Origin: Patescibacteria group bacterium
GTDB lineage: Bacteria; Patescibacteriota; Patescibacteriia; Patescibacteriales; UBA12465
DNA: 64,000 nt
Direction: 5' to 3'
Assembly: GCA_041658665.1 (NCBI GenBank)
Contig: JBAZZR010000002.1
Coordinates: 9,147 to 73,146, forward strand
Shown here: positions 1-64,000 of the stretch, piece after piece
Layout: each line of letters opens with the position of its first letter
How positions within the stretch are numbered: the stretch's first letter is position 1
The notes under the pieces: model-generated
Databases searched by the model: none
Told to the model about the DNA's origin: nothing
Seen by the model: only the letters and a program-made list of their open reading frames with translations
Translations under genes and position numbers: made by a program

Positions 1-360
1 TTGATCAACCCCGACCACGCCATAGCTCTTTTCCGCCGAGCCGTAAGAAACACTGGCGTTACCTTCAATGGCTCCTGTCGCGGCGGTAATATGTTGAGCT
101 TGGCTTAAAATAATTTCGGCGTCAGTGGTTTTTAATTTTGAACTGCTAGTAAATCCTCGACCGCGATTAGCCATTATCAAAATTGAATTAGCACTAAGAT
201 TATGGAACTGAGCATTAACAGAATCTTGAGCCCCTTTACCAATCGCAAAAACGGCAATCACAGTAGAGACGCCGATAATAATACCCAACATCGATAAAAG
301 ACTACGAGTCTTCTTAGCTAGTAACGAAGCGAAAGCCATTTTAATAATTTCCCAAGTCAT
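1..360 (-). CDS. ABC transporter permease, MacB/FtsX type (N-terminal part only; gene runs off the left edge)
   Basis: Own reverse-strand translation from ATG at 358-360: MTWEIIKMAFASLLAKKTRSLLSMLGIIIGVSTVIAVFAIGKGAQDSV..., a typical MacB-type N-terminal TM helix. The frame stays open to position 1. Directly follows the ATPase gene (stop at 362). Confidence 0.8.
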   Translation of the reverse strand, partial: MTWEIIKMAFASLLAKKTRSLLSMLGIIIGVSTVIAVFAIGKGAQDSVNAQFHNLSANSILIMANRGRGFTSSSKLKTTDAEIILSQAQHITAATGAIEGNASVSYGSAEKSYGVVGVDQ

Positions 361-361
361 A

Positions 362-1075
362 TTAGTATTTGCCTTTTAACTGATAATTATTATCAACAAC
401 CTGACCATCGCGTAAATAAATTATCCGATCGGCATATTTAGCTACTTCAGCAGTATGAGTAACCATAACAACCGTTCGCCCCTGATTCTTAAAATTAGTA
501 AAAATATCCATAACCTCCAAACCAGACCGCGAATCTAAGGCCCCGGTTGGTTCATCAGCTAAAATTATTTCCGGATCATTAACTAGAGAACGGCAAATCG
601 CCACTCGTTGTTGCTGCCCACCGGATAGTTCATTTGGTTTATGGTGCAACCGGTCAGACATGCCTACCGCTTGTAAAAGTTCTCGAGCTTTATTATTACG
701 TCTCTCCGGATTAGTGCCCGCGTAAATAGCCGGTAAAATAACGTTATCTAAAGCCGATAACCGGGAGAAAAGATTAAACTGCTGAAAAATAAAACCCATC
801 TTCTTATTCCTAATAAAAGCTAAAGTATAGTCATCCTTAACGTGACCAATATCTTCATTATCTAAAAAATACTGACCTTTAGTTAAAGGGTGCAAACAAC
901 CAATTATATTAAGCAGGGTTGTTTTGCCGCCACCGGATTCGCCCATAATCGCAACGAACTCCCCTTTTTTAATCTCTAAATCAATACCATTTAAAACGGG
1001 TATCTCCTCACCATTAGCTAAATAATAAGATTTATAGGCCTCGACTAATTTTATCGCTAGACTAGGATCACTCAT
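362..1075 (-). CDS. ABC transporter ATP-binding protein (MacB/LolD-like)
   Basis: Walker [13 protein letters not shown] signature LSGGQQQRV, Walker [12 protein letters not shown]. Sits in an operon with the adaptor and permease. Confidence 0.9.
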
Positions 1076-1100
1076 AATGTATAAATTTAAAACACTAGTC

Positions 1101-2966
1101 TTAATACAAAATTACATCGCCTTCTTTAAGACCGCTAATAATCTCCACTTTTTTACCGTCTGTGAAACCACTAATCACTGTCGTAAATTGGTGGTCAACC
1201 ATTTCCACCGCCGGATTACCGCCCACGTTACGAACCGCCTCCACTGGTACTGATAAAACATCTAGAGCCTGCGCGGTAATAAAATTAATTGAAGCAGTCA
1301 TGCCTTCTCTAATTTGCGAACCGCCGGTATTAGTTAACAGCACTCTAACCAAATAAGTAACAATACCATTAGCACTAGTCTCCGAAGTTAAAGAAATAAA
1401 ACTAACTTCTCCATTTAATTTCACGCCGTCAACAGCGTCAAAAGTAACATCGGCTTTATCGCCGACCTTAAGCTTACTAACATCTGCTTCCTCGATATTC
1501 GCTTCAATAAATAGCGTATCATTATTAATAATACTAACCACGGTTTTACTCGTACTACTATCTAAAATTATGTCACCTTTCTTATAATTTAACTGAGCAA
1601 TAACTCCATCAATTGGCGAAATTAAAGTCGCTTGGGCGACATTATATTTAGCGCGATCAACGGAAATCGCCGCTGAAGTTAGCTGGGCGCGCGCCGAAGC
1701 TAAATCGACCGCTCTGACCGGCGCCACCAGCGCCTTATAGTCATTCTCCGCCTGGCTTAAAGAAATCTCCCGCGACTTAAGAGTGATAGTCGCATTATTT
1801 ATATCCCGCTCGCTTTGTTTCTTAGTCGCCGCTAAGTCATTAAGCGCTTTATTATAAGAAATTTGTAAGCCATTTAAACTGGTCTCCGCGTTATTAACCG
1901 CCTGAGTAGCATTATTCAAACTAGATAAACTAGAGTTAACGCTAGAGCGATCACTATTAATAGTTGACTTAAAACTATCTAATTTAGTTTGAGAAAGATT
2001 GGCTGAAACAATTGTCGCGTCTAATAAATTCTGCATATCATACATTTGAGACTGTAGGAGACTTAAGGCTTGTTTAGTTTTAAGGGCTAAAGAATCAAGC
2101 GCCCCATTATCGCTACTATTTAAACTTAAAAGACTAGAATCTAAATCTAATTTTAAAGCCTTGGCTTGCAAATAACTAAATTTAGCCGTCGCTAAAGTAG
2201 CAGAATTTTTAACTCCTAAAACCGATTCGAACTCATCATTAACGGCTAAATCATCAATCCCTAAAATATTATCGGCGTCATGTAAAGCCCGCTGAAAAAG
2301 TACACTCACTGATTTGATAGAATCTAACAAACTAGAGTAAGCATCCTTTACAATCGCGCTGTCGCGAGCATTACTATTTAACTTCAAACTATTTTCCGCT
2401 GCTAAGAGAGCGCTGGCCGCGTTAGTTATTTGCTGACTGGCGCTTGATTTAACTTGTTCTAAACTAATCGTTGCTTGACTTAGAGAAACTTGCGCCTGAT
2501 CAATAGTGGTTTGCGCTTTACTTAACTCGCTATCCGTCGGTCCCGCCTGTTTAGAGCTTAGGCTAGCCAGAGCTGATTGATAACTAGCATAGGCATTACG
2601 CAATTCAAATTCTAGACTCTCGGTTTTGACAGCGGCGATTTTATCACCCTTTTTAACTTTATCCCCTTCTTTAACGTAAACATCTTTTACTTCTAAATTC
2701 CCGCTCACGGGGAAAGAAAGCTCGACTCCGTCTTTAGCCGTTACTTTTCCGTCGGACTGAACAGCAATTTTTATGTCTTCTTTTTTAACCGTCCATTTTT
2801 TTACTTGGACCACCGCGGCTTGACTAGTTTTAGAACTATTATAATAGTAATAAGCGCCGGCCAAGAGGAGTATAATAATAAAAACTAAAGCGGCTTTTTT
2901 ACTAAAAATAAATTGTCTAATGGCGCTGCGCTTTTTCCGACTTTCTTCTAGAATTGATTGAGCCAT
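1101..2966 (-). CDS. HlyD-family periplasmic adaptor (membrane fusion protein) with a very long coiled-coil
   Basis: N-terminal TM anchor, a lipoyl-like VKEGDKVKKGDKIA motif, a long Ser/Ala/Leu-rich coiled-coil and a C-terminal beta-barrel region. Lies upstream of the ABC ATPase and permease. Confidence 0.75.
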   Translation of the reverse strand: MAQSILEESRKKRSAIRQFIFSKKAALVFIIILLLAGAYYYYNSSKTSQAAVVQVKKWTVKKEDIKIAVQSDGKVTAKDGVELSFPVSGNLEVKDVYVKEGDKVKKGDKIAAVKTESLEFELRNAYASYQSALASLSSKQAGPTDSELSKAQTTIDQAQVSLSQATISLEQVKSSASQQITNAASALLAAENSLKLNSNARDSAIVKDAYSSLLDSIKSVSVLFQRALHDADNILGIDDLAVNDEFESVLGVKNSATLATAKFSYLQAKALKLDLDSSLLSLNSSDNGALDSLALKTKQALSLLQSQMYDMQNLLDATIVSANLSQTKLDSFKSTINSDRSSVNSSLSSLNNATQAVNNAETSLNGLQISYNKALNDLAATKKQSERDINNATITLKSREISLSQAENDYKALVAPVRAVDLASARAQLTSAAISVDRAKYNVAQATLISPIDGVIAQLNYKKGDIILDSSTSKTVVSIINNDTLFIEANIEEADVSKLKVGDKADVTFDAVDGVKLNGEVSFISLTSETSANGIVTYLVRVLLTNTGGSQIREGMTASINFITAQALDVLSVPVEAVRNVGGNPAVEMVDHQFTTVISGFTDGKKVEIISGLKEGDVILY

Positions 2967-2975
2967 ATATAATAA

Positions 2976-3629
2976 TTAGTTAATCAAGACGAATTCCGCC
3001 ACTTTCTTATCAGAAACACTACTACTCAGCCAAATAGTTATACTCTTATCCGCTGTGATATCATTTAAGGTCGCTTCCAACATTTCTCTATTTTGTTTAG
3101 TATCAACCGACGGCTTCAACATTTTAATACCAACCGGGATAATCACCTTCTCTTCGCCAGTACTGAGTTTCTTTAACTCTTCTAACATTTTAGTTCGATC
3201 AACGTCTTGGTCGTTAACACCGGGACTTCCCGGACCGCCAAAACCGCCTTGGCCGCCACGAGCGCCGCCAGCCATACGAGAGTTACCAGGACTTAAAGAA
3301 AAACGAGCCGAAGAAGAATTTGATTCACCGGATCTATTTTCGACCGTCGAGCTAGCTCGTCGGTTAATATTATCAATCTTTAAAATTGTAACTTCATTAC
3401 CAATTATCGATTTTACTATACCTCTAATATCGGCCGACCTTTGCGGCTGACCAAAATCAGGACGACGAGTCCCCGCTCCCGCCTGGCTAGGACTCTCCTG
3501 ACTAGAATTAGAAGAAATCTGGCCAGGGACTTGGCCACAAGCCGTTAAAAATAATAAAAGAGAAAAAACAGTCGTAAAAAATAGCGCTTTCCTCATAATT
3601 TTTGAGTTTAAAAAATTATTTAACAACAT
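2976..3629 (-). CDS. lipoprotein with a Gly/Ser-rich low-complexity centre, function unknown
   Basis: Signal peptide plus lipobox LFLTAC. The likely true start is MRKALFF (about 3596). Sits in the operon position ahead of the HlyD/ABC genes. Confidence 0.5.
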   Translation of the reverse strand: MLLNNFLNSKIMRKALFFTTVFSLLLFLTACGQVPGQISSNSSQESPSQAGAGTRRPDFGQPQRSADIRGIVKSIIGNEVTILKIDNINRRASSTVENRSGESNSSSARFSLSPGNSRMAGGARGGQGGFGGPGSPGVNDQDVDRTKMLEELKKLSTGEEKVIIPVGIKMLKPSVDTKQNREMLEATLNDITADKSITIWLSSSVSDKKVAEFVLIN

Positions 3630-3844
3630 CCTTTAGTAAAAATTCTAGTAAAAATACGCTGAAAGTCTTATATTAATACGCTAACATCAATAATTTTCTT
3701 CATAAATTAGCTAAAGAAATTAATGCTAAAACAGCCTACTAGCCGAGATATCAAGGCCGGTAGGCTGTATTTATTCTTTCGGGCTAATAAACGCCGGGAA
3801 AACGCTCCTTAAGCCGTAAATTTATTGGTTATCAATGCGTAAAT

Positions 3845-4360
3845 TTATTTGTTATTAATACCAGAATCTCTTAGTTCCATTCTTCCTAATCCCATTCCTT
3901 CAAAACCCATTCTCTCAATGCCTAAATCCTTCATAATTACAGCGGCTTGCTGTCTTAATTTATAAGCCTCGACTAATTTAGAAAAATTATCAGCCGTGAT
4001 TTTTGTAGTTAGAGCGCTGTTTGAGCCAACGGCCTTAAGCCAAGCTTGATAGTCGGAATTTTTTAGAGCGGCATCAATCGCCACTCGTTTAACCGACTGA
4101 TTCTGCTGTCTAAGAGCGGCCTCCGCTTTTAAAGAAGTCTTTTCGCTCTCCGTTAGCTTTTGTCCTTTCAGTTTATTCTGTCCCATTTTGAACCGCGTAT
4201 TTTTTATATTTTTAGAATCCTGATTTTTGGACAGTTCCGACTTAGCCGTTAAATTACTAAAACTGGTATCGGTCGCCGCTAAAGCCGATAAAGCGGTTCC
4301 GGATACTAGAGCTAAAACGGAGAAAGCGACTAAACTTTTCGCTAAATTATTTTTAATCAT
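3845..4360 (-). CDS. secreted helical protein, function unknown
   Basis: 171-aa ORF with an N-terminal signal-like segment (LVAFSVLALVSGTALSALA). A hairpin terminator lies downstream (about 3730-3770). Confidence 0.45.
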   Translation of the reverse strand: MIKNNLAKSLVAFSVLALVSGTALSALAATDTSFSNLTAKSELSKNQDSKNIKNTRFKMGQNKLKGQKLTESEKTSLKAEAALRQQNQSVKRVAIDAALKNSDYQAWLKAVGSNSALTTKITADNFSKLVEAYKLRQQAAVIMKDLGIERMGFEGMGLGRMELRDSGINNK

Positions 4361-4507
4361 ATGAGTATTTTGTCTCTTAAGAAAAGCCTTCCTAAGAGAT
4401 AAATTTAATTGTTAATTTATTAAGTTAGTTATTTTACTCTGGCCAAGATTTATGACGTCATCTGCTAACTAATACGCCCCTAACAAAAAACTTCTTCGCC
4501 TCTAAAA

Positions 4508-5335
4508 TTAATCTGCAGACGGACGACCCGGCGGCCGCTTAAAATCAGACGGGGGTGAACAGTCGTCATCCGGACAACGTTCGTGAATTATACGGCGCAT
4601 ACTCGGCCGCTTAAAAAATCCCCGGCCCGAATGGATCGTCTTCACTAAAGTAGAAGAAAATTTCTTCTCGGCGGAAGCCTGACCGACCATGCGAACAGGC
4701 GAACCAACAACTATCTCCGAATAATCATCATCATCGGCAGCGTAACTAACTTGCCAAAGTTCACCGGCGGGATCGATAATCGTAAAACTATTTTGCTTAC
4801 CTTGTTCGACGACTATTCCGGCCAAACGACCTTCTAAAGGGCTGGACCAAAAAGGCACCTGTTGATTTATGACGGTATCATACCAAGGAACCTGAGCCCC
4901 TAAAACATCATCGATTTCTTCGCCTAAGCCGGAGAGAAAAAATACAGCGCCTAGAATAACACTTACTAATATAGAAAATAAAGCAATAAACCAAACTGGA
5001 TACTTATAACCCCGCTTAGTATGTTTAAAATTATAATAAAGAATATAAACGAAAATGCCTAAAAAAATCAACCAAAAATAAGGCAAAGTCAGAAGAAAAA
5101 ATTCCCCGAAACTCTTCTGCGCCTGATCATATATTTCCCAGTCATTATATTTTAATAAGTAGAGTAGGACTGAAACAGCGGCCGCGCCGATAAGAAGCGC
5201 TAGAATTCCGGCGGCCCAAATAACATAATTTTTTAATAAAAAATGCCAGCGCGGTCGCGGCGCGATTTTCTCTTCTTTAATCTTCGCTACTAGCTTCTGA
5301 TCAAAGTTAAGTTCTGCTTGGTGATCTAAATCCAT
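4508..5335 (-). CDS. membrane protein, putative anti-sigma factor partner of the upstream ECF sigma
   Basis: Immediately downstream of the ECF sigma gene (10-nt gap). Short cytoplasmic N-terminus, several TM helices and an extracytoplasmic C-terminal domain. No zinc anti-sigma motif seen. Confidence 0.4.
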   Translation of the reverse strand: MDLDHQAELNFDQKLVAKIKEEKIAPRPRWHFLLKNYVIWAAGILALLIGAAAVSVLLYLLKYNDWEIYDQAQKSFGEFFLLTLPYFWLIFLGIFVYILYYNFKHTKRGYKYPVWFIALFSILVSVILGAVFFLSGLGEEIDDVLGAQVPWYDTVINQQVPFWSSPLEGRLAGIVVEQGKQNSFTIIDPAGELWQVSYAADDDDYSEIVVGSPVRMVGQASAEKKFSSTLVKTIHSGRGFFKRPSMRRIIHERCPDDDCSPPSDFKRPPGRPSAD

Positions 5336-5345
5336 ATAGATAAAA

Positions 5346-5930
5346 TTATAATTTCCAATCTTGTTTCTCTGACTCCTGTTTAAATTTCTGTTTAGCTTTG
5401 TTCATCATCGAGGCGACGGTGCCTAAAGGTTTTTTGATAATATCAGAAATTTCTTGATAATTTTTTTCCTCCAAAAATTTCAAAACTAAGATCTCGCGAT
5501 ATTTATCGTCCAGCTGACTAAGTACCTGATTAACCTTCGCCTGTAAAATATGGGTGTCGACACCCGCCATAATATCGATGTCGGCCGCTAAATTACGGGC
5601 GGCGGCGTCCTCAATATTAATCGAATAACCTTCCGGACGCGCTTTAAGTCGACGGTGGTGACTAATAACTTGATTATGGGTAATCCGATAGATCCAGGAA
5701 GAAAATTTTAGATCTTCATTAAAATCATTCAAGTTCAAATAAACTTTAATAAATACCTCCTGAAGAATATCTTCCGCCTCTTCCGGATCGATATTAGTCA
5801 AGCGCCAAATATAACTCAACAATCGCCCTTTATAACGATCAACTAAATACAAAAAATTATCCTGGTTTTCCAGGGTTAACTTAACTAATTCTTCGTCGCT
5901 CATATTCTGTCCCTGGTTTATTTCCAACAT
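5346..5930 (-). CDS. RNA polymerase ECF-type sigma-70 factor
   Basis: Region 2 (ILQEVFIKVYLNL...WIYRITHNQVISHHRR) and region 4 HTH (YQEISDIIKKPLGTVASMMNKAKQKF). Confidence 0.85.
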   Translation of the reverse strand: MLEINQGQNMSDEELVKLTLENQDNFLYLVDRYKGRLLSYIWRLTNIDPEEAEDILQEVFIKVYLNLNDFNEDLKFSSWIYRITHNQVISHHRRLKARPEGYSINIEDAAARNLAADIDIMAGVDTHILQAKVNQVLSQLDDKYREILVLKFLEEKNYQEISDIIKKPLGTVASMMNKAKQKFKQESEKQDWKL

Positions 5931-6012
5931 GCGCTTAGAATGGCCACCCTTGAATCATAGGCGGGTGCTGATTATATTACGTTATTATTCCCTCTTTTCT
6001 TCTCTAAAAAAT

Positions 6013-7293
6013 CTAAACGACTTGAGAATCATGTTTAATTGCTTCAATTAGTGCCTGCGAATCAGCAAATTTCTTCACTTCCCTAATTTTATGAGAAATT
6101 TTAACTATCACCGTTTCGCCATAAATATCGCCCGAAAAATCTTTAATCAAGACCTCGAGCGAAACCGGCTTATCAAAAACTTCTCTAAAACCGAAATGCA
6201 TAACTCCCGCATAACTCTTATCTTTAATAATGATATTAACGGCATAAACACCGTGCGGGATATCTAAATCCGTCTTATCGAGGTTAGCCGTGGGAAAACC
6301 TAACTTTTTCCCCCGACCAACGCCGCGAATAACTCGAGCCTTAAAAACAATCTGCCAAGCTTTACTCGCCAGCGAAGATTGGTAAAAAGCTAATAATAAA
6401 ACGAAGGCGGCGAAAGCTTGGGGCCAAGTAAGATAATTCTTATTAAACACATAGTCTAAAACCAACGAGGAAAGCGGCCAAAATAGTTCTAAAACTGTCG
6501 CTAGAGAAGCGGGGACTTTCTGTAAACCAAAATAATAAATAAACATCGCGCCCGCGCCGCTAGTTAAAACAATTAAGATTAGTAGTTCCCATTGGCTAGT
6601 CGATAACCCGCTAATCGCTCCGACTCGACCGCTGAACAATAAAATGGCCGACATTAAAAGTGAAGTAACGCCGAAACGTAAAGCGGCAACCGCCTTATAA
6701 TCTAAATGATTAGCGATTCGTTTTCCAAAAACAGTCGAAGAACCAAAGGAAAAAGCCGCAATAAAAGCGAATAGAGCGGCACTATGCCGCCAGTCTAGCG
6801 CCGCTAAATTTAAACCCGTTTTACCAAACGCTAAAAAGTAGGCCGCTAAAATAGCTAAACCCGCCCAAAGATAAAATTTCTTAGTTAATTTTTCTCCTAA
6901 AATGAGTCGCGACAATAAAATAGCAAAAATCGGCTGAAGCTTTTGTAAGATAACGATTAGGGCAAAACTTATGCCGCCGGCGGCAGCGATAAAAAAAGCC
7001 TTGGTGATCATAATCGTCCCAATAACGCCGCCAAAAATACTAATCCAGACTATCGCCAACCAGCTCGACCAGCTCAAGAATTTAATCTGACCGCGATAAA
7101 TATACACAAACGGACAAAGAATCAGAAAACCTAAAATATGCTCTAAAAAAACTATCAATTCCACCGGCGACTGATAAAATTTCGGACGAATAAAAAGACC
7201 ATCAATACTCCAAAGTAAGGCCGCCAGCATTATCGCTAGCGAGCCAACGAGAGTCCGCCGATCAATTAAAATATTCTTAAGAATTCTTTTCAT
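6013..7293 (-). CDS. EamA/DMT-family transporter fused to a C-terminal riboflavin kinase domain
   Basis: About 310 aa of 10-TM EamA-like sequence, then VIRGVGRGKKLGFPTANL...EVLIKDFSGDIYGETVIVKISHKIREVKKFADSQALIEAIKHD, the flavokinase (RibF C-terminal) signature. Confidence 0.8.
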   Translation of the reverse strand: MKRILKNILIDRRTLVGSLAIMLAALLWSIDGLFIRPKFYQSPVELIVFLEHILGFLILCPFVYIYRGQIKFLSWSSWLAIVWISIFGGVIGTIMITKAFFIAAAGGISFALIVILQKLQPIFAILLSRLILGEKLTKKFYLWAGLAILAAYFLAFGKTGLNLAALDWRHSAALFAFIAAFSFGSSTVFGKRIANHLDYKAVAALRFGVTSLLMSAILLFSGRVGAISGLSTSQWELLILIVLTSGAGAMFIYYFGLQKVPASLATVLELFWPLSSLVLDYVFNKNYLTWPQAFAAFVLLLAFYQSSLASKAWQIVFKARVIRGVGRGKKLGFPTANLDKTDLDIPHGVYAVNIIIKDKSYAGVMHFGFREVFDKPVSLEVLIKDFSGDIYGETVIVKISHKIREVKKFADSQALIEAIKHDSQVV

Positions 7294-7312
7294 ATCACCA
7301 AGGTATCTTCAT

Positions 7313-7555
7313 TTAATCCTTAGCTAGATCGGCTTTTTTTTCTTCAAATTCCTTTTTCTCAATTTCGCCCTTAGCGTAACGTTCTTTCAAAAGACTGAGA
7401 GCATTATTGCTTCGATGTTTATGGTGGCCTCTACCAGAATCGGCTAACCAACGAATGAAAACTATAAGAGCGTAAATTAGGAGAGCCCACCAAATGATCA
7501 TGAGAATTGGCCCAAAAAAACCAAACCCATAAGGATAATAACCAAAATTCATCAT
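7313..7555 (-). CDS. SHOCT-domain small membrane protein
   Basis: One TM helix followed by LSLLKERYAKGEIEKKEFEEKKADL (SHOCT-like C-terminus). Confidence 0.65.
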   Translation of the reverse strand: MMNFGYYPYGFGFFGPILMIIWWALLIYALIVFIRWLADSGRGHHKHRSNNALSLLKERYAKGEIEKKEFEEKKADLAKD

Positions 7556-7635
7556 ATTATTAAAATTATTTATATTAGATAACTATTATAGCATATTGCC
7601 TGGTTTATCTCGACTAAAAATTCTAATTATCATGA

Positions 7636-10600
7636 TTACGGTTGGAACTCAAAAGTCGGCCCGACAAAATGCATTTGATCTAAAACCGTGTCAGTTTTCG
7701 GCATGATGCCAGCAATTATCGCGCTCTGACCAGAAAAATCTTCAACAATATCGCCCACTTTACTAAATTCTTTTTCTTTAATCATCATCTGAGCATCGCT
7801 AAAACCAATATAAACGGGAAAATATTGCCGATTACTAAGCACTATTATATCAAAATTAGAAATATTATTTTTTAATTTTTCTGGTAAACTATTTTTATCA
7901 CCTTGATAAAAAATGTCGACCCCTGCCTCTTCGACGATTACTTTTAAATTAGCAACCCTCGTCATTTTAGCCAGCGTAGCCTTATTAACCAGGTGATAAT
8001 TATCAACTAAAGTTCCGGTCGGCTCCAATATCCCGACAATTTTAACAGTAGCTAGCCCAAAAAAATCCGTTAAACTATCACCCGGACCCTTAATTAAATT
8101 CTCTTTTTTCATCATCATCGCCTCGTCATAACCAATAATCATTTCATTATCGCCTAGGACTGAAACTCCCTCTTGAATTTTAACCAAATCGGGTAAACTG
8201 TCGACACCTAAAAATAATTTAGGATTATCGTCACCAAAGTTAATTTTGGTTTCATTCCCAGCCACAAAAGTATTAAGAGCTGAAGCGGTTTTGACCGAAA
8301 CGATAGCGGTCGAGCCGCCAGTCTCCATGCCCGAACTCAGCCGCGCAAATTCTAAGAAAGCTAGAGTAAAAACTATCACCATAACAACGGGAGCAATTAA
8401 TGATAAATAATTCCGCTTATTAGGTTTGAAATAACGAAGTAAAAGCGAATTGCCGACTACTGAGATAGAGCTCATCGCCATCGCTAAACCGGCTAACTCT
8501 GGTTTTAAAACCAAACCAAATTTAATGAAAAGACGAGCGGCAATCGGAATGCCAATCACATTATAAAATAAAGCAAAAAACATATTCTGCTTGATCTTAC
8601 TCATAGTCTCGCGGGAAAGCTGAAAAGCGCTCACAACATCATTTAAATCATTCTTCATAATTACAATCCCCCCCGTTTCCATCGCCACATCCGTGCCCGA
8701 ACCCATCGCGATACCGAGGTCGGCCTGTGCTAAAGCGGGCGCATCGTTAATCCCGTCGCCAACCATCGCGACCTTATTACCTCCCGCCTGTAATTTTCTG
8801 ACCTCACTGGCTTTATCTTCTGGCAAAACTTCCGCTAAAACATTGGTAATTCCGACTTGGCTAGCGATGGCTTTCGCCGTACGCTCGTTATCGCCGGTAA
8901 TCATATAAACCGTAAGACCTAGTTTTTTTAAGCGAGTGATCGCTTCCGACGAACTCGCTTTAACGGTATCAGCGACCGCGATCACGCCTAAGATTTTTTC
9001 TTTAGTAGCTAAAATCATCGCCGTTTTACCCGCCTCTTCTAGCTTAATCAATTTACGATTTAGCTTATCAATTGAGTGACCGAGGATATCGGTGACCAAA
9101 CGACGATTACCAAAATAATATTCGACCTTATCAATTAGACCCTTAACCCCGTGGCCCGCGATGGCTGAAAAATCGGTAACTTCATCCAGACTAATCGACT
9201 CCTGATTGGCGTGAGTATAAATCGCTTCCGCCAGAGGATGTTCAGAGAGTTTTTCAAGACTAGCAGCGATGGCTAAAATTTCCTCCTCCTCTAGATTTTC
9301 GAAAGCTATGATATCAGTTACTTCCGGCCGGCCGTAAGTTAAAGTACCCGTCTTATCAAAAACAATAGTCTTAATATGACAAGCCGCTTCTAACGGTTCC
9401 CCGCCTTTAATAAGTATTCCGTATTCCGCGCCCTTGCCTGTTCCGACCATTAGCGAAGTCGGCGTGGCTAAGCCGAGTGCGCAAGGACAAGCAATAACGA
9501 TAACTGAGGTAAAAGCCATGAGAGCGAAAGACAATGAAGCTCCTAAGAAAAAATACCAAACTAGAAAAGTAATAATCGCCAGACCAATAACCGTCGGCAC
9601 AAAAACGGCCGAAATTCGATCAGCGAAACCTTGAATCGGCGCTTTAGAACCCTGGGCTTCTTCCACTAAACGAATAATCTGGGCGAGCACGGTTTCACTG
9701 CCCACGCTAGTTACTTTAAATTCAAAGCTACCCGTTTTATTAATTGTGGCTCCGACTACTTTATCGCCTACTTTTTTCTCGACCGGCAGACTTTCCCCGC
9801 TAATCATCGATTCGTCTACGGCCGAGGAACCTTTAACTATTTGACCATCGACAGGAATTTTTTCACCAGGACGGACTAAAACAATATCGCCATGAATGAC
9901 TTCATCAATCGCAATATCTAGAGTCGAGCCATTACGAATTACCCGGGCCGTCTTAGCTTGCAGCCCCATTAATTTTTTAATCGCGTCGCCCGTCTTTCCT
10001 TTAGTACGAATTTCTAACCATTTGCCTAGAATAACAAAGGTGATTAAAAAGGCCGCTGTTTCAAAATATAATTCCGGGATCTTACCATTTAAACCAAGAA
10101 CCGACTGAGTCTTAATAAAATAGTTAATAAAATTAATTAAGCTATAAAGATAAGCCGTCGAAGTACCGATGGCAATCAGGCTATCCATGTTAAAAGTCTT
10201 CATCTTCAAGGCTGACCACATCCCCTTATAAAATCCCGCCCCAATAATAAACTGAACAGGCGTTGTTAAAATCAGCGAAACTATTCCGACCCAAGGTAAA
10301 ACCGCGGCTTGGCCGGGAATAGCGAAAAAATCCAGCAACATAAAGTAAAGCATCGGTAAACTAAGAGTAAAACTAAACCAAAATTTCTTAAAATAAAATT
10401 TAATCTCCTGCTCTCTCTTCCGGCGGTCATAATCATTATCTTTAGTATCGACGAGCTCGGCTTTATAACCAGCTTTTGCAATAGCTTCTAAAAAAGCTGG
10501 TAATTTCACTTGCGTTTCGTCGTAGACAATATTCGCTTTTTCCGCCGCAAAATTAACATTCGCCTGAGATACCCCCGGCACTTTCTTTAAAGATCGTTCA

Positions 10601-11298
10601 ATAATATTAGCGCAAGATGAACAATGCATCCCGAAAAGCGACAAACTAATTCTCTGGTTAGTGTTTTGTCCAGTTAGCGATTCCTTTTCCTTAACACCGC
10701 TAACGACCAAAGAAGGTGCCACTGATTTATTCGATTTATCATTAATACTACCACCAGACAATAATTCAAATAGACGAGCGATACTGACCGTCTTACCGAG
10801 CTGTCCAACTAAACGCTCAATCTCGGGACGATTTTCAGGAATGACAAACTCCGCTGAATGATTATTATTAATCACCCCTTCAAAATAAGTTTTTCCCTGA
10901 TCATTTTCCATAACTCGTCCTTCCGCCGCCGTTTTAGTTTCTAATTTTACACGCAGCGGTTCCGTATTCTTGGAATAACGGCTAGAAATATTAACCTCTT
11001 TTTTTTCTGGCGCTGTTTCCTCGGCCTGTCTATCTTTATTTTCTTCATCAAGAGAATTCGTCTTCATATCTACTGCCATCTCCGACTGGACCTTAGCCTG
11101 ATAACCGGCCTTATTAATAGCCCTTACGACCGCCGCTAAATTATTTTTCTCTTCATCAAGAATTAATTCGGCCGCCGCTTTTGACGAACTAACCGTAATA
11201 TCGCTTAATCCCGGTAAATCCGCCAGTTCCGCTTTAATTAAAGTCTCACAAGAAGAACAATGCATTCCTTCTATCTTCAATAGTATTTTCTTAATCAT
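7636..11298 (-). CDS. copA: copper-translocating P1B-type ATPase with two N-terminal HMA domains and a ~270-aa C-terminal extension
   Basis: GMHCSSC present twice, CPC motif ([12 protein letters not shown]), [15 protein letters not shown]. An extra TM helix and a duplicated module follow the normal end of the core ([10 protein letters not shown]). Confidence 0.9.
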
Positions 11299-11302
11299 AT
11301 AG

Positions 11303-11509
11303 TTATTTAATAATTGAATAAGGGGTGCCCACCAAACTTTTAGCTAAAACATCTAAGTCGAGATTATCCGCGCCAGAAATCCTAGTTTCACCGCTAGCTA
11401 AATCAATATTGACTTCAGCTACCTCCGGCACTTTTTTTAAATAATTACTAGCTAGTTTAACACAAGCCGAACAAGTTAAACCTGCTAATTGAAAAGTTAT
11501 TATCTTCAT
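11303..11509 (-). CDS. copZ: heavy-metal-associated (HMA) copper chaperone
   Basis: 68 aa with GLTCSAC metal-binding motif, adjacent to copA. Confidence 0.8.
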
Positions 11510-11528
11510 AATTTTAATAAATAATTAA

Positions 11529-13376
11529 TTATTCGACGATAACCGAACCGTAATTAATCATCCCCATACTACAAGTAATGTCGTAAGAACCGGGCGTAGT
11601 CGGGGTAAATTCCATCGTAATCGGCGTTCCCGCTCGTAATGGCACAACTTCATCATACAGTTGAGGAATGGTAATCGCGTAGCCGCAACCGCTACCGCTA
11701 TCGCGCACATCAATTTCGAGTCTAACTTTCGTCCCCGCCTTAACTTTAAAAATGGCTGGATCAAGATATTTAGCATCCGTATAAGTTGTCTTGATAATCT
11801 GAACCGCCTCTTGGCCAGAAACAGCTTGAGTCGTTGCTACGGCCACTGGACTAGAATCTATATTAGTTGGCCTTTTACCGCCGCCGCCACAACCACAGCC
11901 GCCGCCGCCCGTGCCACAAGTTCCGCCGCTATTACCACTAGCTATGGCCGCCGGAATAGCCGTAATATCAGCATTACTATTATTAACACTAGCGGGAATA
12001 TCACCACTAAAAACATCAAATACCCCGGTATACATTCCCATAGAACAAGAGAAAGGTAATTGACCAGATTCCGTTGGCGTAAATTCAATAATATTTTCCC
12101 CGGCCTTTAAAAACTTCTGAATCTTTAATTTAGGAATAAGGAGAACACTAGCACAAGAATAAGGCGCTTTCGCTTCAATAATCCATTTAACTGGCACGCC
12201 CTGCTTAATAGAAAACTGATTAGGCGAATAACCGCTATTAGTTTCCGTCATGCGGACAACCTGGACGCCGTTCTCTAGAGTCACATTAGGATCCTTATTA
12301 ATTCCTGAGGACTGTTTAACTCCGGCACTACCTAAAAAACCGGCGCTTAAACTCGCTAAAGTATAACCATTATTAAGGTTAAATAAAGCAAAAAATATTA
12401 CCGCTAAACCAGCAACTTTAAAAAACCGTTCTTTAAAAGAACCTTTAATTAAAGAAGTCAGACCGCCGATACTTAAAAGTCCTGGCGCCGTACCAAGAGC
12501 AAAGAGACCCATAACTAAAGCACCAGATCCAAAATTACCGGTACTAATTGCGTAAAGCTGCATCGCTTGAGTAAAGCCGCAGGGCAAGAAAAATGTTAGC
12601 GCCCCCATTAACATCGCCTTCTCATGACTATAAACCTCATGCTTGCGACTAGCTCCTAAGGCTCTACTAATCCCTTTTGGCAAAGATAATTTAAACTTAT
12701 TCAAACGCGGAAAAATATTAATGAGCTGTAAACCCATAACGAGCATTACTACCCCGACTAGCAGGGTCAGCAAACCATTAGCCAAAGGCGACAGCTGAAA
12801 AACCGTGCCGAGAACGCCGAGTAAACCGCCTAGAAAAGCATAAGATAAAATGCGGCCGATAGTGAAAAAAATATGCGGCCGAAATTTTTCCGCTGGCGTC
12901 GCCGTCGGATGATGTTCTACGAACTTAGTTGATAAGCCTAGAACTAACCCGCCGACTAAAGCCATACAAGTTGAAAAACCAGCCACGAGTCCGATAACAA
13001 TAATCAAACCAAAACTCGGATTACTAATATTAGGCGTGAGATTAATATTAGTCAGACCTAGACCTCTAAGAACAAGGTACAGGGCCATGAGCATTAAAAA
13101 AGCTACTCCGAGACTAGCGTATTCGCGCTTATCACGAGTAAGAAAAGGAAGCTCGTCCGTGGTGCCGACTTCGTAGCCGGCTTCAGCAATCGCTTGCTTA
13201 ATGAGATTCATATCTGGCGCACTATTCTTATAATGAATAGTCGCCTCGCCCGTTTTATAGTTTAAAGCTGCTGACTGAACCGACGCGAGCGCTTGAAGTT
13301 TTTCTTCGATCAAAATTTCACAAGAGCGGCAGTGCATACCCCGAATGGGTACTTTTAAATATTTATTATGAGACAT
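11529..13376 (-). CDS. HMA domain - polytopic DsbD_2/TauE-like membrane domain - two cupredoxin-like domains
   Basis: N-terminal GMHCRSC. Membrane Cys motifs GFSTCMAL and FFLPCGF. Two C-terminal beta domains each end in CSMGM, joined by a GGTCGTGGGGCGCGGGG linker. Confidence 0.7.
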   Translation of the reverse strand: MSHNKYLKVPIRGMHCRSCEILIEEKLQALASVQSAALNYKTGEATIHYKNSAPDMNLIKQAIAEAGYEVGTTDELPFLTRDKREYASLGVAFLMLMALYLVLRGLGLTNINLTPNISNPSFGLIIVIGLVAGFSTCMALVGGLVLGLSTKFVEHHPTATPAEKFRPHIFFTIGRILSYAFLGGLLGVLGTVFQLSPLANGLLTLLVGVVMLVMGLQLINIFPRLNKFKLSLPKGISRALGASRKHEVYSHEKAMLMGALTFFLPCGFTQAMQLYAISTGNFGSGALVMGLFALGTAPGLLSIGGLTSLIKGSFKERFFKVAGLAVIFFALFNLNNGYTLASLSAGFLGSAGVKQSSGINKDPNVTLENGVQVVRMTETNSGYSPNQFSIKQGVPVKWIIEAKAPYSCASVLLIPKLKIQKFLKAGENIIEFTPTESGQLPFSCSMGMYTGVFDVFSGDIPASVNNSNADITAIPAAIASGNSGGTCGTGGGGCGCGGGGKRPTNIDSSPVAVATTQAVSGQEAVQIIKTTYTDAKYLDPAIFKVKAGTKVRLEIDVRDSGSGCGYAITIPQLYDEVVPLRAGTPITMEFTPTTPGSYDITCSMGMINYGSVIVE

Positions 13377-13400
13377 AAAAATTGATTACTATTAATTAGA

Positions 13401-13438
13401 TAAAAAACCTCACTCGCTTAGTTTAAAAGCGAGTCAGG
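13401..13438 (-). terminator. hairpin plus T-run between the 155-aa gene and the 615-aa gene (terminator/attenuator)
   Basis: cctcactcgct/agcgagtcagg stem (10 bp, 1 mismatch), followed on the minus strand by TTTTTT. Only about 24 nt remain before the next start codon. Confidence 0.55.
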
Positions 13439-13457
13439 CCACTTAATAATAATCAGT

Positions 13458-13925
13458 CTACAAGCGAAGAACAGTCGAATTGAGCGCTAATAATTCCGGG
13501 GGCGGAATTAAAATAGGTTGATAAACAAAAGTTTTAAAAATAGTAGACGGAATTTGAGCGGGAATAAATATAATAACCGCGGCGAGCTTTTCGTTTCCTC
13601 CAGACTGGGAAAACGTCGCTAAACTACTATGAGCGCCGTCTAAACAACAGGGCAAAATATTTTTAGAGGAATGAGAAACCGGCCTATTATTCCGCTGGGG
13701 AGCCGACTCGACGCTGGAAATTTCTTTCGGCGGGTAAGTTTTTTGATCTTTGCCACAAACCGCCATATTATCCCCTGATTTGTTATCATTAGACTCGTCA
13801 ATGGCCGCTGACGCCGCCTCTATTTTCCAAACATTAAATAAAGCTTCAAAACAAAAACCGCTGCTTAAATGAAAAGCCGTAACTAATAAGACGAGGGCAA
13901 TAATTTTAATAAAATATTTTGACAC
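13458..13925 (-). CDS. membrane-anchored Cys/His-containing orphan in the cop operon
   Basis: 155-aa ORF with an N-terminal TM anchor and an LPCCLDGAHSS motif. Located between csoR and the metal-handling genes. Confidence 0.45.
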   Translation of the reverse strand: MSKYFIKIIALVLLVTAFHLSSGFCFEALFNVWKIEAASAAIDESNDNKSGDNMAVCGKDQKTYPPKEISSVESAPQRNNRPVSHSSKNILPCCLDGAHSSLATFSQSGGNEKLAAVIIFIPAQIPSTIFKTFVYQPILIPPPELLALNSTVLRL

Positions 13926-13946
13926 TGGTTGGTCGTAATTAAAAAA

Positions 13947-14225
13947 TTAATTAGTTTTACGAAAAACTTCCATTAACTCCGCGAGCGCCTTGTCTTTCCC
14001 ATTAGTCTTAATCGCCCGGACCACACAATGACTAATATGATTCTTAAGCAGGACTTCTTCCGCTTTCTTAATAGCGCTTTTAACCGCAGCGGTTTGTTGA
14101 AGAATATCAATACAGTAAACATCGCTTTCGACCATATCAATAACCTTCCGCAAATGACCATCCACGATTTTCAGGCGACGCGCGACGTCCTGTTTAGAAT
14201 TAAGCTTAGCTGGCTTCCTAGTCAT
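13947..14225 (-). CDS. csoR: CsoR/RcnR-family metal-sensing transcriptional repressor
   Basis: 92 aa with LKIVDGHLRKVIDMVESDVYCIDILQQTAAVKSAIKK...HISHCV, carrying the C-H-C ligand pattern typical of CsoR. Confidence 0.85.
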   Translation of the reverse strand: MTRKPAKLNSKQDVARRLKIVDGHLRKVIDMVESDVYCIDILQQTAAVKSAIKKAEEVLLKNHISHCVVRAIKTNGKDKALAELMEVFRKTN

Positions 14226-14257
14226 AATTAATTAAATATTTCGGTCTCTATTAAATA

Positions 14258-14278
14258 TCCACACCCCTAGGGGGAGGA
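14258..14278. promoter_or_regulatory. putative CsoR operator (GC-tract pseudo-palindrome)
   Basis: tccaca-CCCCTAGGGG-gagga. The perfect 10-bp palindrome is at 14264-14273, just downstream of the -10 box of the csoR promoter. Confidence 0.6.
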
Positions 14279-14285
14279 TGCTAGT

Positions 14286-14314
14286 ATTATATCCCTAATT
14301 AAAAAAAGTGTCAA
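14286..14314 (-). promoter_or_regulatory. sigma-70-type promoter of the csoR/cop operon
   Basis: The minus strand reads TTGACA (14309-14314), a 17-nt spacer, then TATAAT (14286-14291). Both hexamers match consensus. Confidence 0.6.
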
Positions 14315-14318
14315 AAAG

Positions 14319-15554
14319 TTACTCCGCCCCAACCGCGGCGCCGACCGCCTGGCCGGTACTCCAGGCCAACTGTAAATTATAACCGCCGGTTGGCCCCACT
14401 AAATCCAAGATTTCCCCCGCGATAAATAAATTAGAAATTATTTTAGAACGCAACGTACGCGAGTCGACTTCTTTTAAATCGACGCCGCCGCCCGTCGCCA
14501 TCGCCCGCTCATAGCCGGCGATAGCTTGAACTGTTAAATTAAGCTTTTTCATTAAACCAACCAAACGTTCTCGCTCTACTCGATTAAGCGAATTAGCTAA
14601 TTTATTACTACTAAACCCCGCTAAATTTAAAAGGGTCTCCGCTAAACGTAGCGGCACAAGGCCTTCTAGACTATTCTTCAAAAATTTATTATTACCCATT
14701 AGATCCGCTTGCAAACGCCGCGCTAAGTCATCTGACAAATACTGGGGTTGTAAATCTAGCGCTATTTGCCAATCAGCCGTCCGGTTAAAATCAATATAAC
14801 GACTAAGATTTAAAACCGCCGGTCCACTCAAACCAACGGCCGTAAAAATTATCGGTCCGCTTTCTTGCGCTATTTTTTTCCCTCGACAAAATAAACGTAA
14901 AGCGACCGTTTCTAAACTTAACCCCTCTAAATCTTTAACAAACTTTTCTTTAACTAAAATAGACCCGAGCGCCGGCCGCAGCGGTATAATCGTGTGGCCG
15001 AATTCTTGCAACCACTGATAGCCGTCGCCGCTAGAACCGGTCGCTGGATAAGATAAGCCGCCGGTCGCGAGCAAATAATTAACCGCCGCTATTTTTTGAC
15101 CACTGGACAAGATAAGACCCGTTATTTTTTTCTTAGCGAAAATAAATTTCTGAACGGGGTCGCCGGTCAGAATCAGGCCGCCGGAGCGTTTAACTCCGTC
15201 TACTAAAATATTTAAAACGTCGACCGCTCGATCACTCTGCGGAAAAACCTGGTTATCTTTTTCAATTTTAATTTTTAAACCGCGACTAGTAAAAAAATCA
15301 ATCGTTTCTGAGACGCCGAAACGACTAAAAGCCGAGAGTAAAAAACGACCAGCCGAGCCAAAACTGGCCGCGAGTTTATGATAATCCGGAATATTATTAG
15401 TAATATTGCAACGCCCCCCGCCGGTCATCAGTAATTTAAGCCCTAAACGTTCATTCTTTTCAATAAGAATAACCTTCTGGCCAGACTCGCCGGCGCGTAG
15501 CGCGGCCATTAATCCGGCCGGACCGCCACCGATTATCGCTAAATCGTATTTCAT
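14319..15554 (-). CDS. NAD(P)/FAD-dependent oxidoreductase, HI0933/YhiN (BaiN-like) family
   Basis: N-terminal YDLAIIGGGPAGLMAA dinucleotide fold; length and C-terminal GGYNLQ motif are typical of the family. Confidence 0.8.
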   Translation of the reverse strand: MKYDLAIIGGGPAGLMAALRAGESGQKVILIEKNERLGLKLLMTGGGRCNITNNIPDYHKLAASFGSAGRFLLSAFSRFGVSETIDFFTSRGLKIKIEKDNQVFPQSDRAVDVLNILVDGVKRSGGLILTGDPVQKFIFAKKKITGLILSSGQKIAAVNYLLATGGLSYPATGSSGDGYQWLQEFGHTIIPLRPALGSILVKEKFVKDLEGLSLETVALRLFCRGKKIAQESGPIIFTAVGLSGPAVLNLSRYIDFNRTADWQIALDLQPQYLSDDLARRLQADLMGNNKFLKNSLEGLVPLRLAETLLNLAGFSSNKLANSLNRVERERLVGLMKKLNLTVQAIAGYERAMATGGGVDLKEVDSRTLRSKIISNLFIAGEILDLVGPTGGYNLQLAWSTGQAVGAAVGAE

Positions 15555-15603
15555 AATTAAATCATGTAATTAAAAATACAGAACGGCTTCTGTATTTTTA
15601 TGT

Positions 15604-15677
15604 TGGCACGGGATGAGGGAATCGAACCCCCGCTAGAAGTTTTGGAGACTCCTGTACTACCACTATACGAATCCCGC
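15604..15677 (-). tRNA. tRNA-Trp (anticodon CCA), CCA end encoded
   Basis: Hand-folded cloverleaf: acceptor GCGGGAT/ATCCCGT, anticodon loop CTCCAAA, T-arm GGGGG-TTCGATT-CCCTC. Confidence 0.9.
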
Positions 15678-15748
15678 TTACTAAAACTTTATTATAAAGA
15701 CGAATAATATTTTTAGCAATACTTAACAATGCTTTAAACCGCGCCCTA

Positions 15749-16279
15749 TTAATAAGTCTCTACCCAAACTTCGAAATAACCTTGAACGTGTAGACAAGCC
15801 GGACAAACTTTCGGCGGCTCCGTCCCCTCATAAATCGCGCCACAATTCAAACATTTCCATTTTTTCACTTCCGGTTTTTTAAAAACTTCACCCTTTTCTA
15901 AATTAGCTAATAATTTACGATAACGGGCCTCATGCGCTTTTTCAACTTCGCCGATTTCCTTAAATAATTTAGCAATATCCGGATGCCCCTCTTCAAGCGC
16001 ATCTTTTTCCATCATTGGATACATAGTCGTATTTTCGTAATTCTCGCCGGCCACTGCCGCTTTTAAATTTTCGGCCAAATCCGGGCTAATAATTCCCAAC
16101 TGTTTAGCCCAAATCTTCGCGTGTTCCTTTTCGTTTAAAGCGGTCTCCGTAAAAAAATTAGCGATCTGCTCGTAACCGGCTTTACGGAAAACCGAAGCAA
16201 AATAATCATATTTATTACGAGCCATTGATTCGCCGGCAAAAGCGTCTTCTAAATTTTTTTTAGTTTTTACGCCTAACAT
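15749..16279 (-). CDS. rbr: rubrerythrin
   Basis: Ferritin-like diiron E..H motifs plus a C-terminal rubredoxin-like CLNCG...CPACLH. Confidence 0.9.
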   Translation of the reverse strand: MLGVKTKKNLEDAFAGESMARNKYDYFASVFRKAGYEQIANFFTETALNEKEHAKIWAKQLGIISPDLAENLKAAVAGENYENTTMYPMMEKDALEEGHPDIAKLFKEIGEVEKAHEARYRKLLANLEKGEVFKKPEVKKWKCLNCGAIYEGTEPPKVCPACLHVQGYFEVWVETY

Positions 16280-16412
16280 AATTTTATTACTTCCCTAAAA
16301 ATCTGTACTCTAATTTTTAGACAAGCCTTAAATTTATTTAACTAGTTTAAATACTTACCTTCTAAACTGATCTTCTAATTCCTAGCCTAATTCCCGGCTC
16401 TATGACCCATGT

Positions 16413-17486
16413 TTATTTTTCTGGCCGCGGTGTCTCATTCTCTAATAAATCACAAAACTCCATCTCATAAATATGAAACACGGTGACCGCCAAGGCGACT
16501 ACGAGCGGGCCAATGATAACGCCCCAAAAACCGAAGATAGCAATGCCGCCTAAAATAGCAAATAACACAAAAATTGGATTAATCTCGGCCTTATCCTTAA
16601 TCATGTAAGCAATAATAATATTATCAACCGTGCCAATTAGTAAGAAGCCCCAAATTAGAATAAAAACCCCCTGCCAAATAGCGCCACTTAGAATATAATA
16701 AATACCTAGAGGAACATAAAATAACGCCGAACCGATATAAGGCAAAAATGATAGAACGCCGATAATTACTCCGGCCAAAAAAGCCGGAAAACCAATGATT
16801 GCGAAACCCAGGGCGCCGATCAAACCCTGAGAAATAGCGGCCACAAAAGTCGAAATAAAAGTCGTCCGACTGACGGTTTGAAATTTTTCAAACAATTCGT
16901 GGTTATATCTTTCCGGTAAAGGCAGAAGATGCTTCAAGCGCTCTAACATTTCTTTCCCGTTAATAAAAAAGAAAAACATCGTCGCGATTATCAAAATTAA
17001 AGAAAAAATAAAATTAGTCGTTTCTTTTATAGCCACCGTCGCTAAAGCGATTAGCCAATCACTTAAATTTTTAAAAGCGTCTAACAGGGCGTTCTGCAAA
17101 GCGCCGCTCCGTAAATCGTAACCCTCGAAATAACGCAGTAATTTAGTCGGGACTACTCCGGATCGCAACCAACCATTAAGATCATTAGTACTAAAAAATT
17201 CTACGGCCTCGTTATAGGCGATGACTGATTGACTAGCGGCGTAGGCGACGATATTAATGGCGGGGATAATGACGATAACTAGTAACAATAAACACATAAG
17301 GCCAGCCGCTATTTTCCGACGGCCTTTTAATAATTTAGTAAAACGAACGAAAAGACCGTAGAAAACCGAAGCCAAAATAGCGGCGACAAAGATTTCCGTC
17401 AAAAATGGTTTAAAAATCCAGTAACAGGCAATAATCACTAAAACTACCAAAATGAGAATAAAGGGTTTAGCTAAATTTTTAGGCAT
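16413..17486 (-). CDS. AI-2E (PerM) family transporter
   Basis: 357 aa, about 8 TM helices, typical family length and C-terminal GGIAIFGFWGVIIGP region. Confidence 0.8.
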   Translation of the reverse strand: MPKNLAKPFILILVVLVIIACYWIFKPFLTEIFVAAILASVFYGLFVRFTKLLKGRRKIAAGLMCLLLLVIVIIPAINIVAYAASQSVIAYNEAVEFFSTNDLNGWLRSGVVPTKLLRYFEGYDLRSGALQNALLDAFKNLSDWLIALATVAIKETTNFIFSLILIIATMFFFFINGKEMLERLKHLLPLPERYNHELFEKFQTVSRTTFISTFVAAISQGLIGALGFAIIGFPAFLAGVIIGVLSFLPYIGSALFYVPLGIYYILSGAIWQGVFILIWGFLLIGTVDNIIIAYMIKDKAEINPIFVLFAILGGIAIFGFWGVIIGPLVVALAVTVFHIYEMEFCDLLENETPRPEK

Positions 17487-17522
17487 ATAATTAAAGCCGA
17501 CTACTCGGCTTATAATTAGTTG

Positions 17523-17720
17523 TTATTTAGTTTCTTTATGCGGCGTATTCTTTTTACAAAGCTTACAATATTTAGATAGCTCTAAACGCTCTTTAATAAT
17601 CTTTTTGTTCTTGTGAGAATGGTGGGTGACTGTTTTACAAACCGTACACTCCATTTTAATCATGTTATCTTGCGACATAATTTTATTAATTAATTTAATC
17701 GTATTCTTACGCTTAAACAA
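17523..17720 (-). CDS. rpmG: 50S ribosomal protein L33 (true start probably at 17678, MSQDN...)
   Basis: ECTVCKTVTHHSHKNKK...RLELSKYCKLCKKNTPHKETK matches the L33 zinc-ribbon pattern. Confidence 0.85.
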   Translation of the reverse strand: MFKRKNTIKLINKIMSQDNMIKMECTVCKTVTHHSHKNKKIIKERLELSKYCKLCKKNTPHKETK

Positions 17721-17764
17721 TATAAAAAAAACAAATAAAAGTCAAATTTCTTGGCTTATTTAAC

Positions 17765-18679
17765 TTATTTCTGGCAATGTGCGCAGTAGTGAGTTCCCCG
17801 CCCGGCGAGCTTAACTTTTAAAATAGCGTGGCCGCAATGGCTACATTTCTCTTTCGTCCGGCCATAAACCTTTAAATAGCGAGAGAAATTTCCTGACCGA
17901 CCGGCGGAATCGCGATAATCGCTAAAAGTCGTGCCGCGATTTATGATCGCGAGCCTAATGATCCTTTGAATAGACTGCCAAAGCTTTTTAATTTCCGACG
18001 CCGTGAGAGAAGAAGCTAAACGGGTTGGTAAAATCCGAGCGGCGAAAAGTGATTCATCGACATAAATATTGCCGAGTCCGGCAATTAGTTTTTGATCTAA
18101 TAAAGCCGCCTTAATTTTTATTTTTTTATTTTTAAAAATACGTTGCAAGGCCGAAACGGTAAAGGCGGGAGTTAACGGTTCCGGCCCGTAGTTACGGGCG
18201 ATAAGATTATCTAATTCTAATTTAGAGCTTAATTTCAAATAACCAAATTTTCGTAAATCATTAAAAAATAAACGCCCACCGGCCTTAAAATAAAAAATCG
18301 CTCGGGTATACTTATTAGGTAAATCACGGCTGATATTACTACTCTTAGCTAAACTATGGCCGCCCGCCACGACTAATTTCTTACTCTGATAAATAAGCTG
18401 GCCGGTCATCTTAAGATGAATTAAAAGATAATCAAAGGCGACCGCCTTATTTTTCTTATTTACTCGGGTCGATTTTTTAAGGGGGCTCAGACGAAAAATT
18501 AAAAGTTTGCCGCGCCTATCGACTCCGAGAATACGGCGAGCGGCGAGCTCGCGCTTAAAAAAAGTCGTCCGTGGCCAAACCATTTTAGGAGATAAAATAT
18601 CGACCGACAAAAAACGGCGGCCAGTTAAGGCGGCCGCTAAATCGCGACGAATAGTTTCAACTTCAGGTAGTTCTGGCAT
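17765..18679 (-). CDS. mutM: formamidopyrimidine-DNA glycosylase (Fpg/MutM)
   Basis: N-terminal MPELPEVE, H2TH region, C-terminal zinc finger CSHCG...CAHCQ. Confidence 0.9.
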   Translation of the reverse strand: MPELPEVETIRRDLAAALTGRRFLSVDILSPKMVWPRTTFFKRELAARRILGVDRRGKLLIFRLSPLKKSTRVNKKNKAVAFDYLLIHLKMTGQLIYQSKKLVVAGGHSLAKSSNISRDLPNKYTRAIFYFKAGGRLFFNDLRKFGYLKLSSKLELDNLIARNYGPEPLTPAFTVSALQRIFKNKKIKIKAALLDQKLIAGLGNIYVDESLFAARILPTRLASSLTASEIKKLWQSIQRIIRLAIINRGTTFSDYRDSAGRSGNFSRYLKVYGRTKEKCSHCGHAILKVKLAGRGTHYCAHCQK

Positions 18680-18921
18680 AGCCTAAAGAGAAAATAAAAG
18701 AATGAGAATGATAATAATAACTATCAGTTCAACCGCAAAAATTTTGGCTAATCCGATACCCGGTTTGTCCGGATTAATTAAAGGCATATAATTTATCAAG
18801 TGGAGAGCCTGGTATGATTTGGGAACCTGGCTCGTTAATAATAGATACGTTGATATTATAGCTTTAGACAAATAAAAAAGGAAGTCTGATGTTCTGACTT
18901 CCTTTAAACCTGAGCGAAGAT

Positions 18922-19104
18922 TTAGACTTTTTTAGTTCCAAGAACTAACAAAATTATAGCCCCCCATAACATATATGTAATTTTATGGGCTACGCTTGCC
19001 CAAAGTGGCGCAACTGCAAATTTAATTCCAACCGTGTCATCAACAAGGGCCGTGACAATTGCGCCCAAAACGATGATAATTGCTAATAAAACTAATTTTT
19101 TCAT
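18922..19104 (-). CDS. small two-TM membrane protein
   Basis: 60-aa hydrophobic ORF followed by a hairpin plus T-run (about 18872-18905). Confidence 0.4.
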   Translation of the reverse strand: MKKLVLLAIIIVLGAIVTALVDDTVGIKFAVAPLWASVAHKITYMLWGAIILLVLGTKKV

Positions 19105-19450
19105 GACATTTGTCCTTTATGGTTAATAAATAATTATTTGATTAATTACTAAATCCGCATAAATTTACACGAACTTGGTAATTAACCAAATTTAACCTTA
19201 TTTGTGAATGTTCTATTTTAATGTTTATATAATATCATATTTATATTAAAATGTCAATAGTTTAACAGGTTTAGTACAAAATTACCTAAAAACACCAACA
19301 AAAATCACAAAATACGGAACTTAGCCTTGCATGCAAGATGGTGCAACATCGTTTTCGTATACTGATATCATAAAGATTCCTTTCTTTTCTCTAACTTATC
19401 TATTAAACAGGGAAAAATAAAAAGACCCCAAAATGGGAGTCTTGACTTAA

Positions 19451-19536
19451 GGTGGGCCGAGAAGGATTCGAACCTTCGAAGGCACAAGGCCAGCAGATTT
19501 ACAGTCTGCCCCAGTTGACCGCTTTGGTATCGACCC
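19451..19536 (-). tRNA. tRNA-Tyr (anticodon GTA), long variable arm
   Basis: Acceptor GGGTCGA/TCGGCCC, anticodon arm GCAGA-CTGTAAA-TCTGC, T-arm GAAGG-TTCGAAT-CCTTC. Confidence 0.9.
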
Positions 19537-19707
19537 GCAAAGAAAATTTAAAGAAAAAACGTTCGCTGACTTATCTAAGCTTATTTATGATAAAAAAAAT
19601 ACCAGTACTTGTCAAACTTTTTTAAGCTCTGTGCATCACGGCTCAATAAAAGTCAAAAAAATACCGATAAGAAAAACTAGGCTCAACTAATATTTCTAAA
19701 TAGCCGG

Positions 19708-20100
19708 CTAATTAGCCTTAGTTAAAGCGCTTAAGACTACTCTGACTAATGCATAGGACGAAAAGACAACGGCTAACCCAATCGCCGACCACATCAGTAT
19801 CCCCTCTCCTTGTTTTATTTTCTCAGCGTTACCAGAAGAAGTCATCCAAACTAAACCGCCATAAACGAACATAAGCAGGGCGATAGAACCGACCACACCC
19901 ATAACCGAATCAATAATTTTACCAATCAGCTGTTGCGGCGTACTCGCTACCCCAGCCAAAGGATTACAAAGTTGATTCACCCCGCATTTAGTCGTAGCCG
20001 GATCACCAATATTAGTATTTACCTGAGCTAAAACTAAAGATGGCGCTAATAAAAATAAACTAAAAATAGCTATGAGAACAATATTTTTAACTTTGCTCAT
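19708..20100 (-). CDS. TrbC/VirB2-like (T4SS-pilin-type) small membrane protein common in CPR
   Basis: Signal peptide ...SLVLAQV, a Cys pair in the exposed part, and two C-terminal TM helices (GSIALLMFVYGGLVWM, AIGLAVVFSSYALV). Confidence 0.65.
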   Translation of the reverse strand: MSKVKNIVLIAIFSLFLLAPSLVLAQVNTNIGDPATTKCGVNQLCNPLAGVASTPQQLIGKIIDSVMGVVGSIALLMFVYGGLVWMTSSGNAEKIKQGEGILMWSAIGLAVVFSSYALVRVVLSALTKAN

Positions 20101-20157
20101 ATTGATTATTTATTTAATTATATATTAATTATAACTTTTTATTTAGATAAAGGCAAT

Positions 20158-20190
20158 AAAAAAAACCGCCTTTTTGAATTATGGCGGTTT
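20158..20190 (-). terminator. intrinsic terminator after the 285-aa gene
   Basis: aaaccgcc/ggcggttt stem followed by a long T-run on the minus strand. Confidence 0.6.
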
Positions 20191-20215
20191 AAGGATGTTG
20201 TCTCGGTAGGAGAGA

Positions 20216-21073
20216 CTAGTCCTCTTTGAATGGCGCAAGTTCGATCCTCGCTAGGATCGTATCTTGGCCTAAATTTTCAATTCTTACAGAAGAAGAGAAA
20301 TCGAGTTTCGGCACTCTCTTCGATTGCCCATCACTGAAATCGGCATACTGCCCATTTGATACTCTGTAGCGGAAATTACTGGTTTGGTTAGTCCCGTTAT
20401 AATTTTCACAGAAAACCGACAAATGTCCTTCCGGAACTTTTTTCCAGCCAGTTTTTTGGCCGGGTAAAAGAATGAACTTATAGGCTTCAAAGCCTAGTTG
20501 CTCATCCCGTTCCGCTACTTGTCGGTCGGTAGGGGCGTATTCTTTTCTCATCTGATCGAGCGCCCTTTGACGCTGAATCGATTGATTCCATTTATACTCG
20601 AAGTCATGGCGGAAACGTTCCGCGGCTTCGAGAGAATCAACGGCGATCAAATGATCATACCGTTTTATCGCGACCCACTTCGGACTGTTCTCATCAACAG
20701 TTCCGAAATCCCTTTTTTTGTAGAGACTCCAAAGCATGTCCATTTGAAGACCCATACTGTCAGTAGCTTGTGCCGCTTGAAAATCAGCGCGACTGTCAGC
20801 TACCTGATCAGCACGCTTTGATAAAGGGCTGCGAGCATCTAGAAACTGAAAGATTATCAAGAACAGAAAAAACAGGGTAGCAATTCTTCCCACCCATTTT
20901 GTCCTGTTATCAGTGATAACATTCAAGCCCGCCAGACTTCCGAAAAAGGCTGCAAATGTAATTACCAGTGATACTGGGTTGCCAGTAGCCTCTCTAAATA
21001 ACCATCCGATTATAGCACCGGCGATAGCGCCGCCGATAGCATACTTAATAATAGGGCTAATTTTCTTATCCAT
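20216..21073 (-). CDS. membrane-anchored orphan (Gly-zipper TM N-terminus plus soluble domain)
   Basis: 285-aa ORF starting GGAIAGAIIGW followed by TM helices. G/C-ending codons are visibly more frequent than in neighbouring genes. Confidence 0.5.
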   Translation of the reverse strand: MDKKISPIIKYAIGGAIAGAIIGWLFREATGNPVSLVITFAAFFGSLAGLNVITDNRTKWVGRIATLFFLFLIIFQFLDARSPLSKRADQVADSRADFQAAQATDSMGLQMDMLWSLYKKRDFGTVDENSPKWVAIKRYDHLIAVDSLEAAERFRHDFEYKWNQSIQRQRALDQMRKEYAPTDRQVAERDEQLGFEAYKFILLPGQKTGWKKVPEGHLSVFCENYNGTNQTSNFRYRVSNGQYADFSDGQSKRVPKLDFSSSVRIENLGQDTILARIELAPFKED

Positions 21074-21155
21074 TTTAAACTCCTTAATTTTTTTAACATT
21101 TTTTTTATTACATCAAACTGAGCCTTGAACACCTGAATACTAACTATGAGAGAGA

Positions 21156-21539
21156 CTACCTGCCAAATAGTTCTCGAACCATCTGGAGTATCTCCAGGAT
21201 GATCCATTTAAAGATCTTTTTGAACCCCTCTTCGGCATCAATCCTCTTGCGGATTTCACATCCGAGATCGATCCAGACTAATAGCGCTTCAACTAGCGCT
21301 ACAAAAACTAAGAACCAGAACACCCACAAAAGACTAGATTTCTGCTCAACCGGCGCAATCGCGTAGGTTGAATCAACATGTTCAGCTAGTCTATTATAGA
21401 ACTCCTCTTGCGTAGACAACCCCGTGTCTACTGATCTGAAAGTCTCTGAGCTTATCCAAGCTCTTTGAATTCCGAAAATTGCTAATATTACTACTAGCAA
21501 ACAAATGACTAAAAAAATAGCACCAATAATTTGTCTCAT
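21156..21539 (-). CDS. two-TM membrane orphan
   Basis: 127-aa ORF upstream of the 285-aa gene, preceded by phased T-tracts. Confidence 0.4.
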   Translation of the reverse strand: MRQIIGAIFLVICLLVVILAIFGIQRAWISSETFRSVDTGLSTQEEFYNRLAEHVDSTYAIAPVEQKSSLLWVFWFLVFVALVEALLVWIDLGCEIRKRIDAEEGFKKIFKWIILEILQMVRELFGR

Positions 21540-21743
21540 TTCTATTCCTTTTTTTATTTTTTTATTTTTTATTTACTTGTTAAATAACAACTTTTGCTAG
21601 ACACACCTACTACTCATTGTTAAAAGTATTATATCACTTTTTTATAATTATGTCAATATATTGACAAAACTACTAATATAAATCAAATAAAATTAACCTA
21701 ATAATAAACAAAAAATCGCCTAATAGACGATTTTTCAAAACTG

Positions 21744-21816
21744 AGCCGTTGACCGGGATTGAACCGGTGACCTTCTCCTTACCATGGAGATGCTCTACCA
21801 GCTGAGCTACAACGGC
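21744..21816 (-). tRNA. tRNA-Thr (anticodon GGT)
   Basis: Acceptor GCCGTTG/CAACGGC, anticodon arm TCTCC-ATGGTAA-GGAGA, T-arm ACCGG-TTCAATC-CCGGT. Confidence 0.9.
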
Positions 21817-21823
21817 GTATTTC

Positions 21824-21916
21824 AAACATTATTTTTTCACTTAAATGATTTCTGTGGCAAACTTCGCTAACGCTCATTTTGCTCTACGAAATCATATGCG
21901 TTCCAAAATAATGTTT
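21824..21916. repeat. three-tier nested inverted repeat (long imperfect hairpin) between the TPR gene and tRNA-Thr
   Basis: Outer arms aaacattatttt (21824-21835) / aaaataatgttt (21905-21916). Middle arms atgatttc (21845-21852) / gaaatcat (21888-21895). Inner arms gcaaa / tttgc. Confidence 0.6.
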
Positions 21917-21921
21917 TCAAT

Positions 21922-22737
21922 CTACACTATTTCGATTTTATCTATCTTCCCTTTCCATTCTTCTAATTTCTGATTTTCCGGATTAACCGCCGCTAGTCTA
22001 GTTAGAAAAGCCTGCGCTAATTCTTTATCTTTTTTCATTATACTTAAATCTAAAATTAAATCAAGATAACGGGGACTGTTTGGTTCTCGCTCGAGCGCTT
22101 CGTGCATATTTTCTAAAGCCTCTTCGAGGTTGTCGCTTTCTTTTTCGACACTAGCTAAACAAAAATGCAGTTCCGATACTTTAACATCGCTAGAATCGCC
22201 TAAATCTGATTTATTTTGACGAGCTAACTTTAGGGTATAATCGAAAGTTTGGCGGGCTTCGGCTAGTTTTTTCTGTTTATAATATAAATTTCCGAGGGCA
22301 AAAAAGGCGGCCAAATTCTTTTGATCGAGGCTAATTACCTCAACTAGTTTTTCTTCCGCGCCAACTTCGTCTTCTTTTTTAAGAGCTTCCTGAGCGGCTA
22401 ATAATAAACTCTTTATTTTTTTCTGTTTCTCGAGCCAAGGTAATTTGAGATTGACTTGATAACTATTTTTAAGCTTTTTGAGCTGCCCCTGGCGTAATCT
22501 CAAAAAAGCACTAAAACGTTTTATTAAATATAACCAAACTCGGCTGAAAGAACCGGTCCAACGGGCCAAATCCCGTTCGACTCGCGCTTTCATTATTTCT
22601 TCTTTAAATTTTGCTTCTTTTTCCCCGGGTATATTAACAACGTCGAGAATCGCTAGCGCCGGAAATTTTCTAATTACAATAAAAAGAATAACAAGTAACG
22701 CGGCGCTAAATAAAATGATAGAAATAATTACAAACAT
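21922..22737 (-). CDS. membrane-anchored TPR-repeat protein
   Basis: N-terminal TM helix followed by TPR-like repeats (FALGNLYYKQKKLAEARQTF...). Confidence 0.6.
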   Translation of the reverse strand: MFVIISIILFSAALLVILFIVIRKFPALAILDVVNIPGEKEAKFKEEIMKARVERDLARWTGSFSRVWLYLIKRFSAFLRLRQGQLKKLKNSYQVNLKLPWLEKQKKIKSLLLAAQEALKKEDEVGAEEKLVEVISLDQKNLAAFFALGNLYYKQKKLAEARQTFDYTLKLARQNKSDLGDSSDVKVSELHFCLASVEKESDNLEEALENMHEALEREPNSPRYLDLILDLSIMKKDKELAQAFLTRLAAVNPENQKLEEWKGKIDKIEIV

Positions 22738-23453
22738 ATTTTAATAAATTCTTCTTTAAGCGCCGCGCCGCCCACGAGCAGTCCATCAACGTCTTTTTCT
22801 TTTAAAAACTGCTGAGAGTTTTCGAAGTTAACGCTGCCGCCATACAAAACCCGAATATTTTTTTTCAAAATTTTAGCGGCTTGCTGCTTAATAAAAAAAA
22901 TAATAATCTGAGCCTCTAAAGGAATAATCGCCTGACCGGTGCCAATCGCCCAAAGCGGTTCATAAGCCACGACTAAATCAGAAGGCTTACTGATATTGAC
23001 TCCTTTTAAGCTATGGCGCAACTGTTCACTGATATAACTCTTAGCGCCGCCTTGTTCTTTCTCCGCTAATTTTTCACCGACACATAAAATTGGCACTAAT
23101 TTATTTTTGAGCGCAGCTTTAATTTTATTATTAACTATCTGACTACTTTCGTGTAACTGCTCGCGCCGTTCGCTATGGCCCAAAATAACATATTTTACGC
23201 CCTGCGCTTTTAAATTAAGCGGCGAAACTTCGCCGGTATAAGCGCCGAAATTATTAATAGCGCTATCCTGAGCGCCTAATTGTAATTGACTATTTTTTAA
23301 AACCCCGGCGACCGCGGCTAAAGACAAATAGTCGGGACAAATAACTACTTCGTTTCTTCGACTCTTAATTTTCTGCTTTATTTTTTTAGCTAAAACCAAA
23401 CTACCATTATAACTAAGCTGCATTTTCCAATTAGCGACAATTAATTTTTTCAT
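22728..23453 (-). CDS. tpiA: triose-phosphate isomerase
   Basis: ANWKM, GHSERR and YEPLWAIGTG motifs. Confidence 0.9.
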   Translation of the reverse strand: MKKLIVANWKMQLSYNGSLVLAKKIKQKIKSRRNEVVICPDYLSLAAVAGVLKNSQLQLGAQDSAINNFGAYTGEVSPLNLKAQGVKYVILGHSERREQLHESSQIVNNKIKAALKNKLVPILCVGEKLAEKEQGGAKSYISEQLRHSLKGVNISKPSDLVVAYEPLWAIGTGQAIIPLEAQIIIFFIKQQAAKILKKNIRVLYGGSVNFENSQQFLKEKDVDGLLVGGAALKEEFIKICL

Positions 23454-23491
23454 AGTTCGATTATAAAACTCAGAAAAATCTTTCCGGCGTT

Positions 23492-24427
23492 TTATATGAT
23501 ATTGACTTTTAATGATTTGGCCCAGGCCACTGTTTTCTCAATTCCTGCCGCCAGGCTAACTTCTGGCTCCCAGCCTAAAATATCTTTCGCCCGCTCGTAG
23601 CTTAAACAACTTCTTCGCTGTTCGCCCGATTTCGCCGGCGCGCTGATAACCATCATTTCTTGGCCTAAAGTTTTTTCTATCGCTTGCCGCACGGCGAGGA
23701 GATTAGTCTCAAAACCGGAACCAATATTTATTTCTCCCGGAAAGTTAATATCTTTAGCCAAACAAAAAGCGCGAACTACGTCGCTGACATAAACGAAGTC
23801 ACGCGTCTGTCGTCCGTCGCCATACTGCTGACTAGCTAATCCTTGCACGGCCTGATCAATAAAAATCGCGATGACGCCCGCCTCGCCGCCCTTAAACTGG
23901 CGCGGGCCGAAGACATTAGCGAAACGTAAAACCGTATAATCTAAACCATAAACTTTATAATAACAATGTAAATATTTTTCAAAGGCTAGTTTATGAATAC
24001 CATAAAAAGAAACGGGGTAAGTCGGCGCTGACTCCGGCGTCGGGATTTCCGCGGCGTCGCCATAAATCGCTCCGCCCGTGGAAGCAAAAATTATTTTTTT
24101 AACGTGAGCTAAACGACAATTTTCTAAAATATTTAATCCGCCTAAAAGATTAACCTGATTATCGTAAGTCGGATTAACCATTGATCGCGCGACTTCGATT
24201 TGAGCGGCTAAATGATAAACATATTCCGGTTTTTCGCTTTGAAAAATTTTAGCTACTTCTAAAGAGCCAATATCAACCTGATAAAATTTGGCCGCCGGAT
24301 TTAAATAATCTTTCCGACCTGAAGACAGGTCATCAATTATAATAACTTCATTCCCTTCAATAATTAATTGATCGACTAAAGTCGAACCGATAAAACCGGC
24401 GCCGCCGGTAACTAGGATTTTAGACAT
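23492..24427 (-). CDS. NAD-dependent sugar epimerase/dehydratase (GalE-like)
   Basis: VTGGAGFIGS Rossmann motif and the YxxxK catalytic motif (YGIHK). Confidence 0.85.
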   Translation of the reverse strand: MSKILVTGGAGFIGSTLVDQLIIEGNEVIIIDDLSSGRKDYLNPAAKFYQVDIGSLEVAKIFQSEKPEYVYHLAAQIEVARSMVNPTYDNQVNLLGGLNILENCRLAHVKKIIFASTGGAIYGDAAEIPTPESAPTYPVSFYGIHKLAFEKYLHCYYKVYGLDYTVLRFANVFGPRQFKGGEAGVIAIFIDQAVQGLASQQYGDGRQTRDFVYVSDVVRAFCLAKDINFPGEINIGSGFETNLLAVRQAIEKTLGQEMMVISAPAKSGEQRRSCLSYERAKDILGWEPEVSLAAGIEKTVAWAKSLKVNII

Positions 24428-24522
24428 ATACAGATATTATAGCACAAAGCGCCGGAGGGAAAAATAAAAAACGGATAATTTTGACAATCATCCGTCTAAG
24501 AAGTCCTCAACAATAGTGATAA

Positions 24523-24759
24523 CTAGGGTATAGCGATGGCTACTACCGCAAATATAAAAATTAGTGCAACGAATGCGATTCCCCAATTAAACAAGAACCT
24601 TTCCGCCGCGTGCAAAGGATAGGTCTTAGCCAAAGCGTTACGCAGCACGACCATTACTATCGATAAAGCGGCCGAGAGACTGATGATAAAAAGAACGAAT
24701 AAATTTTTCATTTCTTGCTCCGGGATATTAAAAAAATGGTTAATATTTAATTTAATCAC
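24523..24759 (-). CDS. small membrane protein (hypothetical)
   Basis: 78-aa ORF with two hydrophobic helices; no other support. Confidence 0.3.
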   Translation of the reverse strand: MIKLNINHFFNIPEQEMKNLFVLFIISLSAALSIVMVVLRNALAKTYPLHAAERFLFNWGIAFVALIFIFAVVAIAIP

Positions 24760-24841
24760 AAAAATAAATATCTGTCAAATGCCTATCAAACATAACGCTC
24801 TTTAGATTTACTTTAGTCCGCTGATATTATACAATTATATT

Positions 24842-26029
24842 ATGAATTCGACTAACATGAAAATCAAAACCGTATTTATCGGCGGCTGGTATCAAAGGAC
24901 GACGCTACATCTGTCGGAGATTTACGATTTCCTAGAGAGCGCTCAATCCCCCTTAGCCCTGGACCATAAAAAATTAAAGGATCTGCGCGACCGGCTAAGA
25001 CCGAAGAAGGTAGAGATGCGTATCCGGGAATTTGAGTATATCTATCTGCTGACTGAAAATGGCATTGAAACTAGAATTTTTGAAGATGGGCTCATCGTCT
25101 TAAACAAACCCGTTAAAAAAATAAAAGACGATTTGCAGACGATTGCCGCTTTTCACGAAAAAGAATTGTCCGCTGCTCTTAATTACCTATTTAGTTTGGG
25201 CGCCCCCGTCCCTAAAGAACTAGCAAAAATTGCGACCGTCTATCCCTATTTTATCTTATTACAAAAGGCTAGCTTGCCGGAAATTAACCGTCTCTTAAAA
25301 GAGTTGGGACAAAAAAAATATTTTGAAATCAAGAAACCGGAATTTGAAATTTATCGCGGCGATAAGATATATCTTATTAATAATCTTAAATCGACACCGG
25401 AAATTATCACTCGCCTAATCAACGAGCAGATTTTCGTTCGAGAATTTAAGATCCAATTACATCGTTACCTGAATCTGCATCGCATCATCTGGGAAAAAAT
25501 CGCCGCCGTCAAAGAGCGCGGCGAAATCACCGGTCAGGAAGCCGGACCGCTCAAGACTCAATTAGAGAGTTATAGCAAAACCGTGAGCTTAATCGGTAGC
25601 CGTATCAACCAGATGAACGTCTATTTAGGGACGCGCGAAAAAGTCATAAAAAATGACCCGACCCTAAAAAAAATTATTTCTGTCTTAGAATTTAAATATG
25701 AAACTCTTAATGATACCCTGGCTTACGTCAAAGAAATCTGGGTCATGACTAAAAATTATGTTGATAGCTCACTCAATCTTTTTGCGGCCATTCAGGCTAA
25801 AAGTACCGAGGCTTCCATAAAAAATTTAACGATCATTACTGTTACCGGCGTCGCGGCCACTTTCCTAAAATTATTCAGCGGCGACCTACCCAAATTTACG
25901 ACGAGTGGCTTGTTTTACTTCCTAATCTTAATCTTTGCCGGCTACTCAGCTGACGCTATAATTAGACTCATTTCTAGACGAAAAAAGTATAAAATAAAGG
26001 AAGCAATGATAAACAAAGATATTAATTAG
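24842..26029 (+). CDS. orphan with a soluble N-terminal/coiled-coil region and two C-terminal TM helices
   Basis: 395-aa ORF with a C-terminal TM pair (TIITVTGVAATFLKLF, LFYFLILIFAGYSADAII). Terminator downstream. Confidence 0.5.
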   Translation: MNSTNMKIKTVFIGGWYQRTTLHLSEIYDFLESAQSPLALDHKKLKDLRDRLRPKKVEMRIREFEYIYLLTENGIETRIFEDGLIVLNKPVKKIKDDLQTIAAFHEKELSAALNYLFSLGAPVPKELAKIATVYPYFILLQKASLPEINRLLKELGQKKYFEIKKPEFEIYRGDKIYLINNLKSTPEIITRLINEQIFVREFKIQLHRYLNLHRIIWEKIAAVKERGEITGQEAGPLKTQLESYSKTVSLIGSRINQMNVYLGTREKVIKNDPTLKKIISVLEFKYETLNDTLAYVKEIWVMTKNYVDSSLNLFAAIQAKSTEASIKNLTIITVTGVAATFLKLFSGDLPKFTTSGLFYFLILIFAGYSADAIIRLISRRKKYKIKEAMINKDIN

Positions 26030-26063
26030 TAATTATAGCTAATATTAAATAAAATATTATTAA

Positions 26064-26093
26064 AAATAGGGGTTGCCAAGCCCTATTTTTTTT
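26064..26093 (+). terminator. intrinsic terminator
   Basis: aataggg/ccctatt stem followed by T8. Confidence 0.6.
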
Positions 26094-26205
26094 GCTAATA
26101 TAGTAGTAGATAATAAGTTAAAAAATCAAGCAAAAAGGCCCTAAATCCACAACCCGCCGACGCGGCGGAAAACGGAGGAATTTTTTGTTTTAATGTTGAA
26201 TAAAT

Positions 26206-28269
26206 ATGAGTAAAGATGAAAATAAAAAAAGTAACTACGGCGCCGATCAAATTACCGTTCTCGAAGGTTTAGATCCGGTCAGAAAACGTCCCGGCATGTA
26301 TATCGGCTCGACCTCGGCCGCTGGTTTACATCATTTGATCTGGGAAGTAGTTGATAATTGCATTGACGAAGCGATGGCCGGTTATGCGACCGAAATTTCG
26401 GTTGCCCTGCTGCCGGACGGATTAGTCGAAGTAATCGATAACGGCCGCGGTATCCCCGTCGATAAACATAAAGTTACCGGCGTCTCGGCTCTAGAGACGG
26501 TTTTAACGAAACTTCATGCCGGCGGTAAATTCGGTGGCGAAGGCTATAAAGTTTCTGGCGGTTTGCACGGCGTCGGCGTTTCCGTCGTTAATGCTCTAAG
26601 CGAATACCTTAAGGCCGAAGTAAAACGCGATGGAAAGACCTGGATGCAAGAATATAAAATCGGTAAACCACTCAAACCCGCTAAACCGATTGGACCGGCC
26701 AAAGGAACCGGTACAACAATAACTTTTAAAGCCGATAAAACGATATTTACCGAACTAGAATATAGTTGGGGCAAAGTTCTAGACCGTTTAAGACAACAGG
26801 CCTATTTAACTAAAGGCATTACTATTAAAATCTTTGATCAGCGTGTCGGCCACCGTGCCAAAAAATATAAATTCCATTTCGAGGGCGGAATAAAATCCTA
26901 CGTTAAGTCCTTACACCGCAATAAAACCGTTAAGAACGAAACGGTTTTTTATGTGGATAAAGATACTAATAACTGTAAAGTCGAGGTTGCCCTACAATAT
27001 AATGATGAATATAACGAAACCGTTTTAACTTTCGCTAATAATATTCATAACCCTGAGGGCGGAACACATCTAGTCGGTTTTAGAACGGCGCTAACTCGTG
27101 TCCTAAATAATTATGCCCGCAATAAAAATATCCTTAAAGACAAGCAGGAAAACTTAACCGGCGATGACGTTCGCGAAGGTCTAACCGCGATTATTAGCGT
27201 TAAACTGCCGGAACCACAATTCGAAGGCCAAACTAAAGGCAAGCTCGGTAACGCGGAAATGAAGGGTTATGTCGAAAGTATTTTCGGAGAAAGTTTTAAT
27301 ACTTTTTTAGAAGAACATCCTAAAGAAGCCGAGGCGATAATTGGTAAATGCCTTTTATCGGCTCAGGCTCGCCTCGCGGCGCGAACGGCTCGTGCGACAA
27401 TTCTACGTAAAGGAGCGCTGGAAGGAATGACCCTACCCGGAAAATTAGCCGACTGCTCAAGCCGCCATCCCGAAGAATGTGAATTATATATTGTCGAAGG
27501 AGACTCGGCCGGCGGCAGTGCTAAACAAGGACGAAACCGCCGCTTCCAAGCGATTCTCCCCTTACGCGGAAAAATTTTAAATGTCGAAAGAGCGCGGCTC
27601 GATAAAATGCTCGCTAATAATGAAATTAAAAATCTTGTTATCGCCTTGGGCACTAATATTGACGATCAATTTGACTTAGAAAAACTGCGTTATCACCGCA
27701 TCATTATCATGACCGATGCCGATGTCGACGGTGCTCATATTCGAACTTTATTATTAACTTTATTCTTCCGCCATTTTACCCCGCTAGTAACCGGCGGCCA
27801 TATGTATATTGCGCAACCACCTTTATACCAGCTTAAAAAAGGAGCGACCGTTCGTTATGCTTATAATGATGAAGAAAAAGATAAACTTATTATTGAGCTC
27901 GGCGGCAGTTTAGAAGAAACAATTGAAGTCGGCGAAGAAAATGATGAAGGAGAAAAAGAGGAAATTATAACGACTAATGAATTAGAAGAAGCGACCAGCG
28001 CTAAAGGAAAAAATAAAAAAGGCGCCGAAGAAGCGACTAAAAAATCGACTAAAATATCTATCCAGCGTTATAAAGGTTTAGGGGAAATGAATCCCGGACA
28101 ATTATGGGAAACGACTATGGATCCCGAACGCCGAATAGTTAAACAAGTGACGGTTGAAGACGTGGCTAAAGCCGACCAGATTTTTGATATGCTCATGGGC
28201 GATAATGTCGCCCCGCGTAAAAACTTTATCCAGACTCATGCCCAAAAAGTAGAAAACCTGGATATTTAA
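26206..28269 (+). CDS. gyrB: DNA gyrase subunit B
   Basis: GHKL ATPase motifs (LHHLIWEVVDNCIDEA), Toprim (EGDSAGG, PLRGKILNVE, DADVDGAHI), QRYKGLGEMNP. Confidence 0.95.
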   Translation: MSKDENKKSNYGADQITVLEGLDPVRKRPGMYIGSTSAAGLHHLIWEVVDNCIDEAMAGYATEISVALLPDGLVEVIDNGRGIPVDKHKVTGVSALETVLTKLHAGGKFGGEGYKVSGGLHGVGVSVVNALSEYLKAEVKRDGKTWMQEYKIGKPLKPAKPIGPAKGTGTTITFKADKTIFTELEYSWGKVLDRLRQQAYLTKGITIKIFDQRVGHRAKKYKFHFEGGIKSYVKSLHRNKTVKNETVFYVDKDTNNCKVEVALQYNDEYNETVLTFANNIHNPEGGTHLVGFRTALTRVLNNYARNKNILKDKQENLTGDDVREGLTAIISVKLPEPQFEGQTKGKLGNAEMKGYVESIFGESFNTFLEEHPKEAEAIIGKCLLSAQARLAARTARATILRKGALEGMTLPGKLADCSSRHPEECELYIVEGDSAGGSAKQGRNRRFQAILPLRGKILNVERARLDKMLANNEIKNLVIALGTNIDDQFDLEKLRYHRIIIMTDADVDGAHIRTLLLTLFFRHFTPLVTGGHMYIAQPPLYQLKKGATVRYAYNDEEKDKLIIELGGSLEETIEVGEENDEGEKEEIITTNELEEATSAKGKNKKGAEEATKKSTKISIQRYKGLGEMNPGQLWETTMDPERRIVKQVTVEDVAKADQIFDMLMGDNVAPRKNFIQTHAQKVENLDI

Positions 28270-28319
28270 AAATAACCAATCTTAATTACTAAGCGCTAAG
28301 TCTACCAGCCCAACAAAAT

Positions 28320-28751
28320 ATGTATATTTATCTTCTCGCACCGATAATCGCCTTCACTTTCGCTCAAGGCTTAAAAATATTATTAAAATCCTGGCATCAT
28401 AAAATTACCTGGCGCGATGTCGTCGCTTATTCGGATATGCCCTCTGGTCATACCGCTGTCGTTACCTCTTTAGTCGCCATTCTCGGACTTAAACTAGGGC
28501 TAGAGTCGCCGGTCTTCGCGGTCGCTTTTGTTTTCGCTTCAATAGTCATTACCGACGCTATTGGGCTCCGTAATTATTTAGGCCAACACGGAAAAACTCT
28601 TAATATCCTAGTTAAAGATTTAAAAGAAGACGAATTTTTAGATAATAGCTATCCTAAATTATTAGAACACATCGGGCACACTCCTCTGCAAGTCGTTATT
28701 GGAACAATTATCGGTCTTTCGACCAGCGTCATCGGTTACTTATTATTCTAA
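28320..28751 (+). CDS. divergent PAP2 family membrane protein (DUF212-like)
   Basis: SDMPSGHTA, TDAIGLR and HIGHTPLQV motifs. Confidence 0.75.
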   Translation: MYIYLLAPIIAFTFAQGLKILLKSWHHKITWRDVVAYSDMPSGHTAVVTSLVAILGLKLGLESPVFAVAFVFASIVITDAIGLRNYLGQHGKTLNILVKDLKEDEFLDNSYPKLLEHIGHTPLQVVIGTIIGLSTSVIGYLLF

Positions 28752-29639
28752 TAAACTTTTCCCCGTCATTCCCGCCGGTTTTGGTAAATTCAAGATCTGT
28801 AAAATTGTTGGCGTTAAATCCGCCAAGGTTCCCGCGGGAGTAAGTAAACTTAAATCATTATTCAAAGGGTCAGCCAAACCAATGGTCTGGCCCTTAAAGT
28901 TTTGGCCAATAATAAAAAACGGCACGGGATTATTCGTCAAATCATAATCTCCTAAACCAGTACCCGGGTGATACATATGCTCGACGTTACCGCCAGCGGC
29001 GGCCATAAACATTATTCCTCCCTGAGCTAGAACAGTCGCGACAATTTTTTTCAAATTTTTATCTAGAATTTCAATCGCCGTCTTAACTTCGGAAAAATCG
29101 CCGGTTTTAGCCACTAAATCTAAATAAGGCAAAGAAGCAACAATAAAACTAGCACTATCAGCTTCCAAACTTTTAATTATTTCCCTAACGGCCCGCTTAA
29201 AAGCTAAAAGAGGCGACGTGGTCTGAGGGCTCGCTTGGGAAGAAATTATTACCCAATCTTCACCGCTTAATTTATCGTGCCCACCACCGTTAAAAAAATG
29301 AGTGAGAGCAGCGAATCTTTCCGTCTCAGAAATTTTCACTTGTTTCCAGCCCGCTTGTGACAGGGCTGATGATAAACTAGAATCAGTCGCGACCGCTTCA
29401 TCTTCAAGATCACGCCCAGTGCCAAGACTCAGATAACGAGCATTCCAAGACTTAGCGCCAGCAGCTAAAACCGCGACCGGATATTCTTTAATTAAATTTA
29501 AAATAGTCGGAGTTTTCGCTGCGGAGAACCCATTCGCTTCCCCGGCCGGCGCTACGGCCCAACCGTCAATTAAAAGCAAAAGCACCGGCTGACGCCGGGC
29601 TGAAGTATCTGACGAATTAAAATTATTTATGATCCTCAT
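28743..29639 (-). CDS. truncated, degenerate cofactor-independent phosphoglycerate mutase (iPGM)-like protein
   Basis: The N-terminus (VLLLLIDGWA) and C-terminus (NNPVPFFIIG...GTLADLTPTILQILNLPKPAGMTGKSLL) align to the iPGM phosphatase domain. The ~230-aa transferase domain is absent. Confidence 0.6.
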   Translation of the reverse strand: MRIINNFNSSDTSARRQPVLLLLIDGWAVAPAGEANGFSAAKTPTILNLIKEYPVAVLAAGAKSWNARYLSLGTGRDLEDEAVATDSSLSSALSQAGWKQVKISETERFAALTHFFNGGGHDKLSGEDWVIISSQASPQTTSPLLAFKRAVREIIKSLEADSASFIVASLPYLDLVAKTGDFSEVKTAIEILDKNLKKIVATVLAQGGIMFMAAAGGNVEHMYHPGTGLGDYDLTNNPVPFFIIGQNFKGQTIGLADPLNNDLSLLTPAGTLADLTPTILQILNLPKPAGMTGKSLLE

Positions 29640-30891
29640 AATTTTTAAGCAAGCTCGCTATCGTCAAGAGACGATTATATTTAACAATTCGTTCGCCGCG
29701 GCTTGGCGCGCCGGCTTTAATATAATCGGCGTTAAGCGCCACTGCTAAATCCGCTAAAAAGTCATCGTTAGTTTCTCCGCTACTGTGCGATAAAATAACT
29801 TTATAATTATGCTTTTGCGCTAATTGACAACAGCTAATAATTTCCGTTAAAGTCCCGATTTGCAAAGGTTTGATAACAATACTATTGGCGGCTTTCTCTT
29901 TTAAGCCCTCCCGCAGACGGTGAATATTAGAAGCAAAGACATCGCCGGCGGCAATAATCATTTTCTGATTAAATTCGGCGGTTAATTCCCGCCAAGCGCT
30001 CCAGTCCTCATCCGCTAAAGCATCTTCTAAATAACTAAGGGGATATTTTTTAAGCCACTCCTCATAAAGACCGACTAAATTAGCGGCGCTAAAATAAGCG
30101 TTATCGAGAGCAAAAAGATATTTATGGCTACTTTCTTCATATAATATAGAAGAACCAATATTAAGGCCTAAGCTAAAGTCGACTCCCGGCTGACGCCCTA
30201 CTCTCGTTCCGGCGGCTAAAATAAATTCTAGAGCTTCAATACTCGAATCGAGATCAGGTGCGTAACCACCCTCCGAACCAGTGTCCGTGTCGTAACCCGA
30301 CTCGTCTAAAACATCGCCTAATTCTTGAAAAATTTCGGAACCAAGTCGTAACATTTCTGAAAAATCCGATTTTTTAGGAATAATTAAAAATTCCTGAAAA
30401 TCTAAATTAGTGTCGCCGTAACGGCCGCCGTTAAAAAGACAAAAAATCGGAATCGGAATTCGAGGCGACGACAAAGCAAAGATCTTATTCAAATAAACAA
30501 ACAATTCTTGTTTGGCGTTTTGAGCGCCCGCCCGCGCACAAGCTACGGAAACCGCTAAAATAGTATTCGCTCCTAAATTATGTTTATCAGGCGTCCCGTC
30601 TAAATCCAGTAGAATTTGATCAAGCGCCGCTTGATCATCAATTTTTTTCCCTACTAAAGCCGTCGTGATTAAATCTTCAACTTTTTGGCTAGCAAGCCGC
30701 ATCCCTTGCCCGCCATAACGCTTCTTATCGCCGTCCCGTAATTCTCGAGCGGCATAAGGCGCAACGAAAACGCTGCTGGGCGAACTGGCAATCGCACTAA
30801 TTCCGTTATCGAGAACGACGGTCACAGCGATCGTTGGAAAACCTCGCGAATCTAAAATTTCTTGAGCCAATAATTTTTTTATTTTAGCCAT
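29623..30891 (-). CDS. eno: enolase (divergent)
   Basis: ILDSRGFPT, QEFLIIP, IKPLQIGTLTE, SHSSGETND and IKAGAPSRGERIVKYNRLL motifs. Confidence 0.8.
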   Translation of the reverse strand: MAKIKKLLAQEILDSRGFPTIAVTVVLDNGISAIASSPSSVFVAPYAARELRDGDKKRYGGQGMRLASQKVEDLITTALVGKKIDDQAALDQILLDLDGTPDKHNLGANTILAVSVACARAGAQNAKQELFVYLNKIFALSSPRIPIPIFCLFNGGRYGDTNLDFQEFLIIPKKSDFSEMLRLGSEIFQELGDVLDESGYDTDTGSEGGYAPDLDSSIEALEFILAAGTRVGRQPGVDFSLGLNIGSSILYEESSHKYLFALDNAYFSAANLVGLYEEWLKKYPLSYLEDALADEDWSAWRELTAEFNQKMIIAAGDVFASNIHRLREGLKEKAANSIVIKPLQIGTLTEIISCCQLAQKHNYKVILSHSSGETNDDFLADLAVALNADYIKAGAPSRGERIVKYNRLLTIASLLKNYEDHK

Positions 30892-30909
30892 AAGAATATA
30901 TTTTGTTAA

Positions 30910-32082
30910 CTACTTTATTATCTGTGATAAGCCCGGCAGCGGCGCGCCCCCTAAATAAGCGAGCATCGCACCACCCGCCGTCGAAACCCAGTCGACATAT
31001 TCGGTCATCTTAGTAAGTTTTAAAGCTTCGACCGTTTCGCCGCCTCCAACGACTCCATAGGCGCGCCCCGAAGAACGGGCGGCTAGTAAACGGGCAATCA
31101 TTAAAGTGCCATTTTTAAAACTCGCTTCTTCAAATTTCCCTAAGGGACCGTTCCAAATAAGCGTCTGCGCTTTTTTAATATAAACGGCATAAGCGGCAAT
31201 AGTCGCCGGACCAATATCTAAAATGGCATCAGTCTTTTTAACCCCGTCCGGACGGACTACTTTAGCCTGTCCTTGTTTATTTTTAATAACAACGTCAAGC
31301 GGCAGGATTATTTTAGAATCTAAACGCCCCCGTTTAAAAAATTTTTTAACCTCCCCTAAACTGTCAAGGTCGCTCAAAGATCGGCCGATTTCTAATTTTT
31401 TAAACTTAAAAAAATTATTAACTAAAGCGCCGCCTAAAAGAATTTGGCTAGCAGCCGGATAAAGCCGGGCAATTAAAGAAACCTTAGTTTGTATTTTGGC
31501 GCCCCCGATAATAACCACTAGGGGCTTCTTCGGTTTTAAAACTCGCTCCAGGGCGCTGAGCTCTTGTTCTAAGAGGAGGCCGGCATAAGCCGGGAGATAT
31601 TTTTTAATAGCGGAAAGAGAGGCTTGGTTGCGATGACAGACCGCAAAAGCGTCGTTAACATAAATATCCGCGCTCGCCGCGAACGCGGCGGCCAATTTTA
31701 AATCATTAGTATATTCGCCCGCCGCAAAGCGCAAATTTTCCAACATAATAACCTCGCCTGGTTTCATTTTTCGTGTTGCCGATTCGACTAGCGAACCGCT
31801 GACAGCGGGAATAAACTTCACGGGATGCTTTAAAAGCTGACGTAATCGAACCGCAATCGGCCGGACTGAGTAAGCCACGCTAGGCTTAGTGGGTTCACCT
31901 AAATGAGTGGCAATAATAACTCGCGCCCCCTGAGCCACTAAAAAATTCAAACTAGCTAAACCAACCTTAATCTTATAGTCCTCTTTAATCTTCCCTCGAA
32001 TAATTGGCACGTTAAAATCAACTCGTAAAAATACGGTTTTCCCGGTTAAATTTTTCAATTGTCGAATAGACCTAATCTTCAT
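30910..32082 (-). CDS. pgk: phosphoglycerate kinase
   Basis: RVDFNVP, THLGEP and GGGETVEAL motifs; typical length. Confidence 0.9.
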   Translation of the reverse strand: MKIRSIRQLKNLTGKTVFLRVDFNVPIIRGKIKEDYKIKVGLASLNFLVAQGARVIIATHLGEPTKPSVAYSVRPIAVRLRQLLKHPVKFIPAVSGSLVESATRKMKPGEVIMLENLRFAAGEYTNDLKLAAAFAASADIYVNDAFAVCHRNQASLSAIKKYLPAYAGLLLEQELSALERVLKPKKPLVVIIGGAKIQTKVSLIARLYPAASQILLGGALVNNFFKFKKLEIGRSLSDLDSLGEVKKFFKRGRLDSKIILPLDVVIKNKQGQAKVVRPDGVKKTDAILDIGPATIAAYAVYIKKAQTLIWNGPLGKFEEASFKNGTLMIARLLAARSSGRAYGVVGGGETVEALKLTKMTEYVDWVSTAGGAMLAYLGGAPLPGLSQIIK

Positions 32083-32117
32083 AGTTGATACTCTATGGAA
32101 ATACCTCGATTAATATT

Positions 32118-33266
32118 TTATTGAAGCGCCTTGAGAGTTACTTCGACTGCTTGTTCTAAGCCGCCGCGTTCGTAAGTTATAGTAATTTTATCACCGGCTC
32201 GATAAGCTGATAATAAATCTGCTAAATCATTAACATCATCAATTTTTTGATTATTAATCCAGGTAATTACATCACCGGCTTTAAGGCCGGCTGCACTCGC
32301 CGCGCCCCCCTTAACAACCGCCGCTTCACTAGCCGTCGAATAAAGCCAGGCCCCTTTATCTAAATTAACCGCGGCGGTCTTAATCTGACTTAAGTCTAAA
32401 TAATGAACGCCTAAAGAAGGCCGCTGGACCGAGTTATTAGTCGGCAAGAAATTCGCCAAATAATTATAAGAGAAAGCCGGGATAAGTTCCCGCTGATCGC
32501 TAATCACCGCAGCCAAATTACCGGCCAAATCAAAAACAAAAGAATTCTTAAAATTATTATCCCCCGCCCCCGCTAAACCCAAACGCGCCGCCGGGTAATC
32601 ACTGCTTAAAACATCCGGGCTCTTACTCAAGGAAGAAATAGCCGTCGGCCAAATATTATTAAAATTATCAATTGCCAACAAAGTTTGCCCCAAACTTAAT
32701 TCCGAACGAGGCACAATTTTTTTAATCGGTAAATTAGCCGCACCGGCTAAATGGAAAATCAGAGGATTCCCCGGAAAATTTTGCGCCGGGAGAATTTTAT
32801 CAATTTTATAAATCTGTCGATCACCGCTAATCGCGACATAATTTTTAAGCTTAAAATCAACTTTTAATTCTTGCGGCGCTAAAGCAATGGCCCAACCGTC
32901 GGTCGTCATAATAAAACCCACAAACAGTGGCTCGCTTAAACGATAGTAATCGGCTTTTTGAGAATCTTTATTCGCGCTCGGCGCTAATTCTTTAAAAATT
33001 CGAACAAAGATCGGTTTTAAGCCGGCTAAAGTTTCGGTAATTTTTAAATCTTGACTCACGATCACGTTTTTAGGATCACGAATGATAAAATCTGAGCCTC
33101 GGGCTTTTAAATCATTTAAGTTCAGCTCGCCGGAATAACTGGACGAATTAGTCGATAAATAAGCGCTAATCCAAACTCCGCTTAAAGAGCCCGCCGTCAG
33201 GCCGCAAGCGAGCGCCAATAAAACTACGATCCAAAAACGGGTATCAATAGAAAATTTATTAGTCAT
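32118..33266 (-). CDS. membrane-anchored PDZ-domain protein with an HtrA-like but apparently non-catalytic body
   Basis: N-terminal TM helix and C-terminal PDZ (GLKAGDVITWINNQKIDDVNDLADLL). No GNSGG-type serine motif found. Confidence 0.55.
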   Translation of the reverse strand: MTNKFSIDTRFWIVVLLALACGLTAGSLSGVWISAYLSTNSSSYSGELNLNDLKARGSDFIIRDPKNVIVSQDLKITETLAGLKPIFVRIFKELAPSANKDSQKADYYRLSEPLFVGFIMTTDGWAIALAPQELKVDFKLKNYVAISGDRQIYKIDKILPAQNFPGNPLIFHLAGAANLPIKKIVPRSELSLGQTLLAIDNFNNIWPTAISSLSKSPDVLSSDYPAARLGLAGAGDNNFKNSFVFDLAGNLAAVISDQRELIPAFSYNYLANFLPTNNSVQRPSLGVHYLDLSQIKTAAVNLDKGAWLYSTASEAAVVKGGAASAAGLKAGDVITWINNQKIDDVNDLADLLSAYRAGDKITITYERGGLEQAVEVTLKALQ

Positions 33267-33285
33267 AAAATATTTAAAGAATTAA

Positions 33286-34044
33286 TTATAACCAGCGCGC
33301 AGTGAGTAGTAAACCGATAAATAAAAGTAAACTAGCTATTAGAGGTAATTTAAGCGACTGCCTATTTAGTTGGCCCCGGCGCTCCAAGCGGATGATGGTT
33401 AAATCTAAATAATAGGCGAGAGCTAAAAATAAGGCGAGAATATTAAAATTAAGCGGTAATAAGGAAAAAGCCCAGGCGAGTTCAGTGAGAATTAAAACAT
33501 TAATACCGATTACGCTCTGACTCGGCCAAGCGCTTCCCGGTTTGAAAGATTTAAAATGAAACAATAAAAGGGCAATCACTAACGCCACGCTTAACAGCAT
33601 CAGCCATAAAGATAAATTAAAAAAAGTCGGTAAGATAAATAAAACGGCCGCCGTCGCAAAAACCACTAAAAAGCTGCCGGCAATACCTAAATTATCTAAT
33701 TTGTTGGACCACTGGGCTTCTTCCTGGTAATTAGCATAGTAATAGACCGCCCGCAAATAAATAAACAAAAAACTAAAAATCAAAAGAAACCCTAACTGAA
33801 TCCAAAAATAACCAATAATCACTGAAGTATAAGCAGCAAAACTAATAAAAAATAAAAGCGGCAAAATCATAAATAACAGCCAGTTAATCTTATTCGGCGG
33901 ACCAATATATTTAAGAGCTAAAACAATTAACAAGGCGCCTAAAGCTAAGGCGGAATAAAAAAAGGCCGGCACTCTTAAAAAAAGTTCACAAAGTAATAAA
34001 ACTAGTACGGGGACAATGATAGGAATTAAACGTTGATATTTCAT
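33286..34044 (-). CDS. polytopic membrane protein (hypothetical)
   Basis: 252-aa ORF with about 7 hydrophobic helices. Confidence 0.45.
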   Translation of the reverse strand: MKYQRLIPIIVPVLVLLLCELFLRVPAFFYSALALGALLIVLALKYIGPPNKINWLLFMILPLLFFISFAAYTSVIIGYFWIQLGFLLIFSFLFIYLRAVYYYANYQEEAQWSNKLDNLGIAGSFLVVFATAAVLFILPTFFNLSLWLMLLSVALVIALLLFHFKSFKPGSAWPSQSVIGINVLILTELAWAFSLLPLNFNILALFLALAYYLDLTIIRLERRGQLNRQSLKLPLIASLLLFIGLLLTARWL

Positions 34045-34047
34045 AAA

Positions 34048-36339
34048 TTATGGTTGGCTAGAAGTAGCGAGTAAAGCCGGATCATCGCCGGGAGGCGGGG
34101 GCGCAGTAGCCCCGGCCATATCCTCGGGTATAGTCGGAGTACTAGTAGGAGCGGCCGGTGTCTCGATTAAATAATCATTACCGCGCGTCGTCAACTCGAG
34201 ACTTTTAGTTTCGTCTAATTGAGCCAAAGAACTAATCTTCAAAAATTTATTAGAAAAACTAATAAAATTATCATTAAAATATAAAACACGTTTAACGGCA
34301 TTATCATAATAATCAAGCCCGGCCCAAGAATCAAATTGACCAAAATGTCCGCCGGCGGAATGATCGACTCGGCCTTTTAACTGTAAATGATCAGCCTCTG
34401 AAGAAAATACTAACGAACCGGCAAAGCTTAAACGTCCTTTAGAGTCGTGTAAAGTAGTCGGGAAAGATAATAAATTTTTATCCAACGAGTAGGCAAAGGC
34501 TTGATGGTCGCCGAAAGTTAAAGAACCACTAGCGGCATCGCCGATTAAAAAACTGTCCAGTTCTTTCGGCTTAGCTAAATCACTAAAATCAAATAAAGTT
34601 AATTTTAAACCTTTTATCTTCTGACTACTGCTCGCTTGACCCTCTAGCTCATAACCGAGACTAATTAATTTATTACCGCTAGCATCAGCCGGATAGAGAT
34701 AATTAGCTAAGCCATTAATTTTTAAAGCCCCTAAGACGGCCGGCTTAGTCGGATCAGCCATATTAATAACAAATAACGGGCTAGTAGTTTTCGCCGCCAC
34801 TAAATAAGCTCGGTTACCGATAAAACGAACATTAACAATTTTTTCTGTCGTCGCTAAATTTTCTAAGCTACCAATAGTTTTTAAATTTTTATCCAAAATA
34901 TAAATACTGCTATAAAAATCAGTAGCGCCGGCCAGCGCCGCGGGATAACTAGAATTTAAAGTCGCGACACTTAAATATTCTCCGTTCTCGTCGAGAGAAA
35001 ATTGATTTAATAAATGACCATTAATCTCGCCCTTAGCCCGATATTCTAATTTATTATTGTTCAAGGCAAACTTATAAAGACTTAGTTTATCGACTGACTT
35101 CAGCTGTTCGCTAAGCCGGTCGCCGAAATCCGCCTCGACCGCTAAATCCAGCGGCGCACGATCGTCCGCCGTTAGCGATTCTAAATAACCATTAATAATT
35201 AGAGCAACTTTTATTTTCTTCTCCCGATTATTTAAAACAAAACCGGGGGTCGCCTCTATTTTAGTAATTTTTTCCTGATCACTAGCGCTTAGTTTAGAAT
35301 ATACGACGGCGCGCGCTGCTTGCCTCTCTAAATCATATTCTTCAATATTAGGAGTATAACTAATATAAATATTATCCGAAGCAATATAAATATCTTGACC
35401 ACGGTCTAAAAGAAAAGCTTGGCCGCTCAAAGGTTCAGAATTATTAGTAATGTTTATCATCGCGATATTAGCGAAACGATAGGCCGTATAAGCGATATCA
35501 AAATAATAAACTTCGGGGACGAAACATTTCGCTACACCGGAGCATTTCTCGGGTAAAACTTGGCCGCTTTCAACTAGACGCGGCGTCAAAGTTTCACCGG
35601 CGATATAATTACTCTGGGTGCTAGTTAAAAAATAAACATAATCACCGACTAAGCGCGCCTCCTGATAAATACCCTCAAAGCTTAAATCTCGTAGCAACTG
35701 CGGATTAGCCGGATCCGTGACATCAAAAACTTTAAAAAAAGTATAAGGATTCTGACGTCGAAAACTTTGATAAAAATTCTGATCGGCGATCTGATTATCG
35801 TTACCAAAAATAGCTATCACATTACCCGCTAAAAATAAGCCGGTCGGTCGCGATTTAAAAACTATCCGGCTAATAATACTAGCGCTGGCGGCCGGCGCAG
35901 TCTTAGTAATAATCAGCTCGTCTTTAGCTAAAGCATAAGTGTAATTGCCATTAGTCTTAATTAAATCGGCCCGCTGAGCACCCGACGGTAAATTAGTAGT
36001 ATAGTCTAAATAGTTTTCTTGAGTGCTCAGTTCTGTTGACGCTAATAGAGGCGTCAGAGATCCGCTTAAGGCCGCTTTCTGAATTTTTATTTCTGAGCTG
36101 AGTTCTCCTTCGGAATTATTATTATCGGCCAAAAAACTAGCCAATTCTTCTAAACCATTAAATTTTTTTAAACCATTAGTATAGACTACTGGGGCGGCCG
36201 GACTTATTTCTGGACTGACCGTTTGGCTGGCGGGCGCCGGGGAATCTTTTTTAGCCCAAGGCCAAGACCACGAACAAGCGCTAGTCAAAAAAATAATCCC
36301 GACCAACAGAAAAGATAGTTTGATAAATTTAGTAGACAT
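34048..36339 (-). CDS. secreted lipoprotein with a C-terminal beta-propeller domain (COG4880-like)
   Basis: Lipobox LTSAC. The ADLIKTNGNYTYAL motif resembles the family hallmark. Long beta-rich body and a Pro-rich tail. Confidence 0.55.
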   Translation of the reverse strand: MSTKFIKLSFLLVGIIFLTSACSWSWPWAKKDSPAPASQTVSPEISPAAPVVYTNGLKKFNGLEELASFLADNNNSEGELSSEIKIQKAALSGSLTPLLASTELSTQENYLDYTTNLPSGAQRADLIKTNGNYTYALAKDELIITKTAPAASASIISRIVFKSRPTGLFLAGNVIAIFGNDNQIADQNFYQSFRRQNPYTFFKVFDVTDPANPQLLRDLSFEGIYQEARLVGDYVYFLTSTQSNYIAGETLTPRLVESGQVLPEKCSGVAKCFVPEVYYFDIAYTAYRFANIAMINITNNSEPLSGQAFLLDRGQDIYIASDNIYISYTPNIEEYDLERQAARAVVYSKLSASDQEKITKIEATPGFVLNNREKKIKVALIINGYLESLTADDRAPLDLAVEADFGDRLSEQLKSVDKLSLYKFALNNNKLEYRAKGEINGHLLNQFSLDENGEYLSVATLNSSYPAALAGATDFYSSIYILDKNLKTIGSLENLATTEKIVNVRFIGNRAYLVAAKTTSPLFVINMADPTKPAVLGALKINGLANYLYPADASGNKLISLGYELEGQASSSQKIKGLKLTLFDFSDLAKPKELDSFLIGDAASGSLTFGDHQAFAYSLDKNLLSFPTTLHDSKGRLSFAGSLVFSSEADHLQLKGRVDHSAGGHFGQFDSWAGLDYYDNAVKRVLYFNDNFISFSNKFLKISSLAQLDETKSLELTTRGNDYLIETPAAPTSTPTIPEDMAGATAPPPPGDDPALLATSSQP

Positions 36340-36411
36340 AAACTAAAAAATTAACACTAAAAATTTTAGAATTACCTTTATATTATAACATAAATTATAT
36401 CACAAATCAGC

Positions 36412-37137
36412 CTATTTGATAATGACAGTCGTACCAGTCGCTACTCGGTCAAAAAGATATTTAGCGTCACCGACTCCTAAGCGAATACAACCATGAGAAA
36501 CGGCTTGGCCTAAATGATTCGCCCCTTCGCGATAACCACCCGGCCAAATCGGTAATTCATGAATACCAAATTCCCCGCGATTAAGACCGAGCCAATAAGG
36601 CATCCATAATTTATAAGTTTTCGACCAAGCCTTCGACGATTTATTAATTACCGTAAAATTACCGCGCGGCGTCGGCATACTCGGTTTACCGGTTGAAACT
36701 ACCATCTTCTTCCAGGCTTGGCCAGCAATAAAATAAGTTAATTGTTGTTTCTTGGTATCGATTTCAATCCGGGGGACTAATTTTTTAGTTGAAGAAGATA
36801 GGGGATTATAAAGAGAATCAAGCTCTTCTTTATCTTTAAAGCCATCCCCGTCGGAATCCGGATCTAAAGGATTAGTTTTAAATTTTAGCTCCCAATAATC
36901 GCTTAAGCCATCGCTATCGGCATCACTTTTTTCTAATTTAAGCGGTCGCGAATTAAAAGGTGAATAATTATTTTTAAGTTCTAACTGATCAGAATAACCG
37001 TCACCGTCCGTATCAATATTATCTGAGTCACTCGCTAAAAGAGGCTGGGCCGAAAAAACAAAAAATAACAACATTATTATAAATTTTGCATAATCTAATT
37101 TTAAATAACCTAATTTTGAATTTATCGACCTACTCAT
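36412..37137 (-). CDS. L,D-transpeptidase (YkuD) with N-terminal thrombospondin-type-3-like Ca-binding repeats
   Basis: Repeats DTDGDGYSD, DADSDGLSD and DPDSDGDGFKD; catalytic SHGCIRL. Confidence 0.85.
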   Translation of the reverse strand: MSRSINSKLGYLKLDYAKFIIMLLFFVFSAQPLLASDSDNIDTDGDGYSDQLELKNNYSPFNSRPLKLEKSDADSDGLSDYWELKFKTNPLDPDSDGDGFKDKEELDSLYNPLSSSTKKLVPRIEIDTKKQQLTYFIAGQAWKKMVVSTGKPSMPTPRGNFTVINKSSKAWSKTYKLWMPYWLGLNRGEFGIHELPIWPGGYREGANHLGQAVSHGCIRLGVGDAKYLFDRVATGTTVIIK

Positions 37138-38768
37138 AGTTTAAGAGAACAATAATATTCACAACCGCAAAACTTTTGACGATAAAGACCAAGCTCTTTG
37201 GCTAAGTCCTGGCTAAGGCGGTAAGCGTTGTCAGCTTGAAAATCTTCGTCTAAAAAAGTTACCGCGTGAAGACCAGCAATTTCGCGGCTAATCGCTTTAA
37301 TCGCGGCGGCGTCCTTATAAGGACTAACTAATAAAGTAGTGCTAAAATAATCAAATTTCTCCTGGCTCGCGAGACGTCCCGTTGCCTCTAACCGGTCGCG
37401 ATAACAAATGCGGCAGCGCTCTCCTCGCTCGGCGTCAGCCGCCCGACCACTCGTTTTAGTCTGCCAAGCGCTATGTTCATAAGGCTCAATTAATAAACTA
37501 AAATTAAATTTCGCCGCCATCGCCTTAACCGCTGCTAAACGTTTTTCGTATTCTTCTAAAGAAGCTAAATTAGGATTATAAAAATACCAGGTTATAGAAA
37601 AACGAGACGCTAAACGATACTGACTAATATAAGTACCACAAGGGGCACAACAAATATGTAGAAGTAAAGTTTTTTTCAAATTAGGCGCCCCGTCGTTATC
37701 ACTACGAGTTCTGACCAGATTTTTCCTCGCCTGGCGCTGACGATCGAAAGCCCAAAAACCAATAACTAGTAAAAGCATAATCACGACGAGAACTAAAAGC
37801 GCTAAAAATTTTCCCCGACTTTGTAAAAAGAGTCCGCTCAAACCGAACACTAAAGACAAAATATAAAAAATTGAAACGGTCTGACGTTGGCTTAAGCCCA
37901 AATTAAGTAACCGGTGATGCAAATGTTCACGATCCGCGAAACGGAAAGGATTTTTTCCTAAGCTTAAACGGCGCATAATAGTCCAAACAACATCTAAAAT
38001 AGGAATACCCATAATCAGAAGAGCGATCGCGATCTTGGCTCCCGAAATAATCGCCAAAACGCCTAAGATATAACCTAAAAGAAGCGATCCTCCTTCGCCT
38101 AAAAAAATCTTAGCCGGATGCCAATTCCAAATTAAAAATCCTAAAGACGCTCCCGATAGAAGAATCGCGGCGAAAGCAATATCCGGCTGATAATAACGAG
38201 TAGTTAGAGTAAACAAAAAAATAATAAAACCGCCAATGGCGACTATCCCCGAAACTAAACCATCAACACCGTCTAAAAGCTTAGTCGTATACATCATTCC
38301 TAACAGCCAAAGACTAATGATAATAGGCGAGATAAAGAATAAAGAACGAAGATCAAGTAGCCCGCCTAACGGATTACTGAGCCGAACAATTTCTACTCCC
38401 CCGCCAATAACAGCGATAATCGCTAGTAGGGGAAAAATAATCTGACGCTGCGGCGCTAAGTTATAACGGTCGTCTAAAATGCCGCCAATACTAATAATTA
38501 AAGCGCCACCAAAAAAACCTAGTAAGTGAGACCACTCCAAATTTCCCGCCAAAAAATGCCGACTAAATAAAAACAATAAAATAAAATAGGCGCTAAAAAT
38601 AGCCAGGCCGCCTAAAAGCGGCGTCGCTTGAGTATGGATTTTTCTTCCTTGCGAAGGATTAGAATCTGGCCGATCTAAAACTTGCCAATAAAAAGCGAGC
38701 TGGCGGACGCCAGCACTGAGGAGCGCCGTTAAAACTAAAGCGGCTAAAAAAATTAAAAAATAAAACAT
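37134..38768 (-). CDS. GT4 (MraY/WecA-family) polyprenyl-phosphate sugar-phosphate transferase fused to epoxyqueuosine reductase QueH (DUF208)
   Basis: About 340 aa of 10-11 TM WecA-like sequence (DDRYNL, TTKLLDGVDGL). Then LLLHICCAPCG...FYNPNL...RCRICYRDRLE...LVSPYK...LGLYRQKFCGCEY, the QueH signature. Confidence 0.8.
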   Translation of the reverse strand: MFYFLIFLAALVLTALLSAGVRQLAFYWQVLDRPDSNPSQGRKIHTQATPLLGGLAIFSAYFILLFLFSRHFLAGNLEWSHLLGFFGGALIISIGGILDDRYNLAPQRQIIFPLLAIIAVIGGGVEIVRLSNPLGGLLDLRSLFFISPIIISLWLLGMMYTTKLLDGVDGLVSGIVAIGGFIIFLFTLTTRYYQPDIAFAAILLSGASLGFLIWNWHPAKIFLGEGGSLLLGYILGVLAIISGAKIAIALLIMGIPILDVVWTIMRRLSLGKNPFRFADREHLHHRLLNLGLSQRQTVSIFYILSLVFGLSGLFLQSRGKFLALLVLVVIMLLLVIGFWAFDRQRQARKNLVRTRSDNDGAPNLKKTLLLHICCAPCGTYISQYRLASRFSITWYFYNPNLASLEEYEKRLAAVKAMAAKFNFSLLIEPYEHSAWQTKTSGRAADAERGERCRICYRDRLEATGRLASQEKFDYFSTTLLVSPYKDAAAIKAISREIAGLHAVTFLDEDFQADNAYRLSQDLAKELGLYRQKFCGCEYYCSLKL

Positions 38769-38798
38769 GCCCGGAAAAAAATAAAAATAACCAAATAA

Positions 38799-41489
38799 TT
38801 ATAAAGCCAACGCCTTTTCGATTTTAATATTAGCTTGCTTATCAATAATAACATTATCGCGGCGCTTTAGTTCGCCACTCAGAATTTTAGTCGCAATAAT
38901 ATCTTCAACTTTATCTTGAAGCAGCCGGCGTAAAGGACGAGCGCCAAATTTAGGATCATATCCTTCTTTAGCTAGTATCTCTACCCCGGCCTTATCGGCT
39001 TTTAGCCCGATCCCCTTATCCGCTAAACTTTTCTTAATCTTTTTAAGCATTAAAGTCGCTACCGTAAAGACGTCTTCCTCACTTAACGGTTTAAAAACAA
39101 TAATGCCGTCGAAACGATTAATTAATTCCGGCCGCATGTACTGATTAAGCTGATTATCAATTAATTCTTGTTTAATTAAATTAAGAGCGGTTTTAGCTTT
39201 AATCTGTTCTTGAATATATAAAGCGCCAATATTAGAAGTCGCGATAATAATAGACTCGGCGAAACTAATCGTCCGCCCCTGCCCGTCCGTCAGTCGGCCG
39301 TCATCGAGCATTTGTAAAAATAAATTTAAAATATCGGGATTAGCTTTCTCGATTTCGTCTAAAAGAACTAACGAAAAAGGTTTTTTCCGAACCGCTTCCG
39401 TTAAATATCCTAGCGTCCCGTCGACATCGCCGATCATCTTCTTAATACTATCGGAAGATTGATATTCGCTCATGTCTAAACGCACTAAATAATCTTCATC
39501 GCCGAAATAAATCTCACTAACTGATTTGGCCAACTCCGTTTTACCGACACCGGTCGGACCAAGAAATAAAAAACTGGCAATCGGCCGTTTACTATCTTTC
39601 ATTTCCGCCCGCGCGCGTCGTAAACTCGCCGCGACGGCCCCGACCGCCTCTGACTGTCCGACTAAACGACGATGAATCTCACTTTCTAAGTTAAGTAATT
39701 TCTGACTCTCGGAAATGGTTACTTTACTAGCAGGGATACCGGTTAATTCGCTAATCGCCGCCGCGACCTGCTCTCGGCCACAAAAACATTTAGTCGGATC
39801 GTCTTTCAATTCTTGCGCCGTAATAATAGCGGCTTTTTCTAATAAATTAATGGCCTTAAGCGGTAAAAATTGATCATGCAAGTAACGACTCGACATGGCG
39901 ACCGCCTGCTCTAAAGCGCTATAAACGATATAAATATCATATTTTGATTCTAAAACGCCGACCTTACTCTCTAAAATTTGAATAGCTTCATCGAACTCCG
40001 GCTCTTTAACTCCAATAGTCGTTAGTCCGTTACCTAAGGCTTTATTTTCGATATAGCGAGTATAGTTTTCCGACGTCGCTGTCGCTAGACAATAAATCTG
40101 ACGACGCCCGAGAGATTCCGCTAGAACCTCAGACACATCCAGACTCTCCTGATTACCGGCGCTAATACCAATTAAATTTTCTATATTATTAATGTATAGT
40201 ATAATGTTGCCGGAACGAGCTAGTTCGTTTAAACTAGTGAGAAGGCGTTCTTGGGCTTGGCTCGGATCGGCCCCCGCCAGTAAACGTGAGACATCAAGCT
40301 CTACTAAACGCTTATCCTTTAAAAACGCCGGAACATTTTCTTCGACCATTAACTGCGCTAGGCCACTGACAATCGCCTTCTTGCCGACCCCCGATGGTCC
40401 GACTAAAAGGACCCCGTTATGTCCGCCGCTAAAAGATTCAAAAATAGAATTGATCTCTTTCTGCCGACCAACACAAATTTCTAAATTTCCCATCTTCGCC
40501 TCAATTGTTAAATCGTGACCAAAATGGTCGAGCGTTGGGGTCGCGATGGCGGTATAAGCGCGATTCATATTACTACCTGGTTTTAAAAGCGCTAAACGCC
40601 GATAATTATGATAACTCTCTAAAAGACGCCGGTTGACTCGAAACCAAGCGACGGTATTATAAATCTTCGCGAGATCAATTTCTAATTCATCTAAAATTTC
40701 CCTTAAAGAATCGTTCTTATCATAACAAAATAAAATAATATTTAAGACGTCGACACTGTTTTGCTGAAGACGACAGGCGTCAGCAAAAGCCGACACTAAA
40801 ATTTCCTGTAAATTCGCGGCTAATTCAATATGACCAAGTCTTTTTTTGTCGAACGGTTCAGCTAAATGTCGGTCGACTAAGCTTACTAATCTTTTAGCGT
40901 CAACATTTAAACGAATAAAAAGATTCTGAATTTCTTTATTTTTTAAAAGTACTCGAAAAAGATGAATAACTCCCACTTCTGATTGACGTAATGAATTCGC
41001 TAAAAGATAAGCCTCCTCAATTATTTTAAAACTACTAGCCGAATAAGCGCCCGCTACATTATATTTCCGACTAGATTTACGACTCGCCTGAGTTGGTTTT
41101 TTAGAATTTGCCGAAAAAAGTCGATAATTGATTTTTTGGTCAGAAATTTTAGCCCGGCTGACTGAATAGATTAAAAATAAATCAAACCATAAAGATAAAA
41201 CAAAAATAAAAATCAAAGGATCGAAATCATGAGCTAAAAGCGCCTTAAGGGGTTGAGCAATAAAGCCGACCCGATGCTGAAATAACCAGACGCCACCCGC
41301 TAACCAACCCACTAAAACAACGAGCCAATTCAAAAATCTCAAAAAATAAGTAATTTTTTCTTTAACGCGACCTAAACGTATTATTGAACCACGTAAATCG
41401 CTACCCCAAAAAATAAAACGACCCAAAAACCAGGCGCCGGGACGACCACTGTTTTGTTCGGCAGTAAAATTTAATTTCTCCATCGACAT
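38799..41489 (-). CDS. membrane-anchored Clp/Hsp100-family AAA+ protein with a degenerate first ATPase module
   Basis: N-terminal TM helices and Clp_N-like repeats. D1 has GPSGVGKK with Walker B ILYINNIENL (DE replaced by NN). D2 is intact ([26 protein letters not shown]). Confidence 0.8.
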   Translation of the reverse strand: MSMEKLNFTAEQNSGRPGAWFLGRFIFWGSDLRGSIIRLGRVKEKITYFLRFLNWLVVLVGWLAGGVWLFQHRVGFIAQPLKALLAHDFDPLIFIFVLSLWFDLFLIYSVSRAKISDQKINYRLFSANSKKPTQASRKSSRKYNVAGAYSASSFKIIEEAYLLANSLRQSEVGVIHLFRVLLKNKEIQNLFIRLNVDAKRLVSLVDRHLAEPFDKKRLGHIELAANLQEILVSAFADACRLQQNSVDVLNIILFCYDKNDSLREILDELEIDLAKIYNTVAWFRVNRRLLESYHNYRRLALLKPGSNMNRAYTAIATPTLDHFGHDLTIEAKMGNLEICVGRQKEINSIFESFSGGHNGVLLVGPSGVGKKAIVSGLAQLMVEENVPAFLKDKRLVELDVSRLLAGADPSQAQERLLTSLNELARSGNIILYINNIENLIGISAGNQESLDVSEVLAESLGRRQIYCLATATSENYTRYIENKALGNGLTTIGVKEPEFDEAIQILESKVGVLESKYDIYIVYSALEQAVAMSSRYLHDQFLPLKAINLLEKAAIITAQELKDDPTKCFCGREQVAAAISELTGIPASKVTISESQKLLNLESEIHRRLVGQSEAVGAVAASLRRARAEMKDSKRPIASFLFLGPTGVGKTELAKSVSEIYFGDEDYLVRLDMSEYQSSDSIKKMIGDVDGTLGYLTEAVRKKPFSLVLLDEIEKANPDILNLFLQMLDDGRLTDGQGRTISFAESIIIATSNIGALYIQEQIKAKTALNLIKQELIDNQLNQYMRPELINRFDGIIVFKPLSEEDVFTVATLMLKKIKKSLADKGIGLKADKAGVEILAKEGYDPKFGARPLRRLLQDKVEDIIATKILSGELKRRDNVIIDKQANIKIEKALAL

Positions 41490-41529
41490 ATAAGAGGCTG
41501 ACTAGATTGCCTAGCACAATCAAAAAAAT

Positions 41530-41898
41530 TTAATGTAAAAATTGAAAAACGGAAATTAGCAAAAGAAGAGGAAAAGACAAAAGCCAGGCAACTAAAATAA
41601 ATAAAACCACTAAAAACCAAACTAATAAAACCGCCCCCCGAAAAATAATTTGAATGAGGCGCATAATAAAACTGATAATTCGACTAGCCATATCGCGCTG
41701 GCCATACATCGGCACAAAAATATTCTTGAGCCAAATACTAAAACCGAGAGCTTTTTCTTGACCGCGCCAAAATTTCACTAAATTCTTAAGTAAGAGCATT
41801 AAACCGACGCTGTACCACCAAATTGGAAAATACAAAATTTCTCCTAAAATCTGAAAAATAATCTTGCCGCTATAAGTTAAAAAATTGTTTTCAAGCAT
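41530..41898 (-). CDS. small polytopic membrane protein, co-oriented upstream partner of the anchored Hsp100 paralog
   Basis: 122-aa hydrophobic ORF, 40 nt upstream of 41489. Confidence 0.45.
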   Translation of the reverse strand: MLENNFLTYSGKIIFQILGEILYFPIWWYSVGLMLLLKNLVKFWRGQEKALGFSIWLKNIFVPMYGQRDMASRIISFIMRLIQIIFRGAVLLVWFLVVLFILVAWLLSFPLLLLISVFQFLH

Positions 41899-41927
41899 AT
41901 CATTATAATAGCATGATTATTTTCCGA

Positions 41928-41956
41928 TTGACAACTAATCGGCCTTATATTATGAT
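41928..41956 (+). promoter_or_regulatory. sigma-70-type promoter of clpB
   Basis: TTGACA (41928-41933), 17-nt spacer, TATGAT (41951-41956). Confidence 0.55.
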
Positions 41957-41961
41957 ATAAA

Positions 41962-41988
41962 TTAGCAGTCTCTTAATAAGAGTGCTAA
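41962..41988. promoter_or_regulatory. CIRCE element (HrcA operator)
   Basis: TTAGCAGTC-N9-GAGTGCTAA versus the consensus TTAGCACTC-N9-GAGTGCTAA (1 mismatch). Lies between the promoter and the clpB start. Confidence 0.8.
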
Positions 41989-42007
41989 TAACTCTTACCA
42001 CAATTAT

Positions 42008-44659
42008 ATGCTTAATAATATGTTCAATAAATTCACGGATAAATCCCAAGAAGCTATCATTAACGCTCAAATAATCGCGACCAGCTACGGCCAAGCGAAT
42101 ATTGAGGCGGTTCATATCCTGCTTTCCCTTCTGCAACAGAATGAAAGTTTAATCAAGCCGATTTTAGAAAAAATGAAAATCGATCCGGAAATAATCGAAG
42201 AATATACAATTATTGCTATCCAAAAACTACCTCGCTTTAAAATAAACCCGAGCGGCGGCCCGGTACAGGCCGTCTCGGGTACAGCGGAAACAGCGGTGAT
42301 TTTAGAACGAGCGCAAAAAGAAGCTGACGGGATGAGCGATGATTTTATTTCTACTGAACATATTCTTCTCGCCTTGATCGGCGTTCCCTCGCCGGCCCAA
42401 ACTATTTTACTTAATTTTAAAGTCGACTACCAAAGCGTTAAAAATATCCTAAAAGAACTCCGCGGCTCGCAAACGATTACCGATCCCTTTCCGGAAAATA
42501 AATATAAAGTGCTAGAAAAATATACAACTAATCTAACCGAACTGGCCCGCCAGGAAAAACTTGACCCCGTCGTTGGTCGCGATCAGGAAATTCGCCGCAT
42601 TATGCAGGTACTTCTGCGCCGCACTAAAAATAATCCGGTTCTTATCGGCGAAGCCGGTACCGGTAAAACCGCGATTGTCGAAGGCTTAGCGCAAAGAATA
42701 ATTACCGGCGATGTTCCAGAAAATCTTAAAAATAAAGAAATAGTTACGCTTGACCTCGGCGCTTTAGTCGCCGGCGCCAAGTTCCGCGGCGAATTTGAAG
42801 ATCGCCTAAAAGCCGTTCTAAAAGAAGTAAAATCCCAAAATGGCCGCATCATCTTATTTATTGATGAACTCCATACTTTAATCGGCGCCGGCGCCTCGGA
42901 AGGATCGATGGACGCTTCTAATATGTTAAAGCCCGCTCTCGCCCGGGGCGAACTCCGGACTATTGGCGCGACGACGACTAAAGAATACCAAAAATATATC
43001 GAAAAAGACGCCGCGCTAGAAAGAAGATTCCAACCAATTTATGTCAGCGAACCTAGCGTGGACGATACTATTAGTATGCTCCGCGGACTTAAAGAAAAAT
43101 ATGAAGTCCATCACGGCGTTCGGATTACCGATAACGCCCTAATTGCGGCAGCCAAACTCTCTAATCGTTATATTAGCGATCGTTTTTTGCCCGACAAAGC
43201 CGTAGACTTAATCGACGAAGCGACTTCTTCGCTCCGGATGGAAATCGATTCCATGCCCGATGAACTCGATCAATTAAAAAGAAAAATAAATCAATTAGAA
43301 TTAAATAAAGCGGGGCTAATGACTACCGACAAAAAATCTTCGAAACTACGGACCTTAAATATCGAATTAGCTAAACTAAAAGAAAAAGCCGACCAATTAG
43401 AACTCCACTGGAACAACGAAAAAATGATTATCTCTCAAATTCGGGAATCAAAAAAAGCCATGGAGGATCTAAAAATAAAAGCGGAAATCGCTCAACGACA
43501 AGGCGCTGATTTAACCGAGGTCGCTAAAATAAAATACGGTCTAATCCCGGAACTGGAAAATAAAATTAAAAACTCTCAAGAAGAATTATTAAAGATTCAA
43601 AAAAAAGGACAAAGAATTTTAAAAGAAGAAGTTGATGAAGAAGATATCGCTAAAGTCGTCGCCCGCTGGACCGGTATTCCGGTCAATCGCATGTTGCAAG
43701 ACGAAATTTATAAATTAAGCGCCGCGGAAACCGCTTTGAATAAAGAAGTCGTGGGCCAAGACGAAGCGATTAAAGCAGTAGCTAACGCCCTCCGCCGCAG
43801 CCGCGCCGGCATTAACGAAGAAAAAAAACCAATCGGTTCTTTCTTATTTGTCGGACCGACCGGTGTCGGAAAAACCGAATTAGCTAAAGCGCTAGCTAAT
43901 TTTATTTTCGACGACGAAAAAGCCCTAATCCGTTTAGACATGAGCGAGTTTATGGAAAAACATAGCGTCGCGAAACTAATCGGCTCGCCTCCCGGCTACG
44001 TTGGTTATGACGAAGGCGGACAATTAACCGATCGCGTCCGCCGCCATCCTTATAGCGTCGTTTTGTTCGACGAAATTGAAAAAGCTCATCCGGATATGTT
44101 TAATATGCTTCTGCAAATTTTGGATGATGGACGCCTAACCGATTCTAAAGGACGAACAATCAATTTCAAAAATACCATAATTATCATGACTTCAAATCTG
44201 GGAAACGAAATTATCAAACAATATTCCATCGGCTTTAATGACGCGAGCGATAAAGACCAAGCCACTAAATTCCGAACCGAAGAGATGAAAGAAAAAATCG
44301 ATAAAATTTTGAAGAATCATTTTAAACTCGAATTTTTAAATCGCATCGACGAAATCGTCCTCTTCCGCAGTCTCACGCCCGAAGCGCTCGAGCGGATTGT
44401 TGATCTCGAATTACTAAAAGTGGAAAAAAGATTAGGTAATAAAAATATTCTAGTTAAAGTCAGCCCGAAAATCAAAAAACTCTTAGCCGAAAAGGGTTAT
44501 GATATAAGTTACGGCGCCCGCCCCTTAAAACGAATAATTCAAACAATGATTCTCGACGAATTAGCTTTAGAAATAATTGCCGGAAAAATAAAGGAAGGCG
44601 ATAAAGTAAAAATTGATTTAGAAGAAAAAGAAAAAGTAGTCTTAAGAGTGAATGGCTAA
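42008..44659 (+). CDS. clpB: chaperone ClpB (true start probably MFNKF at 42020)
   Basis: Clp_N domain, two intact AAA+ modules ([16 protein letters not shown]; [19 protein letters not shown]) and a long coiled-coil middle domain. Confidence 0.9.
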
Positions 44660-44768
44660 ATATCTCTAGCTATCATGTTTGGCCTAAAAAGCATCACTAA
44701 CAATGATGTTTTTTTAGTCAAAATTTCCTAGATTTGTCCGAAACAGAAAATTATATTATAATAGAGGG

Positions 44769-46274
44769 ATGTTAAATCTAAAAAGATATTATTATTTCAG
44801 CTTCGTTCTCCTGGCCTTATTTTTTTTAGGGGTGCCAGAGGCCGGGCGCGCTCAATTAGAAATTGATCCTAATTTTAATCCCGATAATATAATTACGGAC
44901 CGAGAGATGCTTAGTTATGATGCGATGAGTCTTGGCGATATTCAGAGATTTCTTGAAAATAAAGGTAGTTACTTGGCTAATTATTCGACTCTCAACACAC
45001 ACGGCGATCAAAAAACGGCCGCCGAAATAATTTATGACGCGACTCATAATAATTATGATTGCGATGACGCTATTTTAAGCGATAGCCCGACGGAAAACGA
45101 AAAAAAACTTAAATGTCAAAAAATAACAACGATTAATCCCAAGGCGCTATTAGTCCTCCTGCAAAAAGAAGAAAGTTTAATTGAAGACAGTAATCCGCCC
45201 CAAAGTCATCTCGATTGGGCTACTGGTTATTTTATTTACGATGGCATGCTAACTTGCACGCCTTATGACCGGTGTTGGAGATATAAAGGTTTTGGTAAAC
45301 AAGTTAACAGCGCCGCTCTCCAGTTTCTCGCTTACATGCAACAGCCTACTCGCTATAATTACCGCGCCGGCCAAACTTACTCTATAAGTAGTACAGTCCA
45401 GCCCTACTTAACAACGGCTAACCAGACAATGCTCGTTACTCCCCAAAACCAAGCCACGGCCGCTTTATATAATTACACTCCTCACGTCTTTAATGGCAAC
45501 TATAATTTTTATAAGCTGTGGAACCGCTATTTTCCTAAATCCTCTCAAATCTATCCCGACGGTTCTCTGTTACAAGCTAGAGGAAACCCGGGAGTCTGGT
45601 TAATTGAAAACGGTAAAAAAAGAGGCTTCACTAATTACTCGGCCTTTGTTTCCCGCTTTAAACCAAGTCAAATTGTTAAAGTAGAAGTAAATGACTTAGA
45701 TTATTATGCTACTGGCGAACCGATCCGATTCGCTAACTATTCTCTAGTTCAGACCCCGGACAAAAAAATCTATCTCTTAGTCGACAAAGAAAAAAGGCTT
45801 TTCGCGGACCAAACGGTCTTTAAAAAATTTGGTTTTAACCCCGTTGAAATTGAAAATGCCGCTCCGGAAGATCTAGTTGATTACAAAATCGGCAAAACTA
45901 TTACCGCTACTTCGACCTATGTGACCGGCGTCTTACTTCAAGATAGTAAAAACGGTTCTATTTATTATGTCGAAGATAAAACTAAAGCCGCGGTTGATAA
46001 AATTCTCCTAACCACTAAATATGTAGGGAAAAAGATCCTTAAAAAAACCACTAAAGAATTAGAGACTTACAAGACGATAGCGCCGGTTCTCCTCGATGAG
46101 GGCCAACTTGCTAAAACTGATAACTTTCCGACTATTTATTTAATTTCGGGTGGCAGAAAAAGACCTTTCGCTGATGACCAGACTTTTAATAGATTAGGTT
46201 ATAATCCAAAAAATGTTATTACGGCTTCATCGCAATTTCTTTATAACTATGATATGGGGGAAACGATTAAATAA
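44769..46274 (+). CDS. secreted protein, function unknown
   Basis: 501-aa ORF with an N-terminal signal-like helix. Terminator downstream. Confidence 0.5.
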   Translation: MLNLKRYYYFSFVLLALFFLGVPEAGRAQLEIDPNFNPDNIITDREMLSYDAMSLGDIQRFLENKGSYLANYSTLNTHGDQKTAAEIIYDATHNNYDCDDAILSDSPTENEKKLKCQKITTINPKALLVLLQKEESLIEDSNPPQSHLDWATGYFIYDGMLTCTPYDRCWRYKGFGKQVNSAALQFLAYMQQPTRYNYRAGQTYSISSTVQPYLTTANQTMLVTPQNQATAALYNYTPHVFNGNYNFYKLWNRYFPKSSQIYPDGSLLQARGNPGVWLIENGKKRGFTNYSAFVSRFKPSQIVKVEVNDLDYYATGEPIRFANYSLVQTPDKKIYLLVDKEKRLFADQTVFKKFGFNPVEIENAAPEDLVDYKIGKTITATSTYVTGVLLQDSKNGSIYYVEDKTKAAVDKILLTTKYVGKKILKKTTKELETYKTIAPVLLDEGQLAKTDNFPTIYLISGGRKRPFADDQTFNRLGYNPKNVITASSQFLYNYDMGETIK

Positions 46275-46343
46275 ATTGAGTCATTAAGAAAAACGGGCTC
46301 TAATAATAGACTAGAGGCTCTAATTAAAGAACTAAAAACTGGA

Positions 46344-46374
46344 AAATAGACACCTAAAAAGTGTCTATTTTATT
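46344..46374 (+). terminator. intrinsic terminator
   Basis: aaatagacac/gtgtctattt stem followed by a T-rich tail. Confidence 0.6.
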
Positions 46375-46466
46375 ACTCCTGTTTACACGTCATAAAACAT
46401 ATTGTGTGTCAACTTCCCCAAAAAAACAAAAAAGACTATACTAAAAATACCTAAAATACAGAATTT

Positions 46467-47267
46467 ATGCCACTGCTCATTAGCGCCTTATTACCCCATT
46501 CGCCTCTTTTAATCCCGGAAATCGGCCGGGCTAATTATGATTTTCTCGCTAAAACCGTAGCGGCCTATCAAGAAATAGAAACTGAACTAAAAACTCAGGA
46601 AATAAATACTCTGATTATTATCAGCCCGCATGGCCTTAAACAAGAAACGGCTTTTACTTTAAATGTCGCTCCCGAAATGTCTATTAATCTCCAGGACTTT
46701 GGCTTCATCCCGCCTAAAACTATTTTTAACGGCGATGCCCTCTTAGCCGATCAAATTCAAAAAACCCTAAGACCAGATTTCAGCCTCCAACTAATTTCCG
46801 AAGAAATCTTAGACTACGGCAGCGCCATTCCCTTATATCTATTTAAAAGCTTACTAAATAAAATAAAAATAATTACTATTTATCCGGCCAGCGATCTTAA
46901 CGACGAAACACAGTTTAAATTCGGCCAAGCCCTAAAAATAGTTTTAGAAAACAGCGATAAAAAAATCGCCCTGATTGCTTCGGGCGACCTGTCACATCGT
47001 CTGAAAAAAAAATCACCGGGCGGCTACTCGCCCAAAGGCGCTAAATTCGATAATAAATTAATTGAATTTCTCAGCGTCGCTGAAACGGCGGCCGAAAATA
47101 TCCTAACAATGGACACTAAACTAATAAAAGACGCGGGCGAATGCGGTTTACATCCTCTATTAATTTTACTAGGCGCTATCACAAGCCGAACTCGACAATC
47201 TCAGCTCCTAGCCTATCAAACTGATTTTGGTATCGGTTATTTAAGCTTCAACTTTAAACTCAATTAA
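46467..47267 (+). CDS. class III extradiol dioxygenase subunit B-like (LigB/MEMO-type) protein
   Basis: N-terminal LLPHSPLLIPEIG, IIISPHG and ASGDLSHRL motifs, typical of the LigB-like fold. Confidence 0.55.
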   Translation: MPLLISALLPHSPLLIPEIGRANYDFLAKTVAAYQEIETELKTQEINTLIIISPHGLKQETAFTLNVAPEMSINLQDFGFIPPKTIFNGDALLADQIQKTLRPDFSLQLISEEILDYGSAIPLYLFKSLLNKIKIITIYPASDLNDETQFKFGQALKIVLENSDKKIALIASGDLSHRLKKKSPGGYSPKGAKFDNKLIEFLSVAETAAENILTMDTKLIKDAGECGLHPLLILLGAITSRTRQSQLLAYQTDFGIGYLSFNFKLN

Positions 47268-47276
47268 AATAAATTC

Positions 47277-47537
47277 ATGTCGGATACTTTCCAGTCTTTT
47301 TCAGACATCATAAAAAATAAAAAAAATTGCCCCGCGCCGGCCTATCCCTGGCAAGATCTCGCGCTCCGAGTCATTAAAGAATTATCTATTCCTGGCTTCA
47401 AACGTAGCGCGATTTTTAAAGTTTGCAAAGAAAAAACTAGTCAACAAATCGAAATTGCTCTAACTGATACTAAAGAATTATGTTTGAGCGGCAGTAAATG
47501 GCAATATTTCTTTAAAATCATCGATCAAAAAAAATAA
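47277..47537 (+). CDS. small hypothetical protein
   Basis: 86-aa ORF tightly packed between neighbouring genes. Confidence 0.4.
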   Translation: MSDTFQSFSDIIKNKKNCPAPAYPWQDLALRVIKELSIPGFKRSAIFKVCKEKTSQQIEIALTDTKELCLSGSKWQYFFKIIDQKK

Positions 47538-47549
47538 TTATTTAACTAT

Positions 47550-48050
47550 ATGCCTAAACAATTAAATATAATTACTAATCCTCACCCCATCTTAAGGAAA
47601 ATATCGGCTCCCCTATCTTTAGAGATAATCAAAAGCCCAGAGTTCCGCAATCTTTTAGCGGATATGGAGGAAACCGTAATCCATAAAGACGGCGCCGGAC
47701 TAGCCGCTCCTCAAATCGGTCAAAATATTCGCTTAATACTAGTTCGCCATGAAAATAAAACCATCTTCTTAATCAACCCCCAGATTACTAAAAAGTCTTG
47801 GGCGAGAGAAATCGAAGAAGAGGGCTGTCTCTCCGTCCTCGACGAAAAGGGAGAAATTATTTATGCCCCCGTCGAGCGCCATAAAAAAATTAACTGTATT
47901 TATTTAGATAAGAATGGGGAGAAAAAAAAGTTAATGGCCGAAAAAATGTTAGCGCGCGTTTTACAACACGAAACGGACCACTTAGACGGCATACTTTTTA
48001 TCGACAAGATAGCGAAAACCAAAAAAAATAAACCTAAAAACAAAAAATAA
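47550..48050 (+). CDS. def: peptide deformylase
   Basis: GLAAPQIG, EGCLS and HETDH motifs. Confidence 0.9.
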   Translation: MPKQLNIITNPHPILRKISAPLSLEIIKSPEFRNLLADMEETVIHKDGAGLAAPQIGQNIRLILVRHENKTIFLINPQITKKSWAREIEEEGCLSVLDEKGEIIYAPVERHKKINCIYLDKNGEKKKLMAEKMLARVLQHETDHLDGILFIDKIAKTKKNKPKNKK

Positions 48051-48072
48051 TATATACCGTAAAAAATAATAT

Positions 48073-49050
48073 ATGCTGACTCAGGATGCTAAAAATAAAA
48101 CCCGCTTAATTTTTATGGGCACGCCAGATTTCGCTGTCCCTGGTTTAATGAGTTTAATAGCGACACCGGATTTTGCCATAATCGGCGTCTTTACGCAAAG
48201 CGATAAACCGATCGGACGAAAACAATTATTAACTCCAACGGCAATAAAAACGACGGCTCTCCAAAATAATTTAAAAATTTTCCAGCCAGTAAAAATAAAA
48301 ACCACCACGGAGATTATCCGCTCACTAAAACCAGACTTAATTGTGGTCATCGCTTATGGCCAAATAATCCCGCCCGATATTTTAGCTATCCCGACTTATG
48401 GCTGTCTTAATGTCCATGCTTCCCTCCTGCCGAAATATCGAGGAGCCGCTTGCCTCAACGTTCCGATCTTAAACGGTGATGAGGAAACGGGAATAACAAT
48501 CATGAAAATGGAGGCTGGTTTAGACACCGGGCCAATATTAAAACAGATAAAAATAAAATTGAACGGCCAAGAAACCTTAGAAACCGTTCATGATAAACTA
48601 GCGGCTTTGAGCGCTGACTTATTAATCCCGACCTTGCGCGATTTTCTAGCAAAAAAAATAAAACCAAAAGAACAAGATGAATCCCAGGCGAGCTATGTTA
48701 AAACCTTAAAAAAGGAGGACGGCCGCATAAACTGGAAAAAAACCGCGCTGGAAATAGAACGGAGTGTTCGCGCTTATAATCCTTGGCCGGGGACTTATAC
48801 TTTAATGATAACGGGCGACGACCAAGAATCTCATCATAAAATTATTAAAATATTAAAAACAGAACATCAACCATTAGCCATAAATAAATACAAAATTGGC
48901 GAGATATTTAAGGAAAATAATAAATTAATGATCCAATGTGGACAAGATTCTTTAGTTATATTAAACTTACAAATTGAAGGGAAAAAGGCTTTATCAGCCG
49001 AAGAATTTATCAGAGGCTATAGTAGCTTAATTGGACAAACCCTTAATTAA
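48073..49050 (+). CDS. fmt: methionyl-tRNA formyltransferase
   Basis: HASLLPKYRGAA motif, N-terminal formyltransferase fold, follows def. Confidence 0.9.
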   Translation: MLTQDAKNKTRLIFMGTPDFAVPGLMSLIATPDFAIIGVFTQSDKPIGRKQLLTPTAIKTTALQNNLKIFQPVKIKTTTEIIRSLKPDLIVVIAYGQIIPPDILAIPTYGCLNVHASLLPKYRGAACLNVPILNGDEETGITIMKMEAGLDTGPILKQIKIKLNGQETLETVHDKLAALSADLLIPTLRDFLAKKIKPKEQDESQASYVKTLKKEDGRINWKKTALEIERSVRAYNPWPGTYTLMITGDDQESHHKIIKILKTEHQPLAINKYKIGEIFKENNKLMIQCGQDSLVILNLQIEGKKALSAEEFIRGYSSLIGQTLN

Positions 49051-49054
49051 ATAT

Positions 49055-49126
49055 GGTCCCTTCGTCTAACGGTTAGGACGCCAGGTTCTCATCCTGGTAA
49101 CAGGGGTTCGATTCCCCTAGGGACTA
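49055..49126 (+). tRNA. tRNA-Glu (anticodon CTC)
   Basis: Acceptor GGTCCCT/AGGGACT, anticodon arm CCAGG-TTCTCAT-CCTGG, T-arm AGGGG-TTCGATT-CCCCT. Confidence 0.9.
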
Positions 49127-49170
49127 CTATTGGGGAACTAGCGTGTGCCAGTTCTCTTTTCGTTTGTAGA

Positions 49171-49245
49171 ATTAGGGAAATTTTAGGTGTTCGATTTCCT
49201 GTAAAATCAAAAAAAGGTTTTTCGAGAAAAATAAAGCTCCTGTAT
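49171..49245. repeat. degenerate/truncated copy (U0) of the cassette junction element, abutting tRNA-Glu
   Basis: Shares gtaaaatcaaaaaaagg and agctcc with U3 (tataaatcaaaaaaagctcc), plus a weak match to the right half of the core (gaaat, aaaattt). Confidence 0.4.
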
Positions 49246-49264
49246 CTATTGGTAAAATTGATAT

Positions 49265-49849
49265 TTAATTATTAATTTCAACATCTACCAAGCTATACGG
49301 AATCCCCTGTTCTTTAACTAAAGACTTAATTTTCTTTTGTTCCTGGCTATACATTTCTTGGAAAGTGGCAAAACCTCCTTGCACCAATCTTTTGTTGCGA
49401 TGAAGGGCCCAAACCGGGTGCACTCGCTCCTTGTGGGTCGAGCGCTCTTCTATCGCCTCTTCAGTAACGATCGGGACAAAGACGAAAGTCGGCAGATTTT
49501 TTAATTTATTAATGATTTTCTCGTACTGAGCTATCATGTCAGGACTGGATGAGACAGTAAAAATGGCGTAGGAGATATGGAATCGATTAAGTATAAAAAC
49601 CGCGTTGCTGTCATCGCGAAGAATTTTTTCACAATAATTTAAAAAGTGCTCATAAAAATTAAGCCTGATCGCATCGATATCTTCGATCCAAGCGTGTTTC
49701 CAGGTAAACAAAAGTTCTTCTTCATAATAATCATATATTGTCTTACCGGACAGCATTCCTTCAATTTGCTTTTGGAGAGTATTTTTTCCTGCACCGGCGA
49801 TTCCTTCAATTATAAATAATCTAGCGGCTGGCAATGATGTAATTTTCAT
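49265..49849 (-). CDS. P-loop NTPase, (deoxy)nucleoside/nucleotide-kinase-like
   Basis: Walker A FIIEGIAGAGKNTL near the N-terminus; size and layout resemble the dNK/dTMP-kinase fold. Confidence 0.55.
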   Translation of the reverse strand: MKITSLPAARLFIIEGIAGAGKNTLQKQIEGMLSGKTIYDYYEEELLFTWKHAWIEDIDAIRLNFYEHFLNYCEKILRDDSNAVFILNRFHISYAIFTVSSSPDMIAQYEKIINKLKNLPTFVFVPIVTEEAIEERSTHKERVHPVWALHRNKRLVQGGFATFQEMYSQEQKKIKSLVKEQGIPYSLVDVEINN

Positions 49850-49859
49850 ATCGAATAAA

Positions 49860-50975
49860 TTATTTACTCAAATTCTTATAAATTATTTCACCGTCATCCT
49901 TAATTTCAAAAATTCCCACCTCTCCCTCCGGTAGGTAATATAAATTAATTGTTCTTTTTTCGCCCGGGATGGTTTCATATTTGTCATGATCAATTGTTTG
50001 TCCTCCGAACAGACGCAACTTAGCTTTTCCCGATTCATCGAAATCTAAAAAGTTTATTCCCGCCGCCAAAGTTTCACGCGAAACATGCATGTGCCCACAA
50101 GCAACGTAAATATCTGCCTTTGCTGGTAGCCGGCGACATAGCTCCATAAGATATTTACTTACAGGCAAAAACTGTTTGTAGGGGACTCTTTCTGAATCTG
50201 GCAAATTAGCTTGTTTAACTTGTTTTTCATAAACTCCAGGTTTTTTTGGGCCTTTAAACGGAGTCTCGTGAGCAAAAATCAATATACTCTTTTTATCTTT
50301 ATTCAATTGAGCAAAATCATCAATGGTTTTTTCTAAACTATTAGTTTGTTCGGCATTCTTTTCGTCAACTTTAAATGAAGGCCAAAAAATAACGGAGGTC
50401 TTATCATCTAAAGGCAAATTCAAAGGCTTATCATAAGAATCCACTCCGGCTTCTTTTAACAATTCTTGTGTCGCTTCTAGTTTCTGAGGGAAGGGTCTAT
50501 CAGCATTTCCCATAATATGGCGAACATCACTTTTCAATTCTGAAAGTCGGCTGGTTACATCTTTAATAGATTGTCTCATGTCTGCCATTGCTTGATCTAA
50601 TTCGCCTCTACTTTTTGCCATCCATAAAGCATAAACGGCAATATCTTGTTCCATTCCTATATTTTTTTGTTGCTCCTTAAAAATATGATATTCTGGAGAT
50701 TCTATAATTTTAATATATTCCTCAACCTCCAATGATAGTTTATCCGTCTTTTTTTCTTTGTCATAACGTAAAGCCAGGCCCTTTGCTTCTTTAACATACT
50801 CAGAAAGTATTCCGCTACCCGCTAAATCCCCAATATGAACTATAAAGTCTAAATTCTCTCCGTGATTTTTTAAAGGCTCTAGGGCTTCATCGAGTTGTTG
50901 CCCTTTTCTTCCTTGGGTATCAGAAATAATGCCGAAACGGTAATTTTGATTCCCCATTTTATCAGGATTCATCAT
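49860..50975 (-). CDS. atypical calcineurin-type metallophosphoesterase with a ~100-aa helical insertion
   Basis: Motifs ISDTQG, HIGDLAGSG, GNADRP, FAHETP and ACGHMHV. Confidence 0.7.
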   Translation of the reverse strand: MMNPDKMGNQNYRFGIISDTQGRKGQQLDEALEPLKNHGENLDFIVHIGDLAGSGILSEYVKEAKGLALRYDKEKKTDKLSLEVEEYIKIIESPEYHIFKEQQKNIGMEQDIAVYALWMAKSRGELDQAMADMRQSIKDVTSRLSELKSDVRHIMGNADRPFPQKLEATQELLKEAGVDSYDKPLNLPLDDKTSVIFWPSFKVDEKNAEQTNSLEKTIDDFAQLNKDKKSILIFAHETPFKGPKKPGVYEKQVKQANLPDSERVPYKQFLPVSKYLMELCRRLPAKADIYVACGHMHVSRETLAAGINFLDFDESGKAKLRLFGGQTIDHDKYETIPGEKRTINLYYLPEGEVGIFEIKDDGEIIYKNLSK

Positions 50976-51063
50976 ACATTTATTTACATTATTTATCCCT
51001 TATTTTACATTTATAATAGCAAAAATTGACCTTTTTTGCAATATTTTTGATTTTTTACATAAT

Positions 51064-51199
51064 TCAATAAGTCTTAATAATTTCCGCCCATCTCCCAATC
51101 TCCTTAACCATCCCCTCAAAATTTTGAGAAATTTCAGACTTTAAGACTACCAATAAAAAAGCGGCAGTAATTTTACTCCGCTTTTTGTGTTAATTTTCC
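51064..51199. repeat. cassette junction element U1 (70-nt core 51081-51150 plus hairpin 51161-51181 plus T-run)
   Basis: Core is 56/70 identical to U2 and 57/70 to U3 (hand count). The hairpin gcggcagtaattttactccgc is flanked by A6 and T5. Shares the tgttaatttt tail with U3. Confidence 0.85.
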
Positions 51200-51924
51200 C
51201 TCAACCAAGTGTTTATGCCTATAATCGCGGCAAAACATAACTCTTGGTCAGAATGAAAATCGATGTTATGTAAATCAAATCGTTCTGATTTATCCGCATC
51301 ACGATTTTTAGTCCATGATAGCCAACGTCCGCTCATGTTCACTTGGATAAAGAATGATTCTCTGCTAATAGTAATTTGGTCGTAAGACAATTCTTCTTTG
51401 AAAAAATAATTATATACCCTCTTTAATTCAGAGATTACATAACTATTTAATGTTACCAAATCTTCATCGCTTAGAGAATAAAGTCTTTTTTTAAACCAAG
51501 GGTATAATTGCCCACCAATAGAATAACCACCCATTTGATAGCCCCCATCAAAAATAACGAAAGAGAGTGCCTGGTCATCCCAAACTGCTTCAGAAAAGAA
51601 TTCTTTTTCATAGAACATTTGTTCAACCACGTAATAGGTGGCTAAATAAACTGTTAGCAACATTTTCCGCATGGCTATATCATTATCTTTTTCTGGAAAG
51701 TTAAACTTATATATTATATAATCGTTTTCCTCTCCTTGTATTTTAAAACAACCGCCAAAACCGAACATTGCCCCGCCGATATGAAATTCCCCTAGATAAG
51801 AATACTTCTCCATCAAGGGGCTGTCGATCTTAAATAGCGCAACTGGCGCCGACTTATTTTGAAAAAAATTCTTATGAATTTTTAAAAAATAAGTATTTTC
51901 CTTGAGTATTAAATCTAGTATCAT
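51190..51924 (-). CDS. orphan protein, function unknown
   Basis: 244-aa ORF with an AAGGA ribosome-binding site upstream. I recognise no motif. Confidence 0.5.
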   Translation of the reverse strand: MILDLILKENTYFLKIHKNFFQNKSAPVALFKIDSPLMEKYSYLGEFHIGGAMFGFGGCFKIQGEENDYIIYKFNFPEKDNDIAMRKMLLTVYLATYYVVEQMFYEKEFFSEAVWDDQALSFVIFDGGYQMGGYSIGGQLYPWFKKRLYSLSDEDLVTLNSYVISELKRVYNYFFKEELSYDQITISRESFFIQVNMSGRWLSWTKNRDADKSERFDLHNIDFHSDQELCFAAIIGINTWLREN

Positions 51925-51989
51925 GATTTTTCCTTTTTAATGTGCAATATTTTATTTATTATTAACATTAGTATTAAATAGTTGATAAG

Positions 51990-52107
51990 TCAATTCTTTA
52001 AAACTTCCGCCCATTTCTCAATCTCCCCAATAATCCCGTCAAAATTTTGGCAAATGTTAGATCTTAAGACTACGAAATCAAACAACTCGTCTGAAGGCGA
52101 GTTTTTT
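51990..52107. repeat. cassette junction element U2 (70-nt core 52004-52073 plus hairpin 52084-52103 plus T6)
   Basis: Core is 56/70 identical to U1 and 54/70 to U3. Hairpin aactcg-tctgaagg-cgagtt is followed by tttttt. Confidence 0.85.
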
Positions 52108-52121
52108 GATATACTTTCAAT

Positions 52122-52859
52122 ATGAATAATTTTGGAAACTTTAGCAAACTAGAAAAAAATTATAAATTTATTAGACCTAGTTATCCGACCAGGGTAATTA
52201 GAGATATTTATTATCTCATCAAAACTCCGCATCCAATTATTTTGGATTTGGGATGCGGCACTGGAATTTCTACTCGACAAATGGCAAAAAAGAACTCAAG
52301 AATATTTGGCTGCGATATTGATGAAAAGATGTTTGCTAACGCTTCCAAGGATAAAAATATTACATATATTAAAGGTAGCGCGGAGAAACTCCCCTTTCCG
52401 GACAAAACCTTCGACCTTATAACTATGTTTGCCGCTTTCCACTGGTTTTCGAACAAAAAAGCAATAAATGAGATGCGTAGAGTTTTAAAACCAAAAGGAG
52501 CTATATATATAGTACAACAAAAACATACATCACCTTTCAGTCATGACCATAAAGAAATAATCAGTAAAGTGTTAGGAGCCACTATAAAAACAAAATATAG
52601 CAAAAGAAAATTTGAAGATGTTCTGGCACAAAATAATTTCGAAATCATTGAAAACAAAATCTATAAAACTATTAATAAATATACCTTAGGACAATTTCTT
52701 AAACTGTTGCAATCTTATAGTATTTGGAATGAAGTCCCAGTCTCAAAACGCAAACAAATTATAAAATTGTTCAAAAGTCACTTTAGAACAATGCTGAAAA
52801 ACGGCTTAATTCACGATGCAGCTGACCTTTATTTAATTTGTGCTAAACCAAACCTTTAA
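52122..52859 (+). CDS. class I SAM-dependent methyltransferase
   Basis: ILDLGCGTG motif I, FDLITMFAAFHWF, and LKPKGAIYIV post-II region. Confidence 0.85.
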   Translation: MNNFGNFSKLEKNYKFIRPSYPTRVIRDIYYLIKTPHPIILDLGCGTGISTRQMAKKNSRIFGCDIDEKMFANASKDKNITYIKGSAEKLPFPDKTFDLITMFAAFHWFSNKKAINEMRRVLKPKGAIYIVQQKHTSPFSHDHKEIISKVLGATIKTKYSKRKFEDVLAQNNFEIIENKIYKTINKYTLGQFLKLLQSYSIWNEVPVSKRKQIIKLFKSHFRTMLKNGLIHDAADLYLICAKPNL

Positions 52860-52882
52860 TACGAACCATAATTTAAAAAGTA

Positions 52883-53009
52883 CTATTTACAAATTTCCAT
52901 CCATTTCTCGATTTCCCCAACAATCTCATTAAAATTTTGAGAAATTTCAGACTTTAAGACTATAAATCAAAAAAAGCTCCATTTTTTGACGCCTTTTTTT
53001 GTTAATTTT
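52883..53009. repeat. cassette junction element U3 (70-nt core 52894-52963 plus weak A/T hairpin plus T-run)
   Basis: Core is 57/70 identical to U1 and 54/70 to U2. Its tail ...cctttttttgttaatttt matches the U1 tail. Confidence 0.85.
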
Positions 53010-53017
53010 ATTGACAA

Positions 53018-53521
53018 CTAATTTTTTAAATTAAAATCTAATACTTCCTGCACTTTATTTTCTAATTTATTAAAAACATTTTTTAGATGCGATCCCTTGA
53101 CCTGCACAGTCTTGGTCGGAATAACTGGACTGAACAATAACCAATCCTGCTCATAAATTTTGGGGTCGACATAAATATTATATTGAGAGTCGAAACCGAA
53201 CGGGTAAGCACAGCCAGGCTGTGCTCCAAAATGTTTATTCAACTCTTCGGGAGAACAAAGCTTAAGTTTTTTAACGCCTAATTTTTCTTTAATAACTTCA
53301 AAATTAATCTTCTGTCCATGCAAGGTAATATAAACAATCATACTGTCATCGGCTTTTAAAACTAAACACTTCATTTCTGTCCCGATGAAACCCGTTTCTT
53401 TCTGCACCTTGGCTAACTCCTCATAAGTTAAAGCCTCCCTATGAGAAAAGAGTTTATAATCGACACGACTATTATTAAGGAGATTTATTAGTTTTTCATA
53501 AATGTTTTTTGAGTCAGTCAT
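53018..53521 (-). CDS. YbaK/ProX-type aminoacyl-tRNA deacylase domain protein
   Basis: 167 aa with KCLVLK and GCAYPFG motifs, typical of the YbaK editing fold. Confidence 0.75.
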   Translation of the reverse strand: MTDSKNIYEKLINLLNNSRVDYKLFSHREALTYEELAKVQKETGFIGTEMKCLVLKADDSMIVYITLHGQKINFEVIKEKLGVKKLKLCSPEELNKHFGAQPGCAYPFGFDSQYNIYVDPKIYEQDWLLFSPVIPTKTVQVKGSHLKNVFNKLENKVQEVLDFNLKN

Positions 53522-53586
53522 ATATTAATCCCTAACCGCTTTATATAGAATATCGTGTCCGAATTTCGAAAGTCATGCCATCCGGC

Positions 53587-54183
53587 TTAATTAATTTTTT
53601 TGCTCCTCTCTCTCCAGACATGCCAAGCACTAGGTAAAATAGAAAGTACAATAATTAAAATAATTATCGGCAAAAGATATCGATCGACGCCTGGAATAAG
53701 ACTACCAAGAAAATAACCTAATAGAGATAAGCCGAGAGACCATAAGGCGCCGCCGATTAAATTATAAACAATAAAAGTTCGATAAGGCATAGTACCAACT
53801 CCGGCTAAAATCGGCACGAAGGTGCGAACGACCGGCAAGAAACGCGCTAAGACAATAGTCTTAGAGCCATGTTTCTTAAAAAATTTTTCTGCCTTATAAA
53901 CATTATTCTTATTGAAAAACCAGGAGTCCTCTTTACTAAAAATCGCCGGACCGATTTTTTCTCCAAACATATAGCCGGCACTATCGCCTAAAACGGCGGC
54001 TATAAAAGTTAAACCCATTAAGAGCCAAATATCTAAAAAACCTTGCGAAGCTAAAAAACCGGCGGTAAACAGTAAGCTATCGCCCGGAAAGAAAAAACCA
54101 ATAAGTAGCCCCGACTCGGCAAAAATAATCCCAAAGAGACCAAAATATCCCGCTGTTTTTATTAGGGCTACTAAATCAAACAT
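53587..54183 (-). CDS. DedA family membrane protein
   Basis: FFPGDSLLF and GDSAGYMFGEKIG motifs. Confidence 0.85.
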   Translation of the reverse strand: MFDLVALIKTAGYFGLFGIIFAESGLLIGFFFPGDSLLFTAGFLASQGFLDIWLLMGLTFIAAVLGDSAGYMFGEKIGPAIFSKEDSWFFNKNNVYKAEKFFKKHGSKTIVLARFLPVVRTFVPILAGVGTMPYRTFIVYNLIGGALWSLGLSLLGYFLGSLIPGVDRYLLPIIILIIVLSILPSAWHVWRERSKKIN

Positions 54184-54210
54184 AAATAAATAAAAATAAT
54201 AAAAATCAAA

Positions 54211-54669
54211 CTAATTTGATTTATCTAATTTCTTCTCTAAACGATCAAGCTGATCATTAATACTTCGTACCTCTACCATTAGTCGACTAATAGTAGAAAT
54301 ATCCGCTTTAATTTCCTGTTCGGTCTTTTCCGCTAATTTTTTCTCGCCCTTAAGCCCGGAAATAATAATTTCATTACCGATGAAACTAGAAACAAATAAA
54401 CCGACCAGGAGCAGTAAAATCATGCCAAATAGAATAGACAGCGGCCCGTCCCACCAAGGTAGAACACTCGCCGAAATTAAAGAAACGGCAGTCGCCTGGT
54501 CTTTAGCTAACGCATTCATTAAGAAATCAACCGTGTTCCAAATGCCCCGCCAAAAAATAATAATCCCAGCCCCGCCGATAAAAGCATAAACTAAAGGGTA
54601 ATGGCTTAAATAGGCTCTCACCTTATCTTCTAAACGATCACCAAAATTATAAAGTTTTTTTAGAATCAT
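54211..54669 (-). CDS. membrane protein with a C-terminal coiled coil (hypothetical)
   Basis: 152-aa ORF overlapping the terC stop by 23 nt. Confidence 0.4.
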   Translation of the reverse strand: MILKKLYNFGDRLEDKVRAYLSHYPLVYAFIGGAGIIIFWRGIWNTVDFLMNALAKDQATAVSLISASVLPWWDGPLSILFGMILLLLVGLFVSSFIGNEIIISGLKGEKKLAEKTEQEIKADISTISRLMVEVRSINDQLDRLEKKLDKSN

Positions 54670-55630
54670 AAACGGCTTGTAAATTATGTTGTTTAGATGT
54701 TAATAAAGATAAAATAATCGAAGAAACTAAAATTAAAATTATGACAAAAAATGAAGCGACCGAAGAAATATGAATATTAACTAGACTAGATAACATTTTA
54801 AAACCAATAAACAAAAGAATTAAAGCCAGACCCTTCTGCAGGTGGCGAAAACGTTGTAAAACATGATCAATCAGAAAAAATAAGGCTCGCAAACCTAAAA
54901 CCGCGAAAATGTTGGAAGTGAAAACAATAAAAAAACTTTGGGAAATAGCGAAAACCGCCGGAATAGAGTCAACTGCGAAAACTATATCGGTGGTCTCCAC
55001 TAAAAGAAGAATTAGAAATAAAGAAGTAAAAACTAAATGTCCCTTCTCTTTCACAAAAAAATGACCGTCATGATGAGCCGTACTAAACGGTAAGTAACGC
55101 CGCGCCGCCTTCATGATTCGATTGTTCTCGAGATTAAGATGTTTATTCTCCCGACTCGCGAAAAGACTTATCCCCGTATAAAGTAACACTAAACCAAAAA
55201 CATAAAGAACCCAATGAAATTGATAAATGATATAAGCGCCGGCGCTAATAAAAACCCCTCGAAATATCATCGCTCCCAGGATACCCCAAAATAAAGTCCG
55301 ATGATAATATTTCTCCTCTAATTTAAAATAATTAAAAATTAACATCATCACGAATAAATTGTCGACCGAGAGCATTTTTTCAGTAACATAGGCGCTAAGA
55401 AATTCCGCAGCGGGATCGCGCCCAATAAACCAAAAAATTAAACCAGCGAAAACTAAAGAAATACCGACCCAAAATAATGATTGATAAAGAGCTTCCTTAT
55501 ATTCGATGCGATGGCTTTTACGATTAAAATAGCCTAAATCTAAAATCAAAAAAATGCCAACAATGCTGACAAACAATAAAAATAAATAAGATTGGGCGGA
55601 ATGAAACATATCGTAATTTAAAAGTATCAT
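54647..55630 (-). CDS. TerC family integral membrane protein
   Basis: Paired TEKMLSVDNLFV and VETTDIVFAVDSIPAVFAI motifs. Confidence 0.85.
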   Translation of the reverse strand: MILLNYDMFHSAQSYLFLLFVSIVGIFLILDLGYFNRKSHRIEYKEALYQSLFWVGISLVFAGLIFWFIGRDPAAEFLSAYVTEKMLSVDNLFVMMLIFNYFKLEEKYYHRTLFWGILGAMIFRGVFISAGAYIIYQFHWVLYVFGLVLLYTGISLFASRENKHLNLENNRIMKAARRYLPFSTAHHDGHFFVKEKGHLVFTSLFLILLLVETTDIVFAVDSIPAVFAISQSFFIVFTSNIFAVLGLRALFFLIDHVLQRFRHLQKGLALILLFIGFKMLSSLVNIHISSVASFFVIILILVSSIILSLLTSKQHNLQAVYDSKKTL

Positions 55631-55789
55631 AAAATCAGGCTATAATCAAATTAATTCTCATAGTTTAACAGTGGCCTACCATTATTATCTGAATCATAAT
55701 CTCCCCGACTCTTGTCAAAAATAAAATCTTTTGATATTATCAAATCTGTAATAAAATTGGCTAATAAATAAGCCAGTTTATTTATAATC

Positions 55790-55865
55790 GCGCCTATAGC
55801 TCAGTTGGTAGAGCAACAGCCTTTTAAGCTGATGGTCGCTGGTTCGAATCCAGCTGGGCGCACCA
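55790..55865 (+). tRNA. tRNA-Lys (anticodon TTT), CCA encoded
   Basis: Acceptor GCGCCTA/TGGGCGC, anticodon loop CTTTTAA, T-arm GCTGG-TTCGAAT-CCAGC. Confidence 0.9.
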
Positions 55866-55894
55866 AAATCTAAAAAAACGCTGAACGGTGATTG

Positions 55895-55967
55895 GCCGAC
55901 TTAGCTCAGCTGGTAGAGCAGCTGTCTTGTAAACAGCAGGTCGTCGGTCCGAACCCGACAGTCGGCT
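55895..55967 (+). tRNA. tRNA-Thr (anticodon TGT) with an unusual T-loop (TCCGAAC)
   Basis: Acceptor GCCGACT/AGTCGGC, anticodon arm GCTGT-CTTGTAA-ACAGC, T-arm GTCGG-TCCGAAC-CCGAC. Confidence 0.85.
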
Positions 55968-55986
55968 CATAAACATTGATTACAGA

Positions 55987-56007
55987 AACCACCGAAAGGT
56001 GGTTTTT
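55987..56007 (+). terminator. intrinsic terminator of the tRNA-Lys/tRNA-Thr unit
   Basis: aaccacc-gaaa-ggtggtt followed by ttt. Confidence 0.7.
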
Positions 56008-56011
56008 GTTA

Positions 56012-56073
56012 TAAAAAAATCCCCCGGAATCCAAGAGCTTAGTTTTAAACTAAGTTCTAAGGATCCGAGGGGA
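56012..56073 (-). terminator. long hairpin plus T7 terminator of the frameshifted gene
   Basis: The minus strand reads tcccctcggatccttagaacttagtt-taaa-actaagctcttggattccggggga followed by ttttttt. Confidence 0.7.
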
Positions 56074-56085
56074 ATAAGGACAAGA

Positions 56086-56774
56086 TTAGGAAACCTGAAG
56101 CACTACAAGGCTGCGGGCAAAAAACCAGATGCCAACGTGCCAGACGTTCGGACGGCCGACAGAAAACGCACTCACATCCCAACCAACGCCGCTCCAGTGC
56201 ACGCGCACAACGCGAAGCGTACCAATAATATCCTTTACATAAAAATATTAGCCCTGTCATTGCGCAGACTACCACTTTCGTCATTAGGCCGAGCTTCCAT
56301 CGCAGCGTAAATCTCCGTTAATGTTATTTCGGCTGCTTCATTGCCGCCCAGTTTTTCTAAAATTGGACCATCAACCGAATCTTTACCAAGCCTGCGTCCG
56401 TAGATAATGCTGCCAATAAATGGGTCCTCGATCTTGCCGAGGAACCAATCCTTAAAGTTGTCGCCAAGGTACGCAATTTTAACCTTGGCTTTCTCTCCGA
56501 CATCTACCTTAAATTTATCTTTGGCGACAAATTTTTCGGTCGTTGCCGGGACAGTAAAAGTAGAAAAGAAACAGCTGAGCAAATTTGTAATTATCTGAAC
56601 TACGGGTTCAGCGCGATTTATGACGGCATTAACGAAAATGCTAATTGCCTCTTTTGTGTGGTTCATAAGCCACTGCGCGTCTTCCGACGGCAGCTTAGAA
56701 AATTCCTTTTGATATTCGACCAACCTCGCCGCTATCACCGGAATCTGTTGTTCTGTAGCCATTTTGGCCTCCAT
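56086..56774 (-). pseudogene. orphan gene interrupted by a -1 frameshift in a T5 run (56241-45); two frames together give about 228 aa
   Basis: Frame 0 ends ...RNDRANIFM* at 56235. The -1 frame continues, from the Tyr codon tat at 56239-56241, as YVKDIIGTLRVVRVHWSGVGWDVSAFSVGRPNVWHVGIWFFARSLVVLQVS* to the stop at 56086-56088. A strong terminator follows. Confidence 0.65.
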
Positions 56775-56824
56775 TTTTTACAGATGTTAATAATACATTC
56801 CGCGCTTCCCGGCGGATTTGGGTT

Positions 56825-56842
56825 ATACTCATTAATGAGTAT
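56825..56842. promoter_or_regulatory. perfect 18-bp palindrome (operator or 5' UTR hairpin)
   Basis: ATACTCATTAATGAGTAT, flanked by atttgg / ccaaat. Positioned at about +1 of the promoter below. Confidence 0.5.
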
Positions 56843-56848
56843 CCAAAT

Positions 56849-56877
56849 ATTACACCACATAATTATTTTTATGTCAA
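56849..56877 (-). promoter_or_regulatory. sigma-70-type promoter of the frameshifted gene
   Basis: The minus strand reads TTGACA (56872-56877), 17-nt spacer, TGTAAT (56849-56854). Confidence 0.5.
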
Positions 56878-56984
56878 TAAGTTAACAAACTGAGTAAAAA
56901 CTGCGTGTAAACAGCGCTTGAAAAATAAGCGTCCTTAAGTTAAAATAATAAAACAATAAAGACTGAATAAAACAATTATAACAT

Positions 56985-58385
56985 ATGGCTAATCAAGACC
57001 AGGGCCTCATCGCTAAAGTCCCGCCGCATAGTTTAGAGGCCGAAGAATCATTGCTCGGCTCTCTTCTAATTGATAAAGACGCTATTATTAAAGTCGCGGA
57101 TATAATCATGCCGCAAGATTTTTATAAAGACAGCCATAAAATAATTTACGACGCGATTAAAGAGTTATATGGCAATCAAGAGCCGATTGATATTATAACT
57201 CTCGCTAATCGCTTAGAAGATAAAAAACAAATAACGACAGTTGGTGGTCGCGCCTATTTAGCGCAACTAACTAATACGGTCGCCACTTCCGGAAACGTCG
57301 CTAACTACGCGAATATTATCCAGCGCAAAGCGACTTTAAGACGTCTGCAACAAGCCGCCGCCGAAATATCGACGATCAGTTTTGATGAGGAAAGAGAAAT
57401 TGATGAAATTTTAGATGAAACTGAAAAAAAAGTTTTTGGTGTTTCCCGAAAATATTTAAAAAATGCTTTCTTGCCAATTGATAACTTACTGACCGCCGCT
57501 TTTGAACGGATTGATGAACTCCATCGTTATAGCGGAAAATTACGCGGCCTCTCGACCGGTTTTCCTGATCTAGATAATTTATTAGCCGGGTTACAAAAAT
57601 CCGATTTAATAATTCTGGCTGCCCGTCCGAGCGTCGGCAAAACTTCTTTAGCTCTCGACATCGCTCGCCAAGCCGCTATTAAAAGTAAGGAGGGGGTCGG
57701 AATTTTTTCGTTAGAGATGAGTAAGGAACAGCTAGTCGATCGCCTTCTCTGTTCTCAGGCTAATGTCAGTTTATGGAAAATGCGCACGGGAAATTTATCG
57801 GATAAAGAGGAAGATAATGATTTCGCGCGTATCGGCGAAGCTATGGGTAAATTAGCAGAAGCGCCAATTTATATTGATGATTCGGGGACCTTATCAATTA
57901 TGGAAATAAGAGCCAAAGCTCGCCGCCTACAAATGGAAAAAGGTCTAGGACTAATCGTGATTGATTATTTACAATTAATGGAAGGCCGGGGAAAATATGG
58001 CGATAACCGCGTTCAAGAAATTGCCGAAATTAGTCGTGGTCTAAAATCTATTGCTCGCGAACTTAATATTCCGATTCTAGCTCTCGCCCAATTATCGCGC
58101 GCCGTAGAGTTAACTCATCCCGCAATTCCGAAACTTTCTCATTTACGTGACTCTGGCTCTATCGAGCAAGACGCCGATATTGTTATGTTTATTTACCGCA
58201 AAGCGGCCGACCGCGGTTATAATGTTAATGATCTCCCTCTTGATGAACGCCATAAAGCGGAAATTCATATCGCTAAACATCGCAATGGTCCGACTGGTAA
58301 AGTCGACCTATTTTTCGACGAAAATACCGTTAGTTTCAAAAGCTTCTCTAAAAATGCACCGGAGACAATGGCCACCGAATTCTAA
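56985..58385 (+). CDS. dnaB: replicative DNA helicase DnaB
   Basis: PPHSLEAEESLLGSLL N-terminus, Walker A ARPSVGKTSLAL, IVIDYLQLM and RDSGSIEQDAD motifs. Confidence 0.95.
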   Translation: MANQDQGLIAKVPPHSLEAEESLLGSLLIDKDAIIKVADIIMPQDFYKDSHKIIYDAIKELYGNQEPIDIITLANRLEDKKQITTVGGRAYLAQLTNTVATSGNVANYANIIQRKATLRRLQQAAAEISTISFDEEREIDEILDETEKKVFGVSRKYLKNAFLPIDNLLTAAFERIDELHRYSGKLRGLSTGFPDLDNLLAGLQKSDLIILAARPSVGKTSLALDIARQAAIKSKEGVGIFSLEMSKEQLVDRLLCSQANVSLWKMRTGNLSDKEEDNDFARIGEAMGKLAEAPIYIDDSGTLSIMEIRAKARRLQMEKGLGLIVIDYLQLMEGRGKYGDNRVQEIAEISRGLKSIARELNIPILALAQLSRAVELTHPAIPKLSHLRDSGSIEQDADIVMFIYRKAADRGYNVNDLPLDERHKAEIHIAKHRNGPTGKVDLFFDENTVSFKSFSKNAPETMATEF

Positions 58386-58476
58386 AATAAAAATCACCAA
58401 ACAAGTATTTGAAAATCTAAATATTTATAAAAATAATCAACTAACAACCGCTTAATGATCTAATCCCCTAAATAAT

Positions 58477-58755
58477 ATGTTTAATAAGTTAAAACAATTC
58501 AAAGATTTACGCAGTCAGGCTAAAGTCATGCAGAGCGCTCTCGCCCAAGAGAGCGTGACGGAAGAAAAAAACGGCGTGAAGTTAGTTCTAAACGGCAATA
58601 TGGAAATAGTCGAATTACATCTTAGCGACAGCTTAGGCAAAACCGCCCAAGAAGAAGCCTTAAAAAGCTGTTTCAATGAAGCCTTAAAGCGCACGCAGAG
58701 ATTAATGGCTAAAAAATTACAAGACATGGGCGGTATTCCCGGACTAAGTAGTTAG
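58477..58755 (+). CDS. ybaB: nucleoid-associated protein YbaB/EbfC family
   Basis: 92 aa, MFNKLKQFKDLRSQAKVMQ..., conserved position upstream of recR. Confidence 0.8.
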   Translation: MFNKLKQFKDLRSQAKVMQSALAQESVTEEKNGVKLVLNGNMEIVELHLSDSLGKTAQEEALKSCFNEALKRTQRLMAKKLQDMGGIPGLSS

Positions 58756-58781
58756 GCTTTAAAATATTTTTCTTTTTTAAA

Positions 58782-59378
58782 ATGCGTTACCCGGAAGCAA
58801 TCCAAAGTTTAATCGAAAAATTATCTGATCTGCCGAGCGTCGGCCCTAAGACCGCCGAACGTTATGTTTTTTATTTACTCAAACAAAATCCCGAAAAATT
58901 AAAAAATTTAGCGCTCGCTATTAGCGAACTTCTTGATAAAATAAAAATATGCCCGAGCTGTCTAATGATTAGCGCTGCTATTCCTTGTTCTATCTGCGCT
59001 GATAATGCTCGCCAGCCCGACTCCCTCTGTATCGTAGAGAATACTCAAAATATTTTGTCCTTAGAAGCGACTAAACAATATAACGGCCGCTACTTTGTGC
59101 TCGGCGGTTTAATTGATACTATTAATGGCGTCGGACCGGCCGATTTAAATATTGATAAGCTAGTTAGAAAAATAAAAAATGAAAATATTAAAGAATTAAT
59201 TATCGCCCTTAATTTTACTCTGGAAGGCGAAACAACGGCTCTCTATCTGACTAAGATTTTAGGAGAAAAAATAAAAATTAGTCGTCTAGCTAAGGGGCTA
59301 CCCGCGGGATCTAACTTAGAGTATGCCGATGAGTTAACTTTAGGGAGCGCCTTAAAGTATCGTAATAAATTAAACTAA
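58782..59378 (+). CDS. recR: recombination protein RecR
   Basis: HhH N-terminus (LPSVGPKTAERY), Cys4 zinc finger and Toprim domain. Confidence 0.9.
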   Translation: MRYPEAIQSLIEKLSDLPSVGPKTAERYVFYLLKQNPEKLKNLALAISELLDKIKICPSCLMISAAIPCSICADNARQPDSLCIVENTQNILSLEATKQYNGRYFVLGGLIDTINGVGPADLNIDKLVRKIKNENIKELIIALNFTLEGETTALYLTKILGEKIKISRLAKGLPAGSNLEYADELTLGSALKYRNKLN

Positions 59379-59387
59379 CGGCTGTTT

Positions 59388-59417
59388 AAAAAAATCCGCC
59401 TCATCAAGGCGGATTTT
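59388..59417. terminator. bidirectional intrinsic terminator between recR and rplU
   Basis: aaatccgcc-tcatcaa-ggcggattt flanked by an A-run and a T-run. Confidence 0.7.
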
Positions 59418-59439
59418 ATATTTCTCTAATAAAACAAAA

Positions 59440-59748
59440 TTAAGCAATTTTTAATATTTTAATAGCGCTCTTGAGTTGGCGATGACCAACCGTCTTCTTG
59501 TAACGAGTCTTATTCTTATATTTAACAACCGTTACTTTAGGATCCTTAGCTGTCTTGAGAAGCTCCCCTTCAACCTTTTCGCCTAAAGAAGGGCGGCCCA
59601 ATTCTAATTTAGCGCCATCGGCGATTAGTAAAGTATCGAATTTAAGCTTACTGCCCGATTCAGCGTCTAATTTTTCTACTTTAATAGTTTCTCCTTCCTG
59701 AACTTTGTATTGTTTCCCGCCGGTCTTGATTACTGCGATTTTTGCCAT
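59440..59748 (-). CDS. rplU: 50S ribosomal protein L21
   Basis: MAKIAVIKTGGKQYKVQEGETIKVEKL...VVKYKNKTRYKKTVGHRQ. Confidence 0.9.
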   Translation of the reverse strand: MAKIAVIKTGGKQYKVQEGETIKVEKLDAESGSKLKFDTLLIADGAKLELGRPSLGEKVEGELLKTAKDPKVTVVKYKNKTRYKKTVGHRQLKSAIKILKIA

Positions 59749-59872
59749 AAAATTTGAAAAATTAACAATTCTTTCTTAACATTACTCAATAATAACAAAT
59801 ATTTGAAAAATGTCAATAAATGAGCTAAGATAGGGAGAGGTAAGCTCAATTTATCTAAATTTTATCTACTCT

Positions 59873-61174
59873 ATGGCTAATTTATTAATAAAAGGCGGGA
59901 AAAAACTTCATGGCGCCTTAAAAACCAATGCCGCTAAAAATTCCGCGGTCGCAATTTTATGCGCGACGGTTATGATTAAAGGAAAGACCACGCTTATTGA
60001 CGTCCCTCGAATTGAAGAAGTCAAACGTATTATTGAAATTTTAAGTTCGCTCGGACTAAAAATAAGCTGGCGCGGCGAACATGGACTCGAAATTATTAAT
60101 GATGGCCATTTTTATCCGGAACAAATTGATCGGGAAGCTTTCTTAAAAACCCGCTCCGCCCTTCTTTTGATGAGCGCTTTGAGTGCTAATTTAAAAAATT
60201 TCTCTCTCCCAAAATCTGGCGGCTGCAAACTCGGTAAACGGACAGTTAATCCCTATATCCTCGCCCTCCGCTACCTCGGCATTAAAGTCAAAGAAACGGC
60301 CACGACCTATAATATTAGTTATAACCATAAAAAAGCGGCTAAATTCACGATGTATGAAGCTAGCGACACTGGTACGGAAAATACCATTATGGCGGCTATT
60401 GTAGCCCCGGGCGAAAGTATTATAAATTTTGCCTCCTCTAACTACATGGTTCAGGATTTGGTTTTTTTCTTAAAAAAAGCCGGGGCGAAAATTGAATGGT
60501 CGGGAACGAATTTAAAAATTATCGGCGTTAAAGAACTCCATCCTGTTAAAGATTACTCAATTATGCCTGATCCCATTGAATCAATGGCGTTTATTTCCTT
60601 AGCGATAACGACTAAATCAAATTTAAAAATTACCGACTGCCCAATAGATTTTTTACGCTTAGAAATAGAAAAATTGAAAGTGATGGGCCAAAAATTTAAA
60701 ATCAGCAAAATCTATAAATCTAAAAATAACCAATTCGATCTAGTCGATATAGAAATTATCCCTAGCCGCCTTAAAGCCTTAGCCGATAAACTTCATCCGC
60801 AACCCTACCCCGGATTAAATATCGATAACTTGCCTCTATTTATACCAATCCTAACCCAGGCCGAAGGCTCAACTCTAGTTCATGACTGGATTTATGAAAA
60901 TCGGGCAATTTATTATATCGAACTTAACCGTTTAGGCGCCGATATTATGCTTCACGATCCTCATCGCGTAACCGTCACCGGCCCAACCGAATTAAAACCG
61001 AATGAAATCGTCTGTCCGCCCGCGCTTCGACCGTCAATTAATATTTTAATCGCTATGCTAGCCGCTAAAGGACAATCGATTTTAAGAAATTCTTATTCTA
61101 TTGATCGCGGCTACGAAAATTTATACGAACGCCTTAATAATGTCGGAGCGGAAATAATTACTCTTGATCGTTAA
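59873..61174 (+). CDS. murA: UDP-N-acetylglucosamine 1-carboxyvinyltransferase
   Basis: KNSAVAILCA, catalytic-loop Cys (SGGCKLGKRTVNP), typical length. Confidence 0.85.
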   Translation: MANLLIKGGKKLHGALKTNAAKNSAVAILCATVMIKGKTTLIDVPRIEEVKRIIEILSSLGLKISWRGEHGLEIINDGHFYPEQIDREAFLKTRSALLLMSALSANLKNFSLPKSGGCKLGKRTVNPYILALRYLGIKVKETATTYNISYNHKKAAKFTMYEASDTGTENTIMAAIVAPGESIINFASSNYMVQDLVFFLKKAGAKIEWSGTNLKIIGVKELHPVKDYSIMPDPIESMAFISLAITTKSNLKITDCPIDFLRLEIEKLKVMGQKFKISKIYKSKNNQFDLVDIEIIPSRLKALADKLHPQPYPGLNIDNLPLFIPILTQAEGSTLVHDWIYENRAIYYIELNRLGADIMLHDPHRVTVTGPTELKPNEIVCPPALRPSINILIAMLAAKGQSILRNSYSIDRGYENLYERLNNVGAEIITLDR

Positions 61175-61177
61175 TTT

Positions 61178-62506
61178 ATGTCTAAAAAAACCCGCGATTA
61201 TATCTTTTGGATATTTTCGGTTATTTTTCTGCTCGGCACAATTTTTGTCTCTCTTTATGCTTCCGGTTATAAATTGAATTTAAGCTGGCCCCTCACCTTC
61301 AATCGTCTCTTACTTAAAACCGGCATGATTAGTATTGAGACGGAGCCACGCGGCGTAACTATTTTCCTAAATGGCGCCCTCCAAAAAAATTTTTCTTTAA
61401 ATCCTCTCAATAAAGAATATCTCACTACGCCGGCTAAAGTTAAAAATGTTAGTCCCGGAGAATATGATTTACGGCTAGAGTTAGACGGCTACTGGCCGCT
61501 TAATAAAAGAATTAGTGTTTACTCCGGACAAACTACTTTTGCCGAAAACATTAATCTTTTTCGATCGAATCTGCCCCTCCTAATTAGCAATTCGCCAATT
61601 AGCCAATTACAATTAAGCTCAAGCGGCCGTTATCTCTTTGTCGCCGCTCCGTCAAAAATAATAAATTTAAAAAATAATGAAACTCAAAACTTAAGCGGTG
61701 CGGCCGCCGCTAGTTACTGGCTCGAAAACGAAGATAAACTAGTTAGTGGCGGACAAATCTTTACACCCGACTCGTCGCGTAGCCTTAACTATGAACAGGT
61801 TATCGGCTTAGATGCCAAGAATTGGTACTACGCGTCCGAAGAAAAACGCCTCTACTATCAAAATAACGATTTAATAAGCTGTTTCGATATATCCAGCCAG
61901 CGCAATTCTCTAATCATCAGCGGCCACGATTATTCTGTTTATCGTCCCCATGGACAGATAATGTTTTTAATTGAAAATAAACTGGGTAAAACTAAACTCC
62001 AAAAATATTCTCTAGTAAACCAAAAAATAGAACAAGAAATATCTTTGCCCGCCGATGGACGCTATTTATTTAAAGACGATAGCGGCCAATACTTAAGTCT
62101 CTATGATGAAAAAAATCAGACCCTTTATCTAATCAATCCCGATAATATAAATTATATTACTAAAACCTTGAACCAGGCTATTAGCTGGCAGTGGATAGAT
62201 AAAAGTCATCTGTTCTATAATAATAACTGGGAAATTTATTTAGTCGATTTAGAAAATAATAATGAATCCTTACTCACCCGCTTGGGCGAAGAAATTCAGA
62301 CTATTATTTACAATAAAAATAATAATTATTTAATCTACACTAGCCGGAGCGGCTTACATGCTTACGATTTGCAAGTCGGAATAAGTACTAAAATTTTCTC
62401 CAACGAAACAGTGGTTTCTCCCGTCATCGATCAAAAAAATAATACTTTATATTTTTGGGCCAAAATCGACCAACAAGCTGGGGTATATAAGTTACGGCTG
62501 CAATAA
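61178..62506 (+). CDS. membrane-anchored PEGA-domain protein with a beta-propeller-like body
   Basis: N-terminal TM helix, a PEGA-like segment (ISIETEPRGVTIFLNG...GEYDLRLELDGYWP), then a repetitive beta-rich region. Confidence 0.6.
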   Translation: MSKKTRDYIFWIFSVIFLLGTIFVSLYASGYKLNLSWPLTFNRLLLKTGMISIETEPRGVTIFLNGALQKNFSLNPLNKEYLTTPAKVKNVSPGEYDLRLELDGYWPLNKRISVYSGQTTFAENINLFRSNLPLLISNSPISQLQLSSSGRYLFVAAPSKIINLKNNETQNLSGAAAASYWLENEDKLVSGGQIFTPDSSRSLNYEQVIGLDAKNWYYASEEKRLYYQNNDLISCFDISSQRNSLIISGHDYSVYRPHGQIMFLIENKLGKTKLQKYSLVNQKIEQEISLPADGRYLFKDDSGQYLSLYDEKNQTLYLINPDNINYITKTLNQAISWQWIDKSHLFYNNNWEIYLVDLENNNESLLTRLGEEIQTIIYNKNNNYLIYTSRSGLHAYDLQVGISTKIFSNETVVSPVIDQKNNTLYFWAKIDQQAGVYKLRLQ

Positions 62507-62510
62507 ATTA

Positions 62511-63386
62511 CTAGCGACTAGCTAACTGATTGATTAAATCCTGTAAATCCCGGCCGATTTCTTGATCTTTCAGGCCGAATTTCAAACTCGCTTTTAAAAA
62601 ATTAAATTTATTGCCGGTATCGAGCCACTCACCGGTAATTTTCTTCCCATAAACCGGGCGCCCTTTACTTAACATCTCATCAAAAGCGTCGGCTAAACGG
62701 ATTTCACCGGATTTACCGCTCTTCATCCGTTTGAGGACTTTAAAGACTTCAGGTGTAATCACATAAATACCCACCGCCGCTAAATTAGAAGGGGCGTCTT
62801 TCAGGCTAGGCTTTTCCACAAATCTCTTAATTCGATAATTACCGCCGCCTAAATCCAGGCCGTCAATCACTCCGAATTTATTAACTTCGGAATGAGCTAC
62901 TTCCGACAAACCAACGACTGATTGACCGTATTGTTCATAAGTTTGAATTACTTGATTAACCGGCGGCACGGTCGCATCGTATAAAGTATCTCCGAACATG
63001 ACTAAAACCGGCTCGTCCTCGCCGACTAAATGGGCGGCACAATTGATCGCGTGACCGTCGCCAAGCGGAATCGGCTGACGCACATAAGAAAAGCGCGCTA
63101 AATTTTCAATCTCTTTAACTTTTTTGAGTTGATCAAGCTTATTCTTCTCCACTAAAGTTTTTTCTAATTCGAAAGAATAATCAAAGTGATCCTCAATCGC
63201 CCGCTTACCGCGACCGGTAACAAAAATTACTTCTTCAATACCGGCCTTCACAACCTCTTCGACTAAATATTGAATAACCGGTTTATCAATAACCATGAGC
63301 ATCTCTTTCGGCTGAGCTTTCGTAGCGGGCAAGAACCGCGTGCCAAAACCGGCGACCGGAAAAATAGCTTTTTTTATTTTTTTCAT
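62511..63386 (-). CDS. galU: UTP--glucose-1-phosphate uridylyltransferase
   Basis: AIFPVAGFGTRFLPATKAQPKEML, VEKP and other motifs. Confidence 0.9.
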   Translation of the reverse strand: MKKIKKAIFPVAGFGTRFLPATKAQPKEMLMVIDKPVIQYLVEEVVKAGIEEVIFVTGRGKRAIEDHFDYSFELEKTLVEKNKLDQLKKVKEIENLARFSYVRQPIPLGDGHAINCAAHLVGEDEPVLVMFGDTLYDATVPPVNQVIQTYEQYGQSVVGLSEVAHSEVNKFGVIDGLDLGGGNYRIKRFVEKPSLKDAPSNLAAVGIYVITPEVFKVLKRMKSGKSGEIRLADAFDEMLSKGRPVYGKKITGEWLDTGNKFNFLKASLKFGLKDQEIGRDLQDLINQLASR

Positions 63387-63391
63387 AATAT

Positions 63392-64000
63392 TTATATTTT
63401 ACTATATGACGAGGGATTCTTAAACCCCCATTTCCAAAAATATTTTAACCAAGAACTAATATGATGTCGCGCTAAGGAGCTTAAAAAGATCGCTAAATAC
63501 CAAGGATATTTAGCGCTTTCCCGGGCGTGATCATGAATAATTAAAGCGTTCGGATTATAAACCACGGCTAAATTTTTCGCTCGAAACTGTCGCGCTAAAT
63601 CAGTATCTTCGAAATACATGAAATAACGTTCATCAAAAAGTGGCCGAAAAATCTGACCGGCCGAAAGAGTAATTTCCCGTTTAAACAGTAAACAAGACCC
63701 CATGAGCCAATCGACAGCCGCAATCGACTGATGATCAAAACTTTGCATGGTAAAATTATCTTGCGCCGCCTGGAAAAAACTACCAAGAAAAGTTCGACGC
63801 CAAAAAGGTAAAAAAAACTGCGGCCAGCGCAAACAAGTTTGTTGCAGAGAGCCGTCGGCCGACAAAGTCTTCGGACCAACGAGGCCGACGTCTGAGTGTC
63901 CCCGCAAGTACTCTAACAGGGTAAGAATCGCCCGCTCCTTAACAACCGTATCGGGATTAAGAACTAGAATAAATTCGCCGCGCGCCACGGCGATACCGAG
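63392..64000 (-). CDS. family 2 glycosyltransferase (C-terminal part; gene runs off the right edge)
   Basis: The frame stays open to position 64000 (...LGIAVARGEFILVLNPDTVV...). Contains FMYFEDTDL (ED motif region). Confidence 0.7.
   Translation of the reverse strand, partial: LGIAVARGEFILVLNPDTVVKERAILTLLEYLRGHSDVGLVGPKTLSADGSLQQTCLRWPQFFLPFWRRTFLGSFFQAAQDNFTMQSFDHQSIAAVDWLMGSCLLFKREITLSAGQIFRPLFDERYFMYFEDTDLARQFRAKNLAVVYNPNALIIHDHARESAKYPWYLAIFLSSLARHHISSWLKYFWKWGFKNPSSYSKI

Follow-up and report, generated by a model that had tools for sequence, protein, structure and literature searches.

Proteins of the Clp/Hsp100 family are the textbook example of soluble threading machines. FtsH anchors its AAA+ ring on the cytoplasmic side of the membrane through two N-terminal transmembrane (TM) helices joined by a short external loop. 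Torsins, related to Clp/Hsp100 proteins and free of aromatic pore loops, associate with membranes and depend on membrane cofactors (PMC5425593), and Pex1/Pex6 combines an inactive D1 ring devoid of aromatic loops with a membrane tether (PMC9265785).

Here we analyze a Clp/Hsp100 paralogue of 896 aa, called TM-Clp, encoded on the reverse strand at 38799..41489 of the window (i.e. the whole stretch of 64,000 nucleotides of Patescibacteria DNA that was analyzed). The gene of a small membrane protein of 122 aa (41530..41898) lies upstream on the same strand, separated by 40 nt; ORF calling places both frames, and the gap between them, where a first-pass annotation of the bare sequence had put them. 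The gene pair is real, strongly conserved, uncharacterised and widespread in Patescibacteria. As that annotation had suspected, we found no paper describing the pair, and no description of the TM-Clp family in the literature; a paper on the genetics of Patescibacteria (PMC10633639) contains no mention of Clp, AAA or WecA.

TM-Clp among Clp/Hsp100 proteins and their relatives

The family placement of TM-Clp was judged from NCBIfam and PDB scores. The protein has the features of the Clp/Hsp100 class I superfamily: tandem AAA+ modules, the second of the AAA_2 type, a ClpB_D2-small domain and an N-terminal Clp_N. The two AAA+ modules and the Clp_N-like N-terminal region described at first pass are thus borne out by Pfam (Clp_N PF02861 at residues 160–209, 25.8 bits for a cut-off of 20.7; AAA_2, 173.6 bits; ClpB_D2-small, 79.2 bits; AAA_lid_9, 45.1 bits), with no strong PF00004 match on D1. 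The best PDB matches are ClpC and ClpB, both by sequence (440 and 424 bits respectively; 296 bits for ClpA) and by fold.

TM-Clp nevertheless falls well short of all NCBIfam equivalog cut-offs. With the ClpB equivalog TIGR03346 it reaches 557.5 bits, in two stretches, against a cut-off of 1232.1, and it lacks the M domain, a competent D1 (NN and GNGLT) and the pore-loop tyrosines of both rings (AGADPSQAQE and GTLG). The values are 464.3 against 993.15 bits (TIGR02639) and 324 against 1350 bits (PRK11034) for ClpA, and 428 against 885 bits for ClpV/TssH; no T6SS gene was found in any neighbourhood examined.

The domain order Clp_N, D1, D2, D2-small is that of ClpC and ClpB, from which TM-Clp differs by its predicted TM hairpin, a dead D1 without pore tyrosine, a truncated D2 loop and the absence of M domain and ClpP loop. 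ClpA shares the N-D1-D2 layout without middle domain, but TM-Clp has no IGL/IGF loop, its D1 is dead and it is predicted to be membrane-anchored. The likeness to FtsH, by analogy, is the N-terminal two-helix anchor; in contrast to FtsH, TM-Clp has two Clp-type AAA+ modules, no aromatic pore loop and no M41 protease domain (Pfam gives no Peptidase_M41 match). Torsin, with its cofactors LAP1/LULL1, recalls TM-Clp by an N-terminal hydrophobic segment and, for the clade of the window, by the absence of aromatic pore loops. However, Torsin contains only one AAA+ module and receives its arginine finger from an AAA-like cofactor, whereas TM-Clp has an invariant R792 and a partner that is a small three-helix protein without AAA fold. 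TM-Clp shares some traits with Torsin without belonging to its group. Pex1/Pex6 with Pex15/PEX26, and also NSF with its D2, are double rings with one inactive scaffold ring, as TM-Clp, and the tether of Pex1/Pex6 is a small membrane protein; but Pex1/Pex6 belongs to another AAA clade, is anchored only via its partner, and keeps aromatic loops in a D2 that threads substrates. A ClpB-like function in anti-phage defence was also considered and rejected: PADLOC gave only generic matches at the level of D2 (PDC-M37B, DolB) and none for the partner, and the context is one of envelope and housekeeping genes.

Membrane anchor, D1 and D2

Two hydrophobic helices are predicted near the N-terminus of TM-Clp, at residues ~46–70 (41280..41354, reverse strand as for all features of the pair) and ~88–112 (41154..41228), with Kyte-Doolittle peaks of 1.88 and 2.36 (family medians 2.07 and 1.95). 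The AF2 model (pLDDT 80.2) has helices at 34–71 and 91–116. The first-pass annotation had drawn hydrophobic helices over residues ~20–110: they are indeed present, at these corrected positions. Residues 8–27 are modelled as short beta strands and not as a membrane helix. They belong to a basic tail (residues 1–45, 41355..41489; 8 K/R vs 4 D/E) with a conserved motif, GAWFLGRF(L/I)xWG, modelled as a small beta structure. A basic linker (113–145) follows the second helix and is modelled with low confidence (pLDDT <50 at 129–138). The K/R counts are compatible with a cytoplasmic AAA+ body, and the hydrophobic hairpin is kept in all of the 102 full-length distant representatives. These features support the proposed membrane tethering, i.e. 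an anchoring of TM-Clp through a predicted N-terminal two-helix hairpin.

The Clp_N-type N domain (~144–300, 40590..41060) aligns by BLASTP, over residues 144–290, to that of the neighbouring ClpB. The D1 module (~320–570, 39780..40532) was compared with those of this ClpB and of B. subtilis ClpC. Its Walker A is GPSGVGKK (40377..40400), its Walker B ILYINNIENL (40173..40202), ALGNGLTTI (40014..40040) replaces ALERRFQPI in the arginine-finger region, and the pore loop, AGADPSQAQE, is non-aromatic and acidic. The dead D1 ATPase read at first pass from these motifs holds among close homologs: of 121 sequences, none has a Walker-B Glu, arginine fingers or a pore aromatic, and 115 retain the Walker-A Lys. 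Of 103 distant representatives, 2 have the Walker-B Glu and 9 the RR pair. KK and NN are present in the window protein but are not the state of the family, whose consensus is GK[S/T] and D-N. With these additional degenerations (GKK and NN), the window protein may have lost Mg-ATP binding as well.

Two elements reported missing at first pass are indeed absent. The ClpA model aligns to TM-Clp as a single stretch (155–882), and the link between D1-small and D2 is ~15 residues long, vs ~140 in the neighbouring ClpB: there is no ClpB-type coiled-coil M domain. The IGF/VGF/LGF/IGL loop for ClpP docking is likewise absent from D2, as deduced from 10 aa missing in the alignment with the neighbouring ClpB; a deletion of 6–10 residues is found in every member examined, i.e. 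in all 70 GTDB, 102 representative and 35 metagenome sequences. This deletion supports independence from ClpP. No ClpP was found within the 64-kb window.

The D2 module with its D2-small domain (573–896, 38799..39773) is 43% identical in D2 to the neighbouring ClpB. It had been described as intact, which is right for the ATPase: Walker A, Walker B (LLDEIEKA), sensor 1 (TSN), arginine finger (NRFD) and sensor 2 (GARPLRR) are all in place, the ATPase residues are invariant, including the arginine finger R792, and the pre-sensor insert is fully conserved with them. It does not extend to the pore loop, GDVDGTLGY (687–695, 39405..39431), which has 5 residues fewer than the loop of ClpB/ClpC and a Thr at the position of the GYVG tyrosine. 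The canonical tyrosine is found in 0/121 sequences of the window's clade, in which neither ring has an aromatic paddle. We rejected Y695 as a displaced pore tyrosine: AF2 leaves just 8 residues between helices 681–686 and 695–702, and Y695 caps the second. It aligns with the Tyr of “GGYLTEAV” in E. coli ClpB. Across the family the loop varies in length (7–13 residues) and in sequence, and one subclade keeps PPGY/PPGF in a near full-length loop; threading of substrates may therefore have been a property of the ancestor, and perhaps persists in some members.

Every domain of TM-Clp is under strong purifying selection, with dN/dS values of 0.044 overall, 0.153 for the TM region, 0.055 for the N domain, 0.016 for D1 and 0.023 for D2. 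An exhaustive HMMER search (E<=1e-30) collects 1051 clusters at 50% identity, and length and architecture are conserved over more than 1000 of them. A word-index search with residues 1–330 had returned only 8 truncated fragments, suggestive of a rare protein; full-length and HMMER searches overturned this.

The small membrane partner and the gene neighbourhood

The 122-aa protein consists of a hydrophobic helix (~13–37), a basic loop and a long hydrophobic C-terminal helix (~88–121). Its basic, presumably cytoplasmic loop is the most conserved part, with the motifs FVPMYGQRD and MRLxQIIFRG, rather than the TM helices. Its AF2 model (pLDDT 86.9) has three helices and no AAA fold. No Pfam, NCBIfam or PADLOC family was found for it, and the PDB fold search gave no match below E=2. 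Nearly all of its 319 homologs measure 120–125 aa, its dN/dS is 0.071 and it is carried by at least 571 GTDB species. The partner gene lies directly upstream of TM-Clp in 77/78 GTDB loci, in 60/63 diverse metagenome loci and in 6/7 distant representatives, whose remaining neighbours are unrelated. The co-occurrence check proposed at first pass thus finds the pair conserved, which supports the suggested pairing with a small membrane protein as real and functional.

The strongest functional lead, overlooked at first pass, is the gene immediately downstream of TM-Clp, 30 nt away, on the reverse strand at 37134..38768. It encodes a WecA-like polyprenyl-phosphate sugar-phosphate transferase (GT4, residues ~1–350) fused to QueH (Pfam PF00953 and PF02677); NCBIfam TIGR02380 (wecA) matches the GT4 protein over its full length with 101 bits, below its cut-off. 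GT4 is a recurrent third member of the cluster: it is found downstream of TM-Clp in 66/66 close GTDB loci and 19/36 diverse loci, and in none of the 5 members of the PPGY clade. Roughly one in two of the diverse loci lack GT4 as a neighbour, and its adjacency could in part be a legacy of shared gene order. Loss of the pore aromatic correlates with a neighbouring GT4 only as a trend (Fisher p=0.09, uncorrected for phylogeny). The cluster also contains other envelope genes, an L,D-transpeptidase and a secreted beta-propeller.

A GT4–TM-Clp fusion was seen once, in a single MAG (P0269). D2-small is joined straight to the first cytoplasmic loop of GT4 and the first TM helix of GT4 is dropped, by which the topology stays consistent. 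Both ends of the barrel would need to reach the membrane in this protein, an arrangement difficult to square with a canonical hexamer that stands on the membrane.

On the other side of the pair, a divergent intergenic region (41899..42007) separates the partner gene from clpB (42008..44659, forward strand). It contains promoter-like pairs for clpB (TTGACA/TATGAT, forward) and for the small gene (TTGTCA/TATTAT, reverse) as well as a CIRCE element, TTAGCAGTC-N9-GAGTGCTAA (41962..41988). The neighbour, called a canonical clpB at first pass, is not fully so because it carries, besides a full M domain, a ClpC-type IGF loop, which aligns with the LGF/AGF loops of ClpC and is absent from T. thermophilus ClpB; its motif KQY[ST]IGF is conserved in 58 loci. 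TIGR03346 gives this ClpB 1206 bits, for a cut-off of 1232. The back-to-back arrangement with clpB exists in the window and in 58 of the 80 closest loci but is not part of the conserved module: in the diverse sample only 2 loci give ClpB-specific (M-domain) matches, and none of the 7 distant loci contains ClpB. The adjacency is clade-specific. CIRCE adjoins clpB in 59/80 loci and remains with it when another gene intervenes.

Possible modes of action

The architecture and motif states of TM-Clp, the selection acting on it, the conservation of the pair and the linkage to GT4 are established by this analysis. We give roughly a one in two probability to the following reading: TM-Clp and its partner form an AAA+ complex in the membrane that works independently of ClpP, is powered by D2 alone and is linked to envelope biogenesis, and for which remodelling or regulation is favoured over threading. 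The large subunit would derive from a ClpC/ClpB-type double-ring Hsp100 and be tethered to the cytoplasmic side of the membrane by its two N-terminal TM helices. In a presumed hexamer, D1 would not hydrolyse ATP, might still bind nucleotide, and would act as a constrained structural or assembly ring; D2 would be the sole motor, with neither ClpP docking nor a DnaK-coupling M domain. The 122-aa protein would be an obligate membrane partner, putatively in contact with TM-Clp. ATP hydrolysis by D2 would remodel, assemble or regulate membrane proteins, more likely than thread or unfold them processively, since in this clade aromatic pore residues are missing from both rings and D2 has a shortened loop. 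The complex would most likely have the adjacent WecA-like phosphoglycosyltransferase as its client or functional neighbour, which points to the biogenesis of cell-envelope glycopolymers.

The unfoldase or extractor proposed at first pass is weakened by these same loops. As a processive machine comparable to FtsH without protease, to Msp1 or to Pex1/Pex6, it would pull membrane or secreted proteins through the pore without ClpP, and we consider this unlikely although far from negligible. The fully conserved ATPase site and pre-sensor insert of D2, the FtsH-like anchor, the PPGY/PPGF kept in D2 of some members and the example of Pex1/Pex6, in which an inactive D1 tolerates threading, are in its favour; non-aromatic pore loops can moreover still touch substrate in other AAA+ proteins. 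However, canonical threading is made doubtful in the window's clade by the loss of the aromatic residue from both rings, with a non-aromatic, acidic D1 loop and a D2 loop that has lost 5 residues and, in 121 of 121 sequences, the tyrosine. The variability of the D2 loop across the family is unlike that of a conserved gripping element, and Torsins show that Hsp100 relatives without aromatic loops are not processive unfoldases. With a dead ring and neither substrate-gripping nor ClpP-docking loops, TM-Clp therefore probably acts unlike a normal Clp unfoldase. Lack of aromatic loops also disfavours a ring docked on a channel made of TM hairpins and partner, which would push polypeptide or lipid-linked glycan in the style of PTEX HSP101-EXP2. 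The obligate membrane partner and the envelope genes of the cluster (WecA-like GT4, L,D-transpeptidase, secreted beta-propeller) fit such a translocation or secretion motor, but conservation of the partner peaks in its basic loop and not in its TM helices, and no similarity to a known channel or flippase was found by Pfam or PDB fold search; we regard it as improbable.

TM-Clp could otherwise be a membrane-bound regulator or adaptor of the heat-shock ClpB (possibly of ClpB-ClpP), acting by mixed assemblies or membrane recruitment. Divergence from clpB in most of the closest loci, a common promoter region with a CIRCE operator, and the retained Clp_N and ring-forming domains would suit this role. 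Its chances are slim: ClpB is a neighbour within one clade and is missing from distant loci, CIRCE follows clpB and not the pair, and the invariant catalytic residues of D2 rather suggest that TM-Clp has an ATPase activity of its own. As a general explanation the heat-shock, ClpB-partner idea is ruled out, ClpB adjacency and CIRCE being clade-specific. Degenerate D1 motifs and pore loops might finally be taken for the decay of a functionless ClpC/ClpB duplicate, to which we give practically no credit; a pseudogene is refuted by dN/dS values of 0.016–0.15 in all domains and by the conservation of length and architecture over more than 1000 clusters, together with that of the partner gene.

A D2-driven membrane complex concerned with remodelling or regulation would have a bolder form, doubtful at this stage: a “torsin-like” machine of bacteria and the first Hsp100 integral to the membrane, which has abandoned threading and in which D2, together with the small subunit, serves as an ATP switch that assembles, activates or quality-controls the WecA-like enzyme initiating a surface glycopolymer. 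If true, Clp/Hsp100 proteins would include a new functional class, and the envelope of the Candidate Phyla Radiation would have a control point shared across the lineage.

TM-Clp represents a large natural Hsp100 family that is membrane-built and driven by one ring; the ClpP loop and the M domain are gone, and so are the aromatic paddles in most lineages. More than 1000 protein clusters are misleadingly labelled “ATP-dependent Clp protease ATP-binding subunit ClpC” in current annotation. The family challenges the assumption that every Hsp100 threads its substrates, and offers a natural experiment on the purpose of an inactive D1 ring. The envelope biology of the ultra-small Patescibacteria is poorly understood; since the pair occurs in hundreds of their species, with a recurrent link to a WecA-like enzyme and one fusion to it, it provides a concrete entry point to this biology.

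A membrane-anchored Clp protein and its small partner

On the minus strand the window encodes a 122-aa membrane protein (41530..41898) followed, after a 40-nt gap, by TM-Clp, the 896-aa Clp/Hsp100 protein (38799..41489). The gene of an 883-aa ClpB (42008..44659, plus strand) diverges from this pair, the arrangement that the first-pass annotation had described. Pfam detects Clp_N (residues 160-209), AAA_lid_9 (500-568), AAA_2 (635-794) and ClpB_D2-small (802-881) in TM-Clp. NCBIfam gives sub-threshold matches only (ClpB, 557 bits vs 1232; ClpA, 464 vs 993; ClpV, 428 vs 885), and no curated family model of either collection covers TM-Clp or the small protein.

TM-Clp has hydrophobic segments at residues ~46-70 and ~88-112 (Kyte-Doolittle scan). 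AlphaFold2 (pLDDT 80.2) models short strands at 8-27, then helices spanning 34-71 and 91-116. The N-terminal tail carries eight Lys/Arg residues and the linker after the second helix about nine, against just two in the loop between the helices. Under the positive-inside rule such a distribution predicts a cytoplasmic AAA+ body for this membrane-anchored protein.

The small protein has 319 homologs in a word-index search, almost all of 120-125 aa, and its invariant residues cluster in the basic central part (YFPxWWY, NxFxPMYGQxD, GRxISFxxRLxQ). Its predicted model consists of three helices (pLDDT 86.9); a structure search returned no fold match, and Pfam, NCBIfam and PADLOC no family match. A scan of one genome per GTDB species places a relative in at least 571 species. 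The pairing observed in the window is conserved: among the best 80 loci, 77 of the 78 with room encode the N-terminus of TM-Clp immediately downstream, in the same orientation. A metagenome scan seeded on a distant partner, with matches 28-51% identical to this seed, gave the pair in 60/63 loci. Seven distant cluster representatives were checked singly, and in six the next gene upstream is a homolog of the small partner (hmmsearch E 1e-18 to 1e-35; hhalign 99%). For two of these six, at loci L091 (~4635-4997) and L093 (~4487-4999), the partner gene is absent from the public gene predictions. The other genes around the distant representatives are unrelated (DsbA, pilins, tRNA synthetase, polyketide synthase, SMC). 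The exception is P0393 (841 aa; L087/L088), the weakest match and most distant relative listed, which has a prepilin-like gene upstream (FTLIEILIA motif) instead of the small-partner gene; its D1 retains RRFQ, and it may lie at the family's limit. TM-Clp has an obligate partner in the small protein.

ATPase modules and pore loops

Comparison with the neighbouring ClpB (BLASTP) and with PDB ClpC (phmmer) confirms the substitutions first read in D1, the first AAA+ module: GPSGVGKK, ILYINNIENL, and ALGNGLTTI where ClpB has ALERRFQPI. Alignments to the same two references also bear out the absence of an M domain and of a ClpP loop. In the linker that stands for the M domain (residues 555-572, window ~39774..39830; local sequence ..DPTKCFCGRE..), Pro565 and Cys570 are nearly invariant among 64 homologs.

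The second module, D2, had been called intact. This holds for Walker A, Walker B and sensor 2, but not for the pore loop, which is shortened and lacks the GYVG tyrosine. It reads G-D-V-D-G-T-L-G-Y-L-T, with a five-residue deletion relative to ClpB/ClpC and a Thr where their tyrosine sits. In the model, helices 681-686 and 695-702 are joined by eight residues only, Y695 opening the latter. The D1 pore loop, AGADPSQAQE, is likewise non-aromatic. Neither ring of TM-Clp therefore has the aromatic paddle that grips substrate in Clp/Hsp100 proteins, the importance of which is reviewed in PMC5425593.

These features extend to the family. A full-length search gives more than 1000 matches at E<=1e-50, of which the top 120 (65-96% identity, ~890-900 aa) are proteins of Patescibacteria or Falkowbacteria MAGs under the generic label "ATP-dependent Clp protease ATP-binding subunit (ClpC)". 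A Patescibacteria-type cluster, 60-70% identical to Falkowbacteria, is also carried by many contigs under the title "uncultured Gammaproteobacteria bacterium" (L007, L008, L011, L013 and others); these GTDB record titles look wrong. In 121 close homologs, D1 keeps the Walker-A Lys in 115, the Walker-A S/T in 106 and the Walker-B Asp in 106, while the Walker-B Glu is found in none (Asn in 118), nor are the arginine fingers, the D1 pore aromatic or the D2 GYVG tyrosine. The D2 loop is eight residues long in all 121 (13 in ClpB). Relative to this consensus, GK[S/T] with D-N, the GKK and NN of the window's protein are one step further degenerate. A D1 site of the consensus type is predicted to be unable to hydrolyse nucleotide and may still bind it.

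An exhaustive HMMER search of 1.84 billion cluster representatives with residues 1-570 retrieved 1051 proteins at E<=1e-30. The best 150 are mostly of 850-960 aa and 29-40% identical; a majority of their alignments begin at ~residue 20 and the rest at ~90-160, in or just past the TM region, and all of them end at ~560. The N-terminal hydrophobic segment is present, and the ClpP loop absent, in 102/102 full-length representatives; the D2 ATPase motifs are intact in nearly all (degenerate in P0378 and P0331). D1 has the Walker-B Glu in 2/103 distant representatives and an RR pair in 9/103. The length of their D2 pore loop ranges between 7 and 13 residues, and an aromatic is kept in 19/103, chiefly as the PPGY/PPGF of one subclade.

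Relative to the 96%-identical ortholog at locus L005, dN/dS is 0.153 for the tail and TM region, 0.055 for Clp_N, 0.016 for D1 and 0.023 for D2; the small protein gives 0.071 with its own L005 ortholog. The "dead" D1 is constrained to the same degree as the live D2.

Neighbouring genes

Thirty nucleotides downstream of TM-Clp lies GT4 (37134..38768, minus strand), a Glycos_transf_4 enzyme (Pfam) fused to QueH. It matches WecA over the full length (TIGR02380, 101 bits, below cut-off), better than MraY. A GT4 gene follows TM-Clp in 66/66 close loci with room, 19/36 diverse loci and 3/7 distant representatives, so that TM-Clp is often linked to a WecA-like enzyme. In one of these three, P0269 (1231 aa; GCA_964470025.1; L092, 4240..7935), a single ORF has GT4 fused to the C-terminus of TM-Clp, an observation from one MAG only. 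The end of D2-small runs straight into the conserved first cytoplasmic loop of GT4 (...PRKIHTKPTPLLGG), and the GT4 part lacks its first TM helix, so that the membrane topology stays coherent; this argues for a genuine fusion and not a lost stop codon. The further operon genes of the window (an L,D-transpeptidase, a secreted beta-propeller protein, a polytopic membrane protein and a PDZ protein) point to the envelope, as GT4 does.

Queuosine genes turn up repeatedly in the cluster (in the window, and also in L086, L092 and ~9 metagenome loci) for no obvious reason. GT4 is fused or adjacent to QueH in 60/66 close loci; in other lineages a tRNA-guanine transglycosylase (TGT) gene immediately precedes that of the small partner. 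Elsewhere in the window, two neighbouring long minus-strand ORFs of 1220 and 615 aa (7636..11298 and 11529..13376) each begin with a GMHCxxCE motif of the heavy-metal-binding type and may be tandem metal-transporting ATPases.

The back-to-back arrangement with clpB, part of the initial description, holds in the window and in 58 of the 80 closest loci, but a ClpB-specific (M-domain) match occurs in just 2 loci of the diverse sample, and ClpB is found at none of the distant-representative loci. ClpB is thus outside the conserved module. The stretch from the clpB promoter to the clpB start contains a CIRCE element (HrcA operator, TTAGCAGTC-N9-GAGTGCTAA, one mismatch; 41962..41988, plus strand), the window's sole site of this kind. 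CIRCE adjoins clpB in 59/80 related loci and remains with clpB where another gene intervenes.

The ClpB encoded beside the pair combines a full-length M domain of the ClpB kind with a ClpC-type ClpP-docking loop, KQYSIGF (D2, ~residues 735-745). Its counterparts by alignment are the LGF/AGF loops of ClpC1 and S. aureus ClpC; T. thermophilus ClpB has no such loop, and the motif is kept in 58/58 related loci. With 1206 bits the protein falls slightly below the ClpB equivalog cut-off of 1232. Judged by these motifs it seems to be a natural hybrid of ClpB and ClpC, similar to the engineered BAP variant.

Possible mode of action

We have high confidence in the identity and architecture of TM-Clp. 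By its motifs it appears unable to dock ClpP, lacks an M domain, and pairs a predicted hydrolysis-incompetent yet constrained D1 with a catalytically complete D2. Our confidence in a non-threading, envelope-linked mechanism is moderate to low. TM-Clp would form a Clp-type ring at the inner membrane face, with D1 as an assembly scaffold, a role played by the inactive rings of Pex1/Pex6 (PMC9265785). Hydrolysis by D2 would power conformational work, and the conserved basic loop of the small partner would touch the cytoplasmic part of TM-Clp. In P0269 the N-terminal anchor is at the D1 side and GT4 at the D2 side; both must sit in the membrane, and an upright barrel on the membrane does not fit. 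The task would be the remodelling, assembly or regulation of envelope-biogenesis membrane proteins, not processive unfolding.

TM-Clp may yet be a true unfoldase or extractor, as proposed at first: its motor is intact and PPGY survives in one subclade, but in most lineages, the window's among them, the D2 loop is short and non-aromatic and shows poor conservation. A secretion or flipping motor would fit poorly with the lack of a channel-like partner, and a role as ClpB adaptor is contradicted by the confinement of clpB adjacency to one clade. Purifying selection excludes a decaying paralogue.

For the non-threading mechanism the closest analogy is the Torsins, Hsp100 relatives with membrane cofactors (PMC5425593). 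TM-Clp is nevertheless not a Torsin, because its D2 has its own arginine finger and the small partner has no AAA fold. A full-text literature search found no account of a membrane-anchored Hsp100 of this type. TM-Clp is clearly Clp/Hsp100 by descent, and combines an integral membrane anchor, an obligate small subunit and one dead ring with the loss of the ClpP loop, M domain and pore paddles, a combination undescribed for the characterised members of Clp/Hsp100.

Follow-up and report, generated by a model that had tools for sequence, protein, structure and literature searches.

In the SCC and SCCmec elements of staphylococci, large serine recombinases (LSRs; CcrAB or CcrC) integrate into a single conserved gene, at its very 3′ end, and repeated integration yields tandem arrays in which some units lack a recombinase (pseudo-SCC) and are bounded by repeated att sites. 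Alternative att pairs permit single or composite excision of these islands, whose cargo consists of accessory or defence genes. CIMEs, known beside ICESt1/3 of Streptococcus thermophilus and from phage-ICE tandems, are att-flanked non-autonomous units that can be co-excised and transferred with an adjacent autonomous element. In the SSV1-type integrases of Sulfolobus viruses, attP lies inside the int reading frame and overlaps a tRNA gene, and integration alters the recombinase coding sequence; the gene for SSV1 Int, a tyrosine recombinase, is broken into two pieces, neither of which is functional. The tycheposons of Prochlorococcus are tRNA-seeded islands in which successive integrations push older elements inward, with degenerated integrases and att remnants scattered along them, modular cargo, and LSRs in a minority (Hackl et al., bioRxiv 10.1101/2020.12.28.424599). 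On SCC and SCCmec, see also PMC11470126; "site-specific accretion" is a term also used in PMC13651849.

Here we describe a locus in a 64-kb stretch of Patescibacteria DNA (the window; the genome has 822 kb), where a junction element of about 75 nt (ELEM) recurs downstream of tRNA-Glu. The best reading of the sequences is that this system represents a new variant among accretion islands such as SCCmec and tycheposons; no prior description of it was found in the literature searched. The locus comprises the following features.

49055-49127, + strand: tRNA-Glu(CUC) (ARAGORN; Rfam tRNA match, 62.5 bits)
49122-49127, + strand: GACTAC, 3′-terminal hexamer of tRNA-Glu, proposed as the crossover core on the attB side
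49092-49247, - strand: LSR 3′ remnant (last 52 codons, 156 nt; tblastn and alignment with LSR-bearing loci)
49132-49156: tRNA terminator hairpin, inside the LSR remnant
49128-51150: cassette 1, with the LSR remnant, kinase-like and metallophosphoesterase-like genes and ELEM U1
49265-49849, - strand: kinase-like gene, cassette 1 cargo
49860-50975, - strand: metallophosphoesterase-like gene, cassette 1 cargo
51075-51150, + strand: ELEM U1 (nhmmer E 3e-19, match to 51151), with its GACTAC end at 51145-51150
51151-52073: cassette 2, with an A-rich spacer, terminator hairpin, 244-aa orphan, promoter region and ELEM U2
51161-51181: hairpin and T-run 3′ of U1 (-14.6 kcal/mol)
51190-51924, - strand: 244-aa orphan of cassette 2
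51998-52073, + strand: ELEM U2 (nhmmer match 51997-52075)
52074-52963: cassette 3, with a terminator hairpin, SAM methyltransferase gene and ELEM U3
52084-52103: hairpin and T-run 3′ of U2 (-15.4 kcal/mol; terminator scan positive on both strands)
52122-52859, + strand: SAM methyltransferase gene (Methyltransf_11, 6.7e-26)
52888-52963, + strand: ELEM U3 (nhmmer E 2.5e-20, match 52889-52963), terminating in GACTAT
52964-53017: stretch after U3 with a weak A-run, hairpin and T-run, which also serves the ybaK 3′ end
53018-53521, - strand: ybaK (Pfam tRNA_edit, 8e-19)

The tRNA gene and the five ORFs lay where an earlier note on this DNA had placed them, and Pfam supported the methyltransferase and YbaK-type assignments made there. 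The kinase-like ORF gave matches at the Walker-A level only (Pfam/NCBIfam), the metallophosphoesterase-like ORF a weak N-terminal Metallophos match (Pfam), and the 244-aa ORF no match in Pfam. An nhmmer search of the window recovered the three co-oriented copies that had been reported (E about 1e-19 to 1e-23), all on the + strand within 2 kb, and no further copy at E < 1; the core identities counted by hand (56/70, 57/70 and 54/70) proved exact. A hairpin with a T-run after each core, also claimed there, was found as well, weak in the case of U3 (the U3 core with its downstream stretch, 52888-53010, folds at -12.7 kcal/mol). The statement that the element separates every block went too far: the kinase-like and phosphoesterase genes make up a single block, and no copy occurs between ybaK and dedA. 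The suspected difference in composition was modest: GC was 0.34 in the island versus 0.395 in the window (4th percentile among same-size windows), and the CpG observed/expected ratio was 1.05 versus 1.55.

A fourth, degenerate copy had been proposed at 49171-49245; the element HMM, however, gave E=56 over 17 nt there, and the sequence belongs to an LSR gene. The minus strand of 49092-49247 showed 84.6% identity to LSR residues 456-507 (tblastn, E 5e-21), overlapping tRNA-Glu in antisense at the position that intact LSR genes occupy elsewhere, and window homology to four loci (L019, L011, L021 and L103) broke off at 49244. Because of this C-terminal remnant, the earlier observation of "no integrase" holds only for an intact gene, none of which was found in the 64-kb window. 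By sequence, the nearest solved relative of the LSR is the TP901-1 integrase catalytic domain. About 110/120 LSR homologues carried tRNA-antisense tails (..GIEP.., ..RIEL..), indicating that adjoining a tRNA 3′ end is a family property of these LSRs. Partial tRNA-Glu 3′ halves adjoined the LSR in L011, L016 and L089, pointing to a further site of crossover within the anticodon loop.

In autonomous relatives, tRNA-Glu was followed by the LSR, a rolling-circle Rep (PF23343), cargo and ELEM. A 3.2-kb backbone common to nine loci consisted of tRNA-Glu, the LSR gene, the Rep gene and a putative origin; behind it came cargo that differed between loci, and then one to three ELEMs. One of the relatives, L103, has the synteny of the window (fmt, tRNA-Glu); its LSR and Rep are intact, and an older LSR remnant lies behind the first of its two ELEMs. 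Since cassette 1 has the layout of these intact elements, it appears to be a decayed autonomous element.

Across the family ELEM terminated in GACTAC, as does the tRNA-Glu 3′ end, U3 being the deviating copy in the window. Behind GACTAC of both ELEM and tRNA-Glu lay an A-rich spacer, a variable hairpin and a T-run, and the 50 nt 3′ of it had a median fold energy of about -15 kcal/mol. Read on the minus strand in phase with GTA GTC, U1 had an open frame, as did 94/103 distinct ELEMs, compared with 1-2 for the other two minus frames and 2-14 for the plus frames. The peptide of this frame, VVLKSEISQNFNEIIGEIEKWAEI, matched the ELEM-type C-terminal tails of the LSR homologues P0028, P0055, P0063 and P0084 (..NEIIGEIKRW.., ..HPLILDIRRW.., ..NSLIDEIRRW..). 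Among close ELEM copies, substitutions by codon position numbered 38, 48 and 57; with almost no third-position excess, the ELEM-encoded LSR tail may be under weak constraint as protein. Furthermore, in the 10,823-nt contig L104 an ELEM variant abutted the LSR 3′ end within the called LSR ORF P0063. The ends of this single de Bruijn-graph contig overlap exactly by 30 nt and are spanned by a 420-aa ORF, so it is probably circular. In L099 an LSR variant occurred in an array that follows tRNA-Arg(UCU). This tRNA gene has GGGGGTAC at its 3′ end, and an LSR 3′ remnant comes immediately after it; the ELEM variants of this array terminated in GGAGGGGTAC and GGAGGAGTAC. Sequence comparison thus showed covariation between the end of ELEM and the tRNA that is targeted.

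Conservation of the core at all codon positions, together with a terminator-like hairpin that follows every copy and keeps its shape while its sequence varies, could also be that of a + strand small RNA gene or 3′-UTR RNA element with its own intrinsic terminator, the arrays then arising as the RNA gene duplicates along with neighbouring genes. A + strand ORF ending a median of 26 nt upstream of ELEM (58 cases) would fit a 3′ UTR; in 64 cases, however, ELEM had a divergent gene upstream, with the 5′ end of that gene next to it, and no conserved promoter was seen. ELEM had no match in Rfam and no fold signal on either strand (z-scores -1.1 to +0.7). The terminator is more simply assigned to the next cassette, because the hairpin travels with that cassette. 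An RNA gene would also leave unexplained the shared GACTAC, the homology breakpoints at the ELEM end (below), the tRNA-Arg covariation and the fusion to the LSR ORF, and we regard this explanation as quite improbable.

The search of CPR genomes and metagenomes that the earlier note had suggested detected about 139 ELEM copies in 95 Patescibacteria loci (23 from genomes, 71 from metagenomes), in non-random arrays. Copies were co-oriented in 38/38 multi-copy loci, with a spacing of 0.5-4 kb. Among the 20 loci whose upstream sequence extends for 4 kb or more, a co-oriented tRNA-Glu preceded the first ELEM in 15, and none of the 20 had tRNA-Glu in opposite orientation or downstream of ELEM. ELEM is short, intergenic, multi-copy and non-coding in most contexts, as a generic REP/MITE-like repeat near terminators, with no role in gene mobility, would be. 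Such repeats would be scattered at random; ELEM instead occurred in few copies per genome, confined to tRNA-Glu-anchored arrays, with the three copies of the 64-kb window clustered and with neither terminal inverted repeats nor target-site duplications. As mobile-cassette breakpoints also coincide with the ELEM end, we consider a passive repeat very unlikely.

The integron or CALIN logic that the earlier note had also raised did not stand up. An integron-like platform, with ELEM as an attC-type site and the gene for an integron-type tyrosine integrase in another part of the genome, would account for co-oriented arrays in which a recombination site comes after every one or few genes, and for the highly diverse cargo. 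Unlike attC, which is conserved in structure, ELEM is conserved in sequence (median pairwise identity 85%) and forms no folded imperfect palindrome. Cassette genes lay in either orientation with their own terminators and with 84-128 nt left for promoters, and several units held 2-5 genes, which also sets them apart from integron cassettes. No IntI was seen around the arrays, which begin at a tRNA and not at an attI/intI pair, and the LSR was the sole recombinase cluster among the top 25 Pfam families listed for 150 neighbouring gene clusters. Such a platform therefore seems highly improbable.

Many homology breakpoints between related loci coincided with ELEM ends. Cassette 2 was 91.7% identical over 930 nt to positions 4067-4996 of L058, where it sits directly after tRNA-Glu(UUC), its left neighbour in the window being an ELEM, and the homology started and stopped exactly at GACTAC. 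In 53/136 informative cases, right-hand homology ended within 25 nt of the ELEM end in both partners; in the near-identical pairs L005/L028 (99.9%) and L061/L068 (98.8%), which are among these cases, divergence began 8-12 nt past ELEM. Some shared cassettes started only past the hairpin (+50 to +55 nt), away from GACTAC. Related loci were polymorphic at the level of single cassettes, and a fixed gene order was not what they displayed. Together with the GACTAC boundaries, the tRNA-Glu anchoring and the recombinase-bearing relatives, these breakpoints strongly support the earlier proposal of tandem accretion at a tRNA 3′ end.

From comparative sequence, we consider it likely that this accretion proceeded by serial LSR-mediated integration at the tRNA-Glu 3′ end, with ELEM as an attP-derived arm; the junction would most likely be an attachment arm that mobile elements of one family, hosted by the ultra-small Patescibacteria/CPR bacteria, leave behind at their far end. 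Specific binding of both half-sites is the norm for serine integrases, and the variable hairpin on the P′ side of the crossover in LSR-less cassettes counts against this model. So do the shared cassettes that start past the hairpin, the partial tRNA-Glu 3′ halves beside an LSR and the near absence of a third-position excess in ELEM. The HUH rolling-circle Rep might move the cassettes in place of the LSR, through a single-strand mechanism like that of IS91/ISCR or IS608; it would nick or target GACTAC beside the hairpin and recognise ELEM as the terminus. A PF23343 Rep is always present in autonomous elements; the short specific target, left-end hairpin and strict co-orientation resemble single-strand transposons, and a fixed cleavage motif beside a variable hairpin suits structure recognition. 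Nevertheless, PF23343-type Reps presumably act as replication initiators, mobile cassettes lack the conserved Rep-proximal putative origin, and the junction is physically spanned by the LSR ORF in integrated and circular states alike. Abutment of tRNA 3′ ends by most LSR family members, and an ELEM end that follows the tRNA 3′ end like an att core, also speak for the LSR, and a Rep-driven mechanism is unlikely.

Under LSR-mediated integration, 49128-52963 would be a composite island built by repeated site-specific insertion at the tRNA-Glu 3′ end of units whose autonomous members are small replicons, ordered as terminator hairpin, LSR (-), Rep, a conserved segment of about 450 nt (probably the origin), cargo that varies, and ELEM. 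When the element is circular, ELEM abutting the LSR 3′ end would encode the last ~25 LSR codons and form the P half of attP. We infer that the LSR is the catalyst and that crossover occurs in or beside GACTAC. After such a crossover, the tRNA would be adjoined by the hairpin and LSR that the element brings with it, ELEM would be left as attR at the other end, and the sequence that had formerly followed the tRNA would come directly after that ELEM. The LSR frame would then enter the tRNA in antisense, ending ...VVPRGIEPLLPG; any function of this tail swap is conjectural. In five loci (L016, L077, L042, L043 and L090) the last ELEM was followed by a tRNA-Glu-type downstream hairpin, and 52964-53017 is by analogy read as the putative sequence (B′) that lay downstream of tRNA-Glu until the first integration. 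Each newcomer would go in directly behind the tRNA, ahead of the element that had arrived before it, giving a co-oriented array with units of terminator, gene(s) and ELEM. LSR-less units would be decayed elements or passengers, probably moved on excision of a resident LSR element that takes a more distal or more proximal ELEM as its attR (accretion-mobilisation).

Compared with the described systems, ELEM islands share with SCCmec an LSR, a 3′-end target gene, tandem arrays, recombinase-less units, repeated att delimiters, alternative att pairs for single or composite excision, and accessory or defence cargo, the likeness to Ccr being taken at the level of the general LSR fold. Their target is a tRNA gene (Glu; Arg in one variant) instead of rlmH, and their separators are 75-nt conserved arms sharing 6-8 nt with the target, not 15-18-bp direct target repeats. 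Unlike SCCmec, they carry a rolling-circle Rep, reside in Patescibacteria, and have attP inside the recombinase 3′ coding end, such that the C-terminal tail is exchanged. An attachment site within the recombinase ORF and overlapping a tRNA gene recalls SSV1; here, however, the last ~25 LSR codons would be swapped for ~12 tRNA-antisense codons with the enzyme core intact. Tycheposons have in common tRNA seeding, inward displacement, integrase and att remnants and modular cargo, whereas their junctions are partial tRNA copies of ~40 nt with mostly tyrosine recombinases; ELEM is a non-tRNA sequence sharing the terminal hexamer only, and every ELEM-array unit starts with its own terminator. Non-autonomous att-flanked units in tandem with an autonomous element are CIME/ICE-like, with an LSR, a small rolling-circle replicon and presumed trans mobilisation in place of tyrosine integrases and conjugation. 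Co-oriented small gene units ending in a recombination site, with extremely diverse cargo, are the integron-like aspect of the arrays.

In the window, the latest arrival would have lost its LSR and Rep save for 156 nt, and the array would thus probably be fixed in place, barring the action of an LSR in trans. With elements inserting successively at the tRNA-Glu end, the region would be a stack of horizontally acquired gene cassettes.

The segment between tRNA-Glu and dedA, in which an earlier note had described unrelated genes separated by copies of one junction element (here ELEM, ~75 nt), contained the following features.

49055-49127, plus strand: tRNA-Glu(CUC), by tRNA scan and Rfam
49265-49849, minus strand: kinase-like ORF, with similarity at the Walker-A level only
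49860-50975, minus strand: phosphoesterase-like ORF, with a weak N-terminal Metallophos match
51190-51924, minus strand: 244-aa orphan ORF, no family matched
52122-52859, plus strand: SAM methyltransferase ORF (Methyltransf_11, 6.7e-26)
53018-53521, minus strand: ybaK ORF (tRNA_edit/YbaK, 8e-19), with dedA next

A profile built from the three repeats and searched against the 64-kb window detected ELEM at 51075-51151 (U1), 51997-52075 (U2) and 52889-52963 (U3), all on the + strand and with E values of 1e-19 to 1e-23, and found no further copy with E<1. The earlier description was largely borne out. Its hand-counted identities (56/70, 57/70 and 54/70) were identical on recounting, and the composition shift it had noticed by eye was confirmed, the island having a GC of 0.34 versus 0.395 for the window (4th percentile of same-size windows) and a CpG observed/expected ratio of 1.05 versus 1.55. 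Of the hairpin and T-run reported after each core, good ones were present 3' of U1 and U2 and a weak one 3' of U3. The part that did not stand was a fourth, degenerate copy ('U0') at 49171-49245, which was ruled out because the profile did not recognize it and tblastn matched the stretch to the C terminus of a large serine recombinase (LSR). The reported common tail tgttaatttt corresponded to a motif, (R)GTTAA(T), that follows the T-run of many junction hairpins (window 51182-51197 and 52993-53009; relative loci L019, L020, L023, L024 and L058) and recurs among loci whose hairpins are otherwise unrelated.

PADLOC found no known defence system in the window cargo except a generic methyltransferase match. 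Window proteins were encoded only by the source contig and one 1.8-kb Logan contig (SRR8449812_126137, 1841 nt; L002/L004), an independent assembly of window positions ~51120-52960 that ends inside U1 and U3 and in which a partial gene of 25 aa was called in the minus-strand frame of U3. Circularity of this contig was rejected, its 28-nt identical ends being an assembly break at the U1/U3 repeat; short-read assemblies of ELEM-carrying genomes are evidently broken up by the ELEM copies. Between the last ELEM and tRNA-Lys/tRNA-Thr lies a block of ybaK, dedA, a 152-aa ORF and TerC (52964-55630), with a GC of 0.353, below its flanks; the same-synteny relatives L021 and L063 carry other genes at this position. 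The block may be older cargo that lost its ELEM, or it may be core.

ELEM was surveyed with an exact pattern, taken from the core's right half, in species-representative genomes, metagenomes and viral contigs, followed by a profile search of the matched loci. The exact pattern matched 23 genome loci, all labelled or recognizable as Patescibacteria (Falkowbacteria, Paceibacterota, Saccharibacteria and others), and 71 metagenome contigs, and had no match in viral contigs; the profile search yielded 139 copies in 95 loci. The core (AAAAYTTCCGCCCAYYTCTCAATTTCCCCAAYAATCYCRTYAAAATTTTGAGAAATWTCAGACTTTAAGACTAC, ~75 nt) showed a median pairwise identity of 85% among 103 distinct ELEMs. Upstream of it the copies were unrelated; downstream there was always an A-rich spacer, then a hairpin whose sequence differed per copy, then a T-run. 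Copies were co-oriented and 0.5-4 kb apart in 38/38 loci with at least two ELEMs. This distribution argues against a randomly scattered REP/MITE, an outcome that the earlier note had set against its own reading. REP/MITE repeats are marked by many dispersed copies, by terminal inverted repeats or a palindromic unit, and by target-site duplication, whereas ELEM has three clustered copies in 64 kb, is confined to co-oriented arrays in the loci surveyed, and shows neither terminal inverted repeats nor target-site duplications in its alignment. We therefore consider a dispersed repeat very improbable.

Four further identities for ELEM were tried and rejected. A structured RNA was dismissed because Rfam (15), searched at E up to 10 over 48900-53700, matched tRNA-Glu alone and gave nothing for ELEM in four loci, and because the ELEM cores had no fold signal on either strand (z-scores -1.08 to +0.68). 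An outward promoter was suggested by a -35-like TTGAGA within the core, but there was no consistently spaced -10 among the copies. A diverged tRNA half was rejected because ELEM did not align with tRNA-Glu beyond the last 6-10 nt. As for a protein-gene relic, the minus-strand peptide looked conserved, yet substitutions between close copies lacked codon periodicity, and a start codon was absent from every copy. The relic idea returned in altered form when LSR homologues bearing an ELEM-type tail were found.

The tRNA-Glu gene ends ...CCCCTAGGGACTAC, of which the last six bases, GACTAC, are also the end of ELEM, and it is followed by a spacer, hairpin and T-run of the same kind as those after ELEM. 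The first ELEM is preceded by at least 4 kb of sequence in 20 loci, and in 15 of these the upstream sequence contains a co-oriented tRNA-Glu; of the remaining five, three are cut within the recombinase element. A tRNA-Glu in opposite orientation or downstream of an ELEM was never found. Cassette limits were defined by L058, an 89.8-kb metagenome contig that encodes a 91%-identical homologue of the 244-aa orphan. The two cassettes share 91.7% nucleotide identity over 930 nt, and the homology is limited on the left by GACTAC, at the end of U1 in the window and of tRNA-Glu(UUC) in L058, and on the right by the GACTAC in which the cassette's ELEM ends (U2 for the window), with unrelated flanks on either side. 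Thus, the unit consists of a spacer with terminator hairpin, a gene with its promoter, and ELEM, and on its left it can adjoin the tRNA or a further ELEM. For homologous segments of at least 300 nt and at least 80% identity, compared over all loci, the right-hand end lay no more than 25 nt from the ELEM end in both partners in 53 of 136 informative cases, and left-hand ends fell into two classes, at GACTAC or just past the hairpin. Near-identical loci (L005/L028, 99.9%; L061/L068/L052, 98.8%) part 8-12 nt past ELEM. This is strain-level cassette polymorphism, rather than the single fixed gene order in all relatives that the earlier note had named as speaking against cassettes. Separately, 45-nt partial tRNA-Glu 3' halves starting in the anticodon loop were observed directly before an LSR or LSR remnant in L011 (3417-3461), L016 (7139-7183, in addition to an intact tRNA-Glu at 579-651) and L089 (1464-1507). 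These halves would imply a second type of recombination event at the locus, for which a crossover at GACTAC does not account.

The earlier note had likened the array to an integron or CALIN. A complete integron has an intI tyrosine integrase with adjacent attI and Pc, and CALINs are attC-only arrays; attC sites are imperfect inverted repeats of 57-141 nt, conserved in folded structure and not in sequence, and the cassettes are mostly promoterless, single-ORF and in one orientation. ELEM, however, is conserved in sequence and lacks both a fold signal and an Rfam match. The 44 inter-ELEM intervals contain 1-5 ORFs each, in either orientation, with spacing that leaves room for an own promoter and terminator per unit. 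In a Pfam census of 150 gene clusters around ELEMs, no tyrosine recombinase was among the 25 families listed, and Resolvase/LSR was the sole recombinase family there. Neither attC structure, nor IntI among the families listed, nor cassette architecture fits an integron platform, which is hardly credible as an explanation.

Accessory functions among the listed families were very diverse, including restriction-modification enzymes, AbiE-type toxin-antitoxin pairs, TrmB and other HTH regulators, NUDIX, GNAT and radical SAM. Over all loci, the cargo included restriction-modification systems, AbiE-like and other toxin-antitoxin-type pairs, Fic, NUDIX, GNAT, a diversity-generating retroelement and many orphans. 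The retroelement (bAvd, an RVT_1 reverse transcriptase and two N_methyl/Fib_succ_major target genes) occurs in L099-L102, e.g., at L099 1461-6026, beside Rep and an LSR variant in an array downstream of tRNA-Arg(UCU). A GC-rich module without genes (M190, ~165-190 nt), absent from the window, forms its own cassette after tRNA-Glu or ELEM, with 33 copies in 28 loci (e.g., L023 1510-1722, L063 1472-1685, L009 56-271, and L029 896-1111 and 2657-2875). It runs from a terminator hairpin through GCAACTAGGGGAATCGAAC..., stems with compensatory changes and ...GAGGCGAAATTCCCCTAGGGACTAC to the next hairpin; an inverted copy of the tRNA-Glu 3' end opens the module and a direct one of 10-17 nt closes it. 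M190 from four loci had no match in Rfam; possible identities are a structured RNA and a single-strand origin.

Window positions 49092-49247 (minus strand) encode the last 52 residues of the 507-aa LSR of L019, with 85% identity by tblastn. The L019 protein carries Resolvase (1.3e-36), Recombinase (5.7e-11) and Zn_ribbon_recom (1.7e-07) domains; 304 LSR homologues were found, and among solved structures the TP901-1 integrase catalytic domain is the nearest by sequence. An intact LSR directly adjoins tRNA-Glu in L019/L055, L044, L077, L095 and L103, and a partial tRNA-Glu 3' half in L011. In each it is followed by a rolling-circle Rep (PF23343), a conserved segment of ~450 nt, variable cargo and 1-3 ELEMs; L005, L015, L073 and L078, cut inside this backbone, show Rep, the conserved segment, cargo and ELEM. 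The conserved post-Rep segment (~400-450 nt) is probably a replication origin. A ~400-nt copy of it also stands alone after M190 in L052 (802-1200) and L068 (11395-11793), 92% identical to L019 2856-3256 and with neither Rep nor LSR nearby. In L103, from an 823-kb scaffold that shares the window synteny (ClpB ... def, dedA, fmt, tRNA-Glu) at 65-74% nucleotide identity, homology to the window ends at 49244, and an intact LSR and Rep occupy the position of the window's remnant, followed after the first ELEM by another, older LSR 3' remnant. Since the place of the remnant is taken in relatives by an intact LSR and Rep, the first cassette (49128-51150, to the end of U1) is a decayed autonomous element.

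Intact LSRs were always next to the tRNA, with ELEM cassettes distal, and LSR remnants followed internal ELEMs in L103, L044, L042, L043 and L090. Together with the tRNA-Glu anchoring, this agrees with the tandem accretion that the earlier note had offered as its other reading, and the loci have the organization of an island: one conserved anchor gene, the newest element proximal, and decayed recombinases and repeated att scars distal.

The LSR reading frame passes through the tRNA terminator hairpin, whose arms encode ..ELA..ASS.., then through GTA GTC, the complement of GACTAC, into the tRNA antisense, and the protein ends ..SSPIVVPRGIEPLLPG. The window hairpin at 49132-49156 (GGAACTGGC....GCCAGTTCC) and its equivalents in L019, L044 and L077 are likewise coding, their minus-strand codons giving E-L-A...A-S-S of the conserved LSR motif KRELAxASSP, so that terminator and coding sequence share one stretch. 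Tails of the tRNA-antisense type were present in ~110 of 120 LSR family members. Four homologues ended differently, P0028 with ..VPLREKISKRFNEIIGEIKRWARFL.., P0055 and P0063 with ..VDYCIENLHPL(I/V)LDI(R/K)(R/K)W.., and P0084 with ..VNYCLTNWNSLIDEIRRW.., and these tails match the in-phase minus-strand peptide of ELEM, VVLKSEISQNFNEIIGEIEKWAEI. That ELEM frame is open for 24 codons in 94 of the 103 distinct ELEMs, compared with two and one for the other minus-strand frames, and replacements are conservative at hydrophobic positions; close ELEM copies showed no third-codon-position excess. P0063 is encoded on L104, a 10,823-nt contig that is probably circular, since its ends overlap exactly over 30 nt and are spanned by a 420-aa ORF. 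In L104 an ELEM variant directly adjoins the LSR 3' end, the configuration that would be expected of an attP, and the cargo includes a DNA methyltransferase and a ResIII helicase/nuclease, likely a restriction-modification system. P0028 lies in the L099 array downstream of tRNA-Arg(UCU), which ends GGGGGTAC and directly precedes an LSR 3' remnant; the array's two ELEM variants end GGAGGGGTAC and GGAGGAGTAC. Therefore, the terminus of ELEM changes together with the 3' end of the tRNA targeted, which is the behaviour expected of an att core.

As an LSR integrative element would have it, relatives carry a recombinase with Resolvase, Recombinase and Zn_ribbon_recom domains at the element edge, of which the window keeps the last 52 codons. 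Recombination of attP with attB over a short common core, with attL and attR flanking the integrated element and attP restored in the circle, is also indicated, because GACTAC ends both tRNA and ELEM and bounds the cassette homology, and because of the L104 junction and the tRNA-Arg covariation; catalysis itself is predicted. In serine-integrase attP sites, pseudo-dyads of ~40-50 bp, both half-sites are specifically recognized. Here the P side (ELEM) is conserved, and the P' side is conserved in LSR-bearing elements (TATTGGGGAACTGGC...), being a variable A-rich spacer and hairpin in LSR-less cassettes.

We propose that the circular form would run from ELEM-GACTAC through the hairpin, LSR (minus), Rep (minus), putative origin and cargo back to ELEM. 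Integration at tRNA-GACTAC/B', where B' is the sequence 3' of the tRNA before the first integration, would give tRNA, hairpin-LSR-Rep-cargo-ELEM, B'. The incoming element would thereby supply the tRNA with a new terminator, the former one ending up after ELEM, and later arrivals would again insert beside the tRNA, building an array. An LSR-less cassette would come to lie beside the tRNA, as in L058, if the LSR element excised with the proximal ELEM as attR; use of a distal ELEM would carry cassettes along, an accretion-mobilization step that we infer. This model accounts for the different hairpin after each ELEM, for the hairpin travelling with the next cassette, for the tRNA-proximal position of intact LSRs, and for the tRNA-Glu-type or LSR-type hairpin that follows the last ELEM in L016, L077, L044, L042, L043 and L090.

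Single-strand mobilization driven by the Rep (HUH) protein would fit the layout of target followed by hairpin, but the putative origin segment is missing from the cassettes and the LSR ORF spans the junction, and we regard it as unlikely. Slightly less likely still is that ELEM is an sRNA or 3'-UTR element, which accounts for the terminators but leaves the junction behaviour, the tRNA covariation and the ORF fusion unaccounted for.

Returning to LSR-mediated accretion, the functionally closest systems appear, by analogy, to be SCC/SCCmec composite islands (an LSR, the 3' end of a conserved gene, and tandem units of which some lack a recombinase), tycheposons (islands seeded at tRNA genes and containing decayed integrases; 10.1101/2020.12.28.424599) and CIME/ICE accretion. 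Unlike in these, the repeated junction here is a long arm that is not target-derived, attP lies within the recombinase's own 3' coding end so that its C-terminal tail is exchanged, a rolling-circle replicon forms the backbone, every unit carries a terminator, and the host phylum is Patescibacteria. Our literature search found, among the papers covered, no account of an LSR/ELEM cassette system in Patescibacteria. It is conceivable, though on the doubtful side, that this is a gene-capture platform of the phylum, integron-like but LSR-run, in which terminator-gene(s)-ELEM units would be stacked, removed and exchanged among tRNA-Glu loci via the choice of ELEM sites. The LSR would then sense its own state as integration swaps an ELEM-encoded amphipathic C-terminal helix (..ISQNFNEIIGEIEKW..) for the tRNA-antisense tail, and this swap could set direction without a separate directionality factor.

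CPR/Patescibacteria have tiny genomes and few recognized mobile elements; to our knowledge, they have no genetic tools, and their acquisition of accessory and defence genes is largely unexplained. The 75-nt ELEM marks the limits of horizontally acquired cassettes in MAGs and explains why assemblies break at those sites. The family of over 300 serine integrases, with tRNA 3' ends as natural targets, and the small replicons are candidate genetic tools for CPR bacteria, and the predicted tail exchange would offer a testable case of a recombinase whose C terminus is rewritten by its own reaction. The locus reveals a widespread means by which genes are gained and lost at tRNA-Glu, detectable by sequence alone.

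Follow-up and report, generated by a model that had tools for sequence, protein, structure and literature searches.

Two adjacent genes of a Patescibacteria group bacterium encode a divergent metallophosphoesterase of 371 aa and a P-loop kinase of 194 aa. We tentatively propose, at a probability of roughly 0.4, that they form one small operon whose products act as a kinase–phosphoesterase pair on the same low-molecular-weight phosphometabolite, most likely a nucleoside/nucleotide or pentose-phosphate moiety. Literature searches turned up no account of the two families or their pairing. The 64-kb stretch of DNA that was analysed (64,000 nt) is called the window below.

Both ORFs, the gap between them and the motif strings quoted in an earlier note on this DNA were confirmed with the ORF list and by retranslation (Table 1). 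A terminator-like hairpin behind a 244-aa ORF delimits the two-gene unit on its upstream side; none of 200 shuffled sequences folded equally well. This 244-aa ORF matched no family in Pfam, NCBIfam, PADLOC or PHROGs. The two neighbours beyond it are, as had been read from the sequence, a class I SAM-dependent methyltransferase and a protein with a YbaK/tRNA_edit domain.

Table 1. Features of the two-gene unit and its surroundings (positions counted from the first nucleotide of the window)
Feature	Position	Strand	Basis and remarks
194-aa P-loop kinase, thymidylate/deoxynucleoside-kinase fold	49265..49849	(-)	ORF list, AF2, Foldseek
Kinase lid R136/H139/E141/R142	49424-49444	(-)	invariant residues
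Kinase NRFH motif	49577-49588	(-)	F90-H91 invariant; R89 nearly so; N88 not
Walker A FIIEGIAGAGKNTL, E15-T24	49778-49807	(-)	invariant in the kinase family
10-nt intercistronic spacer, phosphoesterase to kinase	49850..49859	(-)	same length in L015 and L016
371-aa divergent calcineurin-fold metallophosphoesterase	49860..50975	(-)	ORF list, Pfam, AF2, Foldseek, profile against PDB
Motif V ACGHMHV, G294-H295-M-H297	50085-50096	(-)	G294 and H295 invariant; H297 nearly so
Motif IV FAHETP, H236-E237	50265-50270	(-)	invariant
Motif III GNADRP, G156-N157-A158-D159-R160	50496-50510	(-)	no His, like the GNCD of YfcE/MJ0936-type enzymes
Five-helix insertion of ~90 aa, residues 56-145, between motifs II and III	50541..50810	(-)	AF2 secondary structure, conservation
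Motif II HIGDLAGSG, G49-D50	50826-50831	(-)	no DR after it; invariant
Motif I ISDTQG, D19-T-Q21	50913-50921	(-)	retranslated; Gln replaces the His of canonical DxH
Promoter-like site TTGCAA-17-TATTAT, TG-extended	51013..51041	(-)	consensus match only; 38 nt ahead of the start codon of the phosphoesterase
Terminator-like hairpin and U-run just past the 244-aa ORF stop	51155..51186	(-)	-14.6 kcal/mol, z = -3.6
Class I SAM methyltransferase	52122-52859	opposite	PF08241, 6.7e-26
YbaK/tRNA_edit domain protein	53018-53521		PF04073, 8e-19

The 371-aa protein possesses all five calcineurin-type motifs in their proper order. Residues D19, G49-D50, G156-N157, H236-E237 and G294-H295 are invariant across 25 family members with identity down to 20%, and the motifs are therefore not a product of chance. 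Seven metal-ligand positions are kept (D19, Q21, D50, N157, H236, H295 and H297), six of them with the canonical residue; the CPR clade has Gln at position 21, where most of the distant members have His. The motif III His is absent from every family member aligned, and the motif II Arg is missing here as well. The helical insertion described earlier is real: in the AF2 model its helices are flanked by strands 44–49 and 151–155, and it contains conserved aromatic residues (Y60, Y71, Y87, F99, Y115 and W118).

Sequence models recognize this protein faintly. It scores 22.2 bits against PF00149 (cut-off 21.5) and 24.3 bits, 3.4e-5, against PF12850 (below the cut-off of 27), in both cases over residues 13–64 only, and 19.8 bits against TIGR00040, below the threshold of 56.25. 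A profile of the family searched against PDB matched MJ0936 (1s3l, 0.0031) and 2kkn. With the AF2 model (pLDDT 88.2), the top 50 Foldseek matches in PDB are all metallophosphoesterases (E ≤ 1e-3 for 37), and the nearest structures include the nucleotide hydrolases SMPDL3A, Rv0805 and CD73. By predicted fold and motif order the protein is thus assigned to the calcineurin-like metallophosphoesterase superfamily.

The closest known relatives appear to be YfcE/MJ0936-type enzymes (PF12850, TIGR00040), which share the fold, the order of the five motifs and a motif III devoid of His (GNAD here, GNCD there). They are the best sequence-level matches, yet these stay below the curated cut-offs and align only the N-terminal ~50 residues. 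The protein is also about twice as long as the ~160–190 aa of YfcE/MJ0936, has the ~90-aa helical insertion and a C-terminal beta extension, and differs in the Gln of motif I and in its gene partners. The family is acidic (pI mostly 5.3–5.8), rare and unnamed, with 15 clusters among 5.8 billion, and has so far been found mostly in CPR bacteria.

The 194-aa protein gave an AF2 model of the same quality (pLDDT 88.2). Its best Foldseek matches in PDB are thymidylate kinases (TMK) and deoxynucleoside kinases (dNK), with a TM-score of about 0.55–0.65 and E down to 2.5e-6, and the best matches in BFVD are dNK and dTMP kinase. Like TMK and dNK (PF02223, PF01712), it combines a Walker A of the pattern xEGxxGxGKxT with equivalents of the 'EP' and 'DR' motifs and an Arg-rich lid: when aligned to TMK 9wd2, N88-R89 falls on 'DR' and E43, an invariant acidic residue that follows strand 2 and lies ~21 positions past the Walker Lys, on 'EP'. 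The Walker A, the DR-type motif after strand 3 and the Arg lid, as seen in sequence and model, place it in the TMK/dNK structural class.

The kinase family nevertheless differs from TMK and dNK in having invariants of its own (F48, K51, W54, H91, H139 and W147) and in habitually standing beside phosphatases. Scores against PF02223 (12.3 bits, below 27) and TIGR00041 (15.3 bits, below 83.25) are low. The family is rare and unnamed, and occurs in CPR and DPANN; with a mere 18 clusters among 5.8 billion, it was ruled out as the housekeeping Tmk.

Single-sequence searches of PDB sequences with both proteins gave nothing useful. No homologue of either was found in phage genomes by tblastn, nor was one of the kinase found in IMG/VR when scanned with the kinase alignment. 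An anti-phage role, suggested in the earlier note, is unsupported, since neither protein has a meaningful match among PADLOC defence models.

The combination of a P-loop kinase with a binuclear metallophosphoesterase recalls end-healing enzymes. The pair might accordingly be read as a split, ligase-less analogue of bacterial or T4 Pnkp, in which the kinase would act on 5′-OH ends of RNA or DNA and the phosphoesterase on 3′- or 2′,3′-cyclic phosphates. Known enzymes of this kind couple a kinase with a phosphatase of interchangeable fold, that of T4 Pnkp being of the HAD fold. Invariant E43 would fit a hydroxyl-activating base like that of polynucleotide kinases (PNK). Viral PNKs occur at ranks 22–28 of the BFVD matches of the kinase, with E of about 1e-4; as this is merely ~40-fold worse than the values of dNKs, a polymer substrate is compatible with the kinase fold. 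Some homologous loci have RNA-related neighbours (PTH2; PNPase with NYN; a THUMP methyltransferase), and a pol-beta-type nucleotidyltransferase lies upstream of one phosphoesterase–methyltransferase fusion. Such fusions join a class I methyltransferase to the phosphoesterase in some relatives, in partial likeness to Pnkp/Hen1.

The catalytic details, however, fit Pnkp poorly. Bacterial Pnkp unites kinase and metallophosphoesterase in end healing, and the phosphatase site of CthPnkp comprises Asp187, His189, Asp233, Arg237, Asn263, His264, His323, His376 and Asp392 (PMC3675462). Arg237 of motif II and His264 of motif III are essential, and His264 is the described determinant of 2′,3′-cyclic phosphodiesterase activity (PMC3675462). 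In the protein studied here Gln21 stands in place of His189 and Ala158 in place of His264, and Arg237 has no equivalent. The phosphoesterase is also acidic, no PNK or Pnkp structure appears among the 50 best PDB matches for each of the two models, and family model searches gave no match of the kinase to PNK families at E ≤ 1; the kinase stands nearer to dNK/TMK than to PNK.

Gene content agrees poorly with the Pnkp comparison too. Pnkp is a single kinase–phosphatase–ligase polypeptide, whereas here there are two separate ORFs, with no ligase-family match and no Hen1-type protein in the neighbourhood, and adenylyltransferase families have no match among the ORFs neighbouring the pair. Hen1, encoded by a co-oriented neighbour gene, consists of an N-terminal ligase-activating domain and a C-terminal 2′-O-methyltransferase, and has no counterpart here. 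The methyltransferase of the window, which had been considered in that role, is a BioC/UbiE-like protein of 245 aa whose gene lies on the opposite strand. It was also rejected as kin of the methyltransferases fused to the phosphoesterase, which are TehB/UbiG-like and have only the SAM motif in common with it. Neither this gene nor the YbaK-like gene (the tRNA deacylase-fold protein of the earlier reading) nor the 244-aa orphan had a tblastn match in the related loci searched, and none of the three counts as a conserved neighbour. We therefore regard end healing as unlikely, and the pair does not seem to be an RNA-repair system: the missing key residues, the dNK/TMK fold and the lack of neighbour conservation weigh against a Pnkp/Hen1-like function, while the broader suggestion of nucleotide processing stays plausible.

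Co-occurrence of the two genes was confirmed within narrow bounds: the pair and its 10-nt spacer recur in no sampled relative other than the two closest. There, the phosphoesterase and kinase are 88% and 64% identical to those of the window (L016/L018), or 75% and 78% (L015), and the spacer is kept although the proteins have diverged to 64–78% identity. As the pairing is confined to one small clade of three sampled lineages, it possibly goes back to a single event.

Beyond this clade, the kinase family changes its partners. Eight of the 11 gene copies examined directly adjoin a gene of a phosphatase superfamily, representing four folds. The neighbour is the metallophosphoesterase in three copies, a HAD_2 protein in one (L027), an LMW-PTP-like protein with a CX5RS motif in one (L007), and a His_Phos_1-like protein with invariant RHGE in three (L009, L024 and L026), the last assignment being near threshold at 17–23 bits against a cut-off of 21.7. 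A ninth copy (L010) has a DSPc gene in the same operon, and two (L005 and L007a) have no adjacent phosphatase. In a neighbour-joining tree, which carries no support values, phosphoesterase-linked kinases nest among His-phosphatase-linked ones, suggesting that one phosphatase displaced another. The profile of the His-phosphatase partner matched nothing in PDB.

The phosphoesterase family likewise has a second kind of partner. In four of nine lineages it is directly followed not by the kinase but by a protein with a phospho-His swivel domain (PEP-utilizers), either standalone (110–124 aa) or C-terminal in proteins of ~340–470 aa, with a conserved T-x-H motif. These loci also encode, along with the swivel, an orphan protein of ~350 aa (P351) with invariant GRWP...PSxLAR...GPY motifs, a family that has no Pfam or PDB match, even as a profile. 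P351 does not resemble the N-terminal domains of the long swivel proteins, and on comparison the 244-aa orphan of the window proved unrelated to it as well. One phosphoesterase lineage (L004) has neither a kinase-type nor a swivel-type partner in the DNA available, and three longer proteins with C-terminal phosphoesterase-profile matches only (P0060, P0063 and P0064) contain no informative domains.

That both families exchange their partners speaks for a genuine kinase–phosphatase module, and on this point the earlier note was right: the pair with its spacer is kept in the closest relatives, and elsewhere the kinase stands beside phosphatases of other folds. Two functionally unrelated genes could instead merely share a transcription unit, since genes lie close together in CPR genomes, this precise pairing is confined to one shallow clade, and some members of both families (L004; L005 and L007a) lack such partners. 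We consider this very unlikely given that phosphatases belonging to four to five unrelated folds recur beside the kinase and two unrelated kinds of phosphotransfer protein beside the phosphoesterase, and that the spacer length outlasted the divergence of the proteins.

The swivel proteins admit a different reading, a protein-level phospho-relay. The phosphoesterase, and in other loci the His-, HAD- or LMW-PTP-type phosphatases, would remove the phosphate from the phospho-His of a swivel protein or from the Thr next to it, and the kinase would phosphorylate this protein much as PSRP/PDRP or HPr kinase do with theirs. Besides the position of swivel genes after the phosphoesterase, the swivel protein directly upstream of the kinase–His-phosphatase pair of L024 is in line with it, and protein phosphatases occur in each of the five folds of partner phosphatases. 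Moreover, searches of the swivel operons detected neither an ATP-grasp (PPDK_N) nor a PEP-binding TIM-barrel domain that could supply the swivel His with phosphate. Such a relay is nonetheless rather improbable, as the kinase has a dNK/TMK fold and not that of HPrK or PSRP, most kinase loci lack a swivel gene, and a PEP-utilizers gene is absent from the window.

A bolder variant treats the phosphoesterase family as one station of an undescribed phosphotransfer machine that would, in most lineages together with a free swivel and the orphan ~350-aa protein, load or unload the swivel His. In the clade of the window the dNK-like kinase would have taken the place of this entire relay, and the interchangeable phosphatases of the kinase family would be the mirror image. 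The swivel arrangement resembles split dikinases and phosphotransferases with a PEP-utilizers swivel (PEP synthase, rifampicin phosphotransferase and phenylphosphate-synthase-like two-component kinases), which likewise carry T-x-H. It differs in its partners, an orphan protein and a metallophosphoesterase; homologues of PEP-utilizers, P351 and the His-phosphatase, HAD and LMW-PTP partners were not found in the window. We find the variant doubtful.

Another possibility is the modification of some other small molecule, such as a xenobiotic, a head group or a cofactor precursor, the phosphate serving as a transient handle added by the kinase before methylation or other tailoring and then removed by the phosphatase. 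In two separate lineages (P0005/L002 and L013) the phosphoesterase carries a C-terminal fusion to a small-molecule methyltransferase of TehB/UbiG/TPMT type; L013 also encodes a further methyltransferase and an ANT(9)-like nucleotidyltransferase. The swivel partners, in turn, resemble the C-terminal swivel of rifampicin phosphotransferase, PigC and PEP-synthase-like enzymes. Yet the operon of the window contains no methyltransferase, the one nearby being neither related to the fused enzymes nor a conserved neighbour, and the fold of the kinase is suggestive of a nucleoside or nucleotide kinase; tailoring is not a likely role.

For the preferred reading, a kinase–phosphoesterase pair sharing one small phosphometabolite, we infer the catalytic activities, the order of reactions and the substrate class as follows. 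The 371-aa protein would hydrolyse a phosphoester as a binuclear-metal enzyme of the YfcE/MJ0936 type, without a general-acid His, and its helical, aromatic-rich cap probably shapes the substrate pocket. The 194-aa kinase would then use ATP to phosphorylate the product at a hydroxyl or phosphate, or to modify a related position, so that a phosphate may be moved or reset, following a salvage or 'mutase-bypass' logic. A small kinase of the NMP-kinase fold coupled to a phosphatase on the same molecule is also known from PFKFB and T4 Pnkp. PFKFB3 is among the fold matches of the kinase (Foldseek PDB, rank 17), with no sequence-level match to 6PF2K, and the domain order of PFKFB is mirrored by the kinase-then-His_Phos_1 genes of L009, L024 and L026. 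Here, unlike in PFKFB, the two are separate proteins, and the phosphatase of the window is a metallophosphoesterase.

A nucleoside or a pentose-phosphate-type small molecule is our best guess for the substrate, because the nearest structures of the kinase are dTMP/deoxynucleoside kinases, those of the phosphoesterase include nucleotide hydrolases, and the phosphoesterase family is acidic. Two kinase/His-phosphatase operons support this choice by running on into transketolase (L026) or transaldolase (L009), although such neighbours could be coincidence in compact genomes. The dependence of CPR bacteria on nucleoside/pentose-bisphosphate salvage (PMC5113843) favours it as well. The window itself gives no pointer to nucleoside or pentose metabolism.

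The analysis removes a tempting RNA-repair annotation as unsupported and ties two rare, unnamed families into a kinase–phosphatase module with repeatedly exchanged partners. It also brings to attention an unusual trio of a metallophosphoesterase, a swivel domain and an orphan protein. CPR bacteria and DPANN archaea have minimal, salvage-dependent genomes with many unassigned enzymes, and the module offers a testable handle on an unassigned phosphometabolite step in these organisms, possibly one of nucleoside or pentose salvage.

The phosphoesterase (371 aa) and the kinase (194 aa) occupy exactly the reading frames that the earlier note assigned to them. A terminator-like hairpin 3′ of the 244-aa ORF (−14.6 kcal/mol, z = −3.6; equalled by 0/200 shuffles), a TG-extended promoter-like site and a tRNA-Glu(CTC) gene convergent with the kinase gene, followed by fmt, delimit the transcript; therefore, the transcription unit consists of these two genes, and the 244-aa ORF lies outside it. 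That ORF matches no family in Pfam, NCBIfam, PADLOC or PHROGs. The GC content of the window reaches its minimum around this ORF (51–53 kb, 0.315–0.316 vs roughly 0.35–0.45 elsewhere), which may reflect recent acquisition or fast evolution. Among other window features, two tRNA genes stand side by side, and neither the 501-aa protein, with its N-terminal hydrophobic segment, nor an 86-aa ORF flanked by a LigB/Memo-like gene and peptide deformylase has a Pfam match.

Coordinates of the discussed features, in the window unless a related locus (L number) is named
Feature	Position	Strand	Remark
Phosphoesterase	49860-50975	-	371 aa
Motif I DTQ	50913-50921	-	re-translated
Motif II GD	50826-50831	-	re-translated
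Motif III GNADR	50496-50510	-	re-translated
Motif IV HE	50265-50270	-	re-translated
Motif V GHMH	50085-50096	-	re-translated
Kinase	49265-49849	-	194 aa
Walker A EGIAGAGKNT	49778-49807	-	re-translated
Intercistronic spacer			10 nt
Promoter-like site TTGCAA-17-TATTAT	51041-51013		38 nt 5′ of phosphoesterase start
Hairpin + U-run	51155-51186	-	3′ of 244-aa ORF
244-aa ORF	51190-51924	-	own terminator-like hairpin
tRNA-Glu(CTC)	49055-49127	+	downstream of kinase
Methyltransferase	52122-52859	+	class I
YbaK/tRNA_edit protein	53018-53521
501-aa protein	44769-46274	+
LigB/Memo-like gene	46467-47267
86-aa ORF	47277-47537	+
tRNA-Lys(TTT)	55790-55865	+
tRNA-Thr(TGT)	55895-55968	+
Whole pair, window	49265-50975
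Whole pair, L016	1776-3486
Whole pair, L015	573-2166
Phosphoesterase partner region, L001	7115-8501
Phosphoesterase partner region, L002	2052-3447
Phosphoesterase partner region, L012	2334-4812
Phosphoesterase partner region, L014	3735-4850
Methyltransferase fusion, L002	178-2049		P0005, 623 aa
Methyltransferase fusion, L013	1299-3107		602 aa
RHGE partner, L009	5590-6336
RHGE partner, L024	3624-4358
RHGE partner, L026	3617-4357
Kinase paralogues, L007	5001-5564; 7042-7629		1.5 kb apart

All motifs quoted in the earlier note, the Walker A of the kinase included, were recovered, and re-translation confirmed their coordinates. The helical insertion is likewise borne out by the AlphaFold2 model (mean pLDDT 88.2, pTM 0.87) as five helices (residues 56–145) between strand 44–49 (motif II) and strand 151–155 (motif III). 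The motifs are invariant across 15 close homologues; in a 25-sequence alignment reaching down to 20% identity, D19, G49-D50, G156-N157, H236-E237 and G294-H295 are invariant and H297 nearly so. Judged from these alignments, the motifs are conserved and chance is excluded. All seven metal-ligand positions are retained; at position 21 the CPR clade has Gln and most of the distant members have His, which would fit a metal-ligand role for either residue. Motif II lacks DR, and motif III reads GNAD, GNVD or GNVE across the family, never containing His, in agreement with the GNCD type of YfcE/MJ0936.

Sequence models match only the first ~50 residues of the phosphoesterase (PF00149, 22.2 bits, cut-off 21.5; PF12850, 24.3 bits, below the cut-off of 27; TIGR00040 YfcE, 19.8 bits), and in the PDB the family profile matches MJ0936 (1s3l, E = 0.0031) and 2kkn. 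The top 50 structural matches are exclusively calcineurin-fold metallophosphoesterases, including SMPDL3A, aq_1956, Rv0805, CD73, purple acid phosphatases, Mre11 and LpxH, with no near relative (TM ≤ 0.44) and neither Pnkp nor lambda phosphatase among them. The protein is a new, enlarged branch of YfcE/MJ0936-like metallophosphoesterases. Its family has no name and is rare: 5.77 billion proteins contain 15 clusters, which carry the annotation 'hypothetical' and come mostly from Patescibacteria, and a profile search of 1.84 billion yields only 32 representatives; most members are acidic (pI 5.3–5.8).

The kinase is recognized by sequence models at its P-loop only (PF02223, 12.3 bits against a cut-off of 27; TIGR00041, 15.3 against 83; PHROG 761 'thymidylate kinase', 7e-6). 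The PDB structures nearest to its model (pLDDT 88.2) are thymidylate kinases, deoxynucleoside kinases and YorR (human TMPK: 7e-6, TM 0.59), with PFKFB3 and shikimate kinase ranked lower. Against a library of viral structures, deoxynucleoside and dTMP kinases match best (2.5e-6), and polynucleotide kinases first occur at ranks 22–28 (about 1e-4). In a profile alignment, E43 coincides with the 'EP' motif of the TMK 9wd2 and N88-R89 with its 'DR' motif; lid residues R136, H139, E141 and R142 are invariant. The 18 clusters present in 5.77 billion belong to CPR bacteria and a Woesearchaeota (DPANN) archaeon, so few that the protein cannot be the housekeeping Tmk; it represents a new small family within the TMK/dNK structural class.

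The pair is conserved narrowly. Its closest relatives keep the arrangement and the 10-nt spacer: phosphoesterase and kinase are 88% and 64% identical to those of the window in L016/L018 and 75% and 78% in L015, and L017 likewise has the junction. This discordant divergence within the pair may stem from recombination within the operon or differing constraints.

Among 11 surveyed copies of the kinase gene, three directly follow this phosphoesterase, and three others (L009, L024, L026) are followed within 1–4 nt by a gene whose ~245-aa product carries an invariant RHGE motif and matches His_Phos_1 near threshold. HRHGEK and FSH are invariant in this partner family, a putative divergent histidine phosphatase. 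A further copy and the HAD_2 gene upstream of it overlap (L027/L028, archaeal context); an LMW-PTP-like gene, whose product has a CTGNLNRS (CX5RS) loop, stands immediately before one paralogue (L007/L008); and in L010 an operon runs DSPc, aldo-keto reductase, ferredoxin, kinase. By a rough estimate rather than a computed background, genes of phosphatase superfamilies account for just a few percent of these genomes. In a neighbour-joining tree, built without support values, the three kinases linked to the phosphoesterase group as a single clade within the His-phosphatase-linked CPR kinases. L007, in the DPANN clade of this tree, carries two kinase paralogues (same genes in L008) with a TrmB-family regulator between them on the opposite strand; the one not following the LMW-PTP-like gene overlaps the gene of a 4Fe-4S ferredoxin, which itself lies downstream of an aldo-keto reductase.

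The six remaining phosphoesterase lineages (48–64% identical) lack the kinase. In L001, L002 and L012 the phosphoesterase is followed by a standalone 110–124-aa PEP-utilizers (phospho-His swivel) protein and then P351, an orphan of ~350 aa, with one more swivel protein in L012; in L014 the protein that follows has 371 aa and a swivel domain at its C terminus. These C-terminal-swivel partners measure 336–371 aa. P351 is an orphan family of nine members with invariant GRWP, PSxLAR and GPY motifs and no relative in Pfam or PDB. L004 shows no evident partner. In L024, a 468-aa swivel-domain protein lies immediately upstream of the kinase–His-phosphatase pair. The phosphoesterase/swivel operons showed neither an ATP-grasp nor a PEP-binding domain. 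A protein-level phospho-His or phospho-Thr relay acting on the swivel proteins is improbable.

The simplest reading would be that two analogous modules, kinase with His-phosphatase and metallophosphoesterase with swivel/P351, recombined to give the window pair. That non-orthologous partners replace each other on both sides argues well for joint action of the kinase and a phosphatase, a role the metallophosphoesterase takes in the window. We place the probability that the two form a functional pair at about 0.8; co-transcription by coincidence is very unlikely.

The earlier note was right in proposing a module, while its RNA-repair interpretation is unsupported. The pair would work like the kinase–phosphatase modules Pnkp, T4 Pnkp and PFKFB, an architecture that fits RNA/DNA end healing, but it does not belong to any of these. 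Features that define Pnkp/Hen1 are missing: the neighbouring ORFs gave no ligase (adenylyltransferase-family) match, and the phosphoesterase lacks the Pnkp-essential Arg and His, the latter described as the determinant of 2′,3′-cyclic phosphodiesterase activity (PMC3675462). End healing is therefore unlikely. The neighbouring methyltransferase and YbaK/tRNA_edit genes adduced in its favour are present, but these and the 244-aa ORF have no tblastn match in the related loci searched; in L016 a cell-wall hydrolase gene lies upstream of the phosphoesterase. As a Hen1-type partner the methyltransferase was rejected: it is BioC/UbiE-like, is encoded on the opposite strand and bears no relation to the fused methyltransferases described below. 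It lies in the low-GC patch and matches the PADLOC 'mad2' model over the methyltransferase part of that model (2.6e-25), probably as a generic SAM-domain match.

Two separate lineages, L002 (P0005) and L013, have a phosphoesterase that continues C-terminally, as a fusion, into a TehB/UbiG/TPMT-like SAM methyltransferase. These fusions suggest other small-molecule tailoring, from kinase through methyltransferase to phosphatase, which we consider as unlikely as end healing. In L013, an ANT(9)-like pol-beta nucleotidyltransferase lies 5 nt upstream of the fusion and a second methyltransferase downstream.

A small-molecule nucleoside or pentose role of the pair is the favoured but tentative reading, somewhat short of even odds. 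The metallophosphoesterase would hydrolyse a phosphoester in a metabolite of the nucleoside/nucleotide or pentose-phosphate type, and the dNK/TMK-fold kinase would re-phosphorylate a hydroxyl on the product or a related intermediate, so that phosphate would be moved or reset. This substrate class is suggested indirectly by the fold neighbours of both proteins, the acidity of the phosphoesterase, the genes that come directly after two kinase–His-phosphatase pairs (transketolase in L026; transaldolase/FSA, with Smr, in L009), the TrmB-family regulators adjoining the kinase in two unrelated contexts, and the known dependence of CPR bacteria on salvage of nucleosides and pentose bisphosphates (PMC5113843). 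Our literature search found no description of the phosphoesterase family, the kinase family or their pairing. Most notable for these families are the way their partners are swapped and the trio of metallophosphoesterase, swivel protein and P351.
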